Assembly: GCA_046045965.1 (NCBI GenBank)
Contig: JBJOKS010000001.1
Span: forward strand, 1 to 64,000
Direction: 5' to 3'
Length of the DNA: 64,000 nt
Source of the DNA: Cyanobacteriota bacterium
GTDB taxonomy: Bacteria > Cyanobacteriota > Cyanobacteriia > Cyanobacteriales > Nostocaceae
Under the pieces are notes generated by a model. It was not told the DNA's origin. It ran no database searches and saw nothing but the letters and a program-made list of their open reading frames with translations. Of this stretch, positions 1 to 64,000 are shown in pieces. Positions within the stretch are counted from its first letter, which is position 1; every line of letters starts with the position of its first letter. The translations under genes were made by a program, and so were the position numbers.

Positions 1-126
1 GTTTGATTCAATTTGCCGCATTGCTTCCGCGAAGCCACGCCCGCTATTTGTGCCAGTTGCGTCACTTGTTGCAGTACAAAAATACTATAATATAGCGATC
101 GCCTGTGCCAGTTGCGTAAGTCCTGT

Positions 127-495
127 TTATATTTCATCAGGGTAAGCACTCAGAAAAACTAATTGATTTATCATATCTTCTGCTGACTTATCTGCTATCA
201 ACTTGAGGACTCTTCGCATTTGTTCACCAATAGAATAATCTTGAGAAGAAATGATAATTCCTCCATGACTGTGTTGTTTTTCTATGTAGCTGCTGTGTAG
301 CTGGCAAAAGTCACCCACATTAAATGTGTATAAAACTCTTTGTAGTTCAGTGGCTAAAAGCAGTTGTTCTTTGTCACTAGAACTAATAGTTTCAACCTCA
401 GCAACAGTAATAACATCTACTCCTCTAGCTCTTAATGCTTTAATAAATCTTTGATCCATTGAATCTTCATCAATGAATAATCGAATTAAACTCAT
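127..495 (-). CDS. DUF5615 family PIN-like protein (VapC45-type toxin)
   Basis: N-terminal IRLFIDED, SDKEQLLLA, VLYTFNVGDF and HGGII motifs; overlaps upstream DUF433 gene by 4 nt. Confidence 0.85.
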   Translation of the reverse strand: MSLIRLFIDEDSMDQRFIKALRARGVDVITVAEVETISSSDKEQLLLATELQRVLYTFNVGDFCQLHSSYIEKQHSHGGIIISSQDYSIGEQMRRVLKLIADKSAEDMINQLVFLSAYPDEI

Positions 496-776
496 ATTGC
501 TTGCCCTTTTCCTATCGCTAATCTTTGATAATCAGCTTTTTCAGCAGCAATATAACCTTCAATTTCTTCTCGATTAGCATGATAATAAGTTAACGCTGCA
601 TATACTTGAACAAGAGTTACATTTCCCATGCGTTCAGTGATTTCTTCCGCATTTAATCCCATTTTGTACCAAGCTGCAATCCTTTGTACAGAAACCCTAG
701 TACCAGCAATACGAGGGCGACCTCCTAAAGTTTCTGATGATTTAATAATTAGTGTTCCAATATCAGTAGCGTGCAT
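492..776 (-). CDS. DUF433 family antitoxin (VapB45-type)
   Basis: GGRPRIAGTRVSV...EEI...QVYAALTYY signature. Confidence 0.9.
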   Translation of the reverse strand: MHATDIGTLIIKSSETLGGRPRIAGTRVSVQRIAAWYKMGLNAEEITERMGNVTLVQVYAALTYYHANREEIEGYIAAEKADYQRLAIGKGQAI

Positions 777-805
777 AAATAAATATTATTCTGATTATTT
801 ACTGA

Positions 806-913
806 CTAAATTATAACATAGGTTTGTAGATTAGCTTGAGAAACTTTATTAACAGGTGAATTTTGAGAATTGAGAATTTGAATACAAGCATTTGTATCTA
901 AGAGATAGGCCAT
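806..913 (-). pseudogene. Truncated VapC/PIN toxin (5' fragment)
   Basis: Manual translation MAYLLDTNACIQILNSQNSPV...; YLLDTN is the PIN N-terminal motif; only 35 codons; start overlaps the end of the 898..1185 gene. Confidence 0.75.
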
Positions 914-1185
914 TGAACTTCCTCCCGTTCTTCAAACTGAAGCTGTTCTGGAATTTCAATCATTTCACCTTCCCAACTACCTATTACTTCTTCTAAAAAT
1001 CTCCGAGAGTATCCTAACTCTTCTGAAGATTGAATTTCAGATTTTAATGATGTTTTGGCAATACGCTGAAATACAATCACCATTTCTAATTCCTCATTAG
1101 CAAACTCAGGGGGAAGTTCAATTTTGACTATCTTATTATTACCAATTTGTGCTTTAATTCCCATAAAATTTGCCATTTCTATCAT
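898..1185 (-). CDS. Putative VapB-type antitoxin (orphaned)
   Basis: Small acidic protein with C-terminal FLEEVIGSWEGE; immediately upstream of the PIN fragment. Confidence 0.6.
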   Translation of the reverse strand: MIEMANFMGIKAQIGNNKIVKIELPPEFANEELEMVIVFQRIAKTSLKSEIQSSEELGYSRRFLEEVIGSWEGEMIEIPEQLQFEEREEVQWPIS

Positions 1186-1428
1186 CTATCACCAACCATC
1201 CTGTAAATACTGGGGAAATTCAGGTTAAGGCTGGTAAATCTTATACTTATTTTTTCAATCATCTCTTCGCTTATATTAAAAATAGAAATGTAAAAATATT
1301 TTACATAAAATTTATACAATATTTGGCGTGTTTATATTTAGTCTCGTAAATTATTACAGTGTGGAAGACCCTACCCAAACCATCGGTTAGCACACCTTGG
1401 AGATAGTTTGCACTTTTATTAAAAATCT

Positions 1429-1446
1429 GTTACATTTATTTACATA
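1429..1446 (+). promoter_or_regulatory. HLR1 element (RpaB-binding direct repeat)
   Basis: GTTACATT-TA-TTTACATA matches (G/T)TTACA(T/A)(T/A)-N2-(G/T)TTACA(T/A)(T/A) exactly, 40 bp upstream of the 1486 ORF. Confidence 0.7.
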
Positions 1447-1485
1447 AGGAAACAAAAGTAAAAACAAAAAAACGAGGGTTTAAAG

Positions 1486-1713
1486 ATGACTATCTTAATT
1501 GCATTATTGGTTGTAGGTTGGGTTGCTGGTTCTGTTGTCGGTTCTTTGGCTTACTTCATGGGTGAACAAACCAAGCCTATCCACGAACGTAACTGGCGTT
1601 CTGAGTCTTTTGAACAGTTGGCTAAGTCTATTACTGGCATGGAAATAGATTACAGCGATCGCACTCCCGCCTATGCGATGGATGCTTACACCAGCCGCAC
1701 TTTACCTCAATAG
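1486..1713 (+). CDS. psb35: Small single-TM protein, probable photosystem II assembly protein Psb35 family
   Basis: N-terminal TM helix followed by GEQTKPIHERNWRS; family recalled, not searched. Confidence 0.6.
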   Translation: MTILIALLVVGWVAGSVVGSLAYFMGEQTKPIHERNWRSESFEQLAKSITGMEIDYSDRTPAYAMDAYTSRTLPQ

Positions 1714-1748
1714 TAATCAAGTGCGTTTAATCAAATGTTCATAAAAAT

Positions 1749-1781
1749 AACCCTCAGTACCGTAACTGGGGGTTTTGTTTT
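1749..1781 (+). terminator. Rho-independent terminator
   Basis: AACCCTCAGT-ACCGTA-ACTGGGGGTT stem followed by T tract. Confidence 0.75.
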
Positions 1782-2111
1782 CATTAGTTTTTTAAATCTG
1801 ATTTTTACCAAAAAAGTTGTATGTCAAGTTTTTTTGCAATAAGCAGCTTTATTCTCAAGATTATTGATAATGATGTCAATAATTTGACGAGTTTTGGTTT
1901 TTTTAGCCATTGATATTGACATATAGATTTTTTCTGCTATTCTAGGAATAGAATTGGCTAATATTATATTTACTTGAATATTATATTTACTTTTATTGTC
2001 AGATAGCGTAGTCAGATCAAGATTTACAGAATTAAAATATGGATAGGATTGAGGATATTTTTCATGATCGTGAAAATCCTCAAATCCTGCAAATCCTGAT
2101 TTAGATAGAAA

Positions 2112-3701
2112 CTACACAGGACGGTAAACGCGATAGTTGATATTGGGGAAAATATTATCCATCAACTCGACTTTTTCTAACCAACCGCTATCAACCTTAC
2201 CCACTTTTACATCTTCATACAGTTTATTAAACCTCATTAAGTGCGATCGCGTTCTTCTCACCGCATAAGGAACCATAGTTCCTGTCCGCATAATAAATGC
2301 CCAATCAGAAGATTGTGCTAATAATAACTCTCGCGCTGCTTGGTTTAAAGCCTTCCATTGCAATTCATCCTCTGGTTCCAGAGTTGATATTTCAATCATC
2401 CGTTCCGCAGCTTTGTGTAAATGTGGGTAAACCCAGGCATTTGTCTCATTTAACCAATACTCGTGGAAACCCTTGTAACCCCAACTAGACTGAGCAGGAC
2501 GACAAACTTGTTGGGTGGGATTTGCACGTAAATAATCAGCCAAATGAGTCATTTCATAAGTCCCTTGATCATACCATGATTTACGGAACAGGTAATCAAT
2601 AAACCAAGGACCCTCATACCACCAATGACCAAATAACTCTGCATCATAAGGTGAAACAATAATTGGTGGGCGACCCATGATACCGTGTAAATGCTCAGAT
2701 TGACGCTCACGGTTATACATAAAGTTGGCAGCATGATCAGCCGCCTTTTCCCTTGCCCAATAAGGATCATAGAGTGCCTTATCAGAAAGACCTAAGCCAC
2801 GCCCTGTAATTTTATGATACTTAATGCCTGTATTTTTCCGCTGACCATTGGGCATGATGTAAGGCTTAATATACTCATATTCAGCTTCCCAACCCAAATC
2901 TTTGTAAAATTCCCGATATTCTGCCGCACCCGGATAGCCTACCTCAGAAGACCATACTTGTTGAGAAGATTCATGATCTCGACCAAAAGCAGCTACACCA
3001 GGTTCAGTGAAAATTGGGGCATAAGTACCGAAGCGGGGACGGGGACGAGCGTATAAAATACCATGTCCATCAGTGAGGAAATAACGCAAACCAGCATCCG
3101 CCAGCATTCGGTCTAAACCTTCATAATAGGCGCATTCTGGCAGCCAAATTCCTCTGGGTGCTTTACCAAAAGTTTCCTCGTAATGTTCACAAGCTACTTT
3201 AATTTGCGACCATACAGCCTGGGGATACATTTTCATTAGCGGTAAATACCCATGAGTAGCACCGCAAGTAATAATTTCTAGGTTATTAGTATCTTGAAAC
3301 CCTTTAAAAGCTGTTACTAAATCACCATTGTATTTTTCCCAAACCTGACGAGCTTCGTTAAATTCAGTAGCGTAATGTTCAGCCAAATAACGCAAATGCC
3401 CGTTGTGGACATTTCGCTCGGCTTCTAGTTCTATTAGTTCTTCTAGTTGGGATAGATGTGCATCATAGCGTTCTTGTAGCAGAGGATCACGCAGCATTGA
3501 CACGAGGGGAGGTGTCATACTCATCGTGATTTTAAAGTCGATCCCGTCTCGCTTTAAGCCTTCAAATACTTTTAATAAGGGGATATATGTTTCGGTAATG
3601 GCTTCATACAGCCATTCTTCCTCCAGCACATAGTCACTTTCTGGGTGACGAACGAAAGGTAAATGTGCGTGAAGTACAAGTGCGACGTAGCCTATAGCCA
3701 T
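2112..3701 (-). CDS. Glycoside hydrolase family 57 (DUF1957), branching-enzyme type
   Basis: HAHLP, ETYIP, WLPEC, PYDAELFGHWW, AQSSDW motifs. Confidence 0.93.
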   Translation of the reverse strand: MAIGYVALVLHAHLPFVRHPESDYVLEEEWLYEAITETYIPLLKVFEGLKRDGIDFKITMSMTPPLVSMLRDPLLQERYDAHLSQLEELIELEAERNVHNGHLRYLAEHYATEFNEARQVWEKYNGDLVTAFKGFQDTNNLEIITCGATHGYLPLMKMYPQAVWSQIKVACEHYEETFGKAPRGIWLPECAYYEGLDRMLADAGLRYFLTDGHGILYARPRPRFGTYAPIFTEPGVAAFGRDHESSQQVWSSEVGYPGAAEYREFYKDLGWEAEYEYIKPYIMPNGQRKNTGIKYHKITGRGLGLSDKALYDPYWAREKAADHAANFMYNRERQSEHLHGIMGRPPIIVSPYDAELFGHWWYEGPWFIDYLFRKSWYDQGTYEMTHLADYLRANPTQQVCRPAQSSWGYKGFHEYWLNETNAWVYPHLHKAAERMIEISTLEPEDELQWKALNQAARELLLAQSSDWAFIMRTGTMVPYAVRRTRSHLMRFNKLYEDVKVGKVDSGWLEKVELMDNIFPNINYRVYRPV

Positions 3702-3801
3702 AATGGTTCTGGGGTGGGTTGTAAATTGAAGGTCGAGAGTTTGGCAGAAATTAACAATATTTTAAGATCATATAGCAATCGTTAATCATTCGTGAATAAT
3801 A

Positions 3802-3834
3802 AGATCCCCGACTTCTTAGAGAAGTCCAGGATCT
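3802..3834. repeat. ~33-bp palindromic dispersed repeat (AGATCCCCGACTTCTT...AAGTCCxGGATCT), copy 1 of 3
   Basis: Similar copies at 44125..44157 and 56966..56998. Confidence 0.8.
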
Positions 3835-3959
3835 GCAATTTTCTATTTTTACCGATTAAATCGGAATGCTATGATTAACTACTTTGTGCAAATATGTTTA
3901 AATATATAAATGTAAAAAAATCCCATTCCAAATATTCTCACTCCTGACTCCTACCTCCT

Positions 3960-5093
3960 TCAATCCTCACTGTCTGTATATAAATCAGGCAAATTCTGTA
4001 CTTGTACCCGACGAGAAACCCGGCGATATTTTTTACTTTCTAATTTCGGTTCGTACTGGCTTTGACCTTTACCTTTACTTTTCAGTTTTAATGTAGACTC
4101 AGGATCAGCTTGTTGTTTAAGATAATTTTGATATGAAATCGCATCATTCAAAAATTCTAAATAATGCTCATATCTTTCCCAGTCATCACCAACCACACAA
4201 CCTGGTTCATCTCGATGCAAACAATCACTAAATCGACAATTACCAACTTCTAAGCGTTTTCTGGCTTCAGGGAAATAATAAATTAATTCCTCTGGACTAC
4301 AATTTAAATCAGGTTGATTAAAACCAGGAGTATCAGCCAATAATCCGCCATTAGGCATTTCAAATAATTCTACATGACGGGTGGTATGGCGACCACGGGC
4401 TAATTTACCGGAAACTTCCCCCACACGCAGGTTAGCATCGGGAATCATAACATTAATTAAGCTAGATTTTCCCACACCAGAAGGACCAGCAATGACCGTA
4501 ATTTTATTATTTAAATAATCGCCAACTTGGTGAATATTAATATTATTTTGGACACTGAAAAAAATTGGTTCATAGCCCCAAGCACATAGGCGATCGCTAA
4601 TTTCCTGTTGCTCTTCTGGAGTAATTAAATCACATTTATTCAAACACAACAACACATCCACCCCTGTAGACTCAGCCTTAATTAAAAATCGGCTCAATTG
4701 CACAGGTTCTAAAAGTGGATCAGCAACCGCAAATACTAAAAGAATTTGGTTAACATTAGCGATCGCAGGTCTATCTAACTCACTTTGTCGGGGTAAAACA
4801 TCAGCGATCGCACCTCGTCCCCCACTCCAGTCTGGTTCTTCAACGATCACGCGATCGCCCACCATCACCTGCTGACCAATTTTCTTCAACCGAGTTCTGC
4901 GGGTACAGAGGAGACTGGGGAATGGTGACTGGGGACTGGTGACTGGGATGAAATTAATTTCTTTATTTTCTATTCCCTGTTCCCTGTTCCCTGTTCCCTG
5001 TTCCCTTTCTAACTGCACACGATAAAAATTAGCCTGTACAGCTAACACCGTACCCACTAACTGTCCAGTAGTAGAAACAGTATCACCTTTCAT
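3960..5093 (-). CDS. rsgA: Ribosome small subunit-dependent GTPase RsgA
   Basis: NKCD, GPSGVGKSS, GRHTT, DTPG and CRFSDCLHRDEPGC zinc site. Confidence 0.95.
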   Translation of the reverse strand: MKGDTVSTTGQLVGTVLAVQANFYRVQLEREQGTGNREQGIENKEINFIPVTSPQSPFPSLLCTRRTRLKKIGQQVMVGDRVIVEEPDWSGGRGAIADVLPRQSELDRPAIANVNQILLVFAVADPLLEPVQLSRFLIKAESTGVDVLLCLNKCDLITPEEQQEISDRLCAWGYEPIFFSVQNNINIHQVGDYLNNKITVIAGPSGVGKSSLINVMIPDANLRVGEVSGKLARGRHTTRHVELFEMPNGGLLADTPGFNQPDLNCSPEELIYYFPEARKRLEVGNCRFSDCLHRDEPGCVVGDDWERYEHYLEFLNDAISYQNYLKQQADPESTLKLKSKGKGQSQYEPKLESKKYRRVSRRVQVQNLPDLYTDSED

Positions 5094-5347
5094 GCGGTAG
5101 TTGCCGGACGACGTACTAACAGAGAAAAATAACCAGAACAGTCCGCAATATTTTCCACCTGATAACCAGCCATAGTCAAGCTATCAGGAACCTGCTCAAT
5201 TGGTTCACCTCCATCTAACCAGACTTCTAACAAACCTCCATCTGGCATTTGCTGCAAACGTAATTTTGTCCGCACAAAATTAATCGGACAAGGAGTACCA
5301 CGCAAGTCCAATTGAGCATCAGGAGTTAACAGAGAAGATACACTCAT
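5090..5347 (-). CDS. Sulfurtransferase TusA family protein
   Basis: [16 protein letters not shown] motif. Confidence 0.88.
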
Positions 5348-6483
5348 GATTTAAACAGATTCTCAAAAAATCCCCCACCTTTACCAGTTCTATCTCCCTT
5401 AATTTTAGCTAGTTTTTCCAGCAGTTCCCTTTCCTCCGGCGTGATCTTCGTGGGAATATCAATCAACACCGTCAGCATATGGTCGCCCCGACTCACAGGG
5501 TTGCCCAAACGAGGTACACCGCGATTTTCCAGTTTCATCACCGTATTTGGCTGAGTTCCTGCGGGAATAATTAACTCCACTGGACCATCTACAGTATTCA
5601 CCTCCAAACGGCAACCTAAAATTGCTTGTAGGTAGCTAAGTTTGATTTCCGACAGAACGTTAATTCCATCGCGCTGAAATTCTTCATCCTGATTTACAAA
5701 CAAATAAACATACAAATCTCCAGGAGGACCACCCCGTTGACCAGCGTCACCTTCTTGGGAGATTCGCAAACGTGTACCATTATCTACCCCAGCGGGAATA
5801 GTAATTTTCAGCTTTTTCGTCACCTGATTTGTGCCTTTACCGTCACAAGCATCACATTTATCTTCAACTACAGTCCCTGTACCATTACAAGTGGGACAAG
5901 TAGAAACTTGGGTAAAACTACCAAAAGGAGTTCGAGTGACACGTCGCACCTGACCAGAACCGCTACAGGTAGAACAAGTGCGGGGACGAGTTCCTGGTTT
6001 AGCACCAGAACCGTTACAGACCTCACAAGTTTCTAGATGAGAAATGCGGATTTCTTTTTCACCACCAAATACAGCTTCCCGAAAATCCAACTTCAGGTCT
6101 AGCCGCAGGTCATCACCCCGCACCGGTCCACTACGCCGTCTTTGTTGCTGGGCAGGTCCACCCATTCCCCCACCAGCAAAGCCACTGAAAATGCTTTCAA
6201 AGATATCGGCAAAACCGCCCATATCGCCCATATCTTGGAAGCCAGCACCAGCCGCAGCAGCACCAGATACACCAGCTTCCCCAAAACGGTTGTAACGCTC
6301 GCGGGTTTCTGGCTCAGACAGAACTTCATAAGCGCGGTTAATTTCCTTAAACCTTTCTTCCGCACCCGGTTCTTTGTTCACATCTGGGTGATACTTCCGG
6401 GCTTGGCGGCGATAAGCCTGTTTAATTTCCTCTTTGTCGGCGTCACGAGAGACACCCAGAATTTCATAATAGTCGCGGGCCAT
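5344..6483 (-). CDS. dnaJ: Chaperone DnaJ
   Basis: J domain with HPD, G/F region, four CxxCxGxG repeats. Confidence 0.97.
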
Positions 6484-6536
6484 AAAGCAAGGGTAAAAGT
6501 TAGAAGTAAGAAAGCAAAACTACCTAAAAGACCAAG

Positions 6537-7825
6537 TTGACACTCACCACGGCTAGAAGCCGGGGGATTCTTGCTTCAAAGGGATGCCAATGAATTTACC
6601 CTCAGCAAGCATCTTCACCGTCTGCCCGACGGCTGCAAGTCCTCTCATCAGAACTACTTGAGCGGCTGCAACATCCCTATCAGTTGTATAGCCACAATTT
6701 TCACAAGCATGAACAAGCTGGGACAACTCTTTTTTACCCGTTTCCATTCTACAATGAGGGCAAAGCTGAGAGGTCTTTCTACTATCTACTTTCTGAAAAT
6801 ACACACCACGTTTGAAACAACACTGCTCCAGAATTTGAAAGAATTGTCCCCATCCAGCATCTAGACAATGCTTGCCAAGTATTCCTCTAGACAACCCAAC
6901 TAAATTCAAATCTTCTACAAAGATAGTTTGAGCATGATCACAAAGTTGATGTGCTATTTTCCAATAAAAGTCCGATCTTGTATTAGCAATATGTTCATGT
7001 AGTTTTGCCACTTTATTTTGAGCTTTTACTCTATTATTTGACCCTTTAACTTTACGACTAACTCTTTGTTGCAGCAATCTCAGCTGGCGTTGGAGGTCTA
7101 CAAAGAATTTAGGGCGTTGAACACAAAGTCCACCAGAAGTAGCAACAAAACTCATTAATCCCACATCTACACCAATTGCTTCTCCCACTGGCTGATATTG
7201 CGGAATAGACACATTCCATTGCCAAGTTAGCATTGCATACCATCCAGATACCCGTTTGACAATTCTGACTTGTTTAACTGTGGCATCTGTGGGAATCTCA
7301 CGGGATTTTCTAAACCTCACCCATCCAATTGCAGGGAGTTTAACAGCACTATTTTTGAACGGTTCTTTTCCTAGTTGCGGAAATACTATTGAGCGGAATT
7401 GCCCAGCTTTCTGAAAACGAGGGAATCCAAAATTACGCTCCCACATCGAAGTGAAAGCATTTTCCAGTCTTTCGAGTGTTTGTTGCAATACCTGAGAATG
7501 GACACTCTTTAGTTCTGGATATTGTTCCTTTGCTGCGGTTAATGACTTACATTGACTTGAGTAGCTAGGACGTGGTGTATCTGTGGGGATAATGTATTCA
7601 GAATGCAATGAACAAGCGTTAATTTGACATGAGCGAGATTTATACCAATCTTTGCGTTCGGCTAAGGCATAATTGTAGACTTTGCGGTTAATTTCTAACC
7701 AGTCTTGAAAGATTTCTATTTGCTGTTTAGTTGGTTTTAGTCGAAACTCATACGTCAAAGAAAACACTTATTCATCACCTCCTCAATGGATGAGATTATA
7801 CATTATTTTTAACTAAAGTTAAGCT
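6537..7825 (-). mobile_element. IS200/IS605-family (IS1341-like, tnpB-only) element
   Basis: Right end on minus strand GAATCCCCCGGCTTCTAGCCGTGGTGAGTGTCAA, ending in TCAA at 6537; left boundary tentative (TTAC at 7829-7826 before a TTAACT-TT-AGTTAA hairpin); no tnpA seen. Confidence 0.7.
6553..7767 (-). CDS. tnpB: RNA-guided endonuclease TnpB
   Basis: YEFRLKPT N-terminus, RuvC I GVDVG, RuvC II VEDL, CPHC/CENC zinc finger, RuvC III DRD; GTG start with GGAGGT RBS and TATAAT upstream. Confidence 0.93.
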   Translation of the reverse strand: MFSLTYEFRLKPTKQQIEIFQDWLEINRKVYNYALAERKDWYKSRSCQINACSLHSEYIIPTDTPRPSYSSQCKSLTAAKEQYPELKSVHSQVLQQTLERLENAFTSMWERNFGFPRFQKAGQFRSIVFPQLGKEPFKNSAVKLPAIGWVRFRKSREIPTDATVKQVRIVKRVSGWYAMLTWQWNVSIPQYQPVGEAIGVDVGLMSFVATSGGLCVQRPKFFVDLQRQLRLLQQRVSRKVKGSNNRVKAQNKVAKLHEHIANTRSDFYWKIAHQLCDHAQTIFVEDLNLVGLSRGILGKHCLDAGWGQFFQILEQCCFKRGVYFQKVDSRKTSQLCPHCRMETGKKELSQLVHACENCGYTTDRDVAAAQVVLMRGLAAVGQTVKMLAEGKFIGIPLKQESPGF

Positions 7826-8076
7826 GTAAAGGAATAGAGACAATAGCATTAATATAGGAAACGAAATAAATGATCAGTGAATTTAGTTGCATCATCCTGA
7901 GACTGCTTCAGCCCATCTCTTTTACAATTGTGCTACTTAGATGAGCAAAACTAAGCCCTTCAAATAGAGGAACTAACCGTACCATTTAGTGTGGAAACCC
8001 ACCATATACTTTTAGTCGCATCTCTAATATTAAAGCATCTAATTCACTGAAGTTCGTTTCTACAATCTAGCAAACC

Positions 8077-8175
8077 TGGGGACTGGGGACTCTTTACTGG
8101 GGACTGAGGACTCTTTACTGGGGACTGGGGTTATTAATCTTCCCCTGCTTCCCCTGCCTCCCCTGCCTCCTGCCT
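8077..8175. repeat. STRR heptamer/nonamer array (GGGGACT; CCCCTGC)
   Basis: Tandem short repeats directly after the dnaK stop. Confidence 0.8.
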
Positions 8176-8176
8176 C

Positions 8177-10156
8177 CTAATCTATCGCTTCATAATCAGT
8201 TGAAGCAGTAGCATCCTCATCAAAATCGAAATTAAATTGCGGTATTGATGTTTCTGTAGCGGAACTTTCTTCCACAAAAGTTAAAGAAATATCAGAAATA
8301 TCTTCCCCTTCCTTTTCCTCTTCCGGTTGGCTATTTCCTGGATTATTAGCTCGTTTGTAAACATCTGCGCCCATAGCAAACAGACTTTGTTGAAAGTCCT
8401 CTAATATTGGCTTAAATACAGATGCGGAGATATTTGGGTCACTCATAGCCTCTTGGAGTTTAACTAATTTCTCGTCTGCCAGAGCTTTAATTTCTTCACT
8501 GACAAACTCTCCATTGTCTTTCAACGTAGATGTGTAACTAAATAAAAGGTTATCAGCTTGGTTTTTAAGTTCAATCAGTTGTTTACGTTTTTTGTCTTCT
8601 TCTCCAAATAATTCAGCCTGTTGTCGCATCCGTTCCACTTCGGCTTGACTTAAACCACCTGTATTGGTGATCCGAATACTCTGCTCTCTTCCTGTACCCC
8701 TGTCTTGAGCAGAAACTTTGAGGATACCATTGACATCAATATCAAAAGCCACTTCAATTTGGGGGACACCACGGGGAGCAGGGGGAAGCCCGGCCAACAG
8801 AAACTTACCCAGAGATTTGTTATCTTTTGCCATAGCCCGTTCTCCTTGGAGAACGTGAATTTCTACAGAATTTTGGCCATCAACTGCTGTAGAAAAGACC
8901 TGGGATTTACTGGTAGGAATTGTAGTATTACGTTCAATGATTTTAGTGAATACTTCCCCTAAAGTTTCCAGTCCCAAAGATAGGGGAGTCACATCTAAAA
9001 GTAGGAGCGTATCAACTTCCCCACCCAACACACCAGCTTGAATTGCCGCTCCCAGTCCCACTGCTTCATCAGGGTTGACAGAACGATCAGGAGTTTTGCC
9101 GTTGTAAAATTTAATCACAGCATTCTGCACTGCGGGAATGCGAGTAGAACCACCAACCAAGATAATGCGATCAATTTGATCAGGTTTGAGATCCGCGTCT
9201 TTGAGTGCCTGAATCATTGGCTCGATGGTAGCAGATATTAAATGGGCAGTGAGTTCTTCAAATTTAGAACGACTTAGTTCCATTTCCAGATGTTTTGGTC
9301 CTGTGGCATCAGCGGTGATAAATGGCAAGTTAATGGAAGTATTTATCATGCTGGAAAGTTCAACCTTTGCCTTTTCTGCTGCTTCCCGCAGACGTTGCAG
9401 CGCCATTTTATCTTGGGAAATGTCAATCTTCTCTTGTTGCTGGAATTGTTCTAGCATCCAAATAACAACGCAATTGTCAAAGTCATCTCCACCTAGTTGA
9501 TTATTACCACCAGTGGCTTTAACTTCAAAAACTCCATCTCCTAATTGCAGGATGGAGACATCAAAAGTTCCGCCACCCAAGTCGAATACTAAAATCAATT
9601 GTTCTTGATCTTGCTTGTCTAAACCAAAGGCTAAAGCAGCTGCGGTGGGTTCGTTGATGATCCGCAGAACTTCTAAGCCAGCAATTGTTCCAGCATCTTT
9701 AGTTGCTTGTCTTTGGGCATCGGTGAAATATGCTGGTACGGTAATCACTGCCTGAGTTACTTCTTCACCCAAAAAGTTTTCCGCCTCCTGTTTAAGCTTT
9801 TGCAGGATCATCGCCGATATTTCTTGGGGTGTGTAATTGCGTCCGCGAATTTGCACGTCAACGGTATCGTCTCGACCTTTGACACAGTTATAGGGTACAC
9901 GAGCGCGTTCTGTTTCCGTATCGTCCCAACGACGACCAATGAATCTTTTGATACTGTAGATTGTGTTTTCAGCATTAGTGATGGATTGGCGTTTGGCCAA
10001 CTGACCAACCAAAAGATCGTTACTCTTGCCAAATCCGACAATACTAGGAGTAGTGCGTCCTCCTTCGGAATTGGCAATCACTATCGGTTGACCACCTTCC
10101 ACAACAGCCACGCAACTGTTAGTAGTGCCTAAGTCGATTCCAATAACTTTTCCCAT
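8177..10156 (-). CDS. dnaK: Chaperone DnaK (Hsp70)
   Basis: [28 protein letters not shown]. Confidence 0.97.
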
Positions 10157-10441
10157 ACTGTCAGTAATTTTAGTGCTTTTATCGTGATTTTTTGCGGACT
10201 ATAGTTTTTTGCTCAGGGCTAAAAGTGCATTTTAAGGTCTGAGTAAATTCTGCTGTCACAAGTGCAATAAAATACAATTATACAGATATTTACAACAGGT
10301 GAAAAATCGGAATCTTAAATGAAGTTAGTAGGGCTGATTAACTTTAACAAAGAGTCAACAGCCCTATCTTGTTTGAGAAACGTGATTCTTGCCCTGATTA
10401 GAATCTATAACTTTCTAGTCAGTAAACCGAGTGAATACAGC

Positions 10442-11188
10442 TTAACTGTTTTCCTGACTCGACTCATCTTCCTGTTCTGTAGATGTATCTTCCTTGGGAG
10501 CAGCCACTTTTACCATTGCATGGCGCAGTACGCGATCGCCTAAATAATATCCGCGCACTAATTCTTCTAACACCGTTCCTTCTGGATGTTTATCCGTAGG
10601 TTCCCGCATAACTGCTTCGTGCAGGTTGGGATCAAATTCTTGACCTTCAGGACGCATTGGTGACACCCCTAATCGCTTAAGACAATCCACTAATTGTTTA
10701 TAAACCCCTTGATAACTTTTGTGAATTGTCATCTCGCCATCATTTTGTGGTTTGAGGTGCGCCCGCGCTCGCTCAAAATTATCAACAACAGGTAACAATT
10801 CCATAATCGTGTTTCTCTTTACCTGTGTTTCCATCTCTTCTTTTTCTTTGGAGATGCGTTTGCGGTAATTCTCAAAATCTGCGGCAATCCGCATATATTG
10901 AGTGCTACGCTCATCAAGTTGCATTTTCAGAGACTCATTTTGTTGAGTCAATTGTGTTAAAGCCGCCGTATCTACTTCTGTTGTTTCTGCCGCAGCGACA
11001 CCATTCTCTTCTGTGAGAGCAGGTTCTCCCGGTACATTAGTTTGGGCTGCTTGATGCTCAGTCACATCGCTGCCAGATTCGTGAGCATTAATTTCGGCTG
11101 GGGAGTCGCTTTTCATTGCTTGTTTTACCTCTATTGGTTCGCCCAATTCCTGGCTGGTATTGTTTACTTGTTTATTTTCATTCATCAT
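10442..11188 (-). CDS. grpE: Nucleotide exchange factor GrpE
   Basis: [33 protein letters not shown]. Confidence 0.96.
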
Positions 11189-11387
11189 TATCTACTCATC
11201 CCAGATGCTTTTGAAGGCTTTGCTGGAAGCAATTGTAGATTTTTGATTAAACCTACGTGCAGCATTTAAACTGTACAATTCAAACATTATTCATGAAATC
11301 TAACAATACGGTTGATTTCACCATTTTATTATTTTGACAAATGGTGAACATATTCGCCTGGGTTGGGTGTAGGGGAAAAACTTAATT

Positions 11388-11475
11388 CTGCCTCCTGCCT
11401 CCTGCCTCCTGCCTCCTGCCTCCTGCCTTCTGCCTCCTGCCTCCTGCCTCCTGCCTCCTGCCTCCTGCCTCCTGA
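11388..11475. repeat. STRR (TGCCTCC)n array
   Basis: About 12 tandem heptamers in the grpE/pilB divergent intergenic region. Confidence 0.9.
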
Positions 11476-11591
11476 CAATAAAAATTTTTAAGAAGAAAAA
11501 TGTTTAAACTGAAATTTAATACACTTACAATGAGAATTATTGACTACAGTGTGGGAATACTGGAACAAGAGGTTTCCCCTACTCATTGCTT

Positions 11592-13610
11592 ATGACTTAC
11601 TCATCACCACAACGGCGCAGTACCGCTCTAACCACAAGAACAGAGTTTTCGCTCTTCGGCAACAAGCTAGTGCAGTCTGGCTATGTCAATAGCGAACAGA
11701 TGAGGCAGGCACTAATTGAAAGCCGCAAATCTGGCAAAATGCTGACAGACGTATTAGAGTCAATCACTGGGCAAGAATTAGCACCTGAGTTTCTCAGGGA
11801 ATACAAGAAACAGCATTTATTTGAACTAAAAATATTATACGGCGTTGAATCCCTCGATCCAGAAGTCAATCAAATTGGCAACATGATGGTGGGAAAATTG
11901 ATTGAAGAGTTAATACCAGTAGATATCTGTCGTCGTCACCGTTTAGTGCCTCTATCAAAACACCAAGACAAAAACCCTCCTTATGTCTTAGTGGCGATGG
12001 TTGATCCAGATAATCTAGAGGCTTGTGATGACCTCAACCGCATCTTGCGACCACAAAATCTGTCTTTGCAACGGATGGTCATTACCCAGGAAGATTACCA
12101 GAGGCTGATCAACCAATACTTAGATGAGTTTGCTGTTCGTCAGGAAAAAATACAGCAAGAAAAAATAACAGACATTACTCAGGATATAGAAAATCTCAGT
12201 CTCCAAGCAGTTCAGGAGACCCTGGAAGATTCAGAAGTTGATCTGACAGCAGCCATGAAGGATGCTGATGATGCACCTATCATCAATCTTGTCAATAAAA
12301 TTCTCTTTGTGGCCTTGCGGGATGCTGTTTCTGATATTCATATTGAACCCCAAGAAGAAAACTTACGAGTTCGCTACCGCAAGGATGGCGTACTGCGTGA
12401 ATCTGAAGCTATCCGACCAATGCCAAAACACATTGTGCCGGCGGTAACGGCGCGATTTAAAATTATCTCTAATCTAGATATTGCTGAAAGGCGTTTACCT
12501 CAAGACGGTCGTATCCGCCGAGTTTTTGACGGCAGAAAAGTGGACTTCCGGGTTAATACCTTACCTAGTCGCTATGGTGAAAAAATCTGTCTACGGATTT
12601 TGGATAACTCATCTACTCAATTGGGTTTAGATAAGTTAATTACTGATCCAGAAACTTTACATATAGTCCAGGATATGGTCAGCAAGCCCTTTGGTTTGAT
12701 TCTGGTGACAGGTCCTACTGGTTCTGGTAAAACAACTTCCTTGTATTCTGCACTAGCAGAAGTAAATGATCCGGGAATTAATATTAGTACCGTAGAAGAT
12801 CCGGTTGAATACAGTTTACCTGGACTGACTCAAGTACAGGTAATTCGGGAAAAAGGACTGGATTTTGCTACAGCTTTACGGGCGTTTTTAAGACAAGATC
12901 CTGATGTGTTACTGGTGGGTGAAACACGAGATAAGGAAACAGCGAAAACAGCTATTGAAGCGGCACTAACTGGTCACTTAGTATTAACTACTTTACACAC
13001 CAATGATGCTCCTGGTGCGATCGCTCGTTTGGGAGAAATGGGGATTGAACCGTTCATGGTTTCCAGTTCCCTAATCGGTGTATTAGCACAACGTTTAATG
13101 CGTCGTGTTTGTTCAGAATGTAGAATTCCCTATACTCCTACACCAGAAGAATTAGCTCGTTATGGCTTATCAGCTTCTCAAGAAGGTGCTGTCACCTTCT
13201 ATAAAGCCAATACCATAGCACCGGAAGTCATAGCCGAAAGCAACGGCAAAATCAAGGTTTGTCCTAAGTGTAATGGTATCGGTTATAAGGGACGTTGTGG
13301 TGTTTATGAAGTAATGAGAATTACGGAAAACCTGCAAACCCTAATCAACCAAGAAGCACCCACAGAACGCATTAAGGAAGTAGCCATAGAAGAAGGTATG
13401 AAAACCTTGCTCACTTACAGTTTGAACTTGGTGCGCCAAGGTGCTACAACTCTGGAGGAAGTAGATAGAGTAGTATACACAGATACAGGTTTAGAAGCTG
13501 AATTAAAAGCCAAACGCAAGAGTGGTCTAACTTGTAAAACCTGTGATGCCACATTACAACCAGAATGGTTAGATTGTCCCTACTGTATGACACCTCGGTT
13601 TTTAGATTAG
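11592..13610 (+). CDS. pilB: Type IV pilus assembly ATPase PilB
   Basis: GPTGSGKT, LRQDPD, TLHTN, C-terminal CxxC...CPYC extension typical of cyanobacterial PilB1; ATG at 11592 preferred. Confidence 0.95.
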   Translation: MTYSSPQRRSTALTTRTEFSLFGNKLVQSGYVNSEQMRQALIESRKSGKMLTDVLESITGQELAPEFLREYKKQHLFELKILYGVESLDPEVNQIGNMMVGKLIEELIPVDICRRHRLVPLSKHQDKNPPYVLVAMVDPDNLEACDDLNRILRPQNLSLQRMVITQEDYQRLINQYLDEFAVRQEKIQQEKITDITQDIENLSLQAVQETLEDSEVDLTAAMKDADDAPIINLVNKILFVALRDAVSDIHIEPQEENLRVRYRKDGVLRESEAIRPMPKHIVPAVTARFKIISNLDIAERRLPQDGRIRRVFDGRKVDFRVNTLPSRYGEKICLRILDNSSTQLGLDKLITDPETLHIVQDMVSKPFGLILVTGPTGSGKTTSLYSALAEVNDPGINISTVEDPVEYSLPGLTQVQVIREKGLDFATALRAFLRQDPDVLLVGETRDKETAKTAIEAALTGHLVLTTLHTNDAPGAIARLGEMGIEPFMVSSSLIGVLAQRLMRRVCSECRIPYTPTPEELARYGLSASQEGAVTFYKANTIAPEVIAESNGKIKVCPKCNGIGYKGRCGVYEVMRITENLQTLINQEAPTERIKEVAIEEGMKTLLTYSLNLVRQGATTLEEVDRVVYTDTGLEAELKAKRKSGLTCKTCDATLQPEWLDCPYCMTPRFLD

Positions 13611-13739
13611 TCAGAGGAGGTGGGGATAGGGGAAGGTATCAAGTCAAAAGTCAAAAGTCAAAATTAATAACTCCCGTTCCCAGTCCCCAGTCCCCAGTCC
13701 CCAGTCCCCAGTCACCTAATTTTTAATTGGAGCAAAACT

Positions 13740-14840
13740 ATGGAATTCATGATTGAAGATTTGATGGAACAGCTAATAGACATGGGCGGTTCCGATCTGC
13801 ACTTATCAGCAGGTTTGCCTCCCTACTTCCGCATTAGTGGTAAACTCACCCCGATTGGTGATCACATACTAACGGCTGATCAATGTCAACGGCTAATTTT
13901 TAGTATGCTCAATAATACCCAGCGCAAAACCTTAGAACAAACCTGGGAATTAGATTGTTCCTATGGTGTTAAAGGATTAGCTCGCTTCCGGGTAAACGTC
14001 TATAAAGAACGTGGTGCTTATGCTGCTTGTTTACGAGCATTAAGTTCTAAAATTCCTAACTTTGAAAAATTGGGTCTGCCAGATATAGTGCGGGAAATGT
14101 CTGAAAAGCCTAGAGGATTAATTCTAGTTACAGGTCCGACAGGTTCTGGGAAAACGACTACCCTAGCGGCCATGATTGACTTGATTAACCGCACTAGGGC
14201 AGAACATATTTTAACAGTTGAAGACCCTGTTGAATTTGTTTACGAACCAATCAAAAGTTTAGTTCACCAACGTCAATTAGGTGAAGATACTAAAAGTTTT
14301 GCTAATGCTTTGAAAGCTGCTTTACGGGAAGATCCAGATATCATTCTGGTAGGGGAAATGCGGGATTTGGAAACTATTTCTTTGGCAATTTCTGCCGCAG
14401 AAACAGGTCACTTGGTATTCGGCACACTACACACCAGTTCCGCGTCTCAAACCGTTGACCGGATTATTGACGTTTTCCCTTCGGAAAGACAAACCCAAGT
14501 ACGAGTACAATTGTCTAACTCCTTAGTGGCAGTTTTTAGCCAAACCTTAGTACCCAAGAAAAATCCCAAACCAGGTGAATATGGTCGGGTAATGGCGCAA
14601 GAAATTATGATTATCACTCCCGCTATTTCTAACTTGATTCGGGAAGGTAAAACAGCCCAAATTTACTCAGCTATTCAAACTGGTGGTAAATTGGGGATGC
14701 AAACTCTAGAAAAAGTTTTAGCTGATATGTACAAGGCTGGAACTATCTCCTTTGAATCCGCAATGTCTAAGACTTCCAAACCAGATGAAGTCCAACGTCT
14801 AATTGGTGCAACAGCACCACCAGCAGGTGTAAAACGTTAA
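13740..14840 (+). CDS. pilT: Type IV pilus retraction ATPase PilT
   Basis: SDLHL, GPTGSGKTT, LREDPD, AISNLIRE, GMQT. Confidence 0.96.
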   Translation: MEFMIEDLMEQLIDMGGSDLHLSAGLPPYFRISGKLTPIGDHILTADQCQRLIFSMLNNTQRKTLEQTWELDCSYGVKGLARFRVNVYKERGAYAACLRALSSKIPNFEKLGLPDIVREMSEKPRGLILVTGPTGSGKTTTLAAMIDLINRTRAEHILTVEDPVEFVYEPIKSLVHQRQLGEDTKSFANALKAALREDPDIILVGEMRDLETISLAISAAETGHLVFGTLHTSSASQTVDRIIDVFPSERQTQVRVQLSNSLVAVFSQTLVPKKNPKPGEYGRVMAQEIMIITPAISNLIREGKTAQIYSAIQTGGKLGMQTLEKVLADMYKAGTISFESAMSKTSKPDEVQRLIGATAPPAGVKR

Positions 14841-14940
14841 ATAGGGGACTGGGGACTGGGGACTGGGGACAGAAAAGTGAGTTTACCAATTACCAATTTT
14901 CAAATACCAATTACCAATTACCTAATTTTGAATTAATATT

Positions 14941-16164
14941 ATGCCAACCTACCTTGCCCGTGTTCGGGACTCTCAAGGAAAAACCCGAACTGCAAAATTT
15001 GTTGCAGATTCTTTAACAGATGCACGCACTAATCTTAGAGATAAGGGTTTTGTAGTGCAAGACCTGAAAGAATCCCAAAGTTTAGAATCTCGGTTTAATT
15101 TGGAAAAAATTCAGAACTCCTTTGTTAAGGTTTCTGTGAAAGACAAAGCTGTTTTTTCCCGTCAATTTGCTGCTTTGGTGAATGCAGGTGTGGCAATTGT
15201 TAGAGGTTTGGGTGTGTTGTCCGAACAGTGCAGTAATCCGAAACTCAAGAAAGCTCTGACGGAGATTTGTGAAGATGTGCAAACGGGAGTTAACCTTTCC
15301 GATTCTATGCGGAAGCATCCTGATTGCTTTGATGGTTTGTATGTAAGTATGGTTCAAGCTGGGGAAATAGGTGGTGTATTAGATGAGGTTTTAAATCGTC
15401 TAGCCAAACTATTAGAAGATATGGCTAGATTACAAAACCAAATCAAATCTGCTATGTCTTATCCAGTGGTAGTAGGTTTTTTGGCAACCGCTATCTTTGT
15501 CGGGATGACAGTGTTTCTGATTCCTATTTTTGCCGAAATTTTTGAAGGACTAGGAGTAGAATTACCAGCACTCACACAATTTTTGATGACTTGCAGTAGA
15601 ATATTACGAAGTTATTGGTCTTTGGTAATTATAGCTGCCTTTATTGCTGCCAGCATCGCCTATAAGCAGTATTATAAGACTCGTGTAGGTAAGGAAACGA
15701 TTGATCGCCTTTCTCTTAAAGTTCCCCTATTTGGTGATTTAATCCAAAAGTCTTCTGTTGCTAGATTTAGTCGTACCTTTGGTTCTTTAACTCGTTCAGG
15801 TGTACCCATTATTACTTGTTTGGAAATTGTCCGGGATACATCAGGAAACCAAGTCATTGCTAACTCCATAGATGCAGCCCGTCGAGAAGTGCAGGAAGGT
15901 GGTATGATTAGTAGTGCTTTGCAAAAAGGTGAAGTATTCCCTGCTATGGCAATTCAAATGATGATGATTGGCGAAGAAACAGGGGAATTAGATGGAATGT
16001 TGATGAAAGTTGCCGATTTCTATGAAGATGAAGTAGAACAGGCAGTCAAATCATTGACAAGTGTACTAGAACCATTAATGATTGTGGTTCTTGGGGGGAT
16101 GGTTGGTACAATTCTGCTGGCAATGTATTTGCCGATGTTTAAGGTATTTGAAGTCCTTGGTTGA
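14941..16164 (+). CDS. pilC: Type IV pilus platform protein PilC
   Basis: Two T2SSF domains (FSRQFA, GEIGG, GEETG, LEP). Confidence 0.95.
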   Translation: MPTYLARVRDSQGKTRTAKFVADSLTDARTNLRDKGFVVQDLKESQSLESRFNLEKIQNSFVKVSVKDKAVFSRQFAALVNAGVAIVRGLGVLSEQCSNPKLKKALTEICEDVQTGVNLSDSMRKHPDCFDGLYVSMVQAGEIGGVLDEVLNRLAKLLEDMARLQNQIKSAMSYPVVVGFLATAIFVGMTVFLIPIFAEIFEGLGVELPALTQFLMTCSRILRSYWSLVIIAAFIAASIAYKQYYKTRVGKETIDRLSLKVPLFGDLIQKSSVARFSRTFGSLTRSGVPIITCLEIVRDTSGNQVIANSIDAARREVQEGGMISSALQKGEVFPAMAIQMMMIGEETGELDGMLMKVADFYEDEVEQAVKSLTSVLEPLMIVVLGGMVGTILLAMYLPMFKVFEVLG

Positions 16165-16351
16165 TTAGTGCATCAAGGCAGAATTCTCTGTCAAGGTAAA
16201 AAGTATCATGATCTCAAAAAGTGTTATGTTGAGTCTGGCGATAGGCTTAATATAACACTTGCGTAAAGGCTCATTTAGTAGATAATAATCTATTTTGAAT
16301 TTTGTTCGCGTAGCGTGCCGTAGGCTCTAGGTTAAAGTTTGAATTAATATT

Positions 16352-16900
16352 ATGGCTGTACAAAAATCTCTTTATGAAGCTAGTTTATCTGAATATAGCA
16401 ATCATATAGCAGCGATCGCTCTCCTTAAACAACATCGTCCATACTTGGAAATGATACCCAGTCTGCGTCGTCCCGCTGACAGTGTGATCACTATTCCTTT
16501 ACCCATTGTCCGTATCCGTGATATTGAAGCTAAAACTTCACACACAATAGCTTTACCCTGTGATATTTCCATTATTATGTGTGACCCAGAATGGAAAATT
16601 AAAACTGGGGTAGAAATATTATTATTTATTCATCGTCCCCATGAAGATTTTTCTGATTTATTAAGTAGATGGCGTAAATGTCAAGTTTGGTTAGATAAAG
16701 AATATGAATGGATAATGCCTTTTCGTCATAGTCATATTTTAAGCGAAGGTGTAAACACAATTTATCCTTTGTTCATTATTTTTAATCAAACATCAGAACG
16801 AATTCAAAGAGGTTTGTTAGGTGCAGAATTACCTTTTATTATGGAAACTTCAACTTTTTTAGAAACAGAAGAATATCAAGAATCTTATGTTGGTGAATAG
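16352..16900 (+). CDS. Conserved cyanobacterial hypothetical protein
   Basis: 182-aa ORF, no recognised motif. Confidence 0.7.
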   Translation: MAVQKSLYEASLSEYSNHIAAIALLKQHRPYLEMIPSLRRPADSVITIPLPIVRIRDIEAKTSHTIALPCDISIIMCDPEWKIKTGVEILLFIHRPHEDFSDLLSRWRKCQVWLDKEYEWIMPFRHSHILSEGVNTIYPLFIIFNQTSERIQRGLLGAELPFIMETSTFLETEEYQESYVGE

Positions 16901-16957
16901 GGCATTGGGCATTGGTTAATAGTTTTTACCAATTACCAATTACCCATTACCAATTAC

Positions 16958-17953
16958 CTATTTTACAAATTTAGGCATAATTTCGGCGGCGGTAAATAGA
17001 CCGTTAATGCCTCTTTGATGTAGTTCTTGACCGGCTTTTAAATAACCAAAGGCAGGACCACATACGTTAGCTGCCATGCTGGTTTCATCCCCTAATGTAA
17101 AGGTGTGGGTGGAAATTTTACCCTCAAAGGTGCGTCCGGTAATTTTCACATTTGTACTTAAAGGCTTTTTGGGGTTGCGGGTATCAACTACACCACCAAC
17201 TGTAACGCGATCGCGTGAACAAATGCCGGCAATTTCTAACATTACATCATCAGCGTGTTCCATGTTTTCCAAAGTTAACACACCGTTGGTTTTATCTAAT
17301 AATGCTTCTACTTCTGCATCGGTCATTGCTCTAGCAGCTTCTACAGTATAACCGGGTATATGTCCGATATCTTCTCGAACAGTAGCGCGATATGCTTCCC
17401 AGTTAGCAATACCCACACCAAAGGTAATAACTACACTGTGAATTTCGGCGTAACTTTGGGCAGCTAAAGCGGCGGCGGCGGTTAACAGTCCAGGGGTTGC
17501 ACCACAACCGGTCATGTAGGTAATACCTGCTGCTTGCAGTTCGTCTTTCATAGCTAACAGTTGTTCTACGGCGCTGGTGCGTTTGATGGCATCTACTAGC
17601 ACACCTTTCCAACCAGCTTGGATAAATTGTTTAGTGACGTTGGGGATAAAGTCGTTAGGAAGGTTAGGTAAAGCGAGGAAATAACCATCTACAGCGTCAC
17701 CTGTGGCTTGAATAAGGTCTTGAATGCTGTTGTTGCTTAATGTTCCGAAGGGTTCTAAATAACCGACAGTTCCCTGTTTTTGATAGGTGGTGATGCAAGC
17801 ATCGGTGTTTAAGCCTTCTGTAGAGTATGCGTAGCCTTTTTGATCTGCGGCAGCTACGAGGATCATTTCGCGTTTGCTGGAGAGGAGTTTTGCTGCTGCT
17901 TGGCCGAGTCCGCCAAAACCAAGGACTCCAACGCGGATGGGTTGTTTGTTCAT
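16958..17953 (-). CDS. bioU: BioU, biotin-pathway dehydrogenase-fold enzyme
   Basis: GFGGLG Rossmann motif, [30 protein letters not shown]. Confidence 0.85.
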
Positions 17954-18137
17954 TGTGTTTTTTCTCTGTATGGTTAATGGTTAATTATGCTTTATTTTGA
18001 TTAAAGTTTCGCGCAAAGGCGCAAAGGAGCAAAGGCGCAAAGAAGATACCTTGATTTAGAATATAGTAATAATGGGGAATGAGTGATTAGAAAATGACTG
18101 TTGTTACAGGCTATTTTGTACAATCTTAAATTATGTT

Positions 18138-18383
18138 ATGTTGCGAGAAAAGCTCAAGCAAGAACTAGATCATCTCGATGAAGAACAACTGGAAAAAATA
18201 GCTGATTTTATAGCTTTTATTCAGTTTCAATCTCAAAAGTTTTCTGACAATACTCCATTATGGCAAAAATTAACACCAGAAGCAAGGGCGAGTGAGTTTC
18301 AAGATTGGGTTTCTCAACTTCCTGAAACTGGTGTGAGTCTGAGTGATGAAGCTTTTAGTCGAGATAGTATTTACGAAGAATGA
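18138..18383 (+). CDS. Putative antitoxin (orphaned)
   Basis: Small protein ending LSDEAFSRDSIYEE; ATGA overlap with the PIN fragment. Confidence 0.7.
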   Translation: MLREKLKQELDHLDEEQLEKIADFIAFIQFQSQKFSDNTPLWQKLTPEARASEFQDWVSQLPETGVSLSDEAFSRDSIYEE

Positions 18384-18438
18384 CGAGATACATTCTTGAT
18401 ACAAATGTTGTGATGCGTTTCTGTAATCCTTCTGATGT
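18380..18438 (+). pseudogene. Truncated VapC/PIN toxin 5' fragment
   Basis: MTRYILDTNVVMRFCNPSDV, after which homology breaks. Confidence 0.75.
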
Positions 18439-18549
18439 GAGGAAGGGGTGGCTAATGATTTGGTTGCTGAGGGAATACCAAAATCACATATTATTTTAGG
18501 GTTTAAAGCTCATGAGATCAGGAAATATACTGGGTTTGCTGTTTTTTAG
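18439..18549 (+). pseudogene. XisI-family 3' fragment
   Basis: EEGVANDLVAEGIPKSHIILGFKAHEIRKYTGFAVF* resembles the XisI C-terminus; no start codon. Confidence 0.7.
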
Positions 18550-18788
18550 GTAAAATTTTGTTAATTAAGGCTGAGTCAAAATCTAAAGCTGATATACTTA
18601 GACAGATGTTAGAATTACCAACTAAATAATAAGCCACAAATAATATATGTGCGGAGCGTCCAGAAAGGATAGAACACGGTGTAAATAAAGTTTTGCATAT
18701 ATTTTATGTTAGTGGTTTTAGGAATTAAGCCTGAATTTACTAGGTTATATCGGTGTAATTATTGTAGCGTTTACTAAAAGTGTTAATC

Positions 18789-19319
18789 ATGGATATATCA
18801 GAATACTTTAAAGGGCTAATTAGTAATCAGCAATTCAGTGAAAATCTGAATCAACAACATTATAATTTTGCTCATCAACTAATGCCTTATGTTGTAGAAA
18901 ATAATTTTCCTGATTTATTAAATAGAGTTATTAATGAATCAGCACAAAACTGGCTATTACAAATTTGGAATAAATACTCTGACCTTGAAATTCCCAGTTA
19001 TACAGCATTAGTTCACCCAATATGTAGTTCTATTAACCATTCTGAGGATATTGGATTAATATATATTACCATGCCTGCGCCTAGAGTAAGTCCAGAGGTA
19101 GCATACATAGCGATTGTTTTCAAAATTGATAATGATTCACCGTCTGATTGGTTACGAAGCTATTTTACACTTGAATTAGGACTAACAACATCTGCATATT
19201 GGACTCTGGGAGAGTGGAATAAATCTAATCATATTAATTTAGGTGAATTCATGTATGAACCTACTTTAAATAATTTCCTGGTGACAGTTATGACAGAATT
19301 TAAAAGAAGATGGAGTTAA
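18789..19319 (+). CDS. Hypothetical protein
   Basis: Low-GC ORF containing YFTLE and LGEW; no family recognised. Confidence 0.65.
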   Translation: MDISEYFKGLISNQQFSENLNQQHYNFAHQLMPYVVENNFPDLLNRVINESAQNWLLQIWNKYSDLEIPSYTALVHPICSSINHSEDIGLIYITMPAPRVSPEVAYIAIVFKIDNDSPSDWLRSYFTLELGLTTSAYWTLGEWNKSNHINLGEFMYEPTLNNFLVTVMTEFKRRWS

Positions 19320-19397
19320 GTGGAAATAGATCAATAGCGATCGCATTTTATGGATGTAAAGTAGAGAGTGCGATCGCATTTCTGGTGTAGAGTGAGA

Positions 19398-19426
19398 GCG
19401 ATACCTACGGCTGGCTTCATCTACGC
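19398..19426 (+). repeat. SDR5-like 21-nt element inserted in HIP1
   Basis: GCGAT[ACCTACGGCTGGCTTCATCTA]CGC; second copy at 21363..21391. Confidence 0.75.
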
Positions 19427-19438
19427 ATTTACAAATAT

Positions 19439-19795
19439 ATGGAAGACTCTAATTCAACAAATATAATACCAAATGCAGAGAAGGCAGTTATTGACATTCG
19501 TAAACTACGTGACTACTCCCTTAATCGAGATCATCCTACAGGAAAGGATAAAGCCCGTCTCTTTTCATCAATTTTAGGCATGACTGCTGAAAATGCTGAA
19601 GAATTACGCCAGATTATTTTGGAAAAAGTTAAAATTCAAGAAGCTTGCTTAAATAAAAGTGATAAACATGGACAACGTTACTATGTAGATTTTACTTTGA
19701 ACAGGCAAAATAAAAGTGCAACCATTCGTAGTTGTTGGATTATCGAGTCTGGTTCTGATTTTCCAAGATTAACAAGTTGCTATATTAAATTGTAA
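19439..19795 (+). CDS. DUF6883-like protein (putative toxin)
   Basis: KLRDYSLNRDHPTGKDKA...W...PRLTSCY; paired with DUF4926. Confidence 0.75.
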   Translation: MEDSNSTNIIPNAEKAVIDIRKLRDYSLNRDHPTGKDKARLFSSILGMTAENAEELRQIILEKVKIQEACLNKSDKHGQRYYVDFTLNRQNKSATIRSCWIIESGSDFPRLTSCYIKL

Positions 19796-19814
19796 GATTT
19801 AAAGGTTGTAACCA

Positions 19815-20063
19815 ATGAGTAAACTAGAACCAAAGTTACTAGATGTAGTAGCACTCACAATTGATTTACCTGAATATAATTTATTACGTGGTCAAGTAGG
19901 TACAATAGTAGAAATACTAGCAGATGGTACTGTATTTGAAGTAGAATTTAGCGATAGTAATGGACAAGTCTATGAATTTGTTGCTTTAACTTTAGAGCAA
20001 ATAATGGTTTTGCATTTTCAGCCAATATCTCCTGATTTAGCAAAGTCAACAGTGACGGTGTAA
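19815..20063 (+). CDS. DUF4926 domain protein
   Basis: LLDVVAL...LLRGQVGTIVE...FEVEFSD. Confidence 0.85.
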   Translation: MSKLEPKLLDVVALTIDLPEYNLLRGQVGTIVEILADGTVFEVEFSDSNGQVYEFVALTLEQIMVLHFQPISPDLAKSTVTV

Positions 20064-20124
20064 GTAGTAAATCGGAATTATATTATAATAATTCTTATCT
20101 ACAACCAATTTAACCAAAATTATT

Positions 20125-20391
20125 ATGAGTATCAGTCTCACCCCTAAACAAGAACATTTTATTCAAACAAAACTGCAAACTGGGAAATACAACTCTGTAG
20201 AAGAAGTTATAGAAATCGCCCTTCAGTTGCTAGATGAATATGATCGCGCTGAGTCAGAATGGGTTAAAGAAGTGCGCGAAAAAATTGATGCTGCGATCGC
20301 AATTTCAGAACATACAGCACCTATTGACGGTGAAACATTTGTAAATCAAATTTTAGATCGTTTTCAGCAACAACGACAGGCAGAAAAATAA
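20125..20391 (+). CDS. ParD-type RHH antitoxin
   Basis: MSISLT...GKYNSVEEVIEIALQLL. Confidence 0.85.
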   Translation: MSISLTPKQEHFIQTKLQTGKYNSVEEVIEIALQLLDEYDRAESEWVKEVREKIDAAIAISEHTAPIDGETFVNQILDRFQQQRQAEK

Positions 20392-20687
20392 ATCATTATT
20401 TTATTAATATTCTCGCTAGTCGTGACTTAAATGAAATTGCCGAATATTTCTCCCAAAACAACCTAGAAGCAGGTGAAAAATTTTTTCAGGAATTTAACCG
20501 CAAATGTCAATAATTAGTTTCTTTTCCCAACAGTGGTAAAAGCTATTCAGGAATACGTGCTGATTTGCGAGGTTTGCCCCTAGAAGGTTATATAATTTTT
20601 TATAGAGTGTTGGATGATGGAATTGAAATTTTACGAGTAGTGAGTGGTCGTCGTCATCTTCCATCTGTTTTTGATGATTCTCAATAG
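20388..20687 (+). pseudogene. ParE/RelE toxin pseudogene
   Basis: 100-codon frame (ASRDLNEIAEY...YIIFYRV...IEILRVVSGRR) with ATA in place of the start codon and an in-frame TAA at 20511. Confidence 0.85.
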
Positions 20688-20764
20688 AATAAATAGGATA
20701 AACTTTACTAGATCCTATGCTTCGCTAACGAATTTTTAATGTAGAGTTAAGAGCGATCGCCTTA

Positions 20765-21088
20765 TCATTCAAGACTAATAACCACAGCTTGACCTTTTAC
20801 CACTGTAGATAAAATATCTAAAATCTTGGGAACTAAAGGTTTAAGATCCATTAATCTATTAGACTTTGCTTGCAAAACAACTACAGCTATATTGAATTGA
20901 GATAAATTTTGCTGAAAAGATAAATTCCTATCAACAGTAATAAAAACATCAAATTCTTTTTCTATTAAAGCCAATAATTTACCATTTTTAGTTCCCGCCC
21001 ATCCCATCTGAGGAACGGTTTTGATTTCATATCCTATAAATTCTTTAGCTAACCTGCGATCAATACATTCATCTAAAATCAATTTCAT
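20765..21088 (-). CDS. DUF5615 family PIN-like toxin
   Basis: MKLILDECI...GWAGTKNGKLL...FITVDRNL. Confidence 0.85.
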   Translation of the reverse strand: MKLILDECIDRRLAKEFIGYEIKTVPQMGWAGTKNGKLLALIEKEFDVFITVDRNLSFQQNLSQFNIAVVVLQAKSNRLMDLKPLVPKILDILSTVVKGQAVVISLE

Positions 21089-21089
21089 T

Positions 21090-21308
21090 TTATGCTACCT
21101 TACTAATCATTGCTTTTTCAACTTCCTCCAAAAATGTAATTACTTGATCTTTAGTAACCGTAGGAAAACCTTCTAAAAAATCATCTATTGAATCTCCTGC
21201 TTTTAAATAATCTAAAAGTGTGTGAATAGGAACTCTTGTTCCGGTAAAAACTGGAGTACCACTCATAACTTCAGGAGAAACGCTGATAATTGAAGTATTG
21301 CTAGACAT
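21090..21308 (-). CDS. DUF433 antitoxin
   Basis: SGTPVFTGTRVP...FLEGFPTV. Confidence 0.9.
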   Translation of the reverse strand: MSSNTSIISVSPEVMSGTPVFTGTRVPIHTLLDYLKAGDSIDDFLEGFPTVTKDQVITFLEEVEKAMISKVA

Positions 21309-21361
21309 AGTTTTTTATATGTTCAAGTGATATTTTTAGTTTAACATTGATGTAGAATGAC

Positions 21362-21535
21362 AGCGATATCTACGGCTGGCTTCATCTACGCATCTACAAA
21401 TATATGGAAGCCTCTAATTCAACAAATATAATCCCAAATGCAGAGAAGGCAGTTATTGACATTCGTAAACTACGTGACTACTCCCTTAATCAAGATCATC
21501 CCACAGGAAAGGATAAAGCTCGTCTATTTTCATCA
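21362..21535 (+). pseudogene. Duplicated, truncated copy of the SDR5-like element plus DUF6883 5' end
   Basis: About 174-bp near-identical direct repeat of 19397..19570; stop codon follows shortly. Confidence 0.85.
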
Positions 21536-21605
21536 CTAGTAATTTAGGTTATTTGTTTGTTTGCTACAATTCGTGGGAGAATTTCCCATAGCCAAAATTT
21601 CAAAG

Positions 21606-21679
21606 GGCGAACGATGGGACTCGAACCCACGAATGGTGGTACCACAAACCACTGCCTTAACCACTTGGCTACGCTCGCC
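21606..21679 (-). tRNA. trnH: tRNA-His (GTG)
   Basis: Reverse complement GGCGAGCGTAGCCAAGTGGTTAAGGCAGTGGTTTGTGGTACCACCATTCGTGGGTTCGAGTCCCATCGTTCGCC; cloverleaf, G-1, anticodon GTG, CCA not encoded. Confidence 0.96.
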
Positions 21680-21800
21680 ATCCACTGACTCTTTGAATAT
21701 AGCACGACTTAGAAAAATGGTCAAGATTTTTTTTGGCAGAATTTGACTAAATTTCTGTGTAGTCTTTAAATTGTAAAAACTACATCAAAATCTCAAGTAT

Positions 21801-22181
21801 ATGAAAGTATCGACTATGATTGCATCTGTAGGCGCAGCAGGAATAGCTGTCTTGGGAGTGACGATGACCATGACAAATCCTCAACAGCCTAAGTATGAAG
21901 AGTATGCGGTAGAAAAACTGACAACTTACTTAAAAACGGATTTTTGCCAAAAAACACCGAATTTTTTGCAAAATCTGATACAATTTAATTGCAATCATTT
22001 GGTTGATTCAGCTAATCCACAAATACGAGATATTATTGCTGCAACTACAAAGAGACAGAATTATATAGTTTTCAGTGTTTATACTACAGATTTAAAAATT
22101 GATAATTTAATACCTGGCTATAAATTTGAAACAGTAGGAGCATTTGACAACTTTTATACTTATAAATCTCAAAAACAATAG
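21801..22181 (+). CDS. DUF4359-like protein
   Basis: N-terminal hydrophobic segment, TNP..YEEYA, NYIVFSVY, TVGAFDNF. Confidence 0.75.
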   Translation: MKVSTMIASVGAAGIAVLGVTMTMTNPQQPKYEEYAVEKLTTYLKTDFCQKTPNFLQNLIQFNCNHLVDSANPQIRDIIAATTKRQNYIVFSVYTTDLKIDNLIPGYKFETVGAFDNFYTYKSQKQ

Positions 22182-22209
22182 GTGACAGGGAGCAGGGGGA
22201 GGATGAATA

Positions 22210-22346
22210 AGGGACTTCCAAATAAAAAAATATCCAGTCGTTGAGTAAGCAGGGGAGGTAGGGGAAGCAGGGGAAGCAGGGGGAGAATAATCTGATAGTC
22301 CTCAGTAGATGCAGAAATTTGGATAATTTAATTTCTGGAGTTCCCT
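22210..22346. mobile_element. MITE-like element with ~26-bp imperfect TIRs and internal STRR
   Basis: AGGGACTTCCAAATAAAAAAATATCC versus reverse complement of the right end AGGGAACTCCAGAAATTAAATTATCC. Confidence 0.65.
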
Positions 22347-22380
22347 AACCCAATAACTAATGACCAATAACTAATAACTA

Positions 22381-23895
22381 ATGACTTGTTGTACTGCTTG
22401 TTTGTACCAGCAAAACCCGGATAATGCGCGGTTTTGTATTAAATGTGGTAAGCGTTTACTGCTCAAAGAACGCTATCGTCCGATTTATCCCATTGGTAGC
22501 GGTGGTTTTGGCAGAACTTTTTTGGCTGTAGATGAGGATATACCATCTAAACCCAAATGTGTAATTAAACAATTATATTTTCCTGATACCAACATAGCTA
22601 CTCTTGCAAAGGCAGTGGAATTATTTCATCAAGAAGCTGTACGCCTAGATGAGTTGCAGCATCCTCAAATCCCCCAATTACTGGCACACTTTGAACAAGA
22701 CAGTCAGCTGTATTTGGTGCAAGAATTAATTGTGGGACAGACATTAGCTCAAGAACTGCAAGCACAAGGTGTGTTTGCTGAAGTTCATATTTGGCAATTA
22801 CTTGAAGATTTATTACCTGTGCTGCAATTTATCCATGCTCAACAAGTGATTCACCGGGATATCAAACCAGCAAATATCATGCGAAGATATACCCCAGTAG
22901 CAGGTAATGAATCTGAAGATCCGCCACCAATTACCAACGCAGCACTATTACATAAAGGTTCTACCATGACTATTGGTGGATTAGAATCTTTAAATTCTCA
23001 ACAAAAACCCAGTAAATCCTTACCAAATAATCAGATAAAAGTAGCAAATATCACCAGCAAATCTGCCCCAGGTGAGCTAGTTCTGATTGACTTTGGAGTT
23101 GCTAAACAAATCACCGCTACAGCGTTGGTAAATACTGGGACAACGGTTGGTAGTGCAGAATATATGGCTCCTGAACAAATGCGGGGTAAGGCTTTACCAG
23201 CAAGTGATCTTTATAGTTTGGGTGTAACTTGTATTTACTTATTAACTGGTATTTCTCCCTTTGATTTATTTGATGTGACAAGCGATCGCTGGGTATGGCA
23301 AAATTATCTACCTGCTGAAAATAAAGTTTCTGAGCGTTTGTCTGCAATTCTTGATAAACTGCTACAAAATGCCCTTTCTCAACGTTACCAGTCTGCAACG
23401 GAAGTTTTAGCAGCAATCAACATCCAAGCACAACCGATTAAACCACAACCAATTAATACCCTGCATTCAGCCGCAGGAGTTGATTACAAACGGTTAGAAA
23501 ATTTATTGAAGTATAAAAAATGGCAAAAAGCAGATCAAGAAACTTGGGAAGTGATGCGTCAGGTTTTATCTAAGGTTTATCTATCTAATAGTGATTTAGA
23601 AAACTTTCCTAGTGAAGATTTACAGATCATTGATCAACTGTGGACAAAATATAGTCAAGGAAATTTTGGTTTCACTGTGCAAGTAGAAATTTATGAAAGT
23701 TGTGGTAGAGACTATGTTAAGTTTTGTGAAACTGTGGGCTGGGATCTGAATAAATCTAGCTCTCTTAGTCACAACATACTTGCTGGTTGGTTAGCACCCA
23801 AAGGAAATTTACCTTCACATCCTTGGGTGGGAGGGACTAAACCCTGGCAACATATGAATGCTTTGGGTACTGCTATTTTCAAATATCGACGTTGA
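22381..23895 (+). CDS. Ser/Thr protein kinase with N-terminal Cys motif and C-terminal GUN4-like domain
   Basis: GSGGFG, HRDIKPAN, DFG, APE; DYKRLENLL...WQKADQET...IDQLW..YSQG.FGF. Confidence 0.92.
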   Translation: MTCCTACLYQQNPDNARFCIKCGKRLLLKERYRPIYPIGSGGFGRTFLAVDEDIPSKPKCVIKQLYFPDTNIATLAKAVELFHQEAVRLDELQHPQIPQLLAHFEQDSQLYLVQELIVGQTLAQELQAQGVFAEVHIWQLLEDLLPVLQFIHAQQVIHRDIKPANIMRRYTPVAGNESEDPPPITNAALLHKGSTMTIGGLESLNSQQKPSKSLPNNQIKVANITSKSAPGELVLIDFGVAKQITATALVNTGTTVGSAEYMAPEQMRGKALPASDLYSLGVTCIYLLTGISPFDLFDVTSDRWVWQNYLPAENKVSERLSAILDKLLQNALSQRYQSATEVLAAINIQAQPIKPQPINTLHSAAGVDYKRLENLLKYKKWQKADQETWEVMRQVLSKVYLSNSDLENFPSEDLQIIDQLWTKYSQGNFGFTVQVEIYESCGRDYVKFCETVGWDLNKSSSLSHNILAGWLAPKGNLPSHPWVGGTKPWQHMNALGTAIFKYRR

Positions 23896-24067
23896 TATTT
23901 TCGATCTGTTTAGCGGCTTTTTCCCACAACTTGGCGGTTTCTTCATCTTGCCAATGAGTTCTGAGATTTTCCGCCTTTTTATGGCATATTCGTTCTAACA
24001 TCTCTAGAATTGCACCTAAAGTTAGCTTATCGACTAACTCTTCTAAAGCATTCATGAATTCTTTCAT
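23879..24067 (-). CDS. Small hypothetical protein
   Basis: 62-aa ORF with GAGG RBS; ICHKKAENLRTHWQD. Confidence 0.65.
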   Translation of the reverse strand: MKEFMNALEELVDKLTLGAILEMLERICHKKAENLRTHWQDEETAKLWEKAAKQIENINVDI

Positions 24068-24107
24068 ATAAATACCTCATACATCAACTTTTAGTAAATC
24101 ACATTCT

Positions 24108-24845
24108 ATGCCTATATCATCTGCCTATCTTTTAGTATCTCACGGTAGTCGTGATCCGCGTCCAGATGTTGCCATGCAGCAACTAGCAAAGTTGGTAAGT
24201 CTGAAATTACCAAATAGTGAAAATTTAGTAGGTACAGCTACTTTAGAGGTAAATACTCAACCTTTACATGAGCAAATTCAAGATTTTGCTGCAACTGCTT
24301 TGGCTTTTGGGTGTAAATGCCTGAAAATTGTACCTTTATTTCTTGTACCGGGAGTTCATGTCATGTCAGATATTCCCGCAGAAGTAGAACTTGCACAAAC
24401 CGCACTGGGTGAAAATATCAAGATTGAAATTAAAGCATATTTAGGCAGTCATGGAAATTTAGCAAAGTTGCTGAATCCAACAATGGCTAAAATACAAGCA
24501 GAAGTATCAATTCTCTTAGCTCATGGTAGCCGTCGTTCTGGTTCGCAACAGCCAGTAGAAACTATGGCCATGAATTTGGGAGCAGTAACGGCTTATTGGT
24601 CTGTATCTCCCAGTTTAGAAGCAAGGGTGAAAGAATTGGTGGTTGCTGGTTATCGGCAAATTGCGATTTTGCCATACTTTTTATTCACTGGTGGCATTAC
24701 CGATGCGATCGCAAAATCCATAGAACAGTTAAAATTACAATTTCCTGGGGTAAAGTTTCAATTAGCACCACCTCTAGGAGCAAGTGCTGAAATGGCTGAT
24801 TTAATTTGGGATTTAGCAACAGAAGGGGAAAAGGTTTTTGGGTAA
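24108..24845 (+). CDS. Sirohydrochlorin chelatase (CbiX/SirB family, two domains)
   Basis: Two HGSR motifs, PLFL..G.H and PYFL..G. Confidence 0.88.
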   Translation: MPISSAYLLVSHGSRDPRPDVAMQQLAKLVSLKLPNSENLVGTATLEVNTQPLHEQIQDFAATALAFGCKCLKIVPLFLVPGVHVMSDIPAEVELAQTALGENIKIEIKAYLGSHGNLAKLLNPTMAKIQAEVSILLAHGSRRSGSQQPVETMAMNLGAVTAYWSVSPSLEARVKELVVAGYRQIAILPYFLFTGGITDAIAKSIEQLKLQFPGVKFQLAPPLGASAEMADLIWDLATEGEKVFG

Positions 24846-25584
24846 AGTTTATTTAATCGGTGCAGGTCCTGGAGATCCTGGACTCATGACTATCAAGGGT
24901 AAAGGTTTGCTTGAATGTGCAGATGTAGTTATTTATGATGCCTTGGTGAGTCCAGCAATTTTGGATATGATCAATCCTCAAGCTGAGAAAATCAACGCTG
25001 GTAAGCGCATGGGAAGACATTCGCTCTTACAGGAAGAAACCACCCATCTGCTAATTGAAAAAGCCCAAGATCATGCCATTGTGGTGCGGTTAAAAGGTGG
25101 CGATCCTTTTATTTTTGGACGTGGTGGCGAAGAAATGGCCGAATTGGTAGAAGCTGGAATTCTTGTAGAAGTTGTGCCGGGGATCACAGCCGGAATTGCG
25201 GCGGCGGCTTATGCTGGAATTCCCTTAACCCATCGTCTGTATAGTTCATCGGTGACATTTGTAACAGGTCACGAATCGGCGGGTAAGTATAGACCGGCGG
25301 TAAATTGGCCAGCGATCGCCCAAGGTTCAGAAACAATTGTGATTTATATGGGTATCCACAATCTACCTTACATCGTGGAACAGTTGAGTTTAGCTGGGTT
25401 GAGTCTACAGACTCCAATTGGTTTGGTGAGGTGGGGAACCCGGCCAGAACAAGAAGAATTAATTGGTGAGTTAGGGACAATTGTGCAACAAGTTGAAGAG
25501 ACGGGATTTAGTGCGCCAGCGATCGCAGTCATTGGAGCAGTAGTCAAGATGCACAGTATTCTTTCTGGGTGTCGTCCTTTATAG
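24838..25584 (+). CDS. cobA: Uroporphyrinogen-III C-methyltransferase
   Basis: GAGPGDPGL, RLKGGDPFIFGRGGEE, VPGIT. Confidence 0.95.
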   Translation: MGKVYLIGAGPGDPGLMTIKGKGLLECADVVIYDALVSPAILDMINPQAEKINAGKRMGRHSLLQEETTHLLIEKAQDHAIVVRLKGGDPFIFGRGGEEMAELVEAGILVEVVPGITAGIAAAAYAGIPLTHRLYSSSVTFVTGHESAGKYRPAVNWPAIAQGSETIVIYMGIHNLPYIVEQLSLAGLSLQTPIGLVRWGTRPEQEELIGELGTIVQQVEETGFSAPAIAVIGAVVKMHSILSGCRPL

Positions 25585-25601
25585 TCTCAATCAAGAAAAA
25601 T

Positions 25602-26627
25602 TTAAATCATGTGCTGAAAAATCATTTTTAGGAAATCACCTTGATTCAAAGGCTTAGTCAAGCAACCAGAAGCTCTGACTAGCTTTGCTTTAGCTCTATC
25701 AATCAGACTAGCTTTTTCTGACACCATAATCACAGGTGTATTTTTAAAAGATGCTTGTTTCCGTAATAAAGAACAAACTTCATATCCATCTAAATTCGGC
25801 ATTGTCACATCCAGAAAAATCATATCTGGTTTGAGGTGAAAAATTTCCATTAAAGCTTTTAACGAATCTGTAACACCAATTACAGAAAATATTTGCTCAT
25901 CTAAAAAACCTCTAATGGTATTTAAAACCAGAGGACTATCATCCACACAGAAAATAGTGTAATTCTTTTTGTCCTGGGGTCTTGAGTAAAGTCGCTGATA
26001 TCTATTCGTAATTGGTGGTTTATTACCGATTGGGGGTAATTGTACTTCAATTTTGGGGCGTGTCCTTGGTTCGTTATATTGCCAAAACTGCTCAGGAGAA
26101 ATTCGCACACCCGCTTCACACTTTTCGACTAATAAGCGCAGATTCAAATGACAAAACTTGGGTAAATCATCTAAAAAACTCTCAGGGATAAACTCATAAC
26201 TCCCTTCTTCTATTTTCAGAAATGAATCTAGAAACTCTAAAGACAATTGCTCAATTAGCATTGCTGCTTGTAAGGAACTCAGATAGTTCTCATTAACTAG
26301 CCAGCAAATAGCTAAATAATCGGGATTTGGTATGGTCTGATTTTCCACACCTCTTTCAAATATTGTCTGCAACTGCTCATTAATCTCTCTGGGAAGAGTA
26401 GAGTTGTGTTGGCCTAACCTCTGTAAGTTTCTATATAGCGGTTCAAACATCTTCTCAGAGTAACAGGCATAAATCAGCTTACCCTCTTGTACATAGATTG
26501 ACCAAGCCCCTGAAGTGCTAAATACTTGTAGACAACCAGTAACAGACTTACTGGTGATTTTTTTCAAGAGGGATAAGGGTTGTAGCTTTTGGAAAAATCT
26601 GTATCTACTAATAGGAAGCGTTTTCAT
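25602..26627 (-). CDS. patA: Heterocyst patterning response regulator PatA (PATAN + receiver)
   Basis: MKTLPISRYRFFQKLQPLSLLKKIT, NPDYLAICWLV and C-terminal REC domain match Anabaena PatA as recalled; Asp acceptor retained (IFLDVTMP). Confidence 0.9.
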   Translation of the reverse strand: MKTLPISRYRFFQKLQPLSLLKKITSKSVTGCLQVFSTSGAWSIYVQEGKLIYACYSEKMFEPLYRNLQRLGQHNSTLPREINEQLQTIFERGVENQTIPNPDYLAICWLVNENYLSSLQAAMLIEQLSLEFLDSFLKIEEGSYEFIPESFLDDLPKFCHLNLRLLVEKCEAGVRISPEQFWQYNEPRTRPKIEVQLPPIGNKPPITNRYQRLYSRPQDKKNYTIFCVDDSPLVLNTIRGFLDEQIFSVIGVTDSLKALMEIFHLKPDMIFLDVTMPNLDGYEVCSLLRKQASFKNTPVIMVSEKASLIDRAKAKLVRASGCLTKPLNQGDFLKMIFQHMI

Positions 26628-27637
26628 CAGCATAGTTCTAAATACAAATAAAAATTTGACATTGCAATTTGTGAATCTCCCGTAGGGGACTCACACCGGT
26701 CTTTTTGGACTTACTGCCAGATAAAGATAGCGGTTTATATGGAAGTGAGTATAGCAAGTCCCCACTCTAAACACACAATACCCAACACCCCACACCCCAC
26801 TCACCCCTCACCCAAGCAAAAAGGCTGAAATTATTCCAGAAAACAGCATTCCCAACATCAGATTTACTTTCTGTTTGACTTTCTGTATTTTTCCCTAATC
26901 TGGCTAATCTCGGAATTTATACCTCTGGCGTTTTTACAGGTGATGAAAATGGCCACTTCAGCAGTCAGCCACAAGCTAATACCTTACGGCAAGTTACACC
27001 AACAGCAAGGAGAATAGTCTGGTGTTTATTTTCCAACTCAATAGTTTTAAATCGGAAAAAATTTGGTTTTAGCTACTGTCTGACTGCATAAGCTGAGTTC
27101 TGAGTTTCGATAGCTTTTTGGTAAATACCCAAAAAATAACCATTTTAAAATTGATGGAAGATGCTCAAGAATTACTTACTAAATTCACGTTACTATATAT
27201 TTAACAGGGAAATAAAAAACTATTTTAAATCTCATATAAAAACTTCAAGTAAATACTAAATTTTGTAATAAAAATAGCTGTTTTAAATTATTATTGTTCA
27301 CCTTAATTCTTTCATAAAAAAGATTTGTTTGGATAAAATAAATCATCTATCATTTTACTCTCTTGTAGCCAATTACAAAGAAGCAATGTACTGTAAATTA
27401 CTGCCCATACTATAATGTTTGTGTCCGGTAGTTTTCTACCCACACAGTGCTTAATTTATTCTTTTCAGCTTTGATAATTAACTATCAGGATAATTTAGAA
27501 GTCAGGTGTCAGGAGTTAGGCGGAAAATAACACCTGATCATTGTTACTGGTATTAGTATTCTGTAATCTTTGGAACTACTGAAATTGTTAAAATTAGTAA
27601 AAGTCTCACATAACTAGCCGTTTAAACTTAACCAACT

Positions 27638-28558
27638 GTGTCCGCTATTAATCTCCTAGTTCAAGAAAAAAGTGACCGACTGGATCGCTATCTGTCAGAA
27701 GAAATACCAGATTTATCCCGTTCCCGTGTACAACAGTTAATTGAACATGGCCATGTCCAACTCAATGATCAAGTTTGCACATCTAAGAAAATAAATCTGC
27801 AAGTAGGCGATCGCATTAGTCTAGAAATTCCCGCAGTCCAACCTTTGGAATTGGTAGCAGAAGATATCCCTTTAGATATTCTCTACGAAGATGAGCAATT
27901 ACTTATTCTCAATAAACCCGCAGGTTTGGTGGTTCATCCTGCACCTGGTCACGCAAATGGAACTTTAGTTAATGCTTTATTAGCACATTGTCCCAATTTA
28001 CCGGGAATTGGTGGTTTTCAACGTCCGGGAATTGTTCACAGATTAGACAAAGATACAACTGGTGCGATCGCTATTGCTAAAACAGATATCGCCTATCAAC
28101 ACCTACAAGCACAACTGCAAGCCAAAACAGCACGACGAGAATATTTAGGGGTGGTTTACGGTGCGCCAAAAACTGAAAGCGGAACTGTAGATTTACCCAT
28201 TGGTCGTCATCCCCATGATCGTAAAAAAATGGCCATAGTCCCTGTAGAACAAGGGGGAAGAACAGCCATAACTCATTGGCAAGTGAAAGAAAGGCTTAAT
28301 AAGTACACTTTGATCCACTTTCAACTAGAAACAGGACGTACTCATCAAATTCGAGTCCATAGCGCCAAAATTGGTCATCCTATCGTTGGTGATCCTGTTT
28401 ATGGTTCTGGTCGTTCTGTAGGGGTAAATTTGCCCGGTCAAGCATTACACGCTTGGCGACTCAAGTTAAAACATCCCATTTCTGGAGATTGGGTTGAAGT
28501 AACCGCACCTCTACCCCAAACCTTCACAAAGTTGCTGGAAATTCTCCGTCGTAGATAG
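27638..28558 (+). CDS. RluA/RluD family pseudouridine synthase
   Basis: S4 domain, NKPAGLVVHP, HRLDKDTTG, GRTHQIR. Confidence 0.95.
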   Translation: MSAINLLVQEKSDRLDRYLSEEIPDLSRSRVQQLIEHGHVQLNDQVCTSKKINLQVGDRISLEIPAVQPLELVAEDIPLDILYEDEQLLILNKPAGLVVHPAPGHANGTLVNALLAHCPNLPGIGGFQRPGIVHRLDKDTTGAIAIAKTDIAYQHLQAQLQAKTARREYLGVVYGAPKTESGTVDLPIGRHPHDRKKMAIVPVEQGGRTAITHWQVKERLNKYTLIHFQLETGRTHQIRVHSAKIGHPIVGDPVYGSGRSVGVNLPGQALHAWRLKLKHPISGDWVEVTAPLPQTFTKLLEILRRR

Positions 28559-29217
28559 GGGACTCTTTACTGGGGACTGGGGACTGGGTTATTAACTTCC
28601 CCTACCTCCTCTGCTCCTCTGCTCCCTGCCTCCCTCCTGAAATCCCCCCAGGGAGGTTAATTTAACAGATTCTCAACAATATGTAGAAATGTAAATTTTG
28701 CATTACTTAATATAAACTACTTAACCTAAGTATATCCCCATAATTCCTGTAAATTAGCCCTGATATATTTTTTCCAGATCATTAAATTAATCTAAAATGT
28801 ATAAATTTTCTCGATATTCAGAAACTTAATGAAGTTTTGTAACGAAAATTAGTAACTTTTCGGGTATACATCCCTTGTATGTAAAGGATTTGAGGCTTTT
28901 CTTATTACCTGATCTTATTTATTCATAAATTGTAACAAATAAAGTCTCTATAGCAGTGTATAAACTAATCTGGAGGGGTTAAAAACCAAAGCAAAGCTAA
29001 ACGAGATAACCAATCCAATCTGGTTTGCTGTTTTCTCATAAAGTTACCTCCGATTCTCATATTTCTGCCTTGAGGAAGATAGACAAGAAAGTGAGAAAGG
29101 AAGTAAGAGAACTTTAGCTTTGATTAACTCTTTGTTGTTGAACCATTCCTGATTGATAAAACATTCACGGTTTTAATCAAGACATCTCTCAACTAAGTAA
29201 TTAGGAGATTAGAGTCC

Positions 29218-29739
29218 ATGACATTAGATGTATTTTCCAAGGTTGTTTCTGCCGCTGACGCTAGAGGCGAATTTCTAAGCACCGAACAACTAGATGCTTT
29301 GACCGAAGTTGTAAAAAGTGGCAACAAGCGTTTAGACGCTGTTAACCGTATCACAAGCAATGCTTCTGCTATCGTTACCGATGCTGCTCGTGCTTTATTT
29401 GAAGAACAGCCCCAATTGATCGCTCCTGGTGGTAACGCTTACACCAACCGTCGCATGGCTGCTTGTCTACGCGACATGGAAATCATCTTACGCTATGTTA
29501 CCTACGCTGCATTAGCTGGTGACGCTAGTGTTCTCGATGACCGTTGCTTAAATGGCTTACGTGAAACCTACCAAGCTTTGGGTACTCCTGGTGCTTCTGT
29601 AGCTGTTGGTGTTGGCAAAATGAAAGAAGCTGCTATCAAGATCGTTAACGATCCCAACGGTATCACCAAAGGCGATTGCAGTTCTTTAGTTTCTGAATTG
29701 GCAAGCTACTTTGATCGTGCAGCTGCTGCTGTTGTCTAA
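29218..29739 (+). CDS. cpcB: C-phycocyanin beta subunit
   Basis: [22 protein letters not shown]. Confidence 0.98.
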
Positions 29740-29815
29740 GAGATTACAAGTAGTTCCGAGCTAAATATCTAGCTCTTCCAACAACACAAGAAACCAATTA
29801 AGGAGAAATTAGATC

Positions 29816-30304
29816 ATGAAGACCCCAATTACCGAAGCTATTGCAGCTGCTGATACCCAAGGACGTTTCCTGAGCAACACCGAATTACAAGCTGTTAACG
29901 GTCGTTTTGATCGTGCTGCTGCCAGCATGGAAGCTGCTCGTGGTTTGACCTCTAAAGCTCAACAGCTAATTGATGGTGCTACCAACGCTGTATACCAAAA
30001 GTTTCCTTACACCACCTCTACTCCTGGTCCTCAGTTCGCTGCTGATGCTCGTGGTAAAGGTAAGTGCGCTCGTGACGTAGGTCACTACCTCCGCATCGTT
30101 ACCTACAGCTTGGTTGCTGGTGGTACAGGTCCTTTGGATGAATTCCTAATTGCTGGTTTGGCTGAAATCAACAGCTCTTTTGAATTGTCTCCCAGCTGGT
30201 ACGTTGAAGCTTTGAAATATATCAAAGCTAACCACGGTTTGAGCGGTCAAGCTGCTAACGAAGCTAACACCTACCTTGACTACGCTATCAACGCTCTCAG
30301 CTAG
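29816..30304 (+). CDS. cpcA: C-phycocyanin alpha subunit
   Basis: [23 protein letters not shown]. Confidence 0.98.
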
Positions 30305-30312
30305 ATAGCTTC

Positions 30313-30439
30313 ATGCCCGGAGAGGGGTACAAGTGCTGGATGAAACTATCCCTTTGGGGTTAACTCAGTTTTTCGTGGGGAATAAATTCTCACTCGACTA
30401 GACTGAATCACCTAGCAGTTGGATCTCGCTCCGGGCATA
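30313..30439 (+). terminator. Long stem-loop after cpcA (terminator or mRNA-stabilising structure)
   Basis: ATGCCCGGAG...CTCCGGGCAT closing stem followed by AGTTTT. Confidence 0.6.
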
Positions 30440-30447
30440 GTTTTATG

Positions 30448-30561
<114 letters not shown>

Positions 30562-30649
30562 GCTAACAAATAACCAACTTGATGTAACCAGCAATTGGTT
30601 AGAAACAGCAGCATTGCTAATCAAAATTGCTAATCAAAGGGGAAAAACA

Positions 30650-31510
30650 ATGGCAATTACAGCAGCAGCATCCAGGCTGGGAACTGAGCCTTTTAGCGAA
30701 GCACGTCGAGTAGAACTGCGCCCCAACGCCAGCCGCGAAGATGTGGAAATGGTGATTAAAGCCGTTTATCGCCAAGTTTTAGGAAACGACTATATTCTGG
30801 CATCAGATCGCCTCGTGAGTGCAGAGTCACTTTTGCGTGATGGCAATTTGACAGTGCGTGAGTTTGTGCGGAGCGTTGCTAAGTCCGAACTCTACAAATC
30901 CAAATTCTTCTATAACAGTTTCCAAACCCGGTTAATTGAACTCAACTACAAACATTTGTTGGGTCGCGCTCCTCTGGATGAGTCTGAGGTGACATACCAC
31001 TTAGACCTATACATTAACGAGGGTTACGATGCAGAAATCGACTCTTATATAGATTCGATGGAGTATCAAAACAACTTTGGTGACAACGTTGTACCTTACT
31101 ATCGTGGGTTTGATTTTCAACCGGGACAAACATCAGCTGGTTTTACTCGGATGTTCCGTTTATACCGTGGATATGCCAACAGTGATACTGCCCAGGTAGA
31201 AGGTAGCAAATCACGGTTAGCACGGGAACTAGCAAGTAACAAAGCTTCCTCTATTGTTGGTCCATCGGGCAGTAATAATAATTGGGCATTCCGTTCATCT
31301 GCGGATAATGCACCCAAACAAAACTTAGGTAATGCTGTAGGGCAATCGGATCGCGTATACCGAATTGAAGTAGCGGGCATTCGCAATCCAGGATTCCCCA
31401 GCGTGCGCCGCAGCAGCACAACATTCATTGTACCTTATGAGCGCCTTTTAGACAAAATGCAGCAAATTCACCGATCCGGTGGCAAAATTGTCAGCGTTAT
31501 ATCCACATAA
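30650..31510 (+). CDS. cpcC: Phycocyanin rod linker CpcC
   Basis: [11 protein letters not shown] start at 30650; PBS linker domain plus CpcD-like C-terminus. Confidence 0.96.
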
Positions 31511-31560
31511 GGTAGAGTGCTGTTTGTTGGTATACCCCATCAAGAGGAGATTTAGAATTA

Positions 31561-31800
31561 ATGTTCGGTCAAACCACACTTGGTGCTAGTAGCGTTTCTT
31601 CATCTGCAAGCCGTGTATTTCGTTATGAAGTTGTGGGCTTAAAGCAAAACCAAGAAACCGACAAGAATAAATTCAGCATTCGTCGTAGCGGTAGCGTATT
31701 TATTACCGTACCCTACAGCCGGATGACTGAAGAAATGCAGCGGATTAGCCGCTTAGGTGGCAGAATTGTCAAAATTGAACCCTTGACTGTAGCAGAATAA
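31561..31800 (+). CDS. cpcD: Rod-capping linker CpcD
   Basis: RVFRYEVVGL...VPYSRM..EMQRISRLGGRIV. Confidence 0.96.
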   Translation: MFGQTTLGASSVSSSASRVFRYEVVGLKQNQETDKNKFSIRRSGSVFITVPYSRMTEEMQRISRLGGRIVKIEPLTVAE

Positions 31801-31816
31801 AACTAAAGTCCTGGTA

Positions 31817-32647
31817 ATGATAGAACCCAGTACGTCAGAACATTCTGCCGAAAATGGGGCGCAGTTGACACCAGAGCAAGCCATCGCTAACCTGCAATCA
31901 TCAGATTTAAGTCTCCGCTATTATGCTGCTTGGTGGTTGGGTAAGTTTCGAGTCAGTCAGCCAGAAGCCATAGATGCACTGATTAAAGCATTAGAGGATG
32001 AGGCTGACATCACAGAACTAGGAGGTTATCCACTGCGACGAAATGCAGCCAGAGCATTGGGAAAATTGGGCAGTCCCAAAGCCATACCTGGCTTGATTCA
32101 GTGTTTGGAATGCTCGGATTTTTATGTGCGGGAAGCAGCAGCCCAATCTTTAGGAATGCTAAACGCTAAAGCCGCAGTACCAACACTAATCAAAATGCTA
32201 GATGGGGGTGTTGCCAAGGCCTTGCAAGTACCAGGTCGCCCTCATCTGACCCAACCCTATGAAGCAGTGTTAGAAGCCTTGGGAGCTATTGGTGCAACTG
32301 AGGCTATTTGCCTAATTCAGCCTTTTCTAGAGCATCCTGTCCCACGGGTACAATGCGCCGCATCTAGGGCTATGTATCAACTGACCCAAGATCCTCAATA
32401 TGGGGAATTTTTGGTGACAATGATGCAAAAAAGTGATCTGAAATTGCGGCGGGTGATTTTGGGGGATTTGGGAGCAATTGGGTATATGGCAGCAGCAGAG
32501 GCGATCGCCCTTGCTCAGGCAGAAAATAGCTTTAAACTCATGGCGCTCAAAGGATTACTAGAGCATCAAATTTCTCATGAGTTAGATTCTCTCGCTGTTT
32601 CTGATCAGGCAATTCTGGTCATGAACCTGATGGATTCACTTTTATAG
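31817..32647 (+). CDS. cpcE: Phycocyanobilin lyase subunit CpcE
   Basis: RYYAAWWLG, GGYPLRRNAARALG HEAT repeats. Confidence 0.95.
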   Translation: MIEPSTSEHSAENGAQLTPEQAIANLQSSDLSLRYYAAWWLGKFRVSQPEAIDALIKALEDEADITELGGYPLRRNAARALGKLGSPKAIPGLIQCLECSDFYVREAAAQSLGMLNAKAAVPTLIKMLDGGVAKALQVPGRPHLTQPYEAVLEALGAIGATEAICLIQPFLEHPVPRVQCAASRAMYQLTQDPQYGEFLVTMMQKSDLKLRRVILGDLGAIGYMAAAEAIALAQAENSFKLMALKGLLEHQISHELDSLAVSDQAILVMNLMDSLL

Positions 32648-32656
32648 TCATTAGTC

Positions 32657-32729
32657 GTAGGGGCGAAGCATTCAGAAAATAACCTTTGATAAAAACTGAG
32701 CGTTTATCCCCTGAATGCTTCGCCCGTAC
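32657..32729. repeat. GTAG-type REP/REPIN-like hairpin
   Basis: GTAGGGGCGAAGCATTCAG...CTGAATGCTTCGCCCGTAC inverted arms. Confidence 0.7.
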
Positions 32730-32794
32730 ATTAGTCATTAGTTAAATGATTAACAACAAATGACTATTGACTATTAATCATTGATATTTGACCA

Positions 32795-33406
32795 ATGACT
32801 GAGGAACTAATTAGTGCTGTTGCCCTAGCAGAAACACCAGGGCAAATGGTAACAGCAGTGCAGAACCTGGCAGCAGCTAAAGATCCAGCCGCCATTCCCA
32901 CATTCATTGCTGTTTTTGGTTATAACAACCCAGCAGCAGCAGTGGTGGCAGTAGCCGCACTCACAGAATTGGGCGAAATAGCAGTACCCCAATTGCTAGA
33001 ACAAATTGATGATTATAACTATGGCGCACGGGCTTATTCGATTCGCACTTTAGCAGCGATCGCTGATCCCCGTGCTTTAGATGTGTTAATCTCCACTGCT
33101 GCTACAGACTTTGCTCCTAGTGTTCGCCGTGCTGCTGCCAAAGGACTAGGAAACTTAAATTGGTCTAAATTAGGCTTTCCTGAAAGTCAAACAGCCATCA
33201 ACCGCGCCTTAGATACACTAATGTTGATATGCCAAGATACGGACTGGTCAATTCGTTATGCAGCCATTGTTGGTTTACAGGCTTTGGCAAAAATAGCGGA
33301 GGTGAGAGAAACCATTTTGACTCTCTTCCAAGAAATGCTGGCTAATGATGCCCAAAAGGCAGTCCGTGCCCGGATTCAGTTAGCTTCTACCAATTTGGGA
33401 TTTTAG
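32795..33406 (+). CDS. cpcF: Phycocyanobilin lyase subunit CpcF
   Basis: GYNNPAAA, YNYGARA, DFAPSVRRAAAKGLG. Confidence 0.95.
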   Translation: MTEELISAVALAETPGQMVTAVQNLAAAKDPAAIPTFIAVFGYNNPAAAVVAVAALTELGEIAVPQLLEQIDDYNYGARAYSIRTLAAIADPRALDVLISTAATDFAPSVRRAAAKGLGNLNWSKLGFPESQTAINRALDTLMLICQDTDWSIRYAAIVGLQALAKIAEVRETILTLFQEMLANDAQKAVRARIQLASTNLGF

Positions 33407-33502
33407 ATTTTGGGATTAATCTCAAATTACCCGCACTATCCCAACTTGGCTATCACAATCAATAGACCGCTCTTTATACCATAAAACAAGGTAAAAGTAA
33501 AG

Positions 33503-34342
33503 ATGTCAATACCACTCTTAGAATATTCTCCTGCTTCGCAAAATCAGCGAGTAGAAGGTTACGAAGTACCTAACGAAGACACCCCAACCCTTTATAAACT
33601 GAACTATGCCACATCAGATCAAGATGTGGATGCCATTATCTGGGCGGGATATCGGCAGATTTTTAGCGAACATCTGATTTTAAGCAGTTACCGTCAAAAA
33701 TTTTTAGAATCTCAACTGCGAAATCGGGCTATTACCGTCCGTGATTTTATTCGTGGTTTAGGTAAATCAGATGTTTTCCGTAGCCAAGTAGCAGACGTTA
33801 ACTCTAACTATCGCTTAGTTGATATTATCCTCAAGCGGTTTGTGGGACGGGCAGCTTATAACAAAGATGAAGAAATTGCTTGGTCTATTGTCATTGCCAC
33901 CAAAGGCGTACATGGCTTTATTGATGCGTTGTTGGACTCTGACGAGTACCTAGAAAACTTTGGTGATGACATCGTACCTTATCAACGTCGTCGCTTTGGA
34001 TCACGTCCTTTTAACTTAGTGAATCCTCGCTACAATGCTGAATGGCGTGACACCCAAAGTATGCGTTCCCTTGGTTATCGTTCTTTCTACAGCATCCGCA
34101 CTTCAGGAACTCTCACTACTGAAGATATTCGCAAAGCTATCCCAGCTAACTTCTTTGCAATGGCTGGAAAAATCATCACTCCCGAACGCAACTACCAAAG
34201 AACAATTGCTTCTGTGACTTCTCAAGTGAAAACTTTGGATATTCCCGATACTTCACGGGATGTAACCACAGAGGAAGTAACTATTAAACCGGTAGCAGTT
34301 TCTCTACCTTATAGCTATATCCCTGCGATCGCGAAAAATTAA
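33503..34342 (+). CDS. cpcG1: Rod-core linker CpcG1
   Basis: 279 aa; MSIPLLEY..SQNQRV; C-terminus ...VAVSLPYSYIP. Confidence 0.9.
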   Translation: MSIPLLEYSPASQNQRVEGYEVPNEDTPTLYKLNYATSDQDVDAIIWAGYRQIFSEHLILSSYRQKFLESQLRNRAITVRDFIRGLGKSDVFRSQVADVNSNYRLVDIILKRFVGRAAYNKDEEIAWSIVIATKGVHGFIDALLDSDEYLENFGDDIVPYQRRRFGSRPFNLVNPRYNAEWRDTQSMRSLGYRSFYSIRTSGTLTTEDIRKAIPANFFAMAGKIITPERNYQRTIASVTSQVKTLDIPDTSRDVTTEEVTIKPVAVSLPYSYIPAIAKN

Positions 34343-34464
34343 TCAAAGGGAACAGGGAACAGGCAGGGGAAGCAGGGGGAGATTAATAACCCAATGCCCA
34401 ATGCCCAATGCCCAATACCCAATACCAATTACCTACCCATTACAACTTACAAACATTGTAAAAT

Positions 34465-35208
34465 ATGGCAATACCTTTACTAGAATATAAACCCAGTTCT
34501 CAAAACCAACGGGTTTCAGGTTACGAAGTACCGAACGAAGACAGCCCCAGAATTTACCGCATAGAAGATTATGCTGTTGGTGGTGAAGTTGAAGAGTTAA
34601 TTTGGGCTGCGTATCGGCAACTGTTCAGCGAACACGTCATCCTCAAATTCTACCGTCAAGGTAATTTAGAATCTCAGGTAAAAAATAAAGCTATTACTGT
34701 CCGTGACTTTATTCGGGGTTTAGCTAAGTCTGACGCTTTCCAGGATTTGGTCATCAAAACCAACTCCAATTATCGCTTAGTAGAACTGGGACTCAAGCGG
34801 TTGTTAGGTCGTGCGCCTTACAACAAAGATGAAGAAATCGCTTGGTCAATCAAAATTGCTACAGACGGTTGGGATGGTTTTGTTGATGCGTTGATAGATT
34901 CACAAGAATATCAAAGCAGCTTTGGTGAAAATATAGTTCCCTACCAACGCCGACGCTATAAAGATAGACCCTTTAATTTGGTAACACCCCGCTATGCTGG
35001 CTACTGGCGCGATAAGTTAGAAGCTGCACGCTACAAACCAGGTAGTATCAGTGACTTCATGAAAATGGCTGCTTCTGTTAGCATCAGGACTGTTACTTAC
35101 ACACCAGTTAGCACAGCTAACATTAAAATTCCTGATACTACTAGGGACACAATACCCGCAGGTATTCCTGTTTCTATCAGTCCTAGTGCTAGTTTCCCTA
35201 TAGGCTAA
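34465..35208 (+). CDS. cpcG2: Rod-core linker CpcG2
   Basis: 247 aa; C-terminus [13 protein letters not shown]...SPSASFP. Confidence 0.88.
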
Positions 35209-35330
35209 ATCTCTTAATTAGGTGTGTTACCTAATGCGGGAAAATAGTTAAAGCGTGAATTGGGAAGTTGAGTCATCAAACCTGGTTCCGTTTTCAAAGT
35301 CAAATTTATTAACAAGAGGAAAGACGCAGC

Positions 35331-36092
35331 ATGGCACTGCCATTACTTCAATACAAACCAACCACTCAAAATCACCGTGTTAGCACCTTTGGCGTTGCTG
35401 ACACAAATGAAGATACCCCATATATCTATCGTTTAGAAGATGTTAGTTCTTACACTGACATTCAAAGCATCATTTGGGCATCCTATCGCCAAGTTTTCAG
35501 CGAACATGAGATTTTGAAGTTTAACCGCCAAATTACTTTAGAATCTCAGCTGAAAAATGGTTCTTTGTCTGTTAAAGACTTCATTCGTGGTTTAGCTAAA
35601 TCCGAAGCTTTTTATCGTTTAGTTGTTTCTGTGAACAACAACTACCGTTTAGTAGATATTACCCTCAAGCGCCTTTTGGGTCGTTCTGCTTACAACAAAC
35701 AAGAAGAAATTGCTTGGTCTATTGTTATTGGTACTAAGGGTTTCAGTGGCTTTGTTGATGCTTTATTAGACAGCGAAGAATACAGCCAAAACTTTGGTGA
35801 CAATACTGTACCCTACCAACGCAACCGCTTAGAAGGTCGTCCTTACAATTTGGTGACTCCTCGCTACGGTGCAGACTTCCAAGAAACCGCAGGTACAGTC
35901 AGAACCGACTGGCGCTTTGTTTTGGACAACTTCTACACTGCAAAAGCGAAAACAAAGCGTTTGCAAGAAGGCGATCCTGGCAAGTTTGCAGATATGGCTG
36001 CATCACTCTCTGGTAAGGGTAACTACGCTCAAAAAATCTCTTCTTTTGATATTGATTTCTTGAATGGTGTTCCTTATCGTGGTAGACGCTAA
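35331..36092 (+). CDS. cpcG4: Rod-core linker CpcG4
   Basis: 253 aa; hydrophilic C-terminus ending VPYRGRR, so not the TM-tailed CpcL. Confidence 0.85.
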
Positions 36093-36217
36093 GAAGGTAA
36101 TTCTTTAATTACCTAAATTTCCTGTTGGGTCTGGTTTTTACATTAATATGATAACGGCTTGGCGGTTCCTCTGTTGGCTAGTTATGATATTAGGTGAAAA
36201 CTAGACCCTTGGTTTTC

Positions 36218-36317
36218 GGAGGCAGGAGGCAGGAGGCAGGAGGCAGGAGGCAGGAGGCAGGAGGCAGTAGGCAGGAGGCAGGAGGCAGGAGGCAGGAGGC
36301 AGGAGGCAGGAGGCAGA
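36218..36317. repeat. STRR (GGAGGCA)n array
   Basis: About 14 tandem heptamers at the edge of the accessory cluster. Confidence 0.9.
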
Positions 36318-36357
36318 AGGGAAAAGATTTTTAATTTTTAATTTTTACTTTTTGATT

Positions 36358-36975
36358 ATGAACCAAAGATTAACTCAAGAACAGTTAAATCAGATTATTG
36401 CGGAAGTTCAAGGTTTACAGTTACGTCAAGAATCGGAATTTGATAAACCACAGATTCAGCAAATTTTACAAGAATTAAATTTACCAACTGAATTATTAGA
36501 TGAAGCTTTGATTCAGTTACGTCGTCGTCAAGCTTTGGAATTGCAACAACGTCGTAATAAAATGATTGCTTTTGGTGTGGTTGGAGCTATTATTATTACT
36601 GTTAGTGGAACAGTATTTTTTAATCAACAACAAAGTTCTTTATTGGCTAATGTGTCTGCTCAACAAGATAGAATTACTTTAGCTGATAAGGTTGATATAA
36701 AAACTGTTAATCGTCAATCTAATGCTGAAGTTTTCTATCGTGTAACTTTAAAAGATGCACCGATAGGTAAAAAGTTATCTCTAAGTTGTAATTGGATTGA
36801 TCCTAGTGGTCAAGTTGTGAAGCAAAATAATTATCAAACTCGTGAGGTGACAACTTCTATTTGGGATACTTTTTGTCGTTATCCTATTAATCCTACTGCA
36901 CCTGTGGGTAATTGGAAGGTGGAAATGTTGCTGGATGGGAGAAAAATTAGTGAGGAAATTTTTGTTGTGCAATAG
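36358..36975 (+). CDS. Single-TM protein with C-terminal beta-sandwich (DUF3859-like)
   Basis: Helical N-terminus, TM segment, W.DPSG and G.WKVE motifs. Confidence 0.65.
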   Translation: MNQRLTQEQLNQIIAEVQGLQLRQESEFDKPQIQQILQELNLPTELLDEALIQLRRRQALELQQRRNKMIAFGVVGAIIITVSGTVFFNQQQSSLLANVSAQQDRITLADKVDIKTVNRQSNAEVFYRVTLKDAPIGKKLSLSCNWIDPSGQVVKQNNYQTREVTTSIWDTFCRYPINPTAPVGNWKVEMLLDGRKISEEIFVVQ

Positions 36976-36977
36976 TT

Positions 36978-38687
36978 ATGTTTTCAGGTGATTTTATCGG
37001 TTATTGGGGTGAGAAGAAGGAAGATTTTTTCACGCAAAGATGCAGAGACGCAGAGAGAGGAGGAAAGGGAGAGAAGTTTGTTTTTGAGGTTGTTTATGTG
37101 GGGTGTGAGTCTGTACCGGAGATAGAAGGAAATATTATTGCTGCTGTTTCTGCGTCGGGGTTTTCTGATGCTGATGTGTGGGTGAAGGTAAAAGATGATC
37201 AGTTGATTTTGGGTAGGGAGGTTTTTGGGAGAGTTCCTTTATTTTGGAGTTGTAAAAATAATACTGTTTGGTTTGCTTCTCGGTTAGAATTACTTTTAGA
37301 AATAATGGAAAACCCGGAAGTTTGTATTTCTGGTTTATATGGTTATTCTTGTTTTTCTTATGTTCCTACTCCTTTAACTCCTGTTGATGGGGTGTTTTCT
37401 GTAAGTGCGGGAACTGAGGTTATTTTTAAGTTGGATAATCTTGGTTTTCCTGAAGTTAGAAAAATTTATCAATGGACTGAAATAAAAGAACAAATTAAAG
37501 ATGAAAATACCGCAGTTTCTCAATTACAAACTTTACTAAAGAATGCGGTAGAAAAGCAAGTTGCTGATTTAAATGATGAACCTGTGGGAGTTTTTCTTTC
37601 TGGGGGTTTAGATTCTTCTATTGTTGCTGCTTTGTTGGTACAATTGGGGTTGAAGGTTCGCGCTTATAGTTTAGATTTTGGTGATTTTGGTATTTCTGAA
37701 TATCCTTATGCGGAACAAGTAGCGCAGTTTCTCAATATTCCTTTAATTAAGGTTGATGCTAGTCCTAAGAATATTAAAAATGCTATTATTCCTACTGTTA
37801 AAGCTTTAGATTTACCTTTTGGTGATGGTGTTACTGTTCCTTTATATCTTTTAAATAAAGTTGCTTCTCAAGAAACGCGGGTAATTTTTAATGGTGAAGG
37901 TGGTGATCAATTATTTGCAGGTTGGACTAATAAACCTTTAATTGCTGCGGGTATTTATCAAAGTGAATATCCTAATAAAAGTGAAGATTTTATCTCACAA
38001 TATCTGCGAACTTTTCACCGTCTTTGGGGTTATGAAAAACAGGTTTATCAGCCGCAAATTTATGCTCAGATTCAAGGTTTAAATGCTCAGGAATGGCTTT
38101 TAGATGCTCTTGATTCGAGTTTTTGCCCTTCTTTGTTACATCGTCTGCGTCGTGCTAGTTTGATGTTGAAAGGAGCGCAAAATATTCATCCCCGTGCGAC
38201 TGCTTTAAGTTTTGTGCATGGGTTAAATGTGCGATCGCCTTTTTGTGATTTACTTTTAGCAGAATGGACTTTTCAGCTATCTGGTGAACTCTGTTTACAG
38301 GGTGCTTGTGAAAAATATATACTGAAACGTGCTGTAGAAAATTGGCTACCATCGGAAATTGTATGGAGACAAAAGCGGGGTATGGGTGTTCCCTTAACCT
38401 CTTGGTGTGTAAATAATTTTTGGCATGATATCGGTAATTGGTTAAATCCGGGTATACTAAAAGCAGAAAATATTTTTTATTCTGATATAGCATCACAAAT
38501 TGTTAGTGGAGAATTAGGAGGGAATATTCAAGGACGACGGATAGGTGAGACACTTTGGTTACTGATTATGTGGGAACTTTGGTATGCTCATGTTTTTGGT
38601 GTACAGCTAGGTCAAAAGTCTTGGAATCATCCATTTTTATTACCTAATTGGTTATGGAAACATTACAAGAAACTCCAAAATTATTAA
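36978..38687 (+). CDS. Asparagine synthetase-like ATP-dependent amide ligase 1 (no N-terminal Cys)
   Basis: LSGGLDSS PP-loop, NGEGGDQLFAG, RSPF, KYILK...RQKRGM. Confidence 0.88.
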   Translation: MFSGDFIGYWGEKKEDFFTQRCRDAERGGKGEKFVFEVVYVGCESVPEIEGNIIAAVSASGFSDADVWVKVKDDQLILGREVFGRVPLFWSCKNNTVWFASRLELLLEIMENPEVCISGLYGYSCFSYVPTPLTPVDGVFSVSAGTEVIFKLDNLGFPEVRKIYQWTEIKEQIKDENTAVSQLQTLLKNAVEKQVADLNDEPVGVFLSGGLDSSIVAALLVQLGLKVRAYSLDFGDFGISEYPYAEQVAQFLNIPLIKVDASPKNIKNAIIPTVKALDLPFGDGVTVPLYLLNKVASQETRVIFNGEGGDQLFAGWTNKPLIAAGIYQSEYPNKSEDFISQYLRTFHRLWGYEKQVYQPQIYAQIQGLNAQEWLLDALDSSFCPSLLHRLRRASLMLKGAQNIHPRATALSFVHGLNVRSPFCDLLLAEWTFQLSGELCLQGACEKYILKRAVENWLPSEIVWRQKRGMGVPLTSWCVNNFWHDIGNWLNPGILKAENIFYSDIASQIVSGELGGNIQGRRIGETLWLLIMWELWYAHVFGVQLGQKSWNHPFLLPNWLWKHYKKLQNY

Positions 38688-39874
38688 CTCCATTTTCTCT
38701 GGAACTCGCTCAAGAATTATTACAAATTTACGGTTCTCCTTTATATGTTTATGATGGTGATATTTTAAATCAAACTATTTCCCATATTACCCAATCTTTT
38801 AGTTATCCCCATACTAAGTTTCATTTCGCTAGTGTGACAAATGGTAATATTGCGTTATTGAAGATATTTAAAAATGCTGGTTGGGGACTTCATGCTAATA
38901 CTCCAGGGGATATTTATTTGGGTTTAAATGCAGATTTTGAACCTCATGATATTGTCTATAGTGGGAGTAATTTAAATCGGGAGGAAATGTCACAAGTTTT
39001 AAATTGGGGTGTGAAGACGCTGAATTTGGATAGTATTTCTCAGTTACGTTTATTGTGTGAGATGTTTTTGTTTCGCGCAAAGACGCAAAGGAGCAAAGAC
39101 GCAAACTTAAATATTGGTTTACGTTTAAATGTTTCTGAAGATAGTCGTATTGGTGTTAGTATAGCAGATTTTGATCAGGCTGTTGCTATTGCTCATGATG
39201 CAGGTTTAAAAATTTCTGGTTTGCATTTTTATCGGGGTACGGGAACTAATGCTACTTCTGCTTTTACTGATGCTATTGATTGGGTTTTTGAGACTGCCAA
39301 AAATTTACCAGATTGGCAATATTTAGATTTTGGTGGTGGTTTTGGTTATCCATATCATCATCAAGGTGTGGCTTTTGATTGGGAATTGTTTGGAGATGAA
39401 TTAAGTAAGAGAATTAGCAATTTAGGTAAAAATATTAATTTGATTATTGAACCAGGACGCTCTGCTGTAGCTGGTTGTGGAACTTTGTTAGCTAAGGTTG
39501 TCTCTGTAAAATGGCAAGGTAAAAAACAAGTTTTAGGTGTAGATTCTACAATTGCTAATATTTCTGTTCCTGCGGTACATGGAGGTTATCGAGAAATCGT
39601 AAGTTGGAAAAATCAAACTTCGGAAAAATACCTAACTGATGTTTGTGGAAATACCACTTATTCACGGGATTATTTAGGTAAAAATTGCCAACTTCCTGCT
39701 TTAGAAATTGGTGATATGATCGCTATTTTAGATGTCGGTGCTTATGGTTATGCTATGTCTTCCCATTTTTTACATCGTCCCAAACCTGCGGAGGTGTTAT
39801 TAGAAAATGGGTGTCATCGTTTAATTAGAAAACGGGAAAATTACAGTGTTTTATTGAATAATCAAATAGTTTAA
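38654..39874 (+). CDS. Diaminopimelate/ornithine decarboxylase-fold (fold III PLP) protein with atypical active site
   Basis: GSPLYVYD, DFGGGFG, EPGRS and GAYG retained; FASVTN where YAxKAN is expected. Confidence 0.85.
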   Translation: METLQETPKLLTPFSLELAQELLQIYGSPLYVYDGDILNQTISHITQSFSYPHTKFHFASVTNGNIALLKIFKNAGWGLHANTPGDIYLGLNADFEPHDIVYSGSNLNREEMSQVLNWGVKTLNLDSISQLRLLCEMFLFRAKTQRSKDANLNIGLRLNVSEDSRIGVSIADFDQAVAIAHDAGLKISGLHFYRGTGTNATSAFTDAIDWVFETAKNLPDWQYLDFGGGFGYPYHHQGVAFDWELFGDELSKRISNLGKNINLIIEPGRSAVAGCGTLLAKVVSVKWQGKKQVLGVDSTIANISVPAVHGGYREIVSWKNQTSEKYLTDVCGNTTYSRDYLGKNCQLPALEIGDMIAILDVGAYGYAMSSHFLHRPKPAEVLLENGCHRLIRKRENYSVLLNNQIV

Positions 39875-39909
39875 ATATATTACCCATTTTACCCATTACC
39901 AAAAAACTT

Positions 39910-41208
39910 ATGAAATGTATTAACTGCGGAACTGATAATAATTTAAAAGACAGAACAGCAAACAACGGAAGATGTAAAGAATGTAATCATCCTTTTGCTT
40001 TTGAACCAACAACAATGGGGAATGTGAAAATTACTGATCCCATGTTTGCAAAAATATTAGCTGATATTTCTGCTAATGATACTTTATATTTTACACCCAA
40101 GCAGCTTTTATATTTTTTAGAAAATCGTCTCCGAAGAAAATCGTTTCAACCTTTAGGTTTTGGTTTTATATATCTCTTTTTCAATGTTTGGGTAACTGGA
40201 TTTTTGGGAGGGGTTACTTCTAGTTTTTTACCCAATTCTTTTGTCATTACTAACTTAGTTTATCAAGCAGGAGTAATTCTCTACTTATTTAAAAATACTA
40301 CTTCCAGTAAGTTAAATAGTGCACGTCGCAAAGCAAATGCGAGAACTTTACAATTGGTGGGAATAGGAATTTTGGTAGTGGGGATATTAGTCAGTTTAGG
40401 ATTAAATTCTTTCCCAATTTTTACGGTTGTGGTAATTTTAGGAATGTTGTCAATATTTTTAGGAACTAGACAGTTAGGAAAGGTAGGAAATTTACCACAG
40501 GAATTTTTAATTCCTCAATCTTATGTAGATGGTTGGTTGGAAAATTGGCAAACAATTAATGGTAGAATTGATAAGGTTTTACCTGCACCACAAGAACAAA
40601 TTGCACCTGCATCTATTAACCCTGATGTCACTGCTTACAGTTTTGATAGGTTAGTTGTTTGTGATAGTGCTAATATTGCTCAATTATTAATTGCTAATAA
40701 TTTCCACTTTGAAAATAATTGTGCAGTTCTCAGTATTAATGGTTATCCTCAAAGTATTTTTAACACGACAATAAAAATGCTCAGACGTAACCCCAATTTA
40801 CAAGTTTTTGCTCTCCATGATTGTAGTCCTAAAGGTGTTAGTTTGGTGCATCGTCTCCGCACCAGTGAGAATTGGTTTCTTAATAGTGATGTGACAATTA
40901 TTGATATCGGTTTATTACCGCGTCAAATTATTGCGAATAAGCGAGGAATGTTTATCCAAAATTCAGCTTCTTTAGCTAAAAAAGCGACAGAATTACCTTT
41001 AGAAATTCGTCAGACTTTATCTGCTGAAGAATTAGCTTGGTTAGATGCTGGTAATTTTGTGGAATTGGAATCTTTCTCTCCGCAAATGTTGATTAAAGTT
41101 CTCAGAAGTGGTATTTCTGGAAGTCTGAATTTAGCAAGTGATGATAGTAGTATGATTTTAATTGGTGATGGGGGTAATGATATTTATATGGTGGAAAGTT
41201 TTGGTTAA
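39910..41208 (+). CDS. Zn-ribbon + transmembrane + TOPRIM-like protein
   Basis: CINC...CKEC, about 4 hydrophobic helices, then LVVCD, NGYP, ALHDCSPKG, IGLLP, VELES. Confidence 0.65.
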   Translation: MKCINCGTDNNLKDRTANNGRCKECNHPFAFEPTTMGNVKITDPMFAKILADISANDTLYFTPKQLLYFLENRLRRKSFQPLGFGFIYLFFNVWVTGFLGGVTSSFLPNSFVITNLVYQAGVILYLFKNTTSSKLNSARRKANARTLQLVGIGILVVGILVSLGLNSFPIFTVVVILGMLSIFLGTRQLGKVGNLPQEFLIPQSYVDGWLENWQTINGRIDKVLPAPQEQIAPASINPDVTAYSFDRLVVCDSANIAQLLIANNFHFENNCAVLSINGYPQSIFNTTIKMLRRNPNLQVFALHDCSPKGVSLVHRLRTSENWFLNSDVTIIDIGLLPRQIIANKRGMFIQNSASLAKKATELPLEIRQTLSAEELAWLDAGNFVELESFSPQMLIKVLRSGISGSLNLASDDSSMILIGDGGNDIYMVESFG

Positions 41209-41216
41209 TAAGCTGA

Positions 41217-41678
41217 TTATAAATTATGCTCCCAATATTTGGCAGATAAAAGTAAATCTGTACCAAAATCAAATGGCCATGTATCAGGAAAATCTGTTTG
41301 TTTATACTCAACGGAAACAATATCTAAAGCATCAATATAAACTTCTGTAAATATTTGTGCTAAATAAGGTTTTAAGCTAGGAGATTCTTTCAATAAAACT
41401 TTAATTTGTTTTCGTTGTTCTACAATAGTTACTTCCCATCCATTGAAGTTTTCAGAACTGTTAACATACATCCGTTTGAGAATATGCGCTATCAAAAATA
41501 ATAATCTATTTCTTAATTCTCGTCTTTCGCTTTTTCCCAAACTTTCAATCTCCTCTATTAAATTTTCAAAATCAAGATTTTCTACATCTTTTGCTTTGAG
41601 TTGAACAACGGTTCTTTCACACCAAGCAAGAAAATCGGTTTCATATAAAATATCATGTTTGGGTATGTTTTGTATCAT
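41217..41678 (-). CDS. DUF29 family protein
   Basis: LYETDFLAW, LDFENLIEEIESLG, SPSLK. Confidence 0.92.
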   Translation of the reverse strand: MIQNIPKHDILYETDFLAWCERTVVQLKAKDVENLDFENLIEEIESLGKSERRELRNRLLFLIAHILKRMYVNSSENFNGWEVTIVEQRKQIKVLLKESPSLKPYLAQIFTEVYIDALDIVSVEYKQTDFPDTWPFDFGTDLLLSAKYWEHNL

Positions 41679-41701
41679 TAATTTTACTCCTGGAGTGATT
41701 C

Positions 41702-43432
41702 TTACTTAATTACTAATTTTTTATTTACCTGCAACCAAATTTCCAAACTAACCAATAACCATAGTTTAACACCATATCTTCCCCAAATATCACCTTTAAA
41801 ATCTAACCAATTTCGCAATATTTCCTGATTAATATAAGCTGCAATCTCACTATTTCTATTTAACAACAATTTCCGCGCTTCTTTTTGCCAATATTTCCTA
41901 AATCCTAATTGTACAGGAACCATCATCCCACTTTTAGGACGATGAATAATGCTATCTGGTAAAATATCATTCACTGCTTTTTTCAAAACTGCTTTTTCTT
42001 CCACTCCTGAAAGTTTATATTCTGGAGGAATTTGCATACTAAAATCAACTACTCGCTGATCAAATAACGGTGATAAACCCTGTAAACCTGCTGCTTGGGT
42101 TAAGTTATTGACCTTTGTTAAAATCTGATCAGCACCTTTAAATTTAATATTCAATGTCATTAATCTATTTAAATAATTAACGTCTGCATTTAAATCATCG
42201 TAAAATACAGAAGTTTCGTTTTTCAAACTTTGGTAAATCTGTGGTTTTAAAAGTTGTTCTAAATCTAAAGCACACTTTTGAAAAGAAATTAAATAAGCTT
42301 TTAAAGAATCTTGATTATTAATAGAACCATATAAACTATTAATCAACATCGGTTGATTTTTGGGACCACCAAAACAAGGATCTCCACCTTCTCCATTTAG
42401 TGTAGTCTCTACGTTTTCCCGTGCTAATTTGCCTATTAATAAATTTGGTACTGTTAAAGGATCACCTATCGGATCATCTAAATACAACATCGTTTCTGGA
42501 AGACGTTCCCACATATCCCGAAATGTGATTTCTAAAATGTGATGTTGTGTTTGACAATGTTGGGCAACCAAACTAGAAAATTCTAATTCATTTGCTGTTT
42601 CTGTACCAAAATGAATAGAATAAGTGTGAACTGGTGCATTATGCAATTGTGCTGCTAATGCTGTAATGCTGCTAGAGTCTAAACCACCAGAAAGGAATAC
42701 ACCAACGGGTTGATTTTCGGGTAAATATTCTTTGACAACTTGCTCAAGTAAAGCGCGTAATTTCTCGCTATACCATTCTAAAGGTTGATTTTTATCTATA
42801 ACTTGTTCTTGGAGTTGCCAATAATGGTAAACTTTGTTTGATGGCATTTCTAGAAATGTTCCTGGACGCATTTCTCGGATATCCTTCCAAAGTGTTCTTT
42901 CTCCTGGAACAAATGCACAACACAGATAATCCCGCAATGCAATTAAATCTAAATCATTGTTTCTATAAGGTGCAAGGGTGGTTAATTTAGGGGCAATCCA
43001 ACAAGTTGAACCATTAGCAGTATAATATAAAGTCCTACTACCAATGGCATCTCTGACTAAATATAATACTTGCTGTTCTCTATCCCAAACCACTAACCCA
43101 AAAATTCCCATCAAAAGGGTTAAAGATTCAGAGTTGTATTTTTCCCAAAGTTGTGCAATTATTTGTTGATTACTAATATTTTCATTAATATGAATTGCCA
43201 ATTTTTGCAGGAGTTCTAAACGATTACTTAACCATATATCACCAACTACTACAAATCTTTTTGTAGGACTAAAGGCAAAGTTCTCTGGTACAGAAATAAC
43301 TGCAAATTGCTCATCTTTCCAGATTACATCTTCTGTTAAATTATCTAACTTTCCATAAGCTACACACCAACTAGGAATCACTTCAATATTGGAAATGGTA
43401 GATTTAGGAGTGGGAAAAAGATTAAAAAACAT
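41702..43432 (-). CDS. Asparagine synthetase-like ATP-dependent amide ligase 2 (no N-terminal Cys)
   Basis: RDAIGSRTLYY, LSGGLDSS, NGEGGDPCFGG, KAVLK...RPKSGM. Confidence 0.88.
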   Translation of the reverse strand: MFFNLFPTPKSTISNIEVIPSWCVAYGKLDNLTEDVIWKDEQFAVISVPENFAFSPTKRFVVVGDIWLSNRLELLQKLAIHINENISNQQIIAQLWEKYNSESLTLLMGIFGLVVWDREQQVLYLVRDAIGSRTLYYTANGSTCWIAPKLTTLAPYRNNDLDLIALRDYLCCAFVPGERTLWKDIREMRPGTFLEMPSNKVYHYWQLQEQVIDKNQPLEWYSEKLRALLEQVVKEYLPENQPVGVFLSGGLDSSSITALAAQLHNAPVHTYSIHFGTETANELEFSSLVAQHCQTQHHILEITFRDMWERLPETMLYLDDPIGDPLTVPNLLIGKLARENVETTLNGEGGDPCFGGPKNQPMLINSLYGSINNQDSLKAYLISFQKCALDLEQLLKPQIYQSLKNETSVFYDDLNADVNYLNRLMTLNIKFKGADQILTKVNNLTQAAGLQGLSPLFDQRVVDFSMQIPPEYKLSGVEEKAVLKKAVNDILPDSIIHRPKSGMMVPVQLGFRKYWQKEARKLLLNRNSEIAAYINQEILRNWLDFKGDIWGRYGVKLWLLVSLEIWLQVNKKLVIK

Positions 43433-43445
43433 GAAGAACGAATAA

Positions 43446-44126
43446 ATGATTTACACAATTTTAGTACCCCAAGGAGCAGAATACCAAGCCGTCTGTCGCG
43501 GTTTAAGTCGTGTTAGAGTTTCTCAATCACAGGTGATAGCTGTTCCCCTGGGTATGCAACCACTGTATCAATTCTTAGAAAAAAATTGCCAACATTTAAA
43601 TCAACTCAATCAAAGAGTGCTACTGATGGGTTTATGTGGGAGCTTAAATCAGCGTTACAGCGTTGGTGATATTGTCATCTATGAAGATTGTGTTTATCAA
43701 GAAAATCTGCGAGAGTGCGATGGTAACTTTACCACAGAGATACATCATCAGCTTGGGGATAAGGTATCTTTTGTTAAGGGATTAACGAGCGATCGCGTGA
43801 TATCCTTAGCAGAAGAAAAACGGAATTTACATCAAAAATCTGGCGTTGATGTTGTCGATATGGAAGGATTCGCGTTTCTAGAATTTTTCCAGCAACTTGG
43901 GGTATCAACAGCAATGTTACGAGTCGTCAGCGATGATGCTCTCCATGATATACCAGACCTCACAACAGCCATCAACGCCGATGGTTCACTCCAACCTTTA
44001 CCCCTGACCTTAGCATTAATCCGCCAACCCCTGGCTGCTACTTGGCTAATTCGCGGTTCCTTACAGGGACTCAAAATATTAGAAACAGTAGCTTACTGTT
44101 TAGCCAGTCCGCAAACTAGGAGCTAG
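43446..44126 (+). CDS. Nucleoside phosphorylase / MTA-SAH nucleosidase family (HpnG-like) protein
   Basis: MGLCGSL, GDIV, VVDMEG, LRVVSD. Confidence 0.85.
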   Translation: MIYTILVPQGAEYQAVCRGLSRVRVSQSQVIAVPLGMQPLYQFLEKNCQHLNQLNQRVLLMGLCGSLNQRYSVGDIVIYEDCVYQENLRECDGNFTTEIHHQLGDKVSFVKGLTSDRVISLAEEKRNLHQKSGVDVVDMEGFAFLEFFQQLGVSTAMLRVVSDDALHDIPDLTTAINADGSLQPLPLTLALIRQPLAATWLIRGSLQGLKILETVAYCLASPQTRS

Positions 44127-44178
44127 ATCCCCGACTTCTTGGAAAAGTCCGGGATCTGGGTATTACACAACTTCAAGC

Positions 44179-44415
44179 TTAAATCGCCGCTTCTTCCCGT
44201 TGAGAATCAAAGAACATCTCGAAAGAACCATCAGGTACGATTTGGCGCAAGTGCTGAATATAACCATCTGCATCTGACCGACTACGGAATCTGGCAACAA
44301 TCACACGCTCTTGATCCGCAACCACACGAGCTATAGCCCAACCATTCAGCCGATTTCTATAAGAAATTGCCTGATTTGTTGATTTGGTATCTTTGTAATC
44401 TGTGTTTTGTGGCAT
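44179..44415 (-). CDS. Small hypothetical protein of a multi-copy Nostocales family
   Basis: W.I.R...VARFRSRSDADGY motif; ATG at 44415 preferred. Confidence 0.6.
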   Translation of the reverse strand: MPQNTDYKDTKSTNQAISYRNRLNGWAIARVVADQERVIVARFRSRSDADGYIQHLRQIVPDGSFEMFFDSQREEAAI

Positions 44416-44804
44416 GATTATATTATCCGTATGAATTTGATTGATTGGCGTTGGTGCGTCTCTTAGGGGGGATAGCACTAGCGCCTTTAATTGATGATGC
44501 CACCTTGTTATTACATAATTCTTGGATTGTCAATACTTAGTGCAACAAATTTGTTTTCCTCAGCAATAAAACTGAGATGAATAGAGTTTACAGAATTGTC
44601 AGGATACACAAAGTAATTTCACTAAAACAGTGCTGAATATTTTGTAAATAAAACCACATCTATTTTAGTAAAAAAATTACATCATACTTAAATATTAATT
44701 GGTCAATCAATATAGCATTCTTTAATGATATGTGAGAGAATATGGTGCGTATTCTTCCTTACCTATTGCTAAGAGTAAGTTGACAAATCGAACAGGAATG
44801 CTAT

Positions 44805-45791
44805 ATGAGATTAACTACATCAATTTTGCAGAAAGTAGCTAGAGAAATGGGTGCTACTGTTTTAATAGAACCTGAATATGAACTAATTGGACATATTACA
44901 TTTCCCAACGGGAAAAAAACCGTTTTTGATAATACTAGACTTAATATTAACGGGTTTGGTTCTGCAAATTTAGCTCAAGATAAAGGCTTCTCTAATTATT
45001 TTTTGCAGCAACTTGGTTACCGAGTTACAGAAGGAAAAACATTTTTCAATGAGAAAATGTGTGCAAAAATAGCCAACCCTAGAAATATCCATGATGGTTG
45101 GGATTACGCCCAGCAATTAGGATTACCTGTAATTGTTAAGCCGTTAAATCTCAGTTTAGGAATCTTAGTTACCAAGGTATATGAAAAATCCGAATATTAT
45201 GAAGTAGGAGAAAAAATTTTTCAGATTCATTCTGGCTTAATAGTAGAAAGATTTTATAGCGGTAATGACTTTAGAATCCTAGCATTAGATAATGAAATAA
45301 TTGCTGCTTATCAAAGAATCCCTTTATCTGTAACTGGTGATGGTAATTCTACTATTTTGGAATTACTGCAAAGCAAACGCGAAGAATTAATCAAAACTGG
45401 TGAAAAGATATTAATTGATTTAGAAGATTTTCGCATTATTCAAAAATTAAACAAACAAAATCTCACTTTTAATAGTGTACTTGCCAAAGATACTAGAGTT
45501 TATCTTTTAGATAATGCTAATCTATCTACTGGAGGTGATTCAGTAGATTTGACTGATAAAATTCATCCTGATTTTCAGAAATTAGCGATTAATATTACTA
45601 AAGATATGGGTTTGAGACTAGCAGGTGTAGATATCCTCACCAATGATATTACTCAACCATTGCTAGATTATACTCTGTTGGAAATTAATAGCGCCCCTGG
45701 TTTAGCTCATTATGCTTTCCTTGGTGAGATGCAAATACAGAAAGTAGAAGATTTATATCGCAAAATTTTGCAAGCATTAGAAAAAGAATAA
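44805..45791 (+). CDS. Stand-alone ATP-grasp ligase (cyanophycin synthetase N-domain / GshAB-like)
   Basis: DKG, PVIVKP, ANLSTGG, AGVD, LEINSAPG. Confidence 0.85.
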   Translation: MRLTTSILQKVAREMGATVLIEPEYELIGHITFPNGKKTVFDNTRLNINGFGSANLAQDKGFSNYFLQQLGYRVTEGKTFFNEKMCAKIANPRNIHDGWDYAQQLGLPVIVKPLNLSLGILVTKVYEKSEYYEVGEKIFQIHSGLIVERFYSGNDFRILALDNEIIAAYQRIPLSVTGDGNSTILELLQSKREELIKTGEKILIDLEDFRIIQKLNKQNLTFNSVLAKDTRVYLLDNANLSTGGDSVDLTDKIHPDFQKLAINITKDMGLRLAGVDILTNDITQPLLDYTLLEINSAPGLAHYAFLGEMQIQKVEDLYRKILQALEKE

Positions 45792-45800
45792 ATTTGGGAA

Positions 45801-45930
45801 TAAGTAAGTAGGCACGAAAAAACCAAGCAAGTACAAAAATGTAAAATGGCTAAAAACCTCTTCCCTCCAGCATAGCTGCCCCCTGCCTCCTGCCTTGCCC
45901 TAACGACAATTTTTAACGCCTACCTACTTA
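45801..45930 (+). mobile_element. ~130-bp MITE, copy A
   Basis: TIR TAAGTAAGTAGGC...GCCTACCTACTTA; inverted homologue at 46749..46879. Confidence 0.8.
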
Positions 45931-45967
45931 ATTCAGGAGTCAGGAGTTTTGACTCCTTGCATTTAGC

Positions 45968-46318
45968 TCACCAATTTTTACCTAATAGAGATTCAAATTC
46001 TGCTTGTAACGCTTTCATATCTGCCACTCTAGCCACTATCAAATTATCTCTTCCAGCATCTTTTAACCTGGTTTTCCAATATTGAATACTTTCTGCATTG
46101 TTTAACCAAAACTCAATCACAGTATCTACTACTTGATCTAAATTCCAACCTCCAGTTGGTGGAACTGATTCCACAGATTCTAGAAACGCATCTAGTGTAC
46201 AAGTCTGGGTTCCCAAATATTCCACACGTTGGGGCTGAGGTTTTTGCATATTTTGTTGTTGGTGATCGAAAAAGTACAAAACTGGAGATACTCCTACAAT
46301 GTCGAAAGTATATTCCAT
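45968..46318 (-). CDS. Conserved cyanobacterial hypothetical protein
   Basis: 116-aa ORF with GGAGG RBS. Confidence 0.75.
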   Translation of the reverse strand: MEYTFDIVGVSPVLYFFDHQQQNMQKPQPQRVEYLGTQTCTLDAFLESVESVPPTGGWNLDQVVDTVIEFWLNNAESIQYWKTRLKDAGRDNLIVARVADMKALQAEFESLLGKNW

Positions 46319-46548
46319 TTAGTCCTCCAAATCAGTTGTCGGTGGGATAAGGTAAGAGGCAGGATTTTGAATTTATTTTTCCCCTATTCCCTATGTCCTA
46401 TTCCCTGTTTTGATGATTAAGTGTGGCAGGGGAGATACAGGCTATTAAAAATAAAATATGATTGCTATGTATTCAAATATAACTACAAAAACTGAGAATT
46501 ACAACCTCAATGACAGGTTTTTTAAATTCTGCAAAATTTATTTATAAT

Positions 46549-46575
46549 TTAGCACTTGTTGACTAAGAGTGCTAA
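46549..46575. promoter_or_regulatory. CIRCE element (HrcA operator)
   Basis: TTAGCACTT-GTTGACTAA-GAGTGCTAA, 17/18 match to TTAGCACTC-N9-GAGTGCTAA. Confidence 0.75.
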
Positions 46576-46650
46576 TTTTTAGGCAATTTTTTGATGTATT
46601 ATCAAATAGTTTCCAGCCTTAATTAAGGAGTGGAGATGATTTTTAATAGT

Positions 46651-46743
46651 TTTTTAACTTACCTTTGGGGGTGAAAGTCCCCGGCTTCTACAAGCAGCGG
46701 GTTTTGCGTCGGGGTAAAATCCCCGTTGCAAAACGTAATTCTA
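46651..46743 (+). repeat. Dispersed GC-hairpin repeat, long form
   Basis: Short form lacking 43 nt at 47454..47503. Confidence 0.75.
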
Positions 46744-46748
46744 CATTC

Positions 46749-46879
46749 TAAGTAGGTAGGCGTTAAAAATTGTCGTTATGACAAGGCAGGAGGCAGGAGG
46801 CAGCTATGCTGGAGGGAAGAGGTTTTTAGCAATTTTACATTTTTTTACATACCTTGGTTTTTTCGTGCCGACTTACTTA
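46749..46879 (-). mobile_element. ~130-bp MITE, copy B (inverted relative to A)
   Basis: Reverse complement aligns along the whole of 45801..45930. Confidence 0.8.
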
Positions 46880-46934
46880 AATTCTAAATTCTTCATTCTT
46901 TTAACACTGACTACTGATAACTGAATATCAGCAA

Positions 46935-47438
46935 CTAGGGGCAAAACAAAGTATCCCGTGTATCCCTACCCGTTACAGGATTAGTACCTTTAGCCAGCTT
47001 GCATAATTTTTTTTGCTCATCTGGACGCAGCAGCGCATCAGTAAAATCTGCACCATCAACTATCGCACCATCAAATTTAGCACTAGCAGCAAACGCACCT
47101 TCTAAAACTGCATTGGTTAAATTTGCTTTAATCAGACGTGCAGAATCCAAGGTAGCATTAGTAAGATCAGCCCCGGTCAAGTTCGCTGACTCTAGATTTG
47201 CCGCAAAGAAGCTCACACCACGCAAGTTAGCACCACTGAAATTGCTCTGACGAAGATTAGCTTTAGTAAAGCTAGAGTCTGTTAAATCACGTCCAGAAAA
47301 ATCTGCTTCAATCAAGATTTCTTTGTTGTATTCTAGTGCCAAAGCCGTTGATGCTAAACCTACTAATGCTGTTATGGGAACAACAGCCCAAAGCAGTAAA
47401 CTGAGTATGAGTGAGAAAAATTGATACTTAGGATTCAT
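46935..47438 (-). CDS. Pentapeptide repeat protein (lumenal type, signal peptide)
   Basis: A(D/N)LxX repeats; C-terminal [20 protein letters not shown]. Confidence 0.92.
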
Positions 47439-47537
47439 GGTATTTTTTGAGTATTTTTAACTTACCTTTGGGGGTAAAATCCCCGTTGCAAAACGTAATT
47501 CTAAATTCTAAATTCTAAATTCTGCATTCTGTTAATC

Positions 47538-48047
47538 ATGGCTAAACCTCCTCCATCTAATTATGCTGATATCGGTGACTTAGGAGAAGACCTAGTAGCA
47601 CAATGGTTAAAATCTACAGGTTGGGAAATTCTGCACCGTCGCTTTTCTTGTCGCTGGGGAGAAATTGATATTATTGCCCAGTATCACGATATAAAAGCAA
47701 CAGCAAACCCGCAAACCGTCAATCATCAAAACTCAATACTGGCATTTGTAGAGGTGAAAACTCGCAGTATAGGTAGTTGGGATGCAGGAGGAAGAAATGC
47801 TATCACCCCACAAAAGCAAGCAAAACTCTGTAGCACTGCTGAAATATTTTTAGCTCAGTATCCTGAAAAAGCTGATTACCCATGTCGCTTTGATGTAGCT
47901 ATTGTCTTTTCTCAACGCTTGTCAAAAAACCTGGATGGGGCGATTGTTACCCCAGAATACCTTGCTAGTTTATCAATAGATGGGTATAATTTGAAGCTGC
48001 TTGAATACATCCCAGCAGCTTTTGATATGTCAATCATAAATTGGTAA
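47538..48047 (+). CDS. YraN (UPF0102) family protein
   Basis: GEIDII, FVEVKTR, RFDV. Confidence 0.92.
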   Translation: MAKPPPSNYADIGDLGEDLVAQWLKSTGWEILHRRFSCRWGEIDIIAQYHDIKATANPQTVNHQNSILAFVEVKTRSIGSWDAGGRNAITPQKQAKLCSTAEIFLAQYPEKADYPCRFDVAIVFSQRLSKNLDGAIVTPEYLASLSIDGYNLKLLEYIPAAFDMSIINW

Positions 48048-48132
48048 TTGGTCAGTAGTCAGTAGTCAGTAGTCAGTAGTTGTTGAAAATTATTTACGCT
48101 GCTCTCTGTCACCTATCACCTATCACCTATTT

Positions 48133-48522
48133 TCAAGCTAAAGTTTCTGGACAATAGCCCAAACCTCGGACAAATTGTTGCCGGAATGCTTCGATTTCCT
48201 CTTTTTCTGGACTGCCATGAGATACAATAGCTACTTGGTAGCGGCGCATCACATCCACGGGATACTGTCCCGCTTCCAAGCTCCAAAGTGCCATTTGTAC
48301 CCTCATGGGTGGCTCATAACTAATTCCTAATTCATTGAAGAAAGCTCGAAAATCACCATCTTCTTGGGCTGAAATTGGATCTCTCAGTTTTATTCTTACT
48401 ACCCAACCATCTATTTGATGAATTACGGTGATGAAGGAAACAGGAGTTTGGGGTCGGTTGTGCAGGTGTTGAACGACCCTGAGCGTTAGACTAGCATTTG
48501 CCAGGTAATATAAATATTCCAT
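48133..48522 (-). CDS. Conserved cyanobacterial hypothetical protein
   Basis: MEYLYYLANASLTLR...GLGYCPETLA; ATG at 48522 preferred. Confidence 0.75.
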   Translation of the reverse strand: MEYLYYLANASLTLRVVQHLHNRPQTPVSFITVIHQIDGWVVRIKLRDPISAQEDGDFRAFFNELGISYEPPMRVQMALWSLEAGQYPVDVMRRYQVAIVSHGSPEKEEIEAFRQQFVRGLGYCPETLA

Positions 48523-48745
48523 AATGGTGTTTGGGATCAAATCCAATCCTACATTTATATCTTCCTGGATCAAGGATAGTTCCCGGTAGGGTAAAAGTCC
48601 CCGTTTTTGTATGGGGAGATTTACCCAATTTTAGTGATTGGGGAAGAAGTGATAGGTGATTGGGAAAATTTATTACCCGTTACCTGTTACCCGTTACCTG
48701 TTCCCTGTCTCAACCAGTGAATTTCATTTTGTCCGACTACTTCTT

Positions 48746-49157
48746 ATGACTCGCTTTATACACGATTAATGCGCTCAACAATATCTCACAGAACTATTAA
48801 CACCTTACGGAGAAGTAGAAACCAGCAAAGATATCACCGCCGAAGTCAGACAAATTGACGTATTATTTATACCCTCACTCCCAACTACACAAAGTCTAGA
48901 AACATTGGGATTACTAGGAAAAATGGCTACAAATTATGCCATCTTTGAACCATTCCGTAACAATACTGTTCGGTTAAGAGTTTTCGTAGGTTGGGTTGAA
49001 CAAAGTGAAACCCAACAAACCCTTGTAAATGTTGGGTTTCCTATCGTCAACCCAACCTACATCTACAAATTATGCCATCTTTGAACCATTCCGTAACCCT
49101 GTCAGTAGGAGTGAAATTTGCAGTTTTATGGGTAAACTATTTGACGTTCATGCAGAC
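48746..49157 (+). pseudogene. Disrupted member of a multi-copy cyanobacterial PD-(D/E)xK-like (Rpn-like) family
   Basis: MTRFIHD*...EVRQIDVLF...LGLLGKM...FEPFRN; early stop, internal insertion and 3' truncation. Confidence 0.7.
48962..49062. mobile_element. 101-bp insertion with a GTAG-REP hairpin, flanked by a 35-bp direct duplication
   Basis: CTACAAATTATGCCATCTTTGAACCATTCCGTAAC at 48927..48961 and 49063..49097. Confidence 0.8.
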
Positions 49158-49213
49158 GGGAGCAACGCGATTTTGTGAAGTCGGGTTGCTCCCATTCACA
49201 ATTACTAACTTAC

Positions 49214-49708
49214 TTATTCCTGTTCGAGTAACATAAGAAGCTTCCGCAGCATGGGGATGAATAGTTGCAATTCATCAGCCGTGAATTGAGATAACAGTTG
49301 TTTCTCTTTCTCAAACAGAATAGGCATCACAGTATCCGCAAGCTGTATTCCTTTGGGAGTCAGTTGCACCATTACGCTGCGCCGATCCTCAGCATCACGG
49401 ACACGGGTTACTATCTCATCTTGTTCTAGGCGGTCAATCCGGTTTGTCATTGCGCCTGAAGACAGCATGAGCAAACTATAGAGTTCAGTAGGTTTCAAGC
49501 AAAAAGGTTGTCCCTGTCGTCGCAGTGTGGCTAACACATCAAATGACCACACGTTTAAGCCATAGTCAACCAGTATACTTTCTCGGTGCTTTTCCAGAAG
49601 CCGGGCTATTCGTAGTACCCGCCCAATTATCCCTATGGCTGAGGTATCCAACTGCGGCAATTCCTGTTGCCATTGCTCAAGAATGATGTCAATTCGATCT
49701 TTGTTCAT
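49214..49708 (-). CDS. MarR family regulator, PecS/TamR (UrtR) type
   Basis: DRIDIILEQW, FDVLATLRR, SGAMTNRIDRLE, DRR. Confidence 0.9.
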   Translation of the reverse strand: MNKDRIDIILEQWQQELPQLDTSAIGIIGRVLRIARLLEKHRESILVDYGLNVWSFDVLATLRRQGQPFCLKPTELYSLLMLSSGAMTNRIDRLEQDEIVTRVRDAEDRRSVMVQLTPKGIQLADTVMPILFEKEKQLLSQFTADELQLFIPMLRKLLMLLEQE

Positions 49709-49718
49709 ATTCCTATTT

Positions 49719-49778
49719 TATCTTGACATGAAGATTCTTGACATTTATCTTTATCTAAAGTATCTTGATATCAAGATA
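49719..49778. promoter_or_regulatory. MarR operator array
   Basis: Perfect 18-bp palindrome TATCTTGATATCAAGATA (49761..49778) plus degenerate copies at 49719 and 49746. Confidence 0.8.
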
Positions 49779-49791
49779 TATGTTCACAACC

Positions 49792-50283
49792 ATGACACCC
49801 ATACGTTTAGGTCTTCAGGGATCTGTCCCTAATGGTCAAAGCTACTTATATGTGCTGCTGGCATTGGTAAATGGTGCTATGTTGCCGATTCAAAGCAATC
49901 TCAATGCTCAATTAGCGCGATCGCTCAATTCTGTACCCCTAGCCGCAGATATTTCTTACCTTGTCGGTTCAATTGCGTTGATTAGTTTGTTATGCACAGG
50001 TTGGTTTGGTCATCCAGATTGGTCTGCTTTAGCCAAAGCTCCCCGATGGACTCTGATGGGTGGTTTATTCGGAGTTTGGTATATTACCGCCAGTGCTTAC
50101 TTCACCTCTATTTTGGGGACTACCTTGACTCAGGGGCTAATTATATGTGGACAAGCGATTACTGGTTTGGTGACTGACCATTTTGGCTGGTTAGGAGTTA
50201 ACCGCCGTCGCCTCACAGCTAATCGTCGCCTGGTTCTGGGACTGTTAATTGTGGCAATTTTTCTACTTTCGCTACCAACTTAA
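49792..50283 (+). CDS. DMT family transporter (DUF606/YdcZ), subunit 1
   Basis: G.MLPIQ..LNAQL, W..MGGLFG, GQ...DHFGW. Confidence 0.85.
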   Translation: MTPIRLGLQGSVPNGQSYLYVLLALVNGAMLPIQSNLNAQLARSLNSVPLAADISYLVGSIALISLLCTGWFGHPDWSALAKAPRWTLMGGLFGVWYITASAYFTSILGTTLTQGLIICGQAITGLVTDHFGWLGVNRRRLTANRRLVLGLLIVAIFLLSLPT

Positions 50284-50303
50284 TACTTTTCAGTATCATC
50301 ATT

Positions 50304-50777
50304 ATGGATATTTTATTAGCATTGCTTGGTGCTGGTTCGGCTGGTGGTTTTTCAACAATTGGTACAGCCGTCAATGCTCAATTAAAAACAATACTCCACT
50401 CTCCAATAGCAGCAGCAACAATTAATTTCTTGGTTGGGTTTAGTATCCTCACCGTGTTGTTAGCATTTGGTATTTTCAAATCCTACAATCTGGAATTAAT
50501 AGCCATTACGCCCTGGTGGGCATTTTTAGGTGGTTTGCTAGGTGCAATCTTCGTAACTTTAAGTACCTTAATAGTTCCTAAATTGGGTTTAACTACAACT
50601 ACTTTAGTTGTTGTATTTAGCCAAATGTTTATGTCAATGGTAATTGATCAGTTGGGATGGTTCGGTGCTATTAAATATCCGATTACTACACCCAAGATAT
50701 TAGGAATCGCCACATTAGTAATAGCGATTATAATTAATCAATTGGACAGGAACTATTCTCATAAAAACGTCAATTAA
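50304..50777 (+). CDS. DMT family transporter (DUF606/YdcZ), subunit 2
   Basis: NAQL, PWWAFLGGLLG, Q...IDQLGW. Confidence 0.85.
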   Translation: MDILLALLGAGSAGGFSTIGTAVNAQLKTILHSPIAAATINFLVGFSILTVLLAFGIFKSYNLELIAITPWWAFLGGLLGAIFVTLSTLIVPKLGLTTTTLVVVFSQMFMSMVIDQLGWFGAIKYPITTPKILGIATLVIAIIINQLDRNYSHKNVN

Positions 50778-50846
50778 TGCCTTGGATAATGTTACTCACG
50801 GTAAAATTACACAATTTATTCCCTTACATCTAAAATAGCAAAAACT

Positions 50847-51398
50847 ATGGAATGGCTTAATCAACCTACTAATTGGTCGCATTCTGATCGGCAAATCATC
50901 GTTACAACTGCACCAAAAACTGATTTCTGGCGGATAACTCACTATGGTTTTATTCGTGATAGTGGACATTTCTACTTTGACCGAGTGAATACAGATTTTG
51001 TTGTTGATGTCAAGATCAAAGGAAACTACAAAGATTTATATGATCAGGCAGGAATTATGATTCGTGCTGACGAGAAACATTGGATTAAAACTGGAATTGA
51101 GTATGTAGATGGAGTTCAAAATTTGAGTGCTGTTGTCACTCATAACTATTCAGATTGGTCATTTACACCTTTGTTAAATCCTCCTCATATTTTTCAGCTA
51201 CGGGTTGAGCGATGTCAAGAGGCTATTCATATCGCTTATTTAGATGAACATTCTCGCTATGTTCCCTTGAGAATGGCTTATTTTCCAGTTGAACAAGATA
51301 TTCAAGTGGGAATAATGTGTGCATCACCACAAGGAAATGGATATGAGGTAATTTTTGAGGATTATCAATTAACAAAAAAAGGTGAAAAATCATCATGA
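50847..51398 (+). CDS. DUF1349 family protein
   Basis: TDFWR.THYGF, YDQAG, WIKTGIE, SDWS. Confidence 0.88.
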   Translation: MEWLNQPTNWSHSDRQIIVTTAPKTDFWRITHYGFIRDSGHFYFDRVNTDFVVDVKIKGNYKDLYDQAGIMIRADEKHWIKTGIEYVDGVQNLSAVVTHNYSDWSFTPLLNPPHIFQLRVERCQEAIHIAYLDEHSRYVPLRMAYFPVEQDIQVGIMCASPQGNGYEVIFEDYQLTKKGEKSS

Positions 51399-52027
51399 AT
51401 ATTCAAGATTTAGCTGATGCTATCATCAAAAAGCGAACTGAATTTACAGGAGATAGAGGTTTTTTAGTTGGTGTCAGTGGAATTGATGGTTCTGGCAAAG
51501 GTTATATTACTGAAAAATTAATAACTGTTCTCAATCATCAAAATGTTAATGCTGTCTCGATTAATTTAGATGCTTGGCATAAGTTACCAAGTGAGCGATT
51601 TAATTCGGAAAATCCAGCCCAGCATTTTTACCACAATGCTTTTCACTTTGATGATCTATTTCAGCAATTAATACTACCGTTAAAAAATCAGCGGATGATT
51701 AATTTAACGACTGTGTTAACAGGAATTGCGGGTATACCAGAAACCTATAATTATCAATTTGAAAATGTGGATGTAATTGTGCTGGAAGGGATATTTTTAC
51801 TGAAGCGACCGCTCCAACATTTCTATGATTTTAAAATTTGGATTGATTGTTCATTTGCAACTGCTTTGGAGAGAGCAATTCAGCGCAACCAAGAAGATAT
51901 TTCACCAGAACAGATAATTGAGGATTACCAAACAATTTATTTTCCTGCCCAAAAGGAGCATTTGTCAATTGACAATCCTAAATCAATTGCAGACGTGATT
52001 TATATTAATGATTTGCAGTTAGTTTAA
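51395..52027 (+). CDS. Uridine kinase-like P-loop protein
   Basis: VGVSGIDGSGKG, LEGIFLL. Confidence 0.8.
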   Translation: MNIQDLADAIIKKRTEFTGDRGFLVGVSGIDGSGKGYITEKLITVLNHQNVNAVSINLDAWHKLPSERFNSENPAQHFYHNAFHFDDLFQQLILPLKNQRMINLTTVLTGIAGIPETYNYQFENVDVIVLEGIFLLKRPLQHFYDFKIWIDCSFATALERAIQRNQEDISPEQIIEDYQTIYFPAQKEHLSIDNPKSIADVIYINDLQLV

Positions 52028-52167
52028 TTTGTGTTTTAACAGGATGACTGGATTTGTGTATACCGTCAAAAATTCAGTTTGAAAAGCGATTTCTAATTGC
52101 CGAAAACTTTTCAAACATCCCCTTAGTAGAGACATTAAAAAAACGTCTCTACAAAATCTATAAAGTC

Positions 52168-53787
52168 CTAAACTTTCAAAGCCTGTTCTGCTTGGAAATG
52201 TAACAACAAACCATATTCCAAACCTGCAACTACAGCTTGATAGGAAGCTTCCAAAATATTTGTAGAAACTCCTACAGTTGTCCAACGTTGTTGACCATTT
52301 CCCGACTCAACTAAAGCGCGAGTTTTTGCCGATGTACCCGTATTTCCGTTCAGAATTCTGACTTTATAATCTGTCAACTCAAAATCTGCAATTTGCGGAT
52401 AAAAGTTCAATAAAGCTTTACGCAAAGCAGCATCCAAGGCGGCTACCGGACCATTACCTTCTGCTGCTTCGAGAATATTTTTACCATTTACACCTACTTT
52501 GACTGTAGCTAAAGAATTAGTAGTTTCTTTCACCTCCACTAAATCACAATGTACTTGAAAACCTTTAACTTCAAAAAACTGTTGTCTCAGTCCCAAAGCT
52601 TCATACATTAAAAGTGCAAAACTAGCTTCTGCGGCTTCAAATTGATAACCTTCACTTTCCAAATCTTTCATCCGTTGGAGAATTTGTTTAGCTTGGGGAT
52701 CATTTTTATCTAACTCCATTCCCAAAGTTCTAGCCTTAGCCAAAACATTACTTAAACCAGACTGTTCAGAAATGACAATGCGGCGACGGTTTCCCACTTG
52801 TTCCGGCTGAATATGTTCATAAGTCAACGGGTTGCGTTCTACCGCAGAGACATGAATACCCCCCTTATGAGCAAAAGCCGAACGTCCTACATAGGGTGCA
52901 TGATCATCAGGTGCGAGATTGACAACTTCACTAACAAAGCGACTAGTTTCTGTAAGTTGATTTAGCTGGTGTTCCTCGATACAGCTATAACCTAGCTTTA
53001 ACTGTAAATTAGGAATCAGAGAACACAAGTTAGCATTACCGCAGCGTTCACCATAACCATTTATAGTACCTTGTACCATCTTTGCCCCTGCCATGACTGC
53101 TGCTAGAGCATTAGCAACCGCCATTTCTGAATCATTATGAGTATGTATTCCTATTTGGGAAATTGGTGATAAGTCCCCAGTTACCTGCACAACATCTTTA
53201 ACAATTTGCGTAATTTCATGAGGTAAAGTCCCGCCATTAGTATCACATAAAACTAACCATTCAGCCCCTGCTGTTGCTGCTGCTTTTACTGTCTGTAAAG
53301 CATAATCAGGATTTTGCTTATAGCCATCAAACCAATGTTCAGCATCATAAATCACACGCCGTCCTTGAGAACGTAAATACTCAATGGTGTCGCGGATCAT
53401 GGCTAAATTTTCATCCAGACTGGTCTTGAGTCCTTCTATCACGTGCAGATCCCAGGATTTCCCGAAAATTGTCACCCAGCGCGTACCTGCTGCCAAAATC
53501 GCTTGTAACATGGGTTCATCTACAGCTTTGGTGTGGGGACGACGGGTGGAACAAAAGGGGACTATTTCGGCTTGTTTGAGGGGGTTTTCTTGGAGTTGCC
53601 AGAAAAACTGCACATCTTTAGGATTCGCTCCTGGCCAACCACCTTCAATAAATGGTATACCTAGTTGATCAAGTCTGTGAGCAATGCGTAATTTATCTTC
53701 TATGGACACTGATAAACCTTCTCGTTGAGTTCCATCGCGGAGAGTAGTGTCATAGAGCCAAAGTTGAGGAGAGGAAGTTTTGCTCAT
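52168..53787 (-). CDS. cimA: Citramalate synthase
   Basis: DTTLRDGTQ, EGGWPGANPKD, HTHND, GERCGNAN, HKGGIH, NGPV.ALD. Confidence 0.9.
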   Translation of the reverse strand: MSKTSSPQLWLYDTTLRDGTQREGLSVSIEDKLRIAHRLDQLGIPFIEGGWPGANPKDVQFFWQLQENPLKQAEIVPFCSTRRPHTKAVDEPMLQAILAAGTRWVTIFGKSWDLHVIEGLKTSLDENLAMIRDTIEYLRSQGRRVIYDAEHWFDGYKQNPDYALQTVKAAATAGAEWLVLCDTNGGTLPHEITQIVKDVVQVTGDLSPISQIGIHTHNDSEMAVANALAAVMAGAKMVQGTINGYGERCGNANLCSLIPNLQLKLGYSCIEEHQLNQLTETSRFVSEVVNLAPDDHAPYVGRSAFAHKGGIHVSAVERNPLTYEHIQPEQVGNRRRIVISEQSGLSNVLAKARTLGMELDKNDPQAKQILQRMKDLESEGYQFEAAEASFALLMYEALGLRQQFFEVKGFQVHCDLVEVKETTNSLATVKVGVNGKNILEAAEGNGPVAALDAALRKALLNFYPQIADFELTDYKVRILNGNTGTSAKTRALVESGNGQQRWTTVGVSTNILEASYQAVVAGLEYGLLLHFQAEQALKV

Positions 53788-53789
53788 AA

Positions 53790-53940
53790 GTTCAGGAGTT
53801 CAGGAGTTCAGGAGTCAGGAGTCAGGAGTTAGGAGTTAGGAGTTAGGAGTTAGGAGTTAGAAGGTAAGTATTTCTCCCCACCTCCCCACCTCCCCACCTC
53901 CCCACCTCCCCATCTCCCCATCTTCCTGTCCCCAGTCCCC
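53790..53940. repeat. STRR arrays (AGGAGTT/C; CTCCCCAC)
   Basis: Tandem short repeats between cimA and the ferredoxin gene. Confidence 0.85.
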
Positions 53941-53968
53941 CGCTGTAATTTAGTTTGGTAATTTAAAT

Positions 53969-54307
53969 ATGCCCAAGGTGATAGCTCAAGGTAAATTAAT
54001 TGAGTGTGAAAGCCAAGCCAATTTAAGGAAGGTGCTGCTAAAAGATGGTGTTGACCTCTACAACGGTGGTTCTAGGGTAATAAATTGTCGAGGTATTGGC
54101 AGTTGTGGTACTTGTGCGGTTAAGGTAGAAGGCGAAGTGTCCGCAGCGAATTGGCGTGATCAAACGCGGCGATCGCTTCCTCCCCATTCTCCTACATCAG
54201 AGTTGCGTTTAGCTTGTCAAACTCAGGTTTTAGGTGATGTGAAGGTGACAAAATTTGACGGTTTTTGGGGTCAAGGTTCTCAGATAGTTTGGACACCAGA
54301 AGGTTAA
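53969..54307 (+). CDS. 2Fe-2S ferredoxin-like protein
   Basis: CRGIGSCGTC...RLACQ. Confidence 0.9.
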   Translation: MPKVIAQGKLIECESQANLRKVLLKDGVDLYNGGSRVINCRGIGSCGTCAVKVEGEVSAANWRDQTRRSLPPHSPTSELRLACQTQVLGDVKVTKFDGFWGQGSQIVWTPEG

Positions 54308-54323
54308 AAAGGAGAGAAACAAG

Positions 54324-54779
54324 ATGGGTAGATGGACACCCTTAATTTTAATGGCTGGAGGCGTGGCAATTTTACTGGGTACGTTGCTTGGTATTAATTT
54401 TCCCATGGGCGGGCAGCAAACTGCTAATGTTCCTCCTGGAAGACGAGCTTCCAGCGTCCTCCCGGCGAATATTAATGTTAATAGCACTGCTACCAGGGAT
54501 GATGCTGAAGCTGCTAACAGAAATAACTCTGAAGCTGCTAACAGAAATAACTCTGAAACTGCTAACAGAAATAACTCTGAAACTACCAGCAGGAATGATT
54601 TTTCTGATGATACTCGCCGCACCAGTGTAGCTCAAAATAATGCTTCGACTGATCCGATAGGAACTTTTGAGAGTACACAAAACACAAATACTACTAATAC
54701 TTCTACTTCCGCAACAAATACTGGTTCAGGTTCAGGTAATATCAATCAAGACAAAGCGCCTATTCGTGCTTTATGGTAA
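54324..54779 (+). CDS. Membrane-anchored low-complexity protein with internal 24-bp tandem repeat
   Basis: N-terminal TM; (EAANRNNS)-like units; ends PIRALW; AAGGAG RBS. Confidence 0.7.
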   Translation: MGRWTPLILMAGGVAILLGTLLGINFPMGGQQTANVPPGRRASSVLPANINVNSTATRDDAEAANRNNSEAANRNNSETANRNNSETTSRNDFSDDTRRTSVAQNNASTDPIGTFESTQNTNTTNTSTSATNTGSGSGNINQDKAPIRALW

Positions 54780-54957
54780 GGGACTGAGGACTGGTGACTG
54801 GTGACTGGTGACTGGTGACTGGTGACTGGGAATATGAATAACCTAATGACCCATTACCCATTACCCATTACCCATTACCCATTACCAATTACCCATTACC
54901 AATTAACAGTCCTAATAGGTTATTAGTTATGTACTAATGACTATTGACTATTGACTG

Positions 54958-56955
54958 ATGACTAGCGACGTTTTAATTATTGGTGGTGGCATTATCGGGT
55001 TGGCTTGCGCTGTAGAGTTGAAATTGCGCGGTACAAATGTTACTGTGCTTTGCCGTGATTTTACTGCCGCAGCCAGCCACGCCGCCGCAGGAATGTTAGC
55101 GCCTGATGCGGAAAATATCGCCAATGCAGCGATGCTATCTTTGTGTTGGCGATCGCGTGCTTTATATCCTGACTGGACAAGCAAATTAGAAGAATTAACA
55201 GCCAAAAAAGATTTAAACAGTACAGGTTATTGGCCTTGTGGTATCCTCGCTCCAGTGTATCAGGAGGCAGGAGGCAGGAGGCAGGAGGCAGGAGGTAATT
55301 TCCCCAGTCCCCAGTCTCCAAGCTTTTGGTTAGAGAAAGATGCTATTAACGAATATCAGCCAGGTTTGGGTGCTGATGTAGTAGGCGGCTGGTGGTATCC
55401 TGAAGATGGCCAAGTTGATAACCGTGCCTTAGTCCAAGTTTTGCGAATTGCGGCTGAGTCTTTGGGTGTGGAATTCAAGGATGGGGTGACGGTAGAAGCG
55501 ATCGCTCAACAACAAGGACAAGTTATAGGTGTCCAAACTAACATAGGCTGGCTTCGGGCTGGTCATTATCTTTTAACCGCTGGTGCATGGGTAAATCAAT
55601 TATTACCCTTGCCAGTGCGTCCCCGCAAAGGACAAATGCTGCGTTTGCGAGTACCAGAATTTGTGACAGAGTTACCTTTAACGCGGGTGTTATTTGGTGA
55701 AAATATTTACATTGTCCCCCGGCGTAATCGCGATATTATTTTAGGGGCAACCAGTGAAGATGTTGGTTTTACTCCCGATAACACACCAGCGGGTATTCAA
55801 AGTTTACTCCAAGGTGCAACTCGCCTTTTTCCTCAGTTAGAAAATTATCCCATCCAAGAAATGTGGTGGGGTTTTCGCCCTGCTACCCCCGATGAATTAC
55901 CGATTTTAGGTGATAGTCACTGTAAAAATTTAACTTTGGCTACTGGTCATTATCGCAATGGTATTTTACTCGCACCAGTCACAGCCGTGTTAATTGCTGA
56001 TGTGATTTTGTCACAGAAAACCGATCCTCTTTTAACTAATTTCCATTATTCACGCTTCCAAAACCCGTCATCTACGACAACATCCATGTTTACACATTCT
56101 GCTAATTTCACTAACGGACATAGTAAAAATTTATCTCTACAACCTGCGGAATTTCACTTGCAAGATTCAGGTTTAATTATTGCTGGTAAAACCTTTCAAT
56201 CTCGCCTGATGACGGGTACAGGTAAGTATCGCAGTATTGAGGAAATGCAAAACAGCGTTGTTGCTAGTGGGTGTCAAATTGTCACGGTAGCTGTGCGACG
56301 GGTACAAACCAACGCACCGGGACATGAAGGTTTAGCAGAAGCCTTAGATTGGGGTAAAATCTGGATGTTGCCTAATACTGCTGGCTGTCAAACTGCGGAA
56401 GAAGCAATTCGTGTGGCACGTTTAGGACGGGAAATGGCGAAGTTATTAGGACAGGAAGATAATAATTTTGTCAAGTTAGAAGTTATACCTGACGCTAAAT
56501 ATTTATTACCTGATCCCATTGGTACTTTGCAAGCTGCGGAACAGTTGGTTAAAGAAGGTTTTGCTGTTTTGCCTTATATTAATGCTGATCCAATGTTGGC
56601 AAAGCGTTTAGAAGATGTTGGCTGTGCAACAGTGATGCCTTTAGCCGCGCCCATAGGTTCTGGACAAGGGCTGAAAACTACTGCCAATATTCAGATTATT
56701 ATTGAAAATGCAAAAGTGCCTGTGGTGGTAGATGCGGGTATTGGTGCGCCTTCTGAAGCTGCTGAGGCGATGGAGTTGGGTGCTGATGCGTTGTTAATTA
56801 ATAGTGCGATCGCTCTGGCTGAAAATGCACCTGCAATGGCTTATGCGATGGGTTTGGCAACTGTAGCTGGTCGTATGGCTTATTTGGCGGGTAGAATGCC
56901 AATGAAAGACTATGCTAGTGCTAGTTCTCCTTTGACGGGGACTATTACTGGTTAG
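54958..56955 (+). CDS. thiOG: Fused glycine oxidase ThiO / thiazole synthase ThiG
   Basis: [17 protein letters not shown]; then GTGKY, LPNTAGC, KLEV, PIGSG, DAG. Confidence 0.95.
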
Positions 56956-57061
56956 TTAATATTTTAGATCCCTGATTTTTTGAGGAGTTCGGGGATCTGA
57001 TTTTTTGATATATTTTGATGTAACGAACCGCAGAGGCGCAGAGGACGCAGAGGAAAGAAGT

Positions 57062-57235
57062 TTATATATTTTCTTCTAATACTTTACTTTTATATTTGAT
57101 CAGATCGCCAGTATCTTTACCGTTTGCGTTGATGACTCGATATTCTTGTTTATTTCCACTATCTTTGACAACTAGGGTTTTTCTTTTATCACAAAATTCC
57201 TTACATTCATTGTTTTGAAAAAAATCGTTACACAT
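57062..57235 (-). pseudogene. Short ORF following the AAA ATPase, probably an internally deleted partner gene
   Basis: 57 aa MCNDFFQ...KDSGNKQEYRVINANGK/DTGDLIKYKSKVLEENI; starts 4 nt after the ATPase stop. Confidence 0.5.
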
Positions 57236-57238
57236 AGT

Positions 57239-58528
57239 TTAGTCATCCAGATTAAATAAATCATTAAATTTGTCGTTAATTATACTGGATGCGCTATCTA
57301 TTTTTTCCGCTTGAATTAATTTTAGTTCTTCATCAATAATTGATTCATAACCATTTTCAGAAATAAAATAAGCTGAAATACGATCAGGATTAATCCAACT
57401 TTTACTATTAACAATACTTTCTACTGCTTCTCTTTCATTACCAATTTTATTTTTACCTACTTGATAAGCATATAAAAGATTATTGAAAGCAGACAAAATA
57501 TAAGGACTATGGGTGGTTATAATTATTTGATTGTTATACACATTTGCTAATAAACCGATCAGTTCTACAATATCGCTTTGGGTTTCAGGATAAAGGTGTG
57601 CTTCTGGTTCTTCAAACACCATAAATACACTCGTTTTATCTAAAATATATCTAAATATCAGCAATAAAATCCAAACTGACTCTTGTTGTCCTGAAGAAGC
57701 ATATTGTAGTTTAACATATTGGTTATTTTTAAAATAAATTCTTTCTTTATCAAGTTCAGCATTAAATCTATATTCACCTTTGAGGATTTTTTTCAATAAT
57801 GTTTTTAGCAACTCGGATAAATCAGAACCTAGATTTAAAGAAATATCTCTGTTTTCAATCAGGGTATTTAAATCATCAGTAAAGTAAGTTTTTAATAAAT
57901 TAATTCGCTCTACAAAAGATTTTGTAAAATAGTCTAATGTATCTGGATTTTTTATTTCTTGAAGTTGATCGGTTAATGTAGACATCAAACTTCTACCCGC
58001 AGGAATAAATACCGATGAGTGCGGTTCTTCAAAAATATTATAAATGCGTGATTTAAAATAATTAAACTGTAATCTTCTGTTTGATTCTAGTTCTCGTAAT
58101 TCTTCTAATGAATTAAATTTATTCTGTTGTTCTTTGGAAATTATTTTATAGTTTAAAATTTCTGTAATTAGCAGGTCTAATTCTTTCACCAGAGTTCCAC
58201 TAACTTCGATATTTGTCTTATATCTAGAACCAGAAATTTTGATATGTTTTTCTTTTGAATATTGATAGGTTAAACTAAATATATCTGGCTTAATACCAAA
58301 ATATGTGAGTATTTTTGAATGTAAATAAATAAATAATAAAGATGAATTTTCTAAGTCATTAGCATAAATATTATCAAATATTTCATCTTTAATAGACTTA
58401 AATAGAAAAATTGATTTACTTATTGTGCTTTTCCCACTTGCTTGAGGTCCAATTAACAACATTACATCTGTAACATCAGCCTCAAACTTTTTCACGGGTC
58501 CAAAATTTTCTATAGATATTCTTTGCAT
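57239..58528 (-). CDS. AAA_15/AAA_21 ABC-type ATPase (AbiEii/OLD/PARIS-like)
   Basis: IENFGP, GPQASGKST, IPAGR, SSGQQ, EEPEAHLYP, TTHSPY; very AT-rich. Confidence 0.85.
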   Translation of the reverse strand: MQRISIENFGPVKKFEADVTDVMLLIGPQASGKSTISKSIFLFKSIKDEIFDNIYANDLENSSLLFIYLHSKILTYFGIKPDIFSLTYQYSKEKHIKISGSRYKTNIEVSGTLVKELDLLITEILNYKIISKEQQNKFNSLEELRELESNRRLQFNYFKSRIYNIFEEPHSSVFIPAGRSLMSTLTDQLQEIKNPDTLDYFTKSFVERINLLKTYFTDDLNTLIENRDISLNLGSDLSELLKTLLKKILKGEYRFNAELDKERIYFKNNQYVKLQYASSGQQESVWILLLIFRYILDKTSVFMVFEEPEAHLYPETQSDIVELIGLLANVYNNQIIITTHSPYILSAFNNLLYAYQVGKNKIGNEREAVESIVNSKSWINPDRISAYFISENGYESIIDEELKLIQAEKIDSASSIINDKFNDLFNLDD

Positions 58529-58766
58529 AATTTTGATATTTCAATTTTCCTTATAAGAATAGATCAATATTAATATCATAACAAAAGTATAAACTCAAAA
58601 TATGATTGTGGATGAATATTTTATATAGTGGTTAATTTGTCAATGGTTAGCACTGAATAATTAATATAAATTAATATGACTTAATGTAACGATTTATATA
58701 TTAATGTGAGAGTAAAACTATAATATCTGTAACATTAAATAAAAGAAGATAACAAGGAAATACTTC

Positions 58767-58946
58767 ATGCCCTATACCAACGAAGAAGGCGGTCTTCTCA
58801 ACAATTTTGCCCGTGAACCCAAAGTTTATCAAGCAGAACCACCAACGGCTGGGCAAAAGCGCACCTATATTATTTTAGGAACGGCTGCTGCGCTTTTGGT
58901 AGGTGGTTTGATTTTTGTCGCCTTCGCTGTCTCTAATGTCAATTAA
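58767..58946 (+). CDS. psb34: Photosystem II assembly factor Psb34 (Ssl1498 family), absent from the ORF track (59 aa)
   Basis: MPYTNEEGGLLNNFAREPKVYQAEPP plus C-terminal TM helix; AAGGA RBS. Confidence 0.85.
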   Translation: MPYTNEEGGLLNNFAREPKVYQAEPPTAGQKRTYIILGTAAALLVGGLIFVAFAVSNVN

Positions 58947-58985
58947 AAACAAAATATTTTAATAAAATTTAATGTTTTGAGATTT

Positions 58986-59020
58986 TCAGGTTCCCATCTT
59001 AGGAAGAGCCTGATTTTTTT
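58986..59020 (+). terminator. Rho-independent terminator after psb34
   Basis: TCAGGTTC...GAGCCTGA stem followed by T7. Confidence 0.7.
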
Positions 59021-59184
59021 ATTTTCTGCTAGAATTAAATAGGATTCAAGTATAATTAAATACTTTAATCCCGATCAATCCAGGAAAAATTGAATCATCC
59101 TGAACAAAATACATTTACTTGAAAATCAGAATAGGGAGATTTTTCAGTCAGTATGTATATTGTATCTGGGCTTTTGTAGCCACT

Positions 59185-61350
59185 ATGAGCGTGAATGAAA
59201 CTTTAACTACAGATATTTTTACCTTAAATCGGCAAGTGTATCAACGGCTAAAATTTGCTCTGAGTATAGGTTTGCGGCGACAGATATTTTTTGCTGTATG
59301 TGATGACTTACACTTAAGAAATCAAGTAGCTACTCGGTTGCATTCTACCCTAGCTTATCCAGTAGGGCAAGTGCTATATCACCCAGCTGAGACAGAAGGA
59401 ATTAGCACTCCTGCTTATCCTCGGTTAGTTACATTGCGATTGAATTTAAATGATCCAAATCCCATAGCGCAGATAAATCAATGGTTATCTAATTATCCAC
59501 CACCCATTGTTGGTGAGTCAAAAGAGATCCCAGTCCGTACTTTACCAATACCAGCATTTCAAATTGTGGGTGTGGAACTGTTAACTAAACAATCAGTCGC
59601 AGTACAACGTTTATTTCTGCATTATCTTCGATTAAGTGAGCAGTATTTTTCCAGCCAAGAAACTAGCTCATTTCTAGAAACTAGCTTGCTGTTTTGGGTT
59701 CCTCGTCCTTGGTTGTATGCTATTCAGCAGTCAGCACCCAAATTTTGGCAATGTCGAACTGGTGTGTTTATATTTGCTGGAGAACCAACACCGACAATAG
59801 AGAATAGAAGTTATCCAGAAAATTTCTCTAGTTTGCGGAGTGTAGATTTAGGCAATCTGGAGAAATCAATTATGGATGAATCAATTCCTTCGGAGGAACT
59901 TATAGACAAAAGTATCCAAGAATTCAAGTTTATTGAAGATGATGATTTTCTGGAAGATACTTCTGAAAATATTGACGATAAATCACAGTCATCATCTACA
60001 ACATCTGCTAAGAACAATATTATCCCCAATCTCTCATCTTTCTTACATATTAGTGATGAGTTGATGTCGCTAGTTAAAGCAACGATTAACCCAAATATTG
60101 ATGAAAATGCAGATGAAAACTTGCAAATAAAACAACTACTTTGGGAAATTGAACAATTAAAAATTCAGCAAGCTTCTGGGGAAGACATTGCAGTAGCTTA
60201 TCACAATTTAGGTACTTTATATCGCCTACGTATTGAACAGGAACAGTCAAGTTTAGAAAACTTGATGGTGGCTATTATTGCCTATCAGGAAGCTGTTAGC
60301 TATGATGATACTTCACCACAACTTCCAGATACTTTAAATGATTTAGGTACGCTATACTGGATGCTGCACCGCACACCAGGAGGTAATGCTGAGGGACACA
60401 CTTATATACAGCAGGGAATAGAGTTTTATCAGTTAGCAATCAAACTAATTTCTTCTGATAGTCAACCGGAAATTTATGCTCGTGTGCAGAATAATTTAGC
60501 GACTGCTTATGGTGATTTAGCAAGGTTTTCTAACCCTGTGGAAAATTGGCAAGAAGCGGTTAACGCTTACAATGAAGCACTGCGCTACCGAACAGAAGAA
60601 ATTGATCCTTTAAAGTATGCTGCTTGTCAAAATAATTTGGGAACTGCGTACTGGCATTTAGGACAATATAGCCAACCGATAGAACATCTCAAGAAAGCGA
60701 TCGCCGCTTATAATTTGGCACTTGTTTATTATAAACCCAAAGATGAACCACTCAAATATGGGATGATTCAAAATAATATTGGTACTGCTTATTGGAATTT
60801 ATCCCAATATGAAACACCATTGGAAAATTTACAATTAGCAGTTGATTTTTACCGGGAAGCTCTGAAATATCGTACACCAAATAATATTCCTACAGGTTGT
60901 GCTGCTACTCTCAATAATTTGGGAACTGCTTACTGGCATATAGCAAATTTACCACAAGTAACGAAGAACATTCGCCAAAATTTCCTCCAATTGTGCATCA
61001 AAACTTATGAAGAAACTCTCACACTGGCTAATTCCCTCAATCAAATTAATTTAAGTTTTGATGTAGTAGCAACACAGAATAATTTGGGTTTAGCACATTA
61101 TCAATTAGTCACAGATCCATCTTTCAAAGATGACAAAAAAGTTCTTTCTCAGCATTTATTATCATCTTTAGATTATCATGTAAAAGCATTGAGAGGATTA
61201 GTGAAAAATACCGAAGCTTATCACACAACTTTCAACCATATAGTCAAAATAATTCGGACTTTTCATAATGAGTTAGGTATCCAAGGACAAAATTTGGCTT
61301 TATCTAAAGTTCCTGGTAATTTAATTCCAGAAATTTTACCGAAGTTGTAG
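59185..61350 (+). CDS. Tetratricopeptide repeat protein
   Basis: Repeated NNLGTAYW TPR units; ATG at 59185 preferred. Confidence 0.88.
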   Translation: MSVNETLTTDIFTLNRQVYQRLKFALSIGLRRQIFFAVCDDLHLRNQVATRLHSTLAYPVGQVLYHPAETEGISTPAYPRLVTLRLNLNDPNPIAQINQWLSNYPPPIVGESKEIPVRTLPIPAFQIVGVELLTKQSVAVQRLFLHYLRLSEQYFSSQETSSFLETSLLFWVPRPWLYAIQQSAPKFWQCRTGVFIFAGEPTPTIENRSYPENFSSLRSVDLGNLEKSIMDESIPSEELIDKSIQEFKFIEDDDFLEDTSENIDDKSQSSSTTSAKNNIIPNLSSFLHISDELMSLVKATINPNIDENADENLQIKQLLWEIEQLKIQQASGEDIAVAYHNLGTLYRLRIEQEQSSLENLMVAIIAYQEAVSYDDTSPQLPDTLNDLGTLYWMLHRTPGGNAEGHTYIQQGIEFYQLAIKLISSDSQPEIYARVQNNLATAYGDLARFSNPVENWQEAVNAYNEALRYRTEEIDPLKYAACQNNLGTAYWHLGQYSQPIEHLKKAIAAYNLALVYYKPKDEPLKYGMIQNNIGTAYWNLSQYETPLENLQLAVDFYREALKYRTPNNIPTGCAATLNNLGTAYWHIANLPQVTKNIRQNFLQLCIKTYEETLTLANSLNQINLSFDVVATQNNLGLAHYQLVTDPSFKDDKKVLSQHLLSSLDYHVKALRGLVKNTEAYHTTFNHIVKIIRTFHNELGIQGQNLALSKVPGNLIPEILPKL

Positions 61351-61512
61351 GTGACTGGGGACTGGGGAATGGGGACTGGGTAGCAATTGATAATTAAGAA
61401 TTATGAATTACCACTTGTGATCATAGATAGGATCACTATTGAAACCGACTTGATATAAAATAGGTTTCTATTACCCGTTGTCTGTTTTCTGTTTACTTAC
61501 TACCCCAGACCT

Positions 61513-63393
61513 ATGAGAGAGACTTTCCTAGAGGTTCGTAATCTACAAGTTGAATTTTCCGGTGATGGTAGTCAGCTGAAAGCTGTGGACGATATCAGCT
61601 TTAATTTACGTCGAGGTGAGACTCTAGGAATAGTAGGAGAGTCTGGAAGTGGTAAATCGGTGACAGCACTGGCAATTATGGGTTTGTTGCAATATCCTGG
61701 TAAGGTGAGTAGGGGAGAAATTTGCTTTCGTCCCCAGGAAAATGCTCAACCTCTTGATTTATTGACTTTACCTCCTAAAGAAATGCAGCTTTACCGGGGT
61801 GGAGATATTGCAATGATTTTCCAAGAACCAATGAGTTCTTTGAACCCAGTTTATAACATTGGTTTTCAGATGACAGAAGCAATTATGCGACATCAAAATG
61901 TCAGTGCATCTGAAGCAAAAAGAATTGCGATCGCAGGTCTGCAAGAAGTTAAACTTTTACCTAGCGATGAAAAAATTCAACAGCAATATCTCGATAATTG
62001 GCAGCAAACAAACCCGAAAAACCCTCTACCAAATGATTTTCAGTTAGCGCAATTAGTGAAGGAACAAAAAGCAGCAATGCTAGAACGTTTCCCTCATGAA
62101 CTCTCTGGAGGTCAGTTACAACGGGTAATGATTGCAATGGCAATTTCCTGTAATCCATCACTTTTAATTGCTGATGAACCAACTACAGCTTTGGATGTCA
62201 CGGTACAAGCAACAATTATTGAATTGATGCGAGAATTACAACAAAGCCGCGATATGGGGATGATTTTTATTAGTCATGATTTGGGTTTAGTTTCGGAAAT
62301 TGCTGACCAAGTTGCGGTGATGTACAAAGGTAAAATTGTCGAATATGGTGCAGCATCACAAATTTTTAGTCATCCCCAACATCCTTATACTAAAGGATTG
62401 GTAGCTTGTCGTCCTCATCTTAACAGTCGTCCTCAAAAATTGCTGACTGTTTCTGATTACATGACTGCGGAAGAAAATGAATTGGGACAAGTGGTAATTC
62501 AAGCTAAACAACCAGCAGCACCAACGGAAATTACTAGAGAAGAAATTAACACCAGATTAGAAAATTTAACCCAAAAAGTACCACTTTTACAAATTGATAA
62601 TCTTAAAGTTGGCTTTCCAATTCGAGGAGTATTTGGAGGTACAAAACGTTATCATATAGCGGTAAATGGCGTTTCTTTTGATGTCTATCCTGGGGAAACA
62701 TTGGGATTGGTAGGAGAATCAGGTTGTGGTAAAACTACTTTGGGTAGAACTTTGCTCAGATTAATTCAACCGATGGGTGGTAAAATTATTTTCGATGGTC
62801 AAAATATCACCACTCTCAAAGGAGAACCGCTACAAAAATTACGCCGAGAAATGCAAATAGTTTTTCAAAATCCCTTTAGTTCTCTTGACCCAAGAATGAA
62901 AATTGGTGATGCGATAATGGAACCTTTGTTAATTCATTCTGTGGGGAAAACAAAGCAGCACCGCAGAGAAAGAGCAGTAGAACTTTTAGAAAGGGTGGGA
63001 TTAAGTGCTGATGATATGAAACGTTATCCCCATCAGTTTTCTGGTGGTCAACGTCAACGGGTTTGTATTGCGCGTTCTTTGGCTTTAAATCCTAAATTTA
63101 TTATTTGTGATGAGTCGGTTTCCGCTTTGGATGTTTCCGTACAAGCACAGGTTTTGAATTTGTTAAAAGAACTGCAACAAGATTTCAATTTGACTTATAT
63201 TTTTATTTCCCATGATTTAAGTGTGGTCAAATTTATGAGCGATCGCATTTTAGTCATGAATCAAGGTAAAATTGTCGAAACAGGTACATCTGAAAGTATT
63301 TATCGTCAACCAAAAGAAGAATATACTCAAAAATTAATTGCTGCTATTCCCACAGGTAGTCCTGAACGCATGAAAAACCGCAATCTCAATTAA
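61513..63393 (+). CDS. ABC transporter ATP-binding protein (fused OppD/F, DppD/F type)
   Basis: Two GESG.GK Walker A motifs, SGGQ signatures, HPYT. Confidence 0.95.
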   Translation: MRETFLEVRNLQVEFSGDGSQLKAVDDISFNLRRGETLGIVGESGSGKSVTALAIMGLLQYPGKVSRGEICFRPQENAQPLDLLTLPPKEMQLYRGGDIAMIFQEPMSSLNPVYNIGFQMTEAIMRHQNVSASEAKRIAIAGLQEVKLLPSDEKIQQQYLDNWQQTNPKNPLPNDFQLAQLVKEQKAAMLERFPHELSGGQLQRVMIAMAISCNPSLLIADEPTTALDVTVQATIIELMRELQQSRDMGMIFISHDLGLVSEIADQVAVMYKGKIVEYGAASQIFSHPQHPYTKGLVACRPHLNSRPQKLLTVSDYMTAEENELGQVVIQAKQPAAPTEITREEINTRLENLTQKVPLLQIDNLKVGFPIRGVFGGTKRYHIAVNGVSFDVYPGETLGLVGESGCGKTTLGRTLLRLIQPMGGKIIFDGQNITTLKGEPLQKLRREMQIVFQNPFSSLDPRMKIGDAIMEPLLIHSVGKTKQHRRERAVELLERVGLSADDMKRYPHQFSGGQRQRVCIARSLALNPKFIICDESVSALDVSVQAQVLNLLKELQQDFNLTYIFISHDLSVVKFMSDRILVMNQGKIVETGTSESIYRQPKEEYTQKLIAAIPTGSPERMKNRNLN

Positions 63394-63567
63394 GTAGTCT
63401 TGCAAAATAAATTGTACATTGAGGAGAGGGAACAGGGAACAGAAAGCGAAAAATTTTGGGGGAGACTAGGATACACAACGCGGTAAGATGACGAAATGCC
63501 CTCTCAAGAACCAATGAAAATATGTCAATACCTAGTATTGTAAAACTTCGCCGAATTTATAGACAAA

Positions 63568-63686
<119 letters not shown>

Positions 63687-63758
63687 TAACACAGTTGTTC
63701 TGTATCAACATCTCAAAGATATTTTCTTTCCCTCTCTGCACCTCTGCGTGAGTAAAGC

Positions 63759-64000
63759 TTATTCCACCACATCAAACCAAATAGGCGTTAAATCATCAAC
63801 CGTGCCATTATAGTTAATAGTAATTTCTTCACCTTTCCTGATATTTTTATAAGCAATAATTTCAATTATACTTTTAGCAAAATTTTTAAGATACAGCGCA
63901 TTAGGATGATAAGAATGATTAAACAGTGAAGCATACCCTAAAGCGATCGCTCCACTTTCTCCATACCAAGAAAAATAATAATTACATAATACTGTATGAG
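63759..64000 (-). CDS. SET domain protein (3' part; runs off the window)
   Basis: Manual translation ...ALGYASLFNHSYHPNA...IRKGEEITINYNG...WFDVVE*. Confidence 0.85.
   Translation of the reverse strand, partial: HTVLCNYYFSWYGESGAIALGYASLFNHSYHPNALYLKNFAKSIIEIIAYKNIRKGEEITINYNGTVDDLTPIWFDVVE

Follow-up and report, generated by a model that had tools for sequence, protein, structure and literature searches.

The window, the whole stretch of 64,000 nucleotides of Nostocaceae DNA analysed here, carries a gene for a relative of the diaminopimelate (DAP) decarboxylases that has neither the Schiff-base lysine nor the catalytic cysteine of those enzymes. It lies in the following group of genes.

36352–36975, forward strand: protein with a single transmembrane segment and a DUF3859-like beta domain (match below cut-off); optional module member, 75 of 80 loci
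36978–38687, forward strand: AsnB-type amide ligase A, with no Cys1 but with SGGxDSS, GEGGD and RxKxGM kept; optional, 78 of 80 loci
38654–39874, forward strand: intact open reading frame for the lysine-less fold-type III (DAP-decarboxylase-like) protein of 406 amino acids
39910–41208, forward strand: Zn-ribbon/membrane/Topo VI-A-like Toprim protein whose C-terminus is an acidic tail with ESFG; a constant partner in the module
41194–41205, forward strand: C-terminal E-S-F-G motif of the Toprim-like protein
41702–43432, reverse strand: AsnB-type amide ligase B, with no Cys1 and with the motif GEGGDPCFGGPKN; near-constant partner

The ligase A gene overlaps the start of the decarboxylase-like gene, within which the features below, all on the forward strand, were located.

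38834–38836: Val61 (codon GTG), aligned at the Schiff-base lysine position, in 341 of 341 family sequences
38891–38911: H80-A-N-T-P-G-D86, a family-specific motif that replaces DxVSxGE
39076–39105: short tandem repeat, unit CGCAAAGA, 3.8 copies, an in-frame insertion in a surface loop
39122–39148: active-site loop from Arg157 to Arg165, 8–11 residues versus 21–25 in canonical relatives
39224–39241: H191-F-Y193-R-G-T196, in which the ring-stacking His is Tyr and the phosphate-binding Ser is Thr
39332–39340: phosphate loop Gly227–229, retained (341 of 341)
39449–39460: E266-P-G-R269, the pyridine-nitrogen Glu and phosphate Arg, retained
39656–39670: T335-Y-S-R-D339, in which the catalytic Cys is Thr, the amine-binding Glu is Tyr/His and the dimer Asp is retained
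39743–39769: Tyr364 to H371-F372, with the phosphate Tyr and the CO2-pocket aromatic residue retained and the signature SxHFL

The Schiff-base lysine is treated as near-universal in B6 enzymes and is regarded as essential in textbooks. In the window protein it is absent from the (Y/F)AxK motif, and the catalytic cysteine that is contributed across the dimer is likewise replaced. In the alignment to solved DAP decarboxylases, which has no gap at these motifs, V61 of F58-A-S-V61-T-N63 falls on the lysine of YAVKAN, Y193 of H191-F-Y-R-G-T196 on the second histidine of HCHIGS, and T335 of G332-N-T-T335-Y-S-R-D339 on the cysteine of GPICETGD. The original prediction had read these motifs as FASVTN (with Val at 38834), HFYRGT and GNTTYSRD, had listed GGGFG, EPGRS and GAYG as retained and had called the frame full length, and all of this is borne out, with the retained motifs at residues 227–231, 266–270 and 362–365. 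The Arg, Tyr and Glu that bind DAP are also replaced (V305, H/Y309 and Y/H336), and further changes, which the original prediction did not mention, are Asp (D88 of ODC) to His80, Glu to Asp86, Lys to Arg165 and Tyr to Phe372, with ODC equivalences taken from motif mapping. We infer an acid/base role for His80 beside the lost lysine. Residue roles were drawn from PMC5518511, PMC7857480 and PMC3289617. Cys331, though conserved, is also carried by close canonical relatives (VCGNICESGD); the alignment thus does not place it as a substitute for the catalytic cysteine, and it was rejected as one. The CGCAAAGA repeat is a strain-level feature outside the family signature; its insertion column is gapped in 95 of 120 homologues.

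Pfam PF02784 and PF00278 both match the protein above their cut-offs, giving it the TIM-barrel plus beta-sheet domain fold, and an alignment-based model of it is confident (pLDDT 89.4; it was used instead of a single-sequence AlphaFold model with pLDDT 38.6). The closest structures to this model are DAP decarboxylases, LysA (TIGR01048; PDB 2p3e, 1ko0 and 1twi; TM 0.82–0.86, Z up to 41.9, rmsd 2.4 over 381 residues), with BtrK as the second-best match (Z 41.6). LysA and the window family also share the phosphate and pyridine ligands and the dimer salt bridges, and in the tree the family falls within a set of DAPDC-like proteins. The original claim that the protein is not LysA is supported: a canonical lysA is present elsewhere in the same genome, the protein scores 252.5 against a TIGR01048 cut-off of 297.9, and its DAP-binding residues are gone. 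It differs from LysA, in addition to the lysine, cysteine and His-to-Tyr changes, in an active-site loop about 10 residues shorter and in gene context.

These changes characterize a whole family, 341 distinct non-Lys sequences within 346 aligned, which spans cyanobacteria, Sericytochromatia, Myxococcota and Acidobacteria. Val61, Thr335, Tyr193 and His80 are each found in 341 of 341, where the invariance of H80 (like that of H371 and F372) is partly built in, metagenome loci having been retrieved with these motifs. Among Lys-bearing representatives used for comparison the catalytic Cys is kept in 109 of 113. The phosphate and pyridine ligands G227–229, E266, T196, Y364 and R157 are likewise present in all 341 and R269 in 340; D126, K286 and D339 are present in all 341 and R165 in 340, so that both salt-bridge pairs (D126/K286 and R165/D339) of a dimer predicted from sequence only are kept. 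In 46 family sequences that are 37–70% identical, 19 of 21 active-site positions, including eight of the nine changed ones, are at least 95% invariant, versus 84 of 385 positions overall, and dN/dS values of 0.18–0.30 (12 pairs) indicate purifying selection. The original prediction had asked whether K-to-V and C-to-T are conserved in homologues or instead reflect strain-specific decay; none of the closest homologues has the lysine (V61 is found in the closest 120 of 120 matches), and strain decay or chance is ruled out by the fixed V61 and T335 together with dN/dS.

The family belongs to a larger lysine-less clade (36 rows; FastTree 1.0, SH-aLRT 99.9 for the unrooted bipartition, fragments and the frameshifted-looking row P0253 having been left out before tree-building), itself nested among DAP decarboxylases; P0336 (Ser/Ser) lies outside it and is an independent lysine loss. 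Three sister proteins of Met or Phe type are fusions that carry a further enzyme domain: in P0300 an N-methyltransferase, in P0418 a spermidine synthase and in P0340, by a weak match, an acyl-CoA-dehydrogenase-like domain; these are single unverified metagenomic/MAG proteins from sister subclades, none in the window family. Of these partner types, the first two work on amines. Invariance of His80 is confined to the Val/Thr subclade (12 of 28 representatives of the wider clade have it), and so this residue cannot be the general solution to lysine loss.

The module is carried by 54 of the 401 genomes sampled in the cyanobacterial phylum and is common in bloom-forming and mat-forming cyanobacteria. 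In these the lysine-less gene is co-inherited with the Toprim-like protein and its conserved acidic “-FG” tail in 54 of 54 genomes and with ligase B in 52 of 54; homologues of the Toprim-like protein end in FG in 129 of 141 cases, and the clade-3 protein has no tail. Ligase B, on the opposite strand here, is co-oriented with the module outside cyanobacteria, and ligase A is missing from several module versions. The proposal that the protein feeds the adjacent amide ligase thus needs correcting: the upstream ligase is optional, and the constant partners are the Toprim-like gene and ligase B. The ligase may also act before the decarboxylase, which is the order in FigA/FigC. Eight genomes have the Toprim-like gene and the ligase without the lysine-less gene, which is therefore dispensable to the module. 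A complex prediction for the window protein with the C-terminal part of the Toprim-like protein scored 0.00 and is weighed neither way.

The ligases lack the hallmarks of glutamine-dependent asparagine synthetases, with N-termini that are MSGICG, MGGVVG or degenerate and equivalog scores of 183 and 228.7 against 267.1; both keep the adenylation motifs and lack Cys1, and so need an outside amine. Neighbouring phosphorylase and ATP-grasp genes (3 of 80 and 1 of 80 loci) were rejected as module members, as was a lasso-peptide cluster, there being no conserved precursor among neighbour open reading frames of at least 60 amino acids. A PADLOC scan of seven proteins matched no system and gave weak QueC PP-loop matches in three ligases, a scan for promoters and terminators gave the numbers expected by chance (28 versus 28.2; 4 versus 4.9), a search for viral relatives found none, and one of 427 matching records is a plasmid orthologue.

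Several known systems resemble this one in part. BtrK, FigC/FslC, SbnH, MccE and CtaF, tailoring fold-III enzymes that decarboxylate tethered or acylated amino acids, are also derived from DAP decarboxylases and have an ATP-dependent ligase or transferase as partner. FigC, however, keeps K63 and C354 according to PMC7857480, in which the cysteine is called conserved across all such decarboxylases; scores with models of the FigC/BtrK/MccE type are below cut-off (FslC 52.8 versus 500, DokD 98.6 versus 700), and their partners are NIS, ATP-grasp or carrier-protein systems, whereas the window family has Cys1-less AsnB ligases and the Toprim-like protein. ColD, E1 and SpnQ operate without a Schiff-base lysine, via a histidine, but these are sugar dehydratases of the aspartate aminotransferase superfamily with His at the lysine position itself; the window family is of fold III, with Val at that position and His80 in place of a neighbouring Asp. 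Antizyme inhibitor and ODCrp have the same fold, kept for a non-canonical role, but are eukaryotic ODC offshoots; antizyme inhibitor keeps the lysine and has a degraded PLP site. ODCrp keeps all 20 critical residues (PMC5518511). The exosortase A-associated pair likewise joins a fold-III decarboxylase in inheritance with an AsnB-type enzyme, but such a system was rejected, with scores far below cut-off (TIGR03099, 106.5 versus 478; TIGR03108, 172.5 and 238.4 versus 817) and no exosortase gene among the module's conserved neighbours.

The protein is a conserved descendant of the DAP decarboxylases in which both the Schiff-base lysine and the catalytic cysteine are missing, and of the two possibilities raised originally, pseudoenzyme or lysine-independent enzyme, the evidence leans to the latter. 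Our best reading, to which we give a probability of about 0.45, is that the protein is a PLP decarboxylase that works without the lysine, on an amino acid that the ligase has attached. It likely binds PLP without a covalent link and likely retains decarboxylase activity towards an amino acid, probably one first joined to a carboxyl group by the module's AsnB-type ligase. A homodimer would bind PLP as the free aldehyde through Gly227–229, Arg269, Thr196, Tyr364, Glu266 and the stacking Tyr193. The substrate amine would then condense directly with PLP, aided by His80 beside the lost lysine in a manner likened to the histidine of ColD/E1; CO2 would depart from an apolar pocket of Val61, Phe372 and Leu373, Thr335 or water would protonate the intermediate, and hydrolysis would free the amine. 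The shortened loop could admit a bulky, acylated or protein-tethered substrate, for which the best candidate acceptor is the acidic tail, ending in -FG, of the Toprim-like partner, although the tail-less clade-3 protein does not agree with tail modification. Modules without the lysine-less gene would take a ready-made amine, like rhizoferrin synthetases with or without FigC.

In favour of this reading are the far greater conservation of active-site positions than of the rest of the protein, the phosphate and pyridine ligands, both salt-bridge pairs, the confident model, the single lysine-loss clade, the sister fusions and the Cys1-less ligases that need an outside amine. Precedents are the ligase-then-decarboxylase pairs FigA/FigC, BtrJ/BtrK and MccD/MccE and the lysine-free PLP/PMP catalysis of ColD/E1. 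Against it, single mutants of the canonical Lys or Cys are inactive or crippled (EhODC K57A and C334A in PMC3289617, and also PMC7857480), and here both residues are gone; a specific ligand-binding role would, moreover, equally give an invariant pocket.

Such a role is the strongest alternative, though rather unlikely: a non-catalytic subunit, or pseudoenzyme, whose ligand would be PLP, some other phosphorylated ring or an amino acid, and which would serve the ligase/Toprim module as a regulator or scaffold. Loss of both catalytic residues and of the substrate-binding Glu, Arg and Tyr, the eight module genomes without the gene, and Rv3778c, presumed non-catalytic as it has no lysine, all favour it, as do the known non-catalytic homologues antizyme inhibitor and ODCrp (PMC5518511). 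Yet the new polar residues round the reaction centre (H80, N82, T83, N302, T335 and H371) are fixed rather than drifting, and the fusion of lysine-less sisters to other enzyme domains makes a common binding role for one module less likely.

Somewhat less probable still is a different chemistry, decarboxylation-dependent transamination or another PMP-based reaction, whose product would be an aldehyde or a keto compound and in which a keto acid would restore the cofactor. The title of PDB entry 9cpz describes a structure of the Cys-to-Ser variant of D-ornithine/D-lysine decarboxylase with bound PMP and 4-guanidinobutanal, Cys to Thr is the closest natural equivalent of that change, and the lysine-free B6 enzymes known so far alternate between the PMP and PLP forms; but no reductase, dehydrogenase or aminotransferase to use an aldehyde is conserved among the module's neighbours, the Cys1-less ligases need an amine, and a review reports no oxygen-dependent reactions in fold-III decarboxylases.

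A relocated Schiff-base lysine (Lys at +3 in one clade), or one contributed in trans by a partner protein, is very unlikely. Position 64 follows a short turn of helix in the model, and Lys occupies it in 127 of 133 clade-2 sequences; but 200 of 200 cyanobacterial sequences, the window protein included, have Gly/Ser there, and 8 of 8 clade-3 sequences have Pro/Arg. Sequence comparison across all clades found no substitute lysine common to the family: the sole lysine shared by all, K286, is the canonical dimer salt-bridge residue and was rejected as a replacement, and another lysine at the aldimine position, which the original prediction had named as an outcome against it, is absent by sequence from the window protein's clade. 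Finally, a second or decaying lysA copy, as its database labels (“diaminopimelate decarboxylase” or “decarboxylase”) and the closest structures might imply, is highly improbable given the canonical lysA, the sub-cut-off score and the lost DAP-binding residues, and decay is largely refuted by the changes fixed in 341 of 341 and dN/dS of 0.18–0.30.

We found no description of this lysine-less family or its module in the open literature, and the gene module with amide ligases is undescribed so far. A more ambitious and quite doubtful extension is that the module is a bacterial protein-conjugation system. Its Cys1-less AsnB ligases would activate, by adenylation, either the C-terminal Gly or the acidic tail of the membrane-anchored, Topo VI-like “-FG” protein and couple an amino acid to it; the lysine-less protein, as the first fold-III PLP enzyme to be active in catalysis without the lysine, would then decarboxylate this amino acid. 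The wider clade would in that case be a whole group of B6 decarboxylases in which an internal aldimine never forms. A multi-phylum clade without Lys and Cys but with the cofactor pocket makes it directly testable whether PLP decarboxylation can proceed in their absence, and how, and hundreds of database entries (lysA, decarboxylase, alanine racemase) are probably mis-annotated. The conserved -FG end of the Toprim-like protein points to some new protein modification or metabolite.

The decarboxylase-like gene is intact and encodes 406 aa. In alignments to solved DAP decarboxylases, with ungapped motifs, Val61 (GTG, 38834) falls on the Schiff-base lysine, Tyr193 on the ring-stacking histidine and Thr335 on the catalytic cysteine, which bears out the original prediction of a full-length frame lacking both catalytic residues. 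The phycocyanin genes upstream and the nearest named relatives, Sphaerospermopsis and Anabaena (84–88%), indicate a heterocystous-type cyanobacterial host. The gene and its partners are:

36352–36975, + strand, TM/beta-domain protein
36978–38687, + strand, AsnB-type ligase A
38654–39874, + strand, decarboxylase-like family protein
39910–41208, + strand, Toprim-like protein
41702–43432, − strand, ligase B

Val61, HFYRGTG and CGNTTYSRD occur in 120/120 of the closest homologues among the matches listed. A query 41% identical to the window protein, from a Sericytochromatia-type genome, added at least 120 homologues from sources including Hyalangium, Acidobacteria, Blastocatellia, Armatimonadota, Acidimicrobiales and Kofleriaceae, and a metagenome scan with the patterns HANTPGD and SSHFLNRPR added 75 loci, a third clade among them. 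Across 346 distinct near-full-length sequences (5 canonical, 341 without the lysine), V61, H80, D86, D126, R157, H191, Y193, T196, G227–229, E266, K286, N302, T335, D339, Y364 and F372 are invariant in 341/341 lysine-less sequences; since the search patterns contain H80, H371 and F372, their invariance is partly built in for metagenome rows, and V61, Y193 and T335 are unaffected. Among 46 sequences 37–70% identical, 19 of 21 active-site-equivalent positions (8 of the 9 changed ones included) are ≥95% invariant, compared with 84 of all 385 positions, and dN/dS is 0.18–0.30 against 12 close relatives. Because the changes are fixed across the family, the active site is more invariant than the rest and dN/dS is low, these comparisons exclude decay of the gene, and the strain-specific loss that the original prediction had allowed for falls away.

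When 1.84 billion representatives were searched by profile, 113 of the best 150 matches had the lysine, and 109 of these also had the cysteine. Of the 151 full-length rows placed in a tree, 37 lack the lysine, and 36 of these group together as a single clade inside the DAPDC-like proteins (support 1.0 in FastTree; IQ-TREE SH-aLRT 99.9 on a 67-row subset), with named carriers that include Planctomycetes and Bradyrhizobium sp. 21. This clade comprises a Val/Thr subclade (16 rows, support 99.9) and, as its sisters, 20 rows of Met or Phe type whose cysteine site is occupied by Val, Thr, Ala, Ile or Leu. Among 28 lysine-less representatives, R157 and E266 occur in all, F372 in 27, Y193 in 26 and H80 in only 12. 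Protein P0336 shows a separate, independent lysine loss (Ser/Ser); P0272, P0338 and P0369 keep the lysine, with the catalytic cysteine changed to Met and Glu/Gln-type changes in EPGR. P0417 is another lysine-less sister of the Met/Phe type; one protein among it and the three below comes from Bradyrhizobium sp. 21. Those three sisters carry fusions, each a single unverified record and a lead only:

P0300, fused to a SAM N-methyltransferase
P0418, fused to a spermidine-synthase domain (E 2e-68)
P0340, weak match to an acyl-CoA-dehydrogenase-like domain (E 3e-4)

The glycine loop of P0418 reads GGGPG and lacks the Asp that selects decarboxylated SAM; as a lead only, this loss would be consistent with an aminocarboxypropyl transfer as the first step and decarboxylation as the second.

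Gene order is conserved across 80 cyanobacterial loci: TM/beta-domain protein (75), ligase A (78), family gene (80) and Toprim-like gene (78), with ligase B inside the fetched DNA in 39. A search of 401 genomes of the phylum at 1e-60 gave 58 matches, 4 of them canonical LysA; the Toprim-like gene is present in each of the remaining 54 carriers and ligase B in 52, both exceptions being on short contigs. All three genes are absent from 336 of the 401 genomes, among which kin are not independent. Outside the cyanobacteria the module recurs in changed order, its smallest form being ligase B, Toprim-like and family genes. At one locus (L217; G314:C2, about 3101500–3106000) four co-oriented module genes have decayed together by stops and frameshifts. 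Eight genomes (73–95% complete) keep the Toprim-like gene and ligase B without the family gene at the locus (six loci listed in full, all eight by tblastn), which counts against an obligate role for it; five re-searched with a clade-2 query gave canonical Lys/Cys proteins as best matches, the others being weak (E about 1e-12).

A conjugative plasmid of Gloeothece verrucosa PCC 7822 carries all five genes of the module (L131; NC_014534.1, 319329–326147); a protelomerase and a TIGR04222 membrane protein are encoded close by. A glyoxalase/VOC-fold gene and an 84-aa ORF precede the module in 30/81 loci (L053:6072–7103, − strand, and 29 other Nostoc-type loci), probably as lineage synteny. In the window a DUF29 gene (41217–41678, −) separates the Toprim-like gene from ligase B, an insertion that only 1/80 related loci shows. 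The stand-alone ATP-grasp protein at 44805–45791 (+), like half a cyanophycin synthetase (below cut-off), was rejected as a module member, being linked in 1/80 loci. Just upstream of the module, 36218–36320 holds 14.7 copies of GGAGGCA (96% matches); smaller in-frame tandem repeats lie in ligase A (37032–37056) and the decarboxylase-like gene (39076–39105), the latter's unit occurring 30 times in the genome.

SGGxDSS, GEGGD and RxKxGM are intact in both ligases, but Cys1 is missing; by structure they come closest to a hydroxyamidotransferase, AsnB, CarA and beta-lactam synthetase. The Toprim-like protein, a predicted membrane protein that pairs with ligase B even without the decarboxylase gene, has a Zn ribbon, a variable number of hydrophobic segments (from none to several), a Toprim domain resembling that of Topo VI-A (matched in 26/38 members, second Asp lost) and an acidic low-complexity tail, absent in clade 3. 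It ends in FG in 129/141 distinct homologues versus 3/1954 other ORFs (commonest ends ESFG, QSFG and DSFG), which is reminiscent of conjugated proteins of the ATG8 type, whose last two residues are an aromatic one and Gly. Second tandem copies or remnants lie directly downstream of the first in eight loci (L005, L007, L014, L016, L017, L022, L034 and L043).

The alignment-based model (pLDDT 89.4, pTM 0.90; residues 367–371 low) resembles DAPDCs and BtrK (TM 0.82–0.86; Z 41.9 for 2p3e, 41.6 for BtrK). Against the 20 critical ODC residues in the available part of PMC5518511, the phosphate ligands, pyridine Glu, Arg154, dimer residues and CO2-pocket Phe are retained or conservatively changed; Lys69 becomes Val, Asp88 His, His197 Tyr, Cys360 Thr and Asp361 Tyr/His. 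The R157–R165 loop has 8–11 residues in 341/341 lysine-less sequences versus 21–25 in the 5 canonical ones; the shorter loop would give a larger substrate access to the site. The predicted fold is that of group IV decarboxylases, as probably is the working style, but the protein departs from them at two defining residues, so the family is not filed as LysA or any named subfamily.

The best-supported reading, at a rough probability of 0.45, is an active lysine-independent PLP enzyme. A ligase would first acylate or tether an amino acid; the family protein, holding PLP without an internal aldimine, would form the external aldimine directly and decarboxylate the substrate. From the accessible parts of the sources, FigA/FigC set a precedent for ligase-first order, the decarboxylase being dispensable given free putrescine (PMC7857480), BtrK, CtaF and MccE are further precedents (PMC11350588), and ColD/E1 is one for lysine-free catalysis (PMC8987622). 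Against it, the EhODC K57A and C334A mutants are each inactive (PMC3289617, in part), and Lys69 speeds several ODC steps (title of a reference cited in PMC11792860). A pseudoenzyme with a binding or regulatory role, comparable to Rv3778c and ODCrp (portions of PMC12910592 and PMC5518511), is distinctly less probable. Somewhat less so again is decarboxylative transamination to an aldehyde, for which the entry title of PDB 9cpz offers a comparison.

That the Schiff-base lysine is displaced or supplied in trans is improbable. Apart from K286, no lysine is common to all three clades, and K286, also present in canonical enzymes, corresponds by motif to the dimer salt-bridge Lys; by sequence, no substitute aldimine lysine is shared by the whole family. 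Position 64, three residues past the lost lysine, is Lys in 127/133 clade-2 sequences, Gly/Ser in 200/200 cyanobacterial ones (Gly in the window) and Pro/Arg in 8/8 of clade 3. A second lysA is very improbable and the earlier "not LysA" stands, as the protein scores 252.5 against a lysA cut-off of 297.9 and the host, which also has a weak SpeA-like match, carries on another contig a canonical lysA with Lys, HxHxGS and CESGD motifs, so that this protein need not make lysine.

No lysine-free fold-III enzyme is described in the available parts of PMC7497351 or PMC6411801, and the open full-text literature (subscription journals and supplements lying outside its scope) yielded no paper on the family or module.
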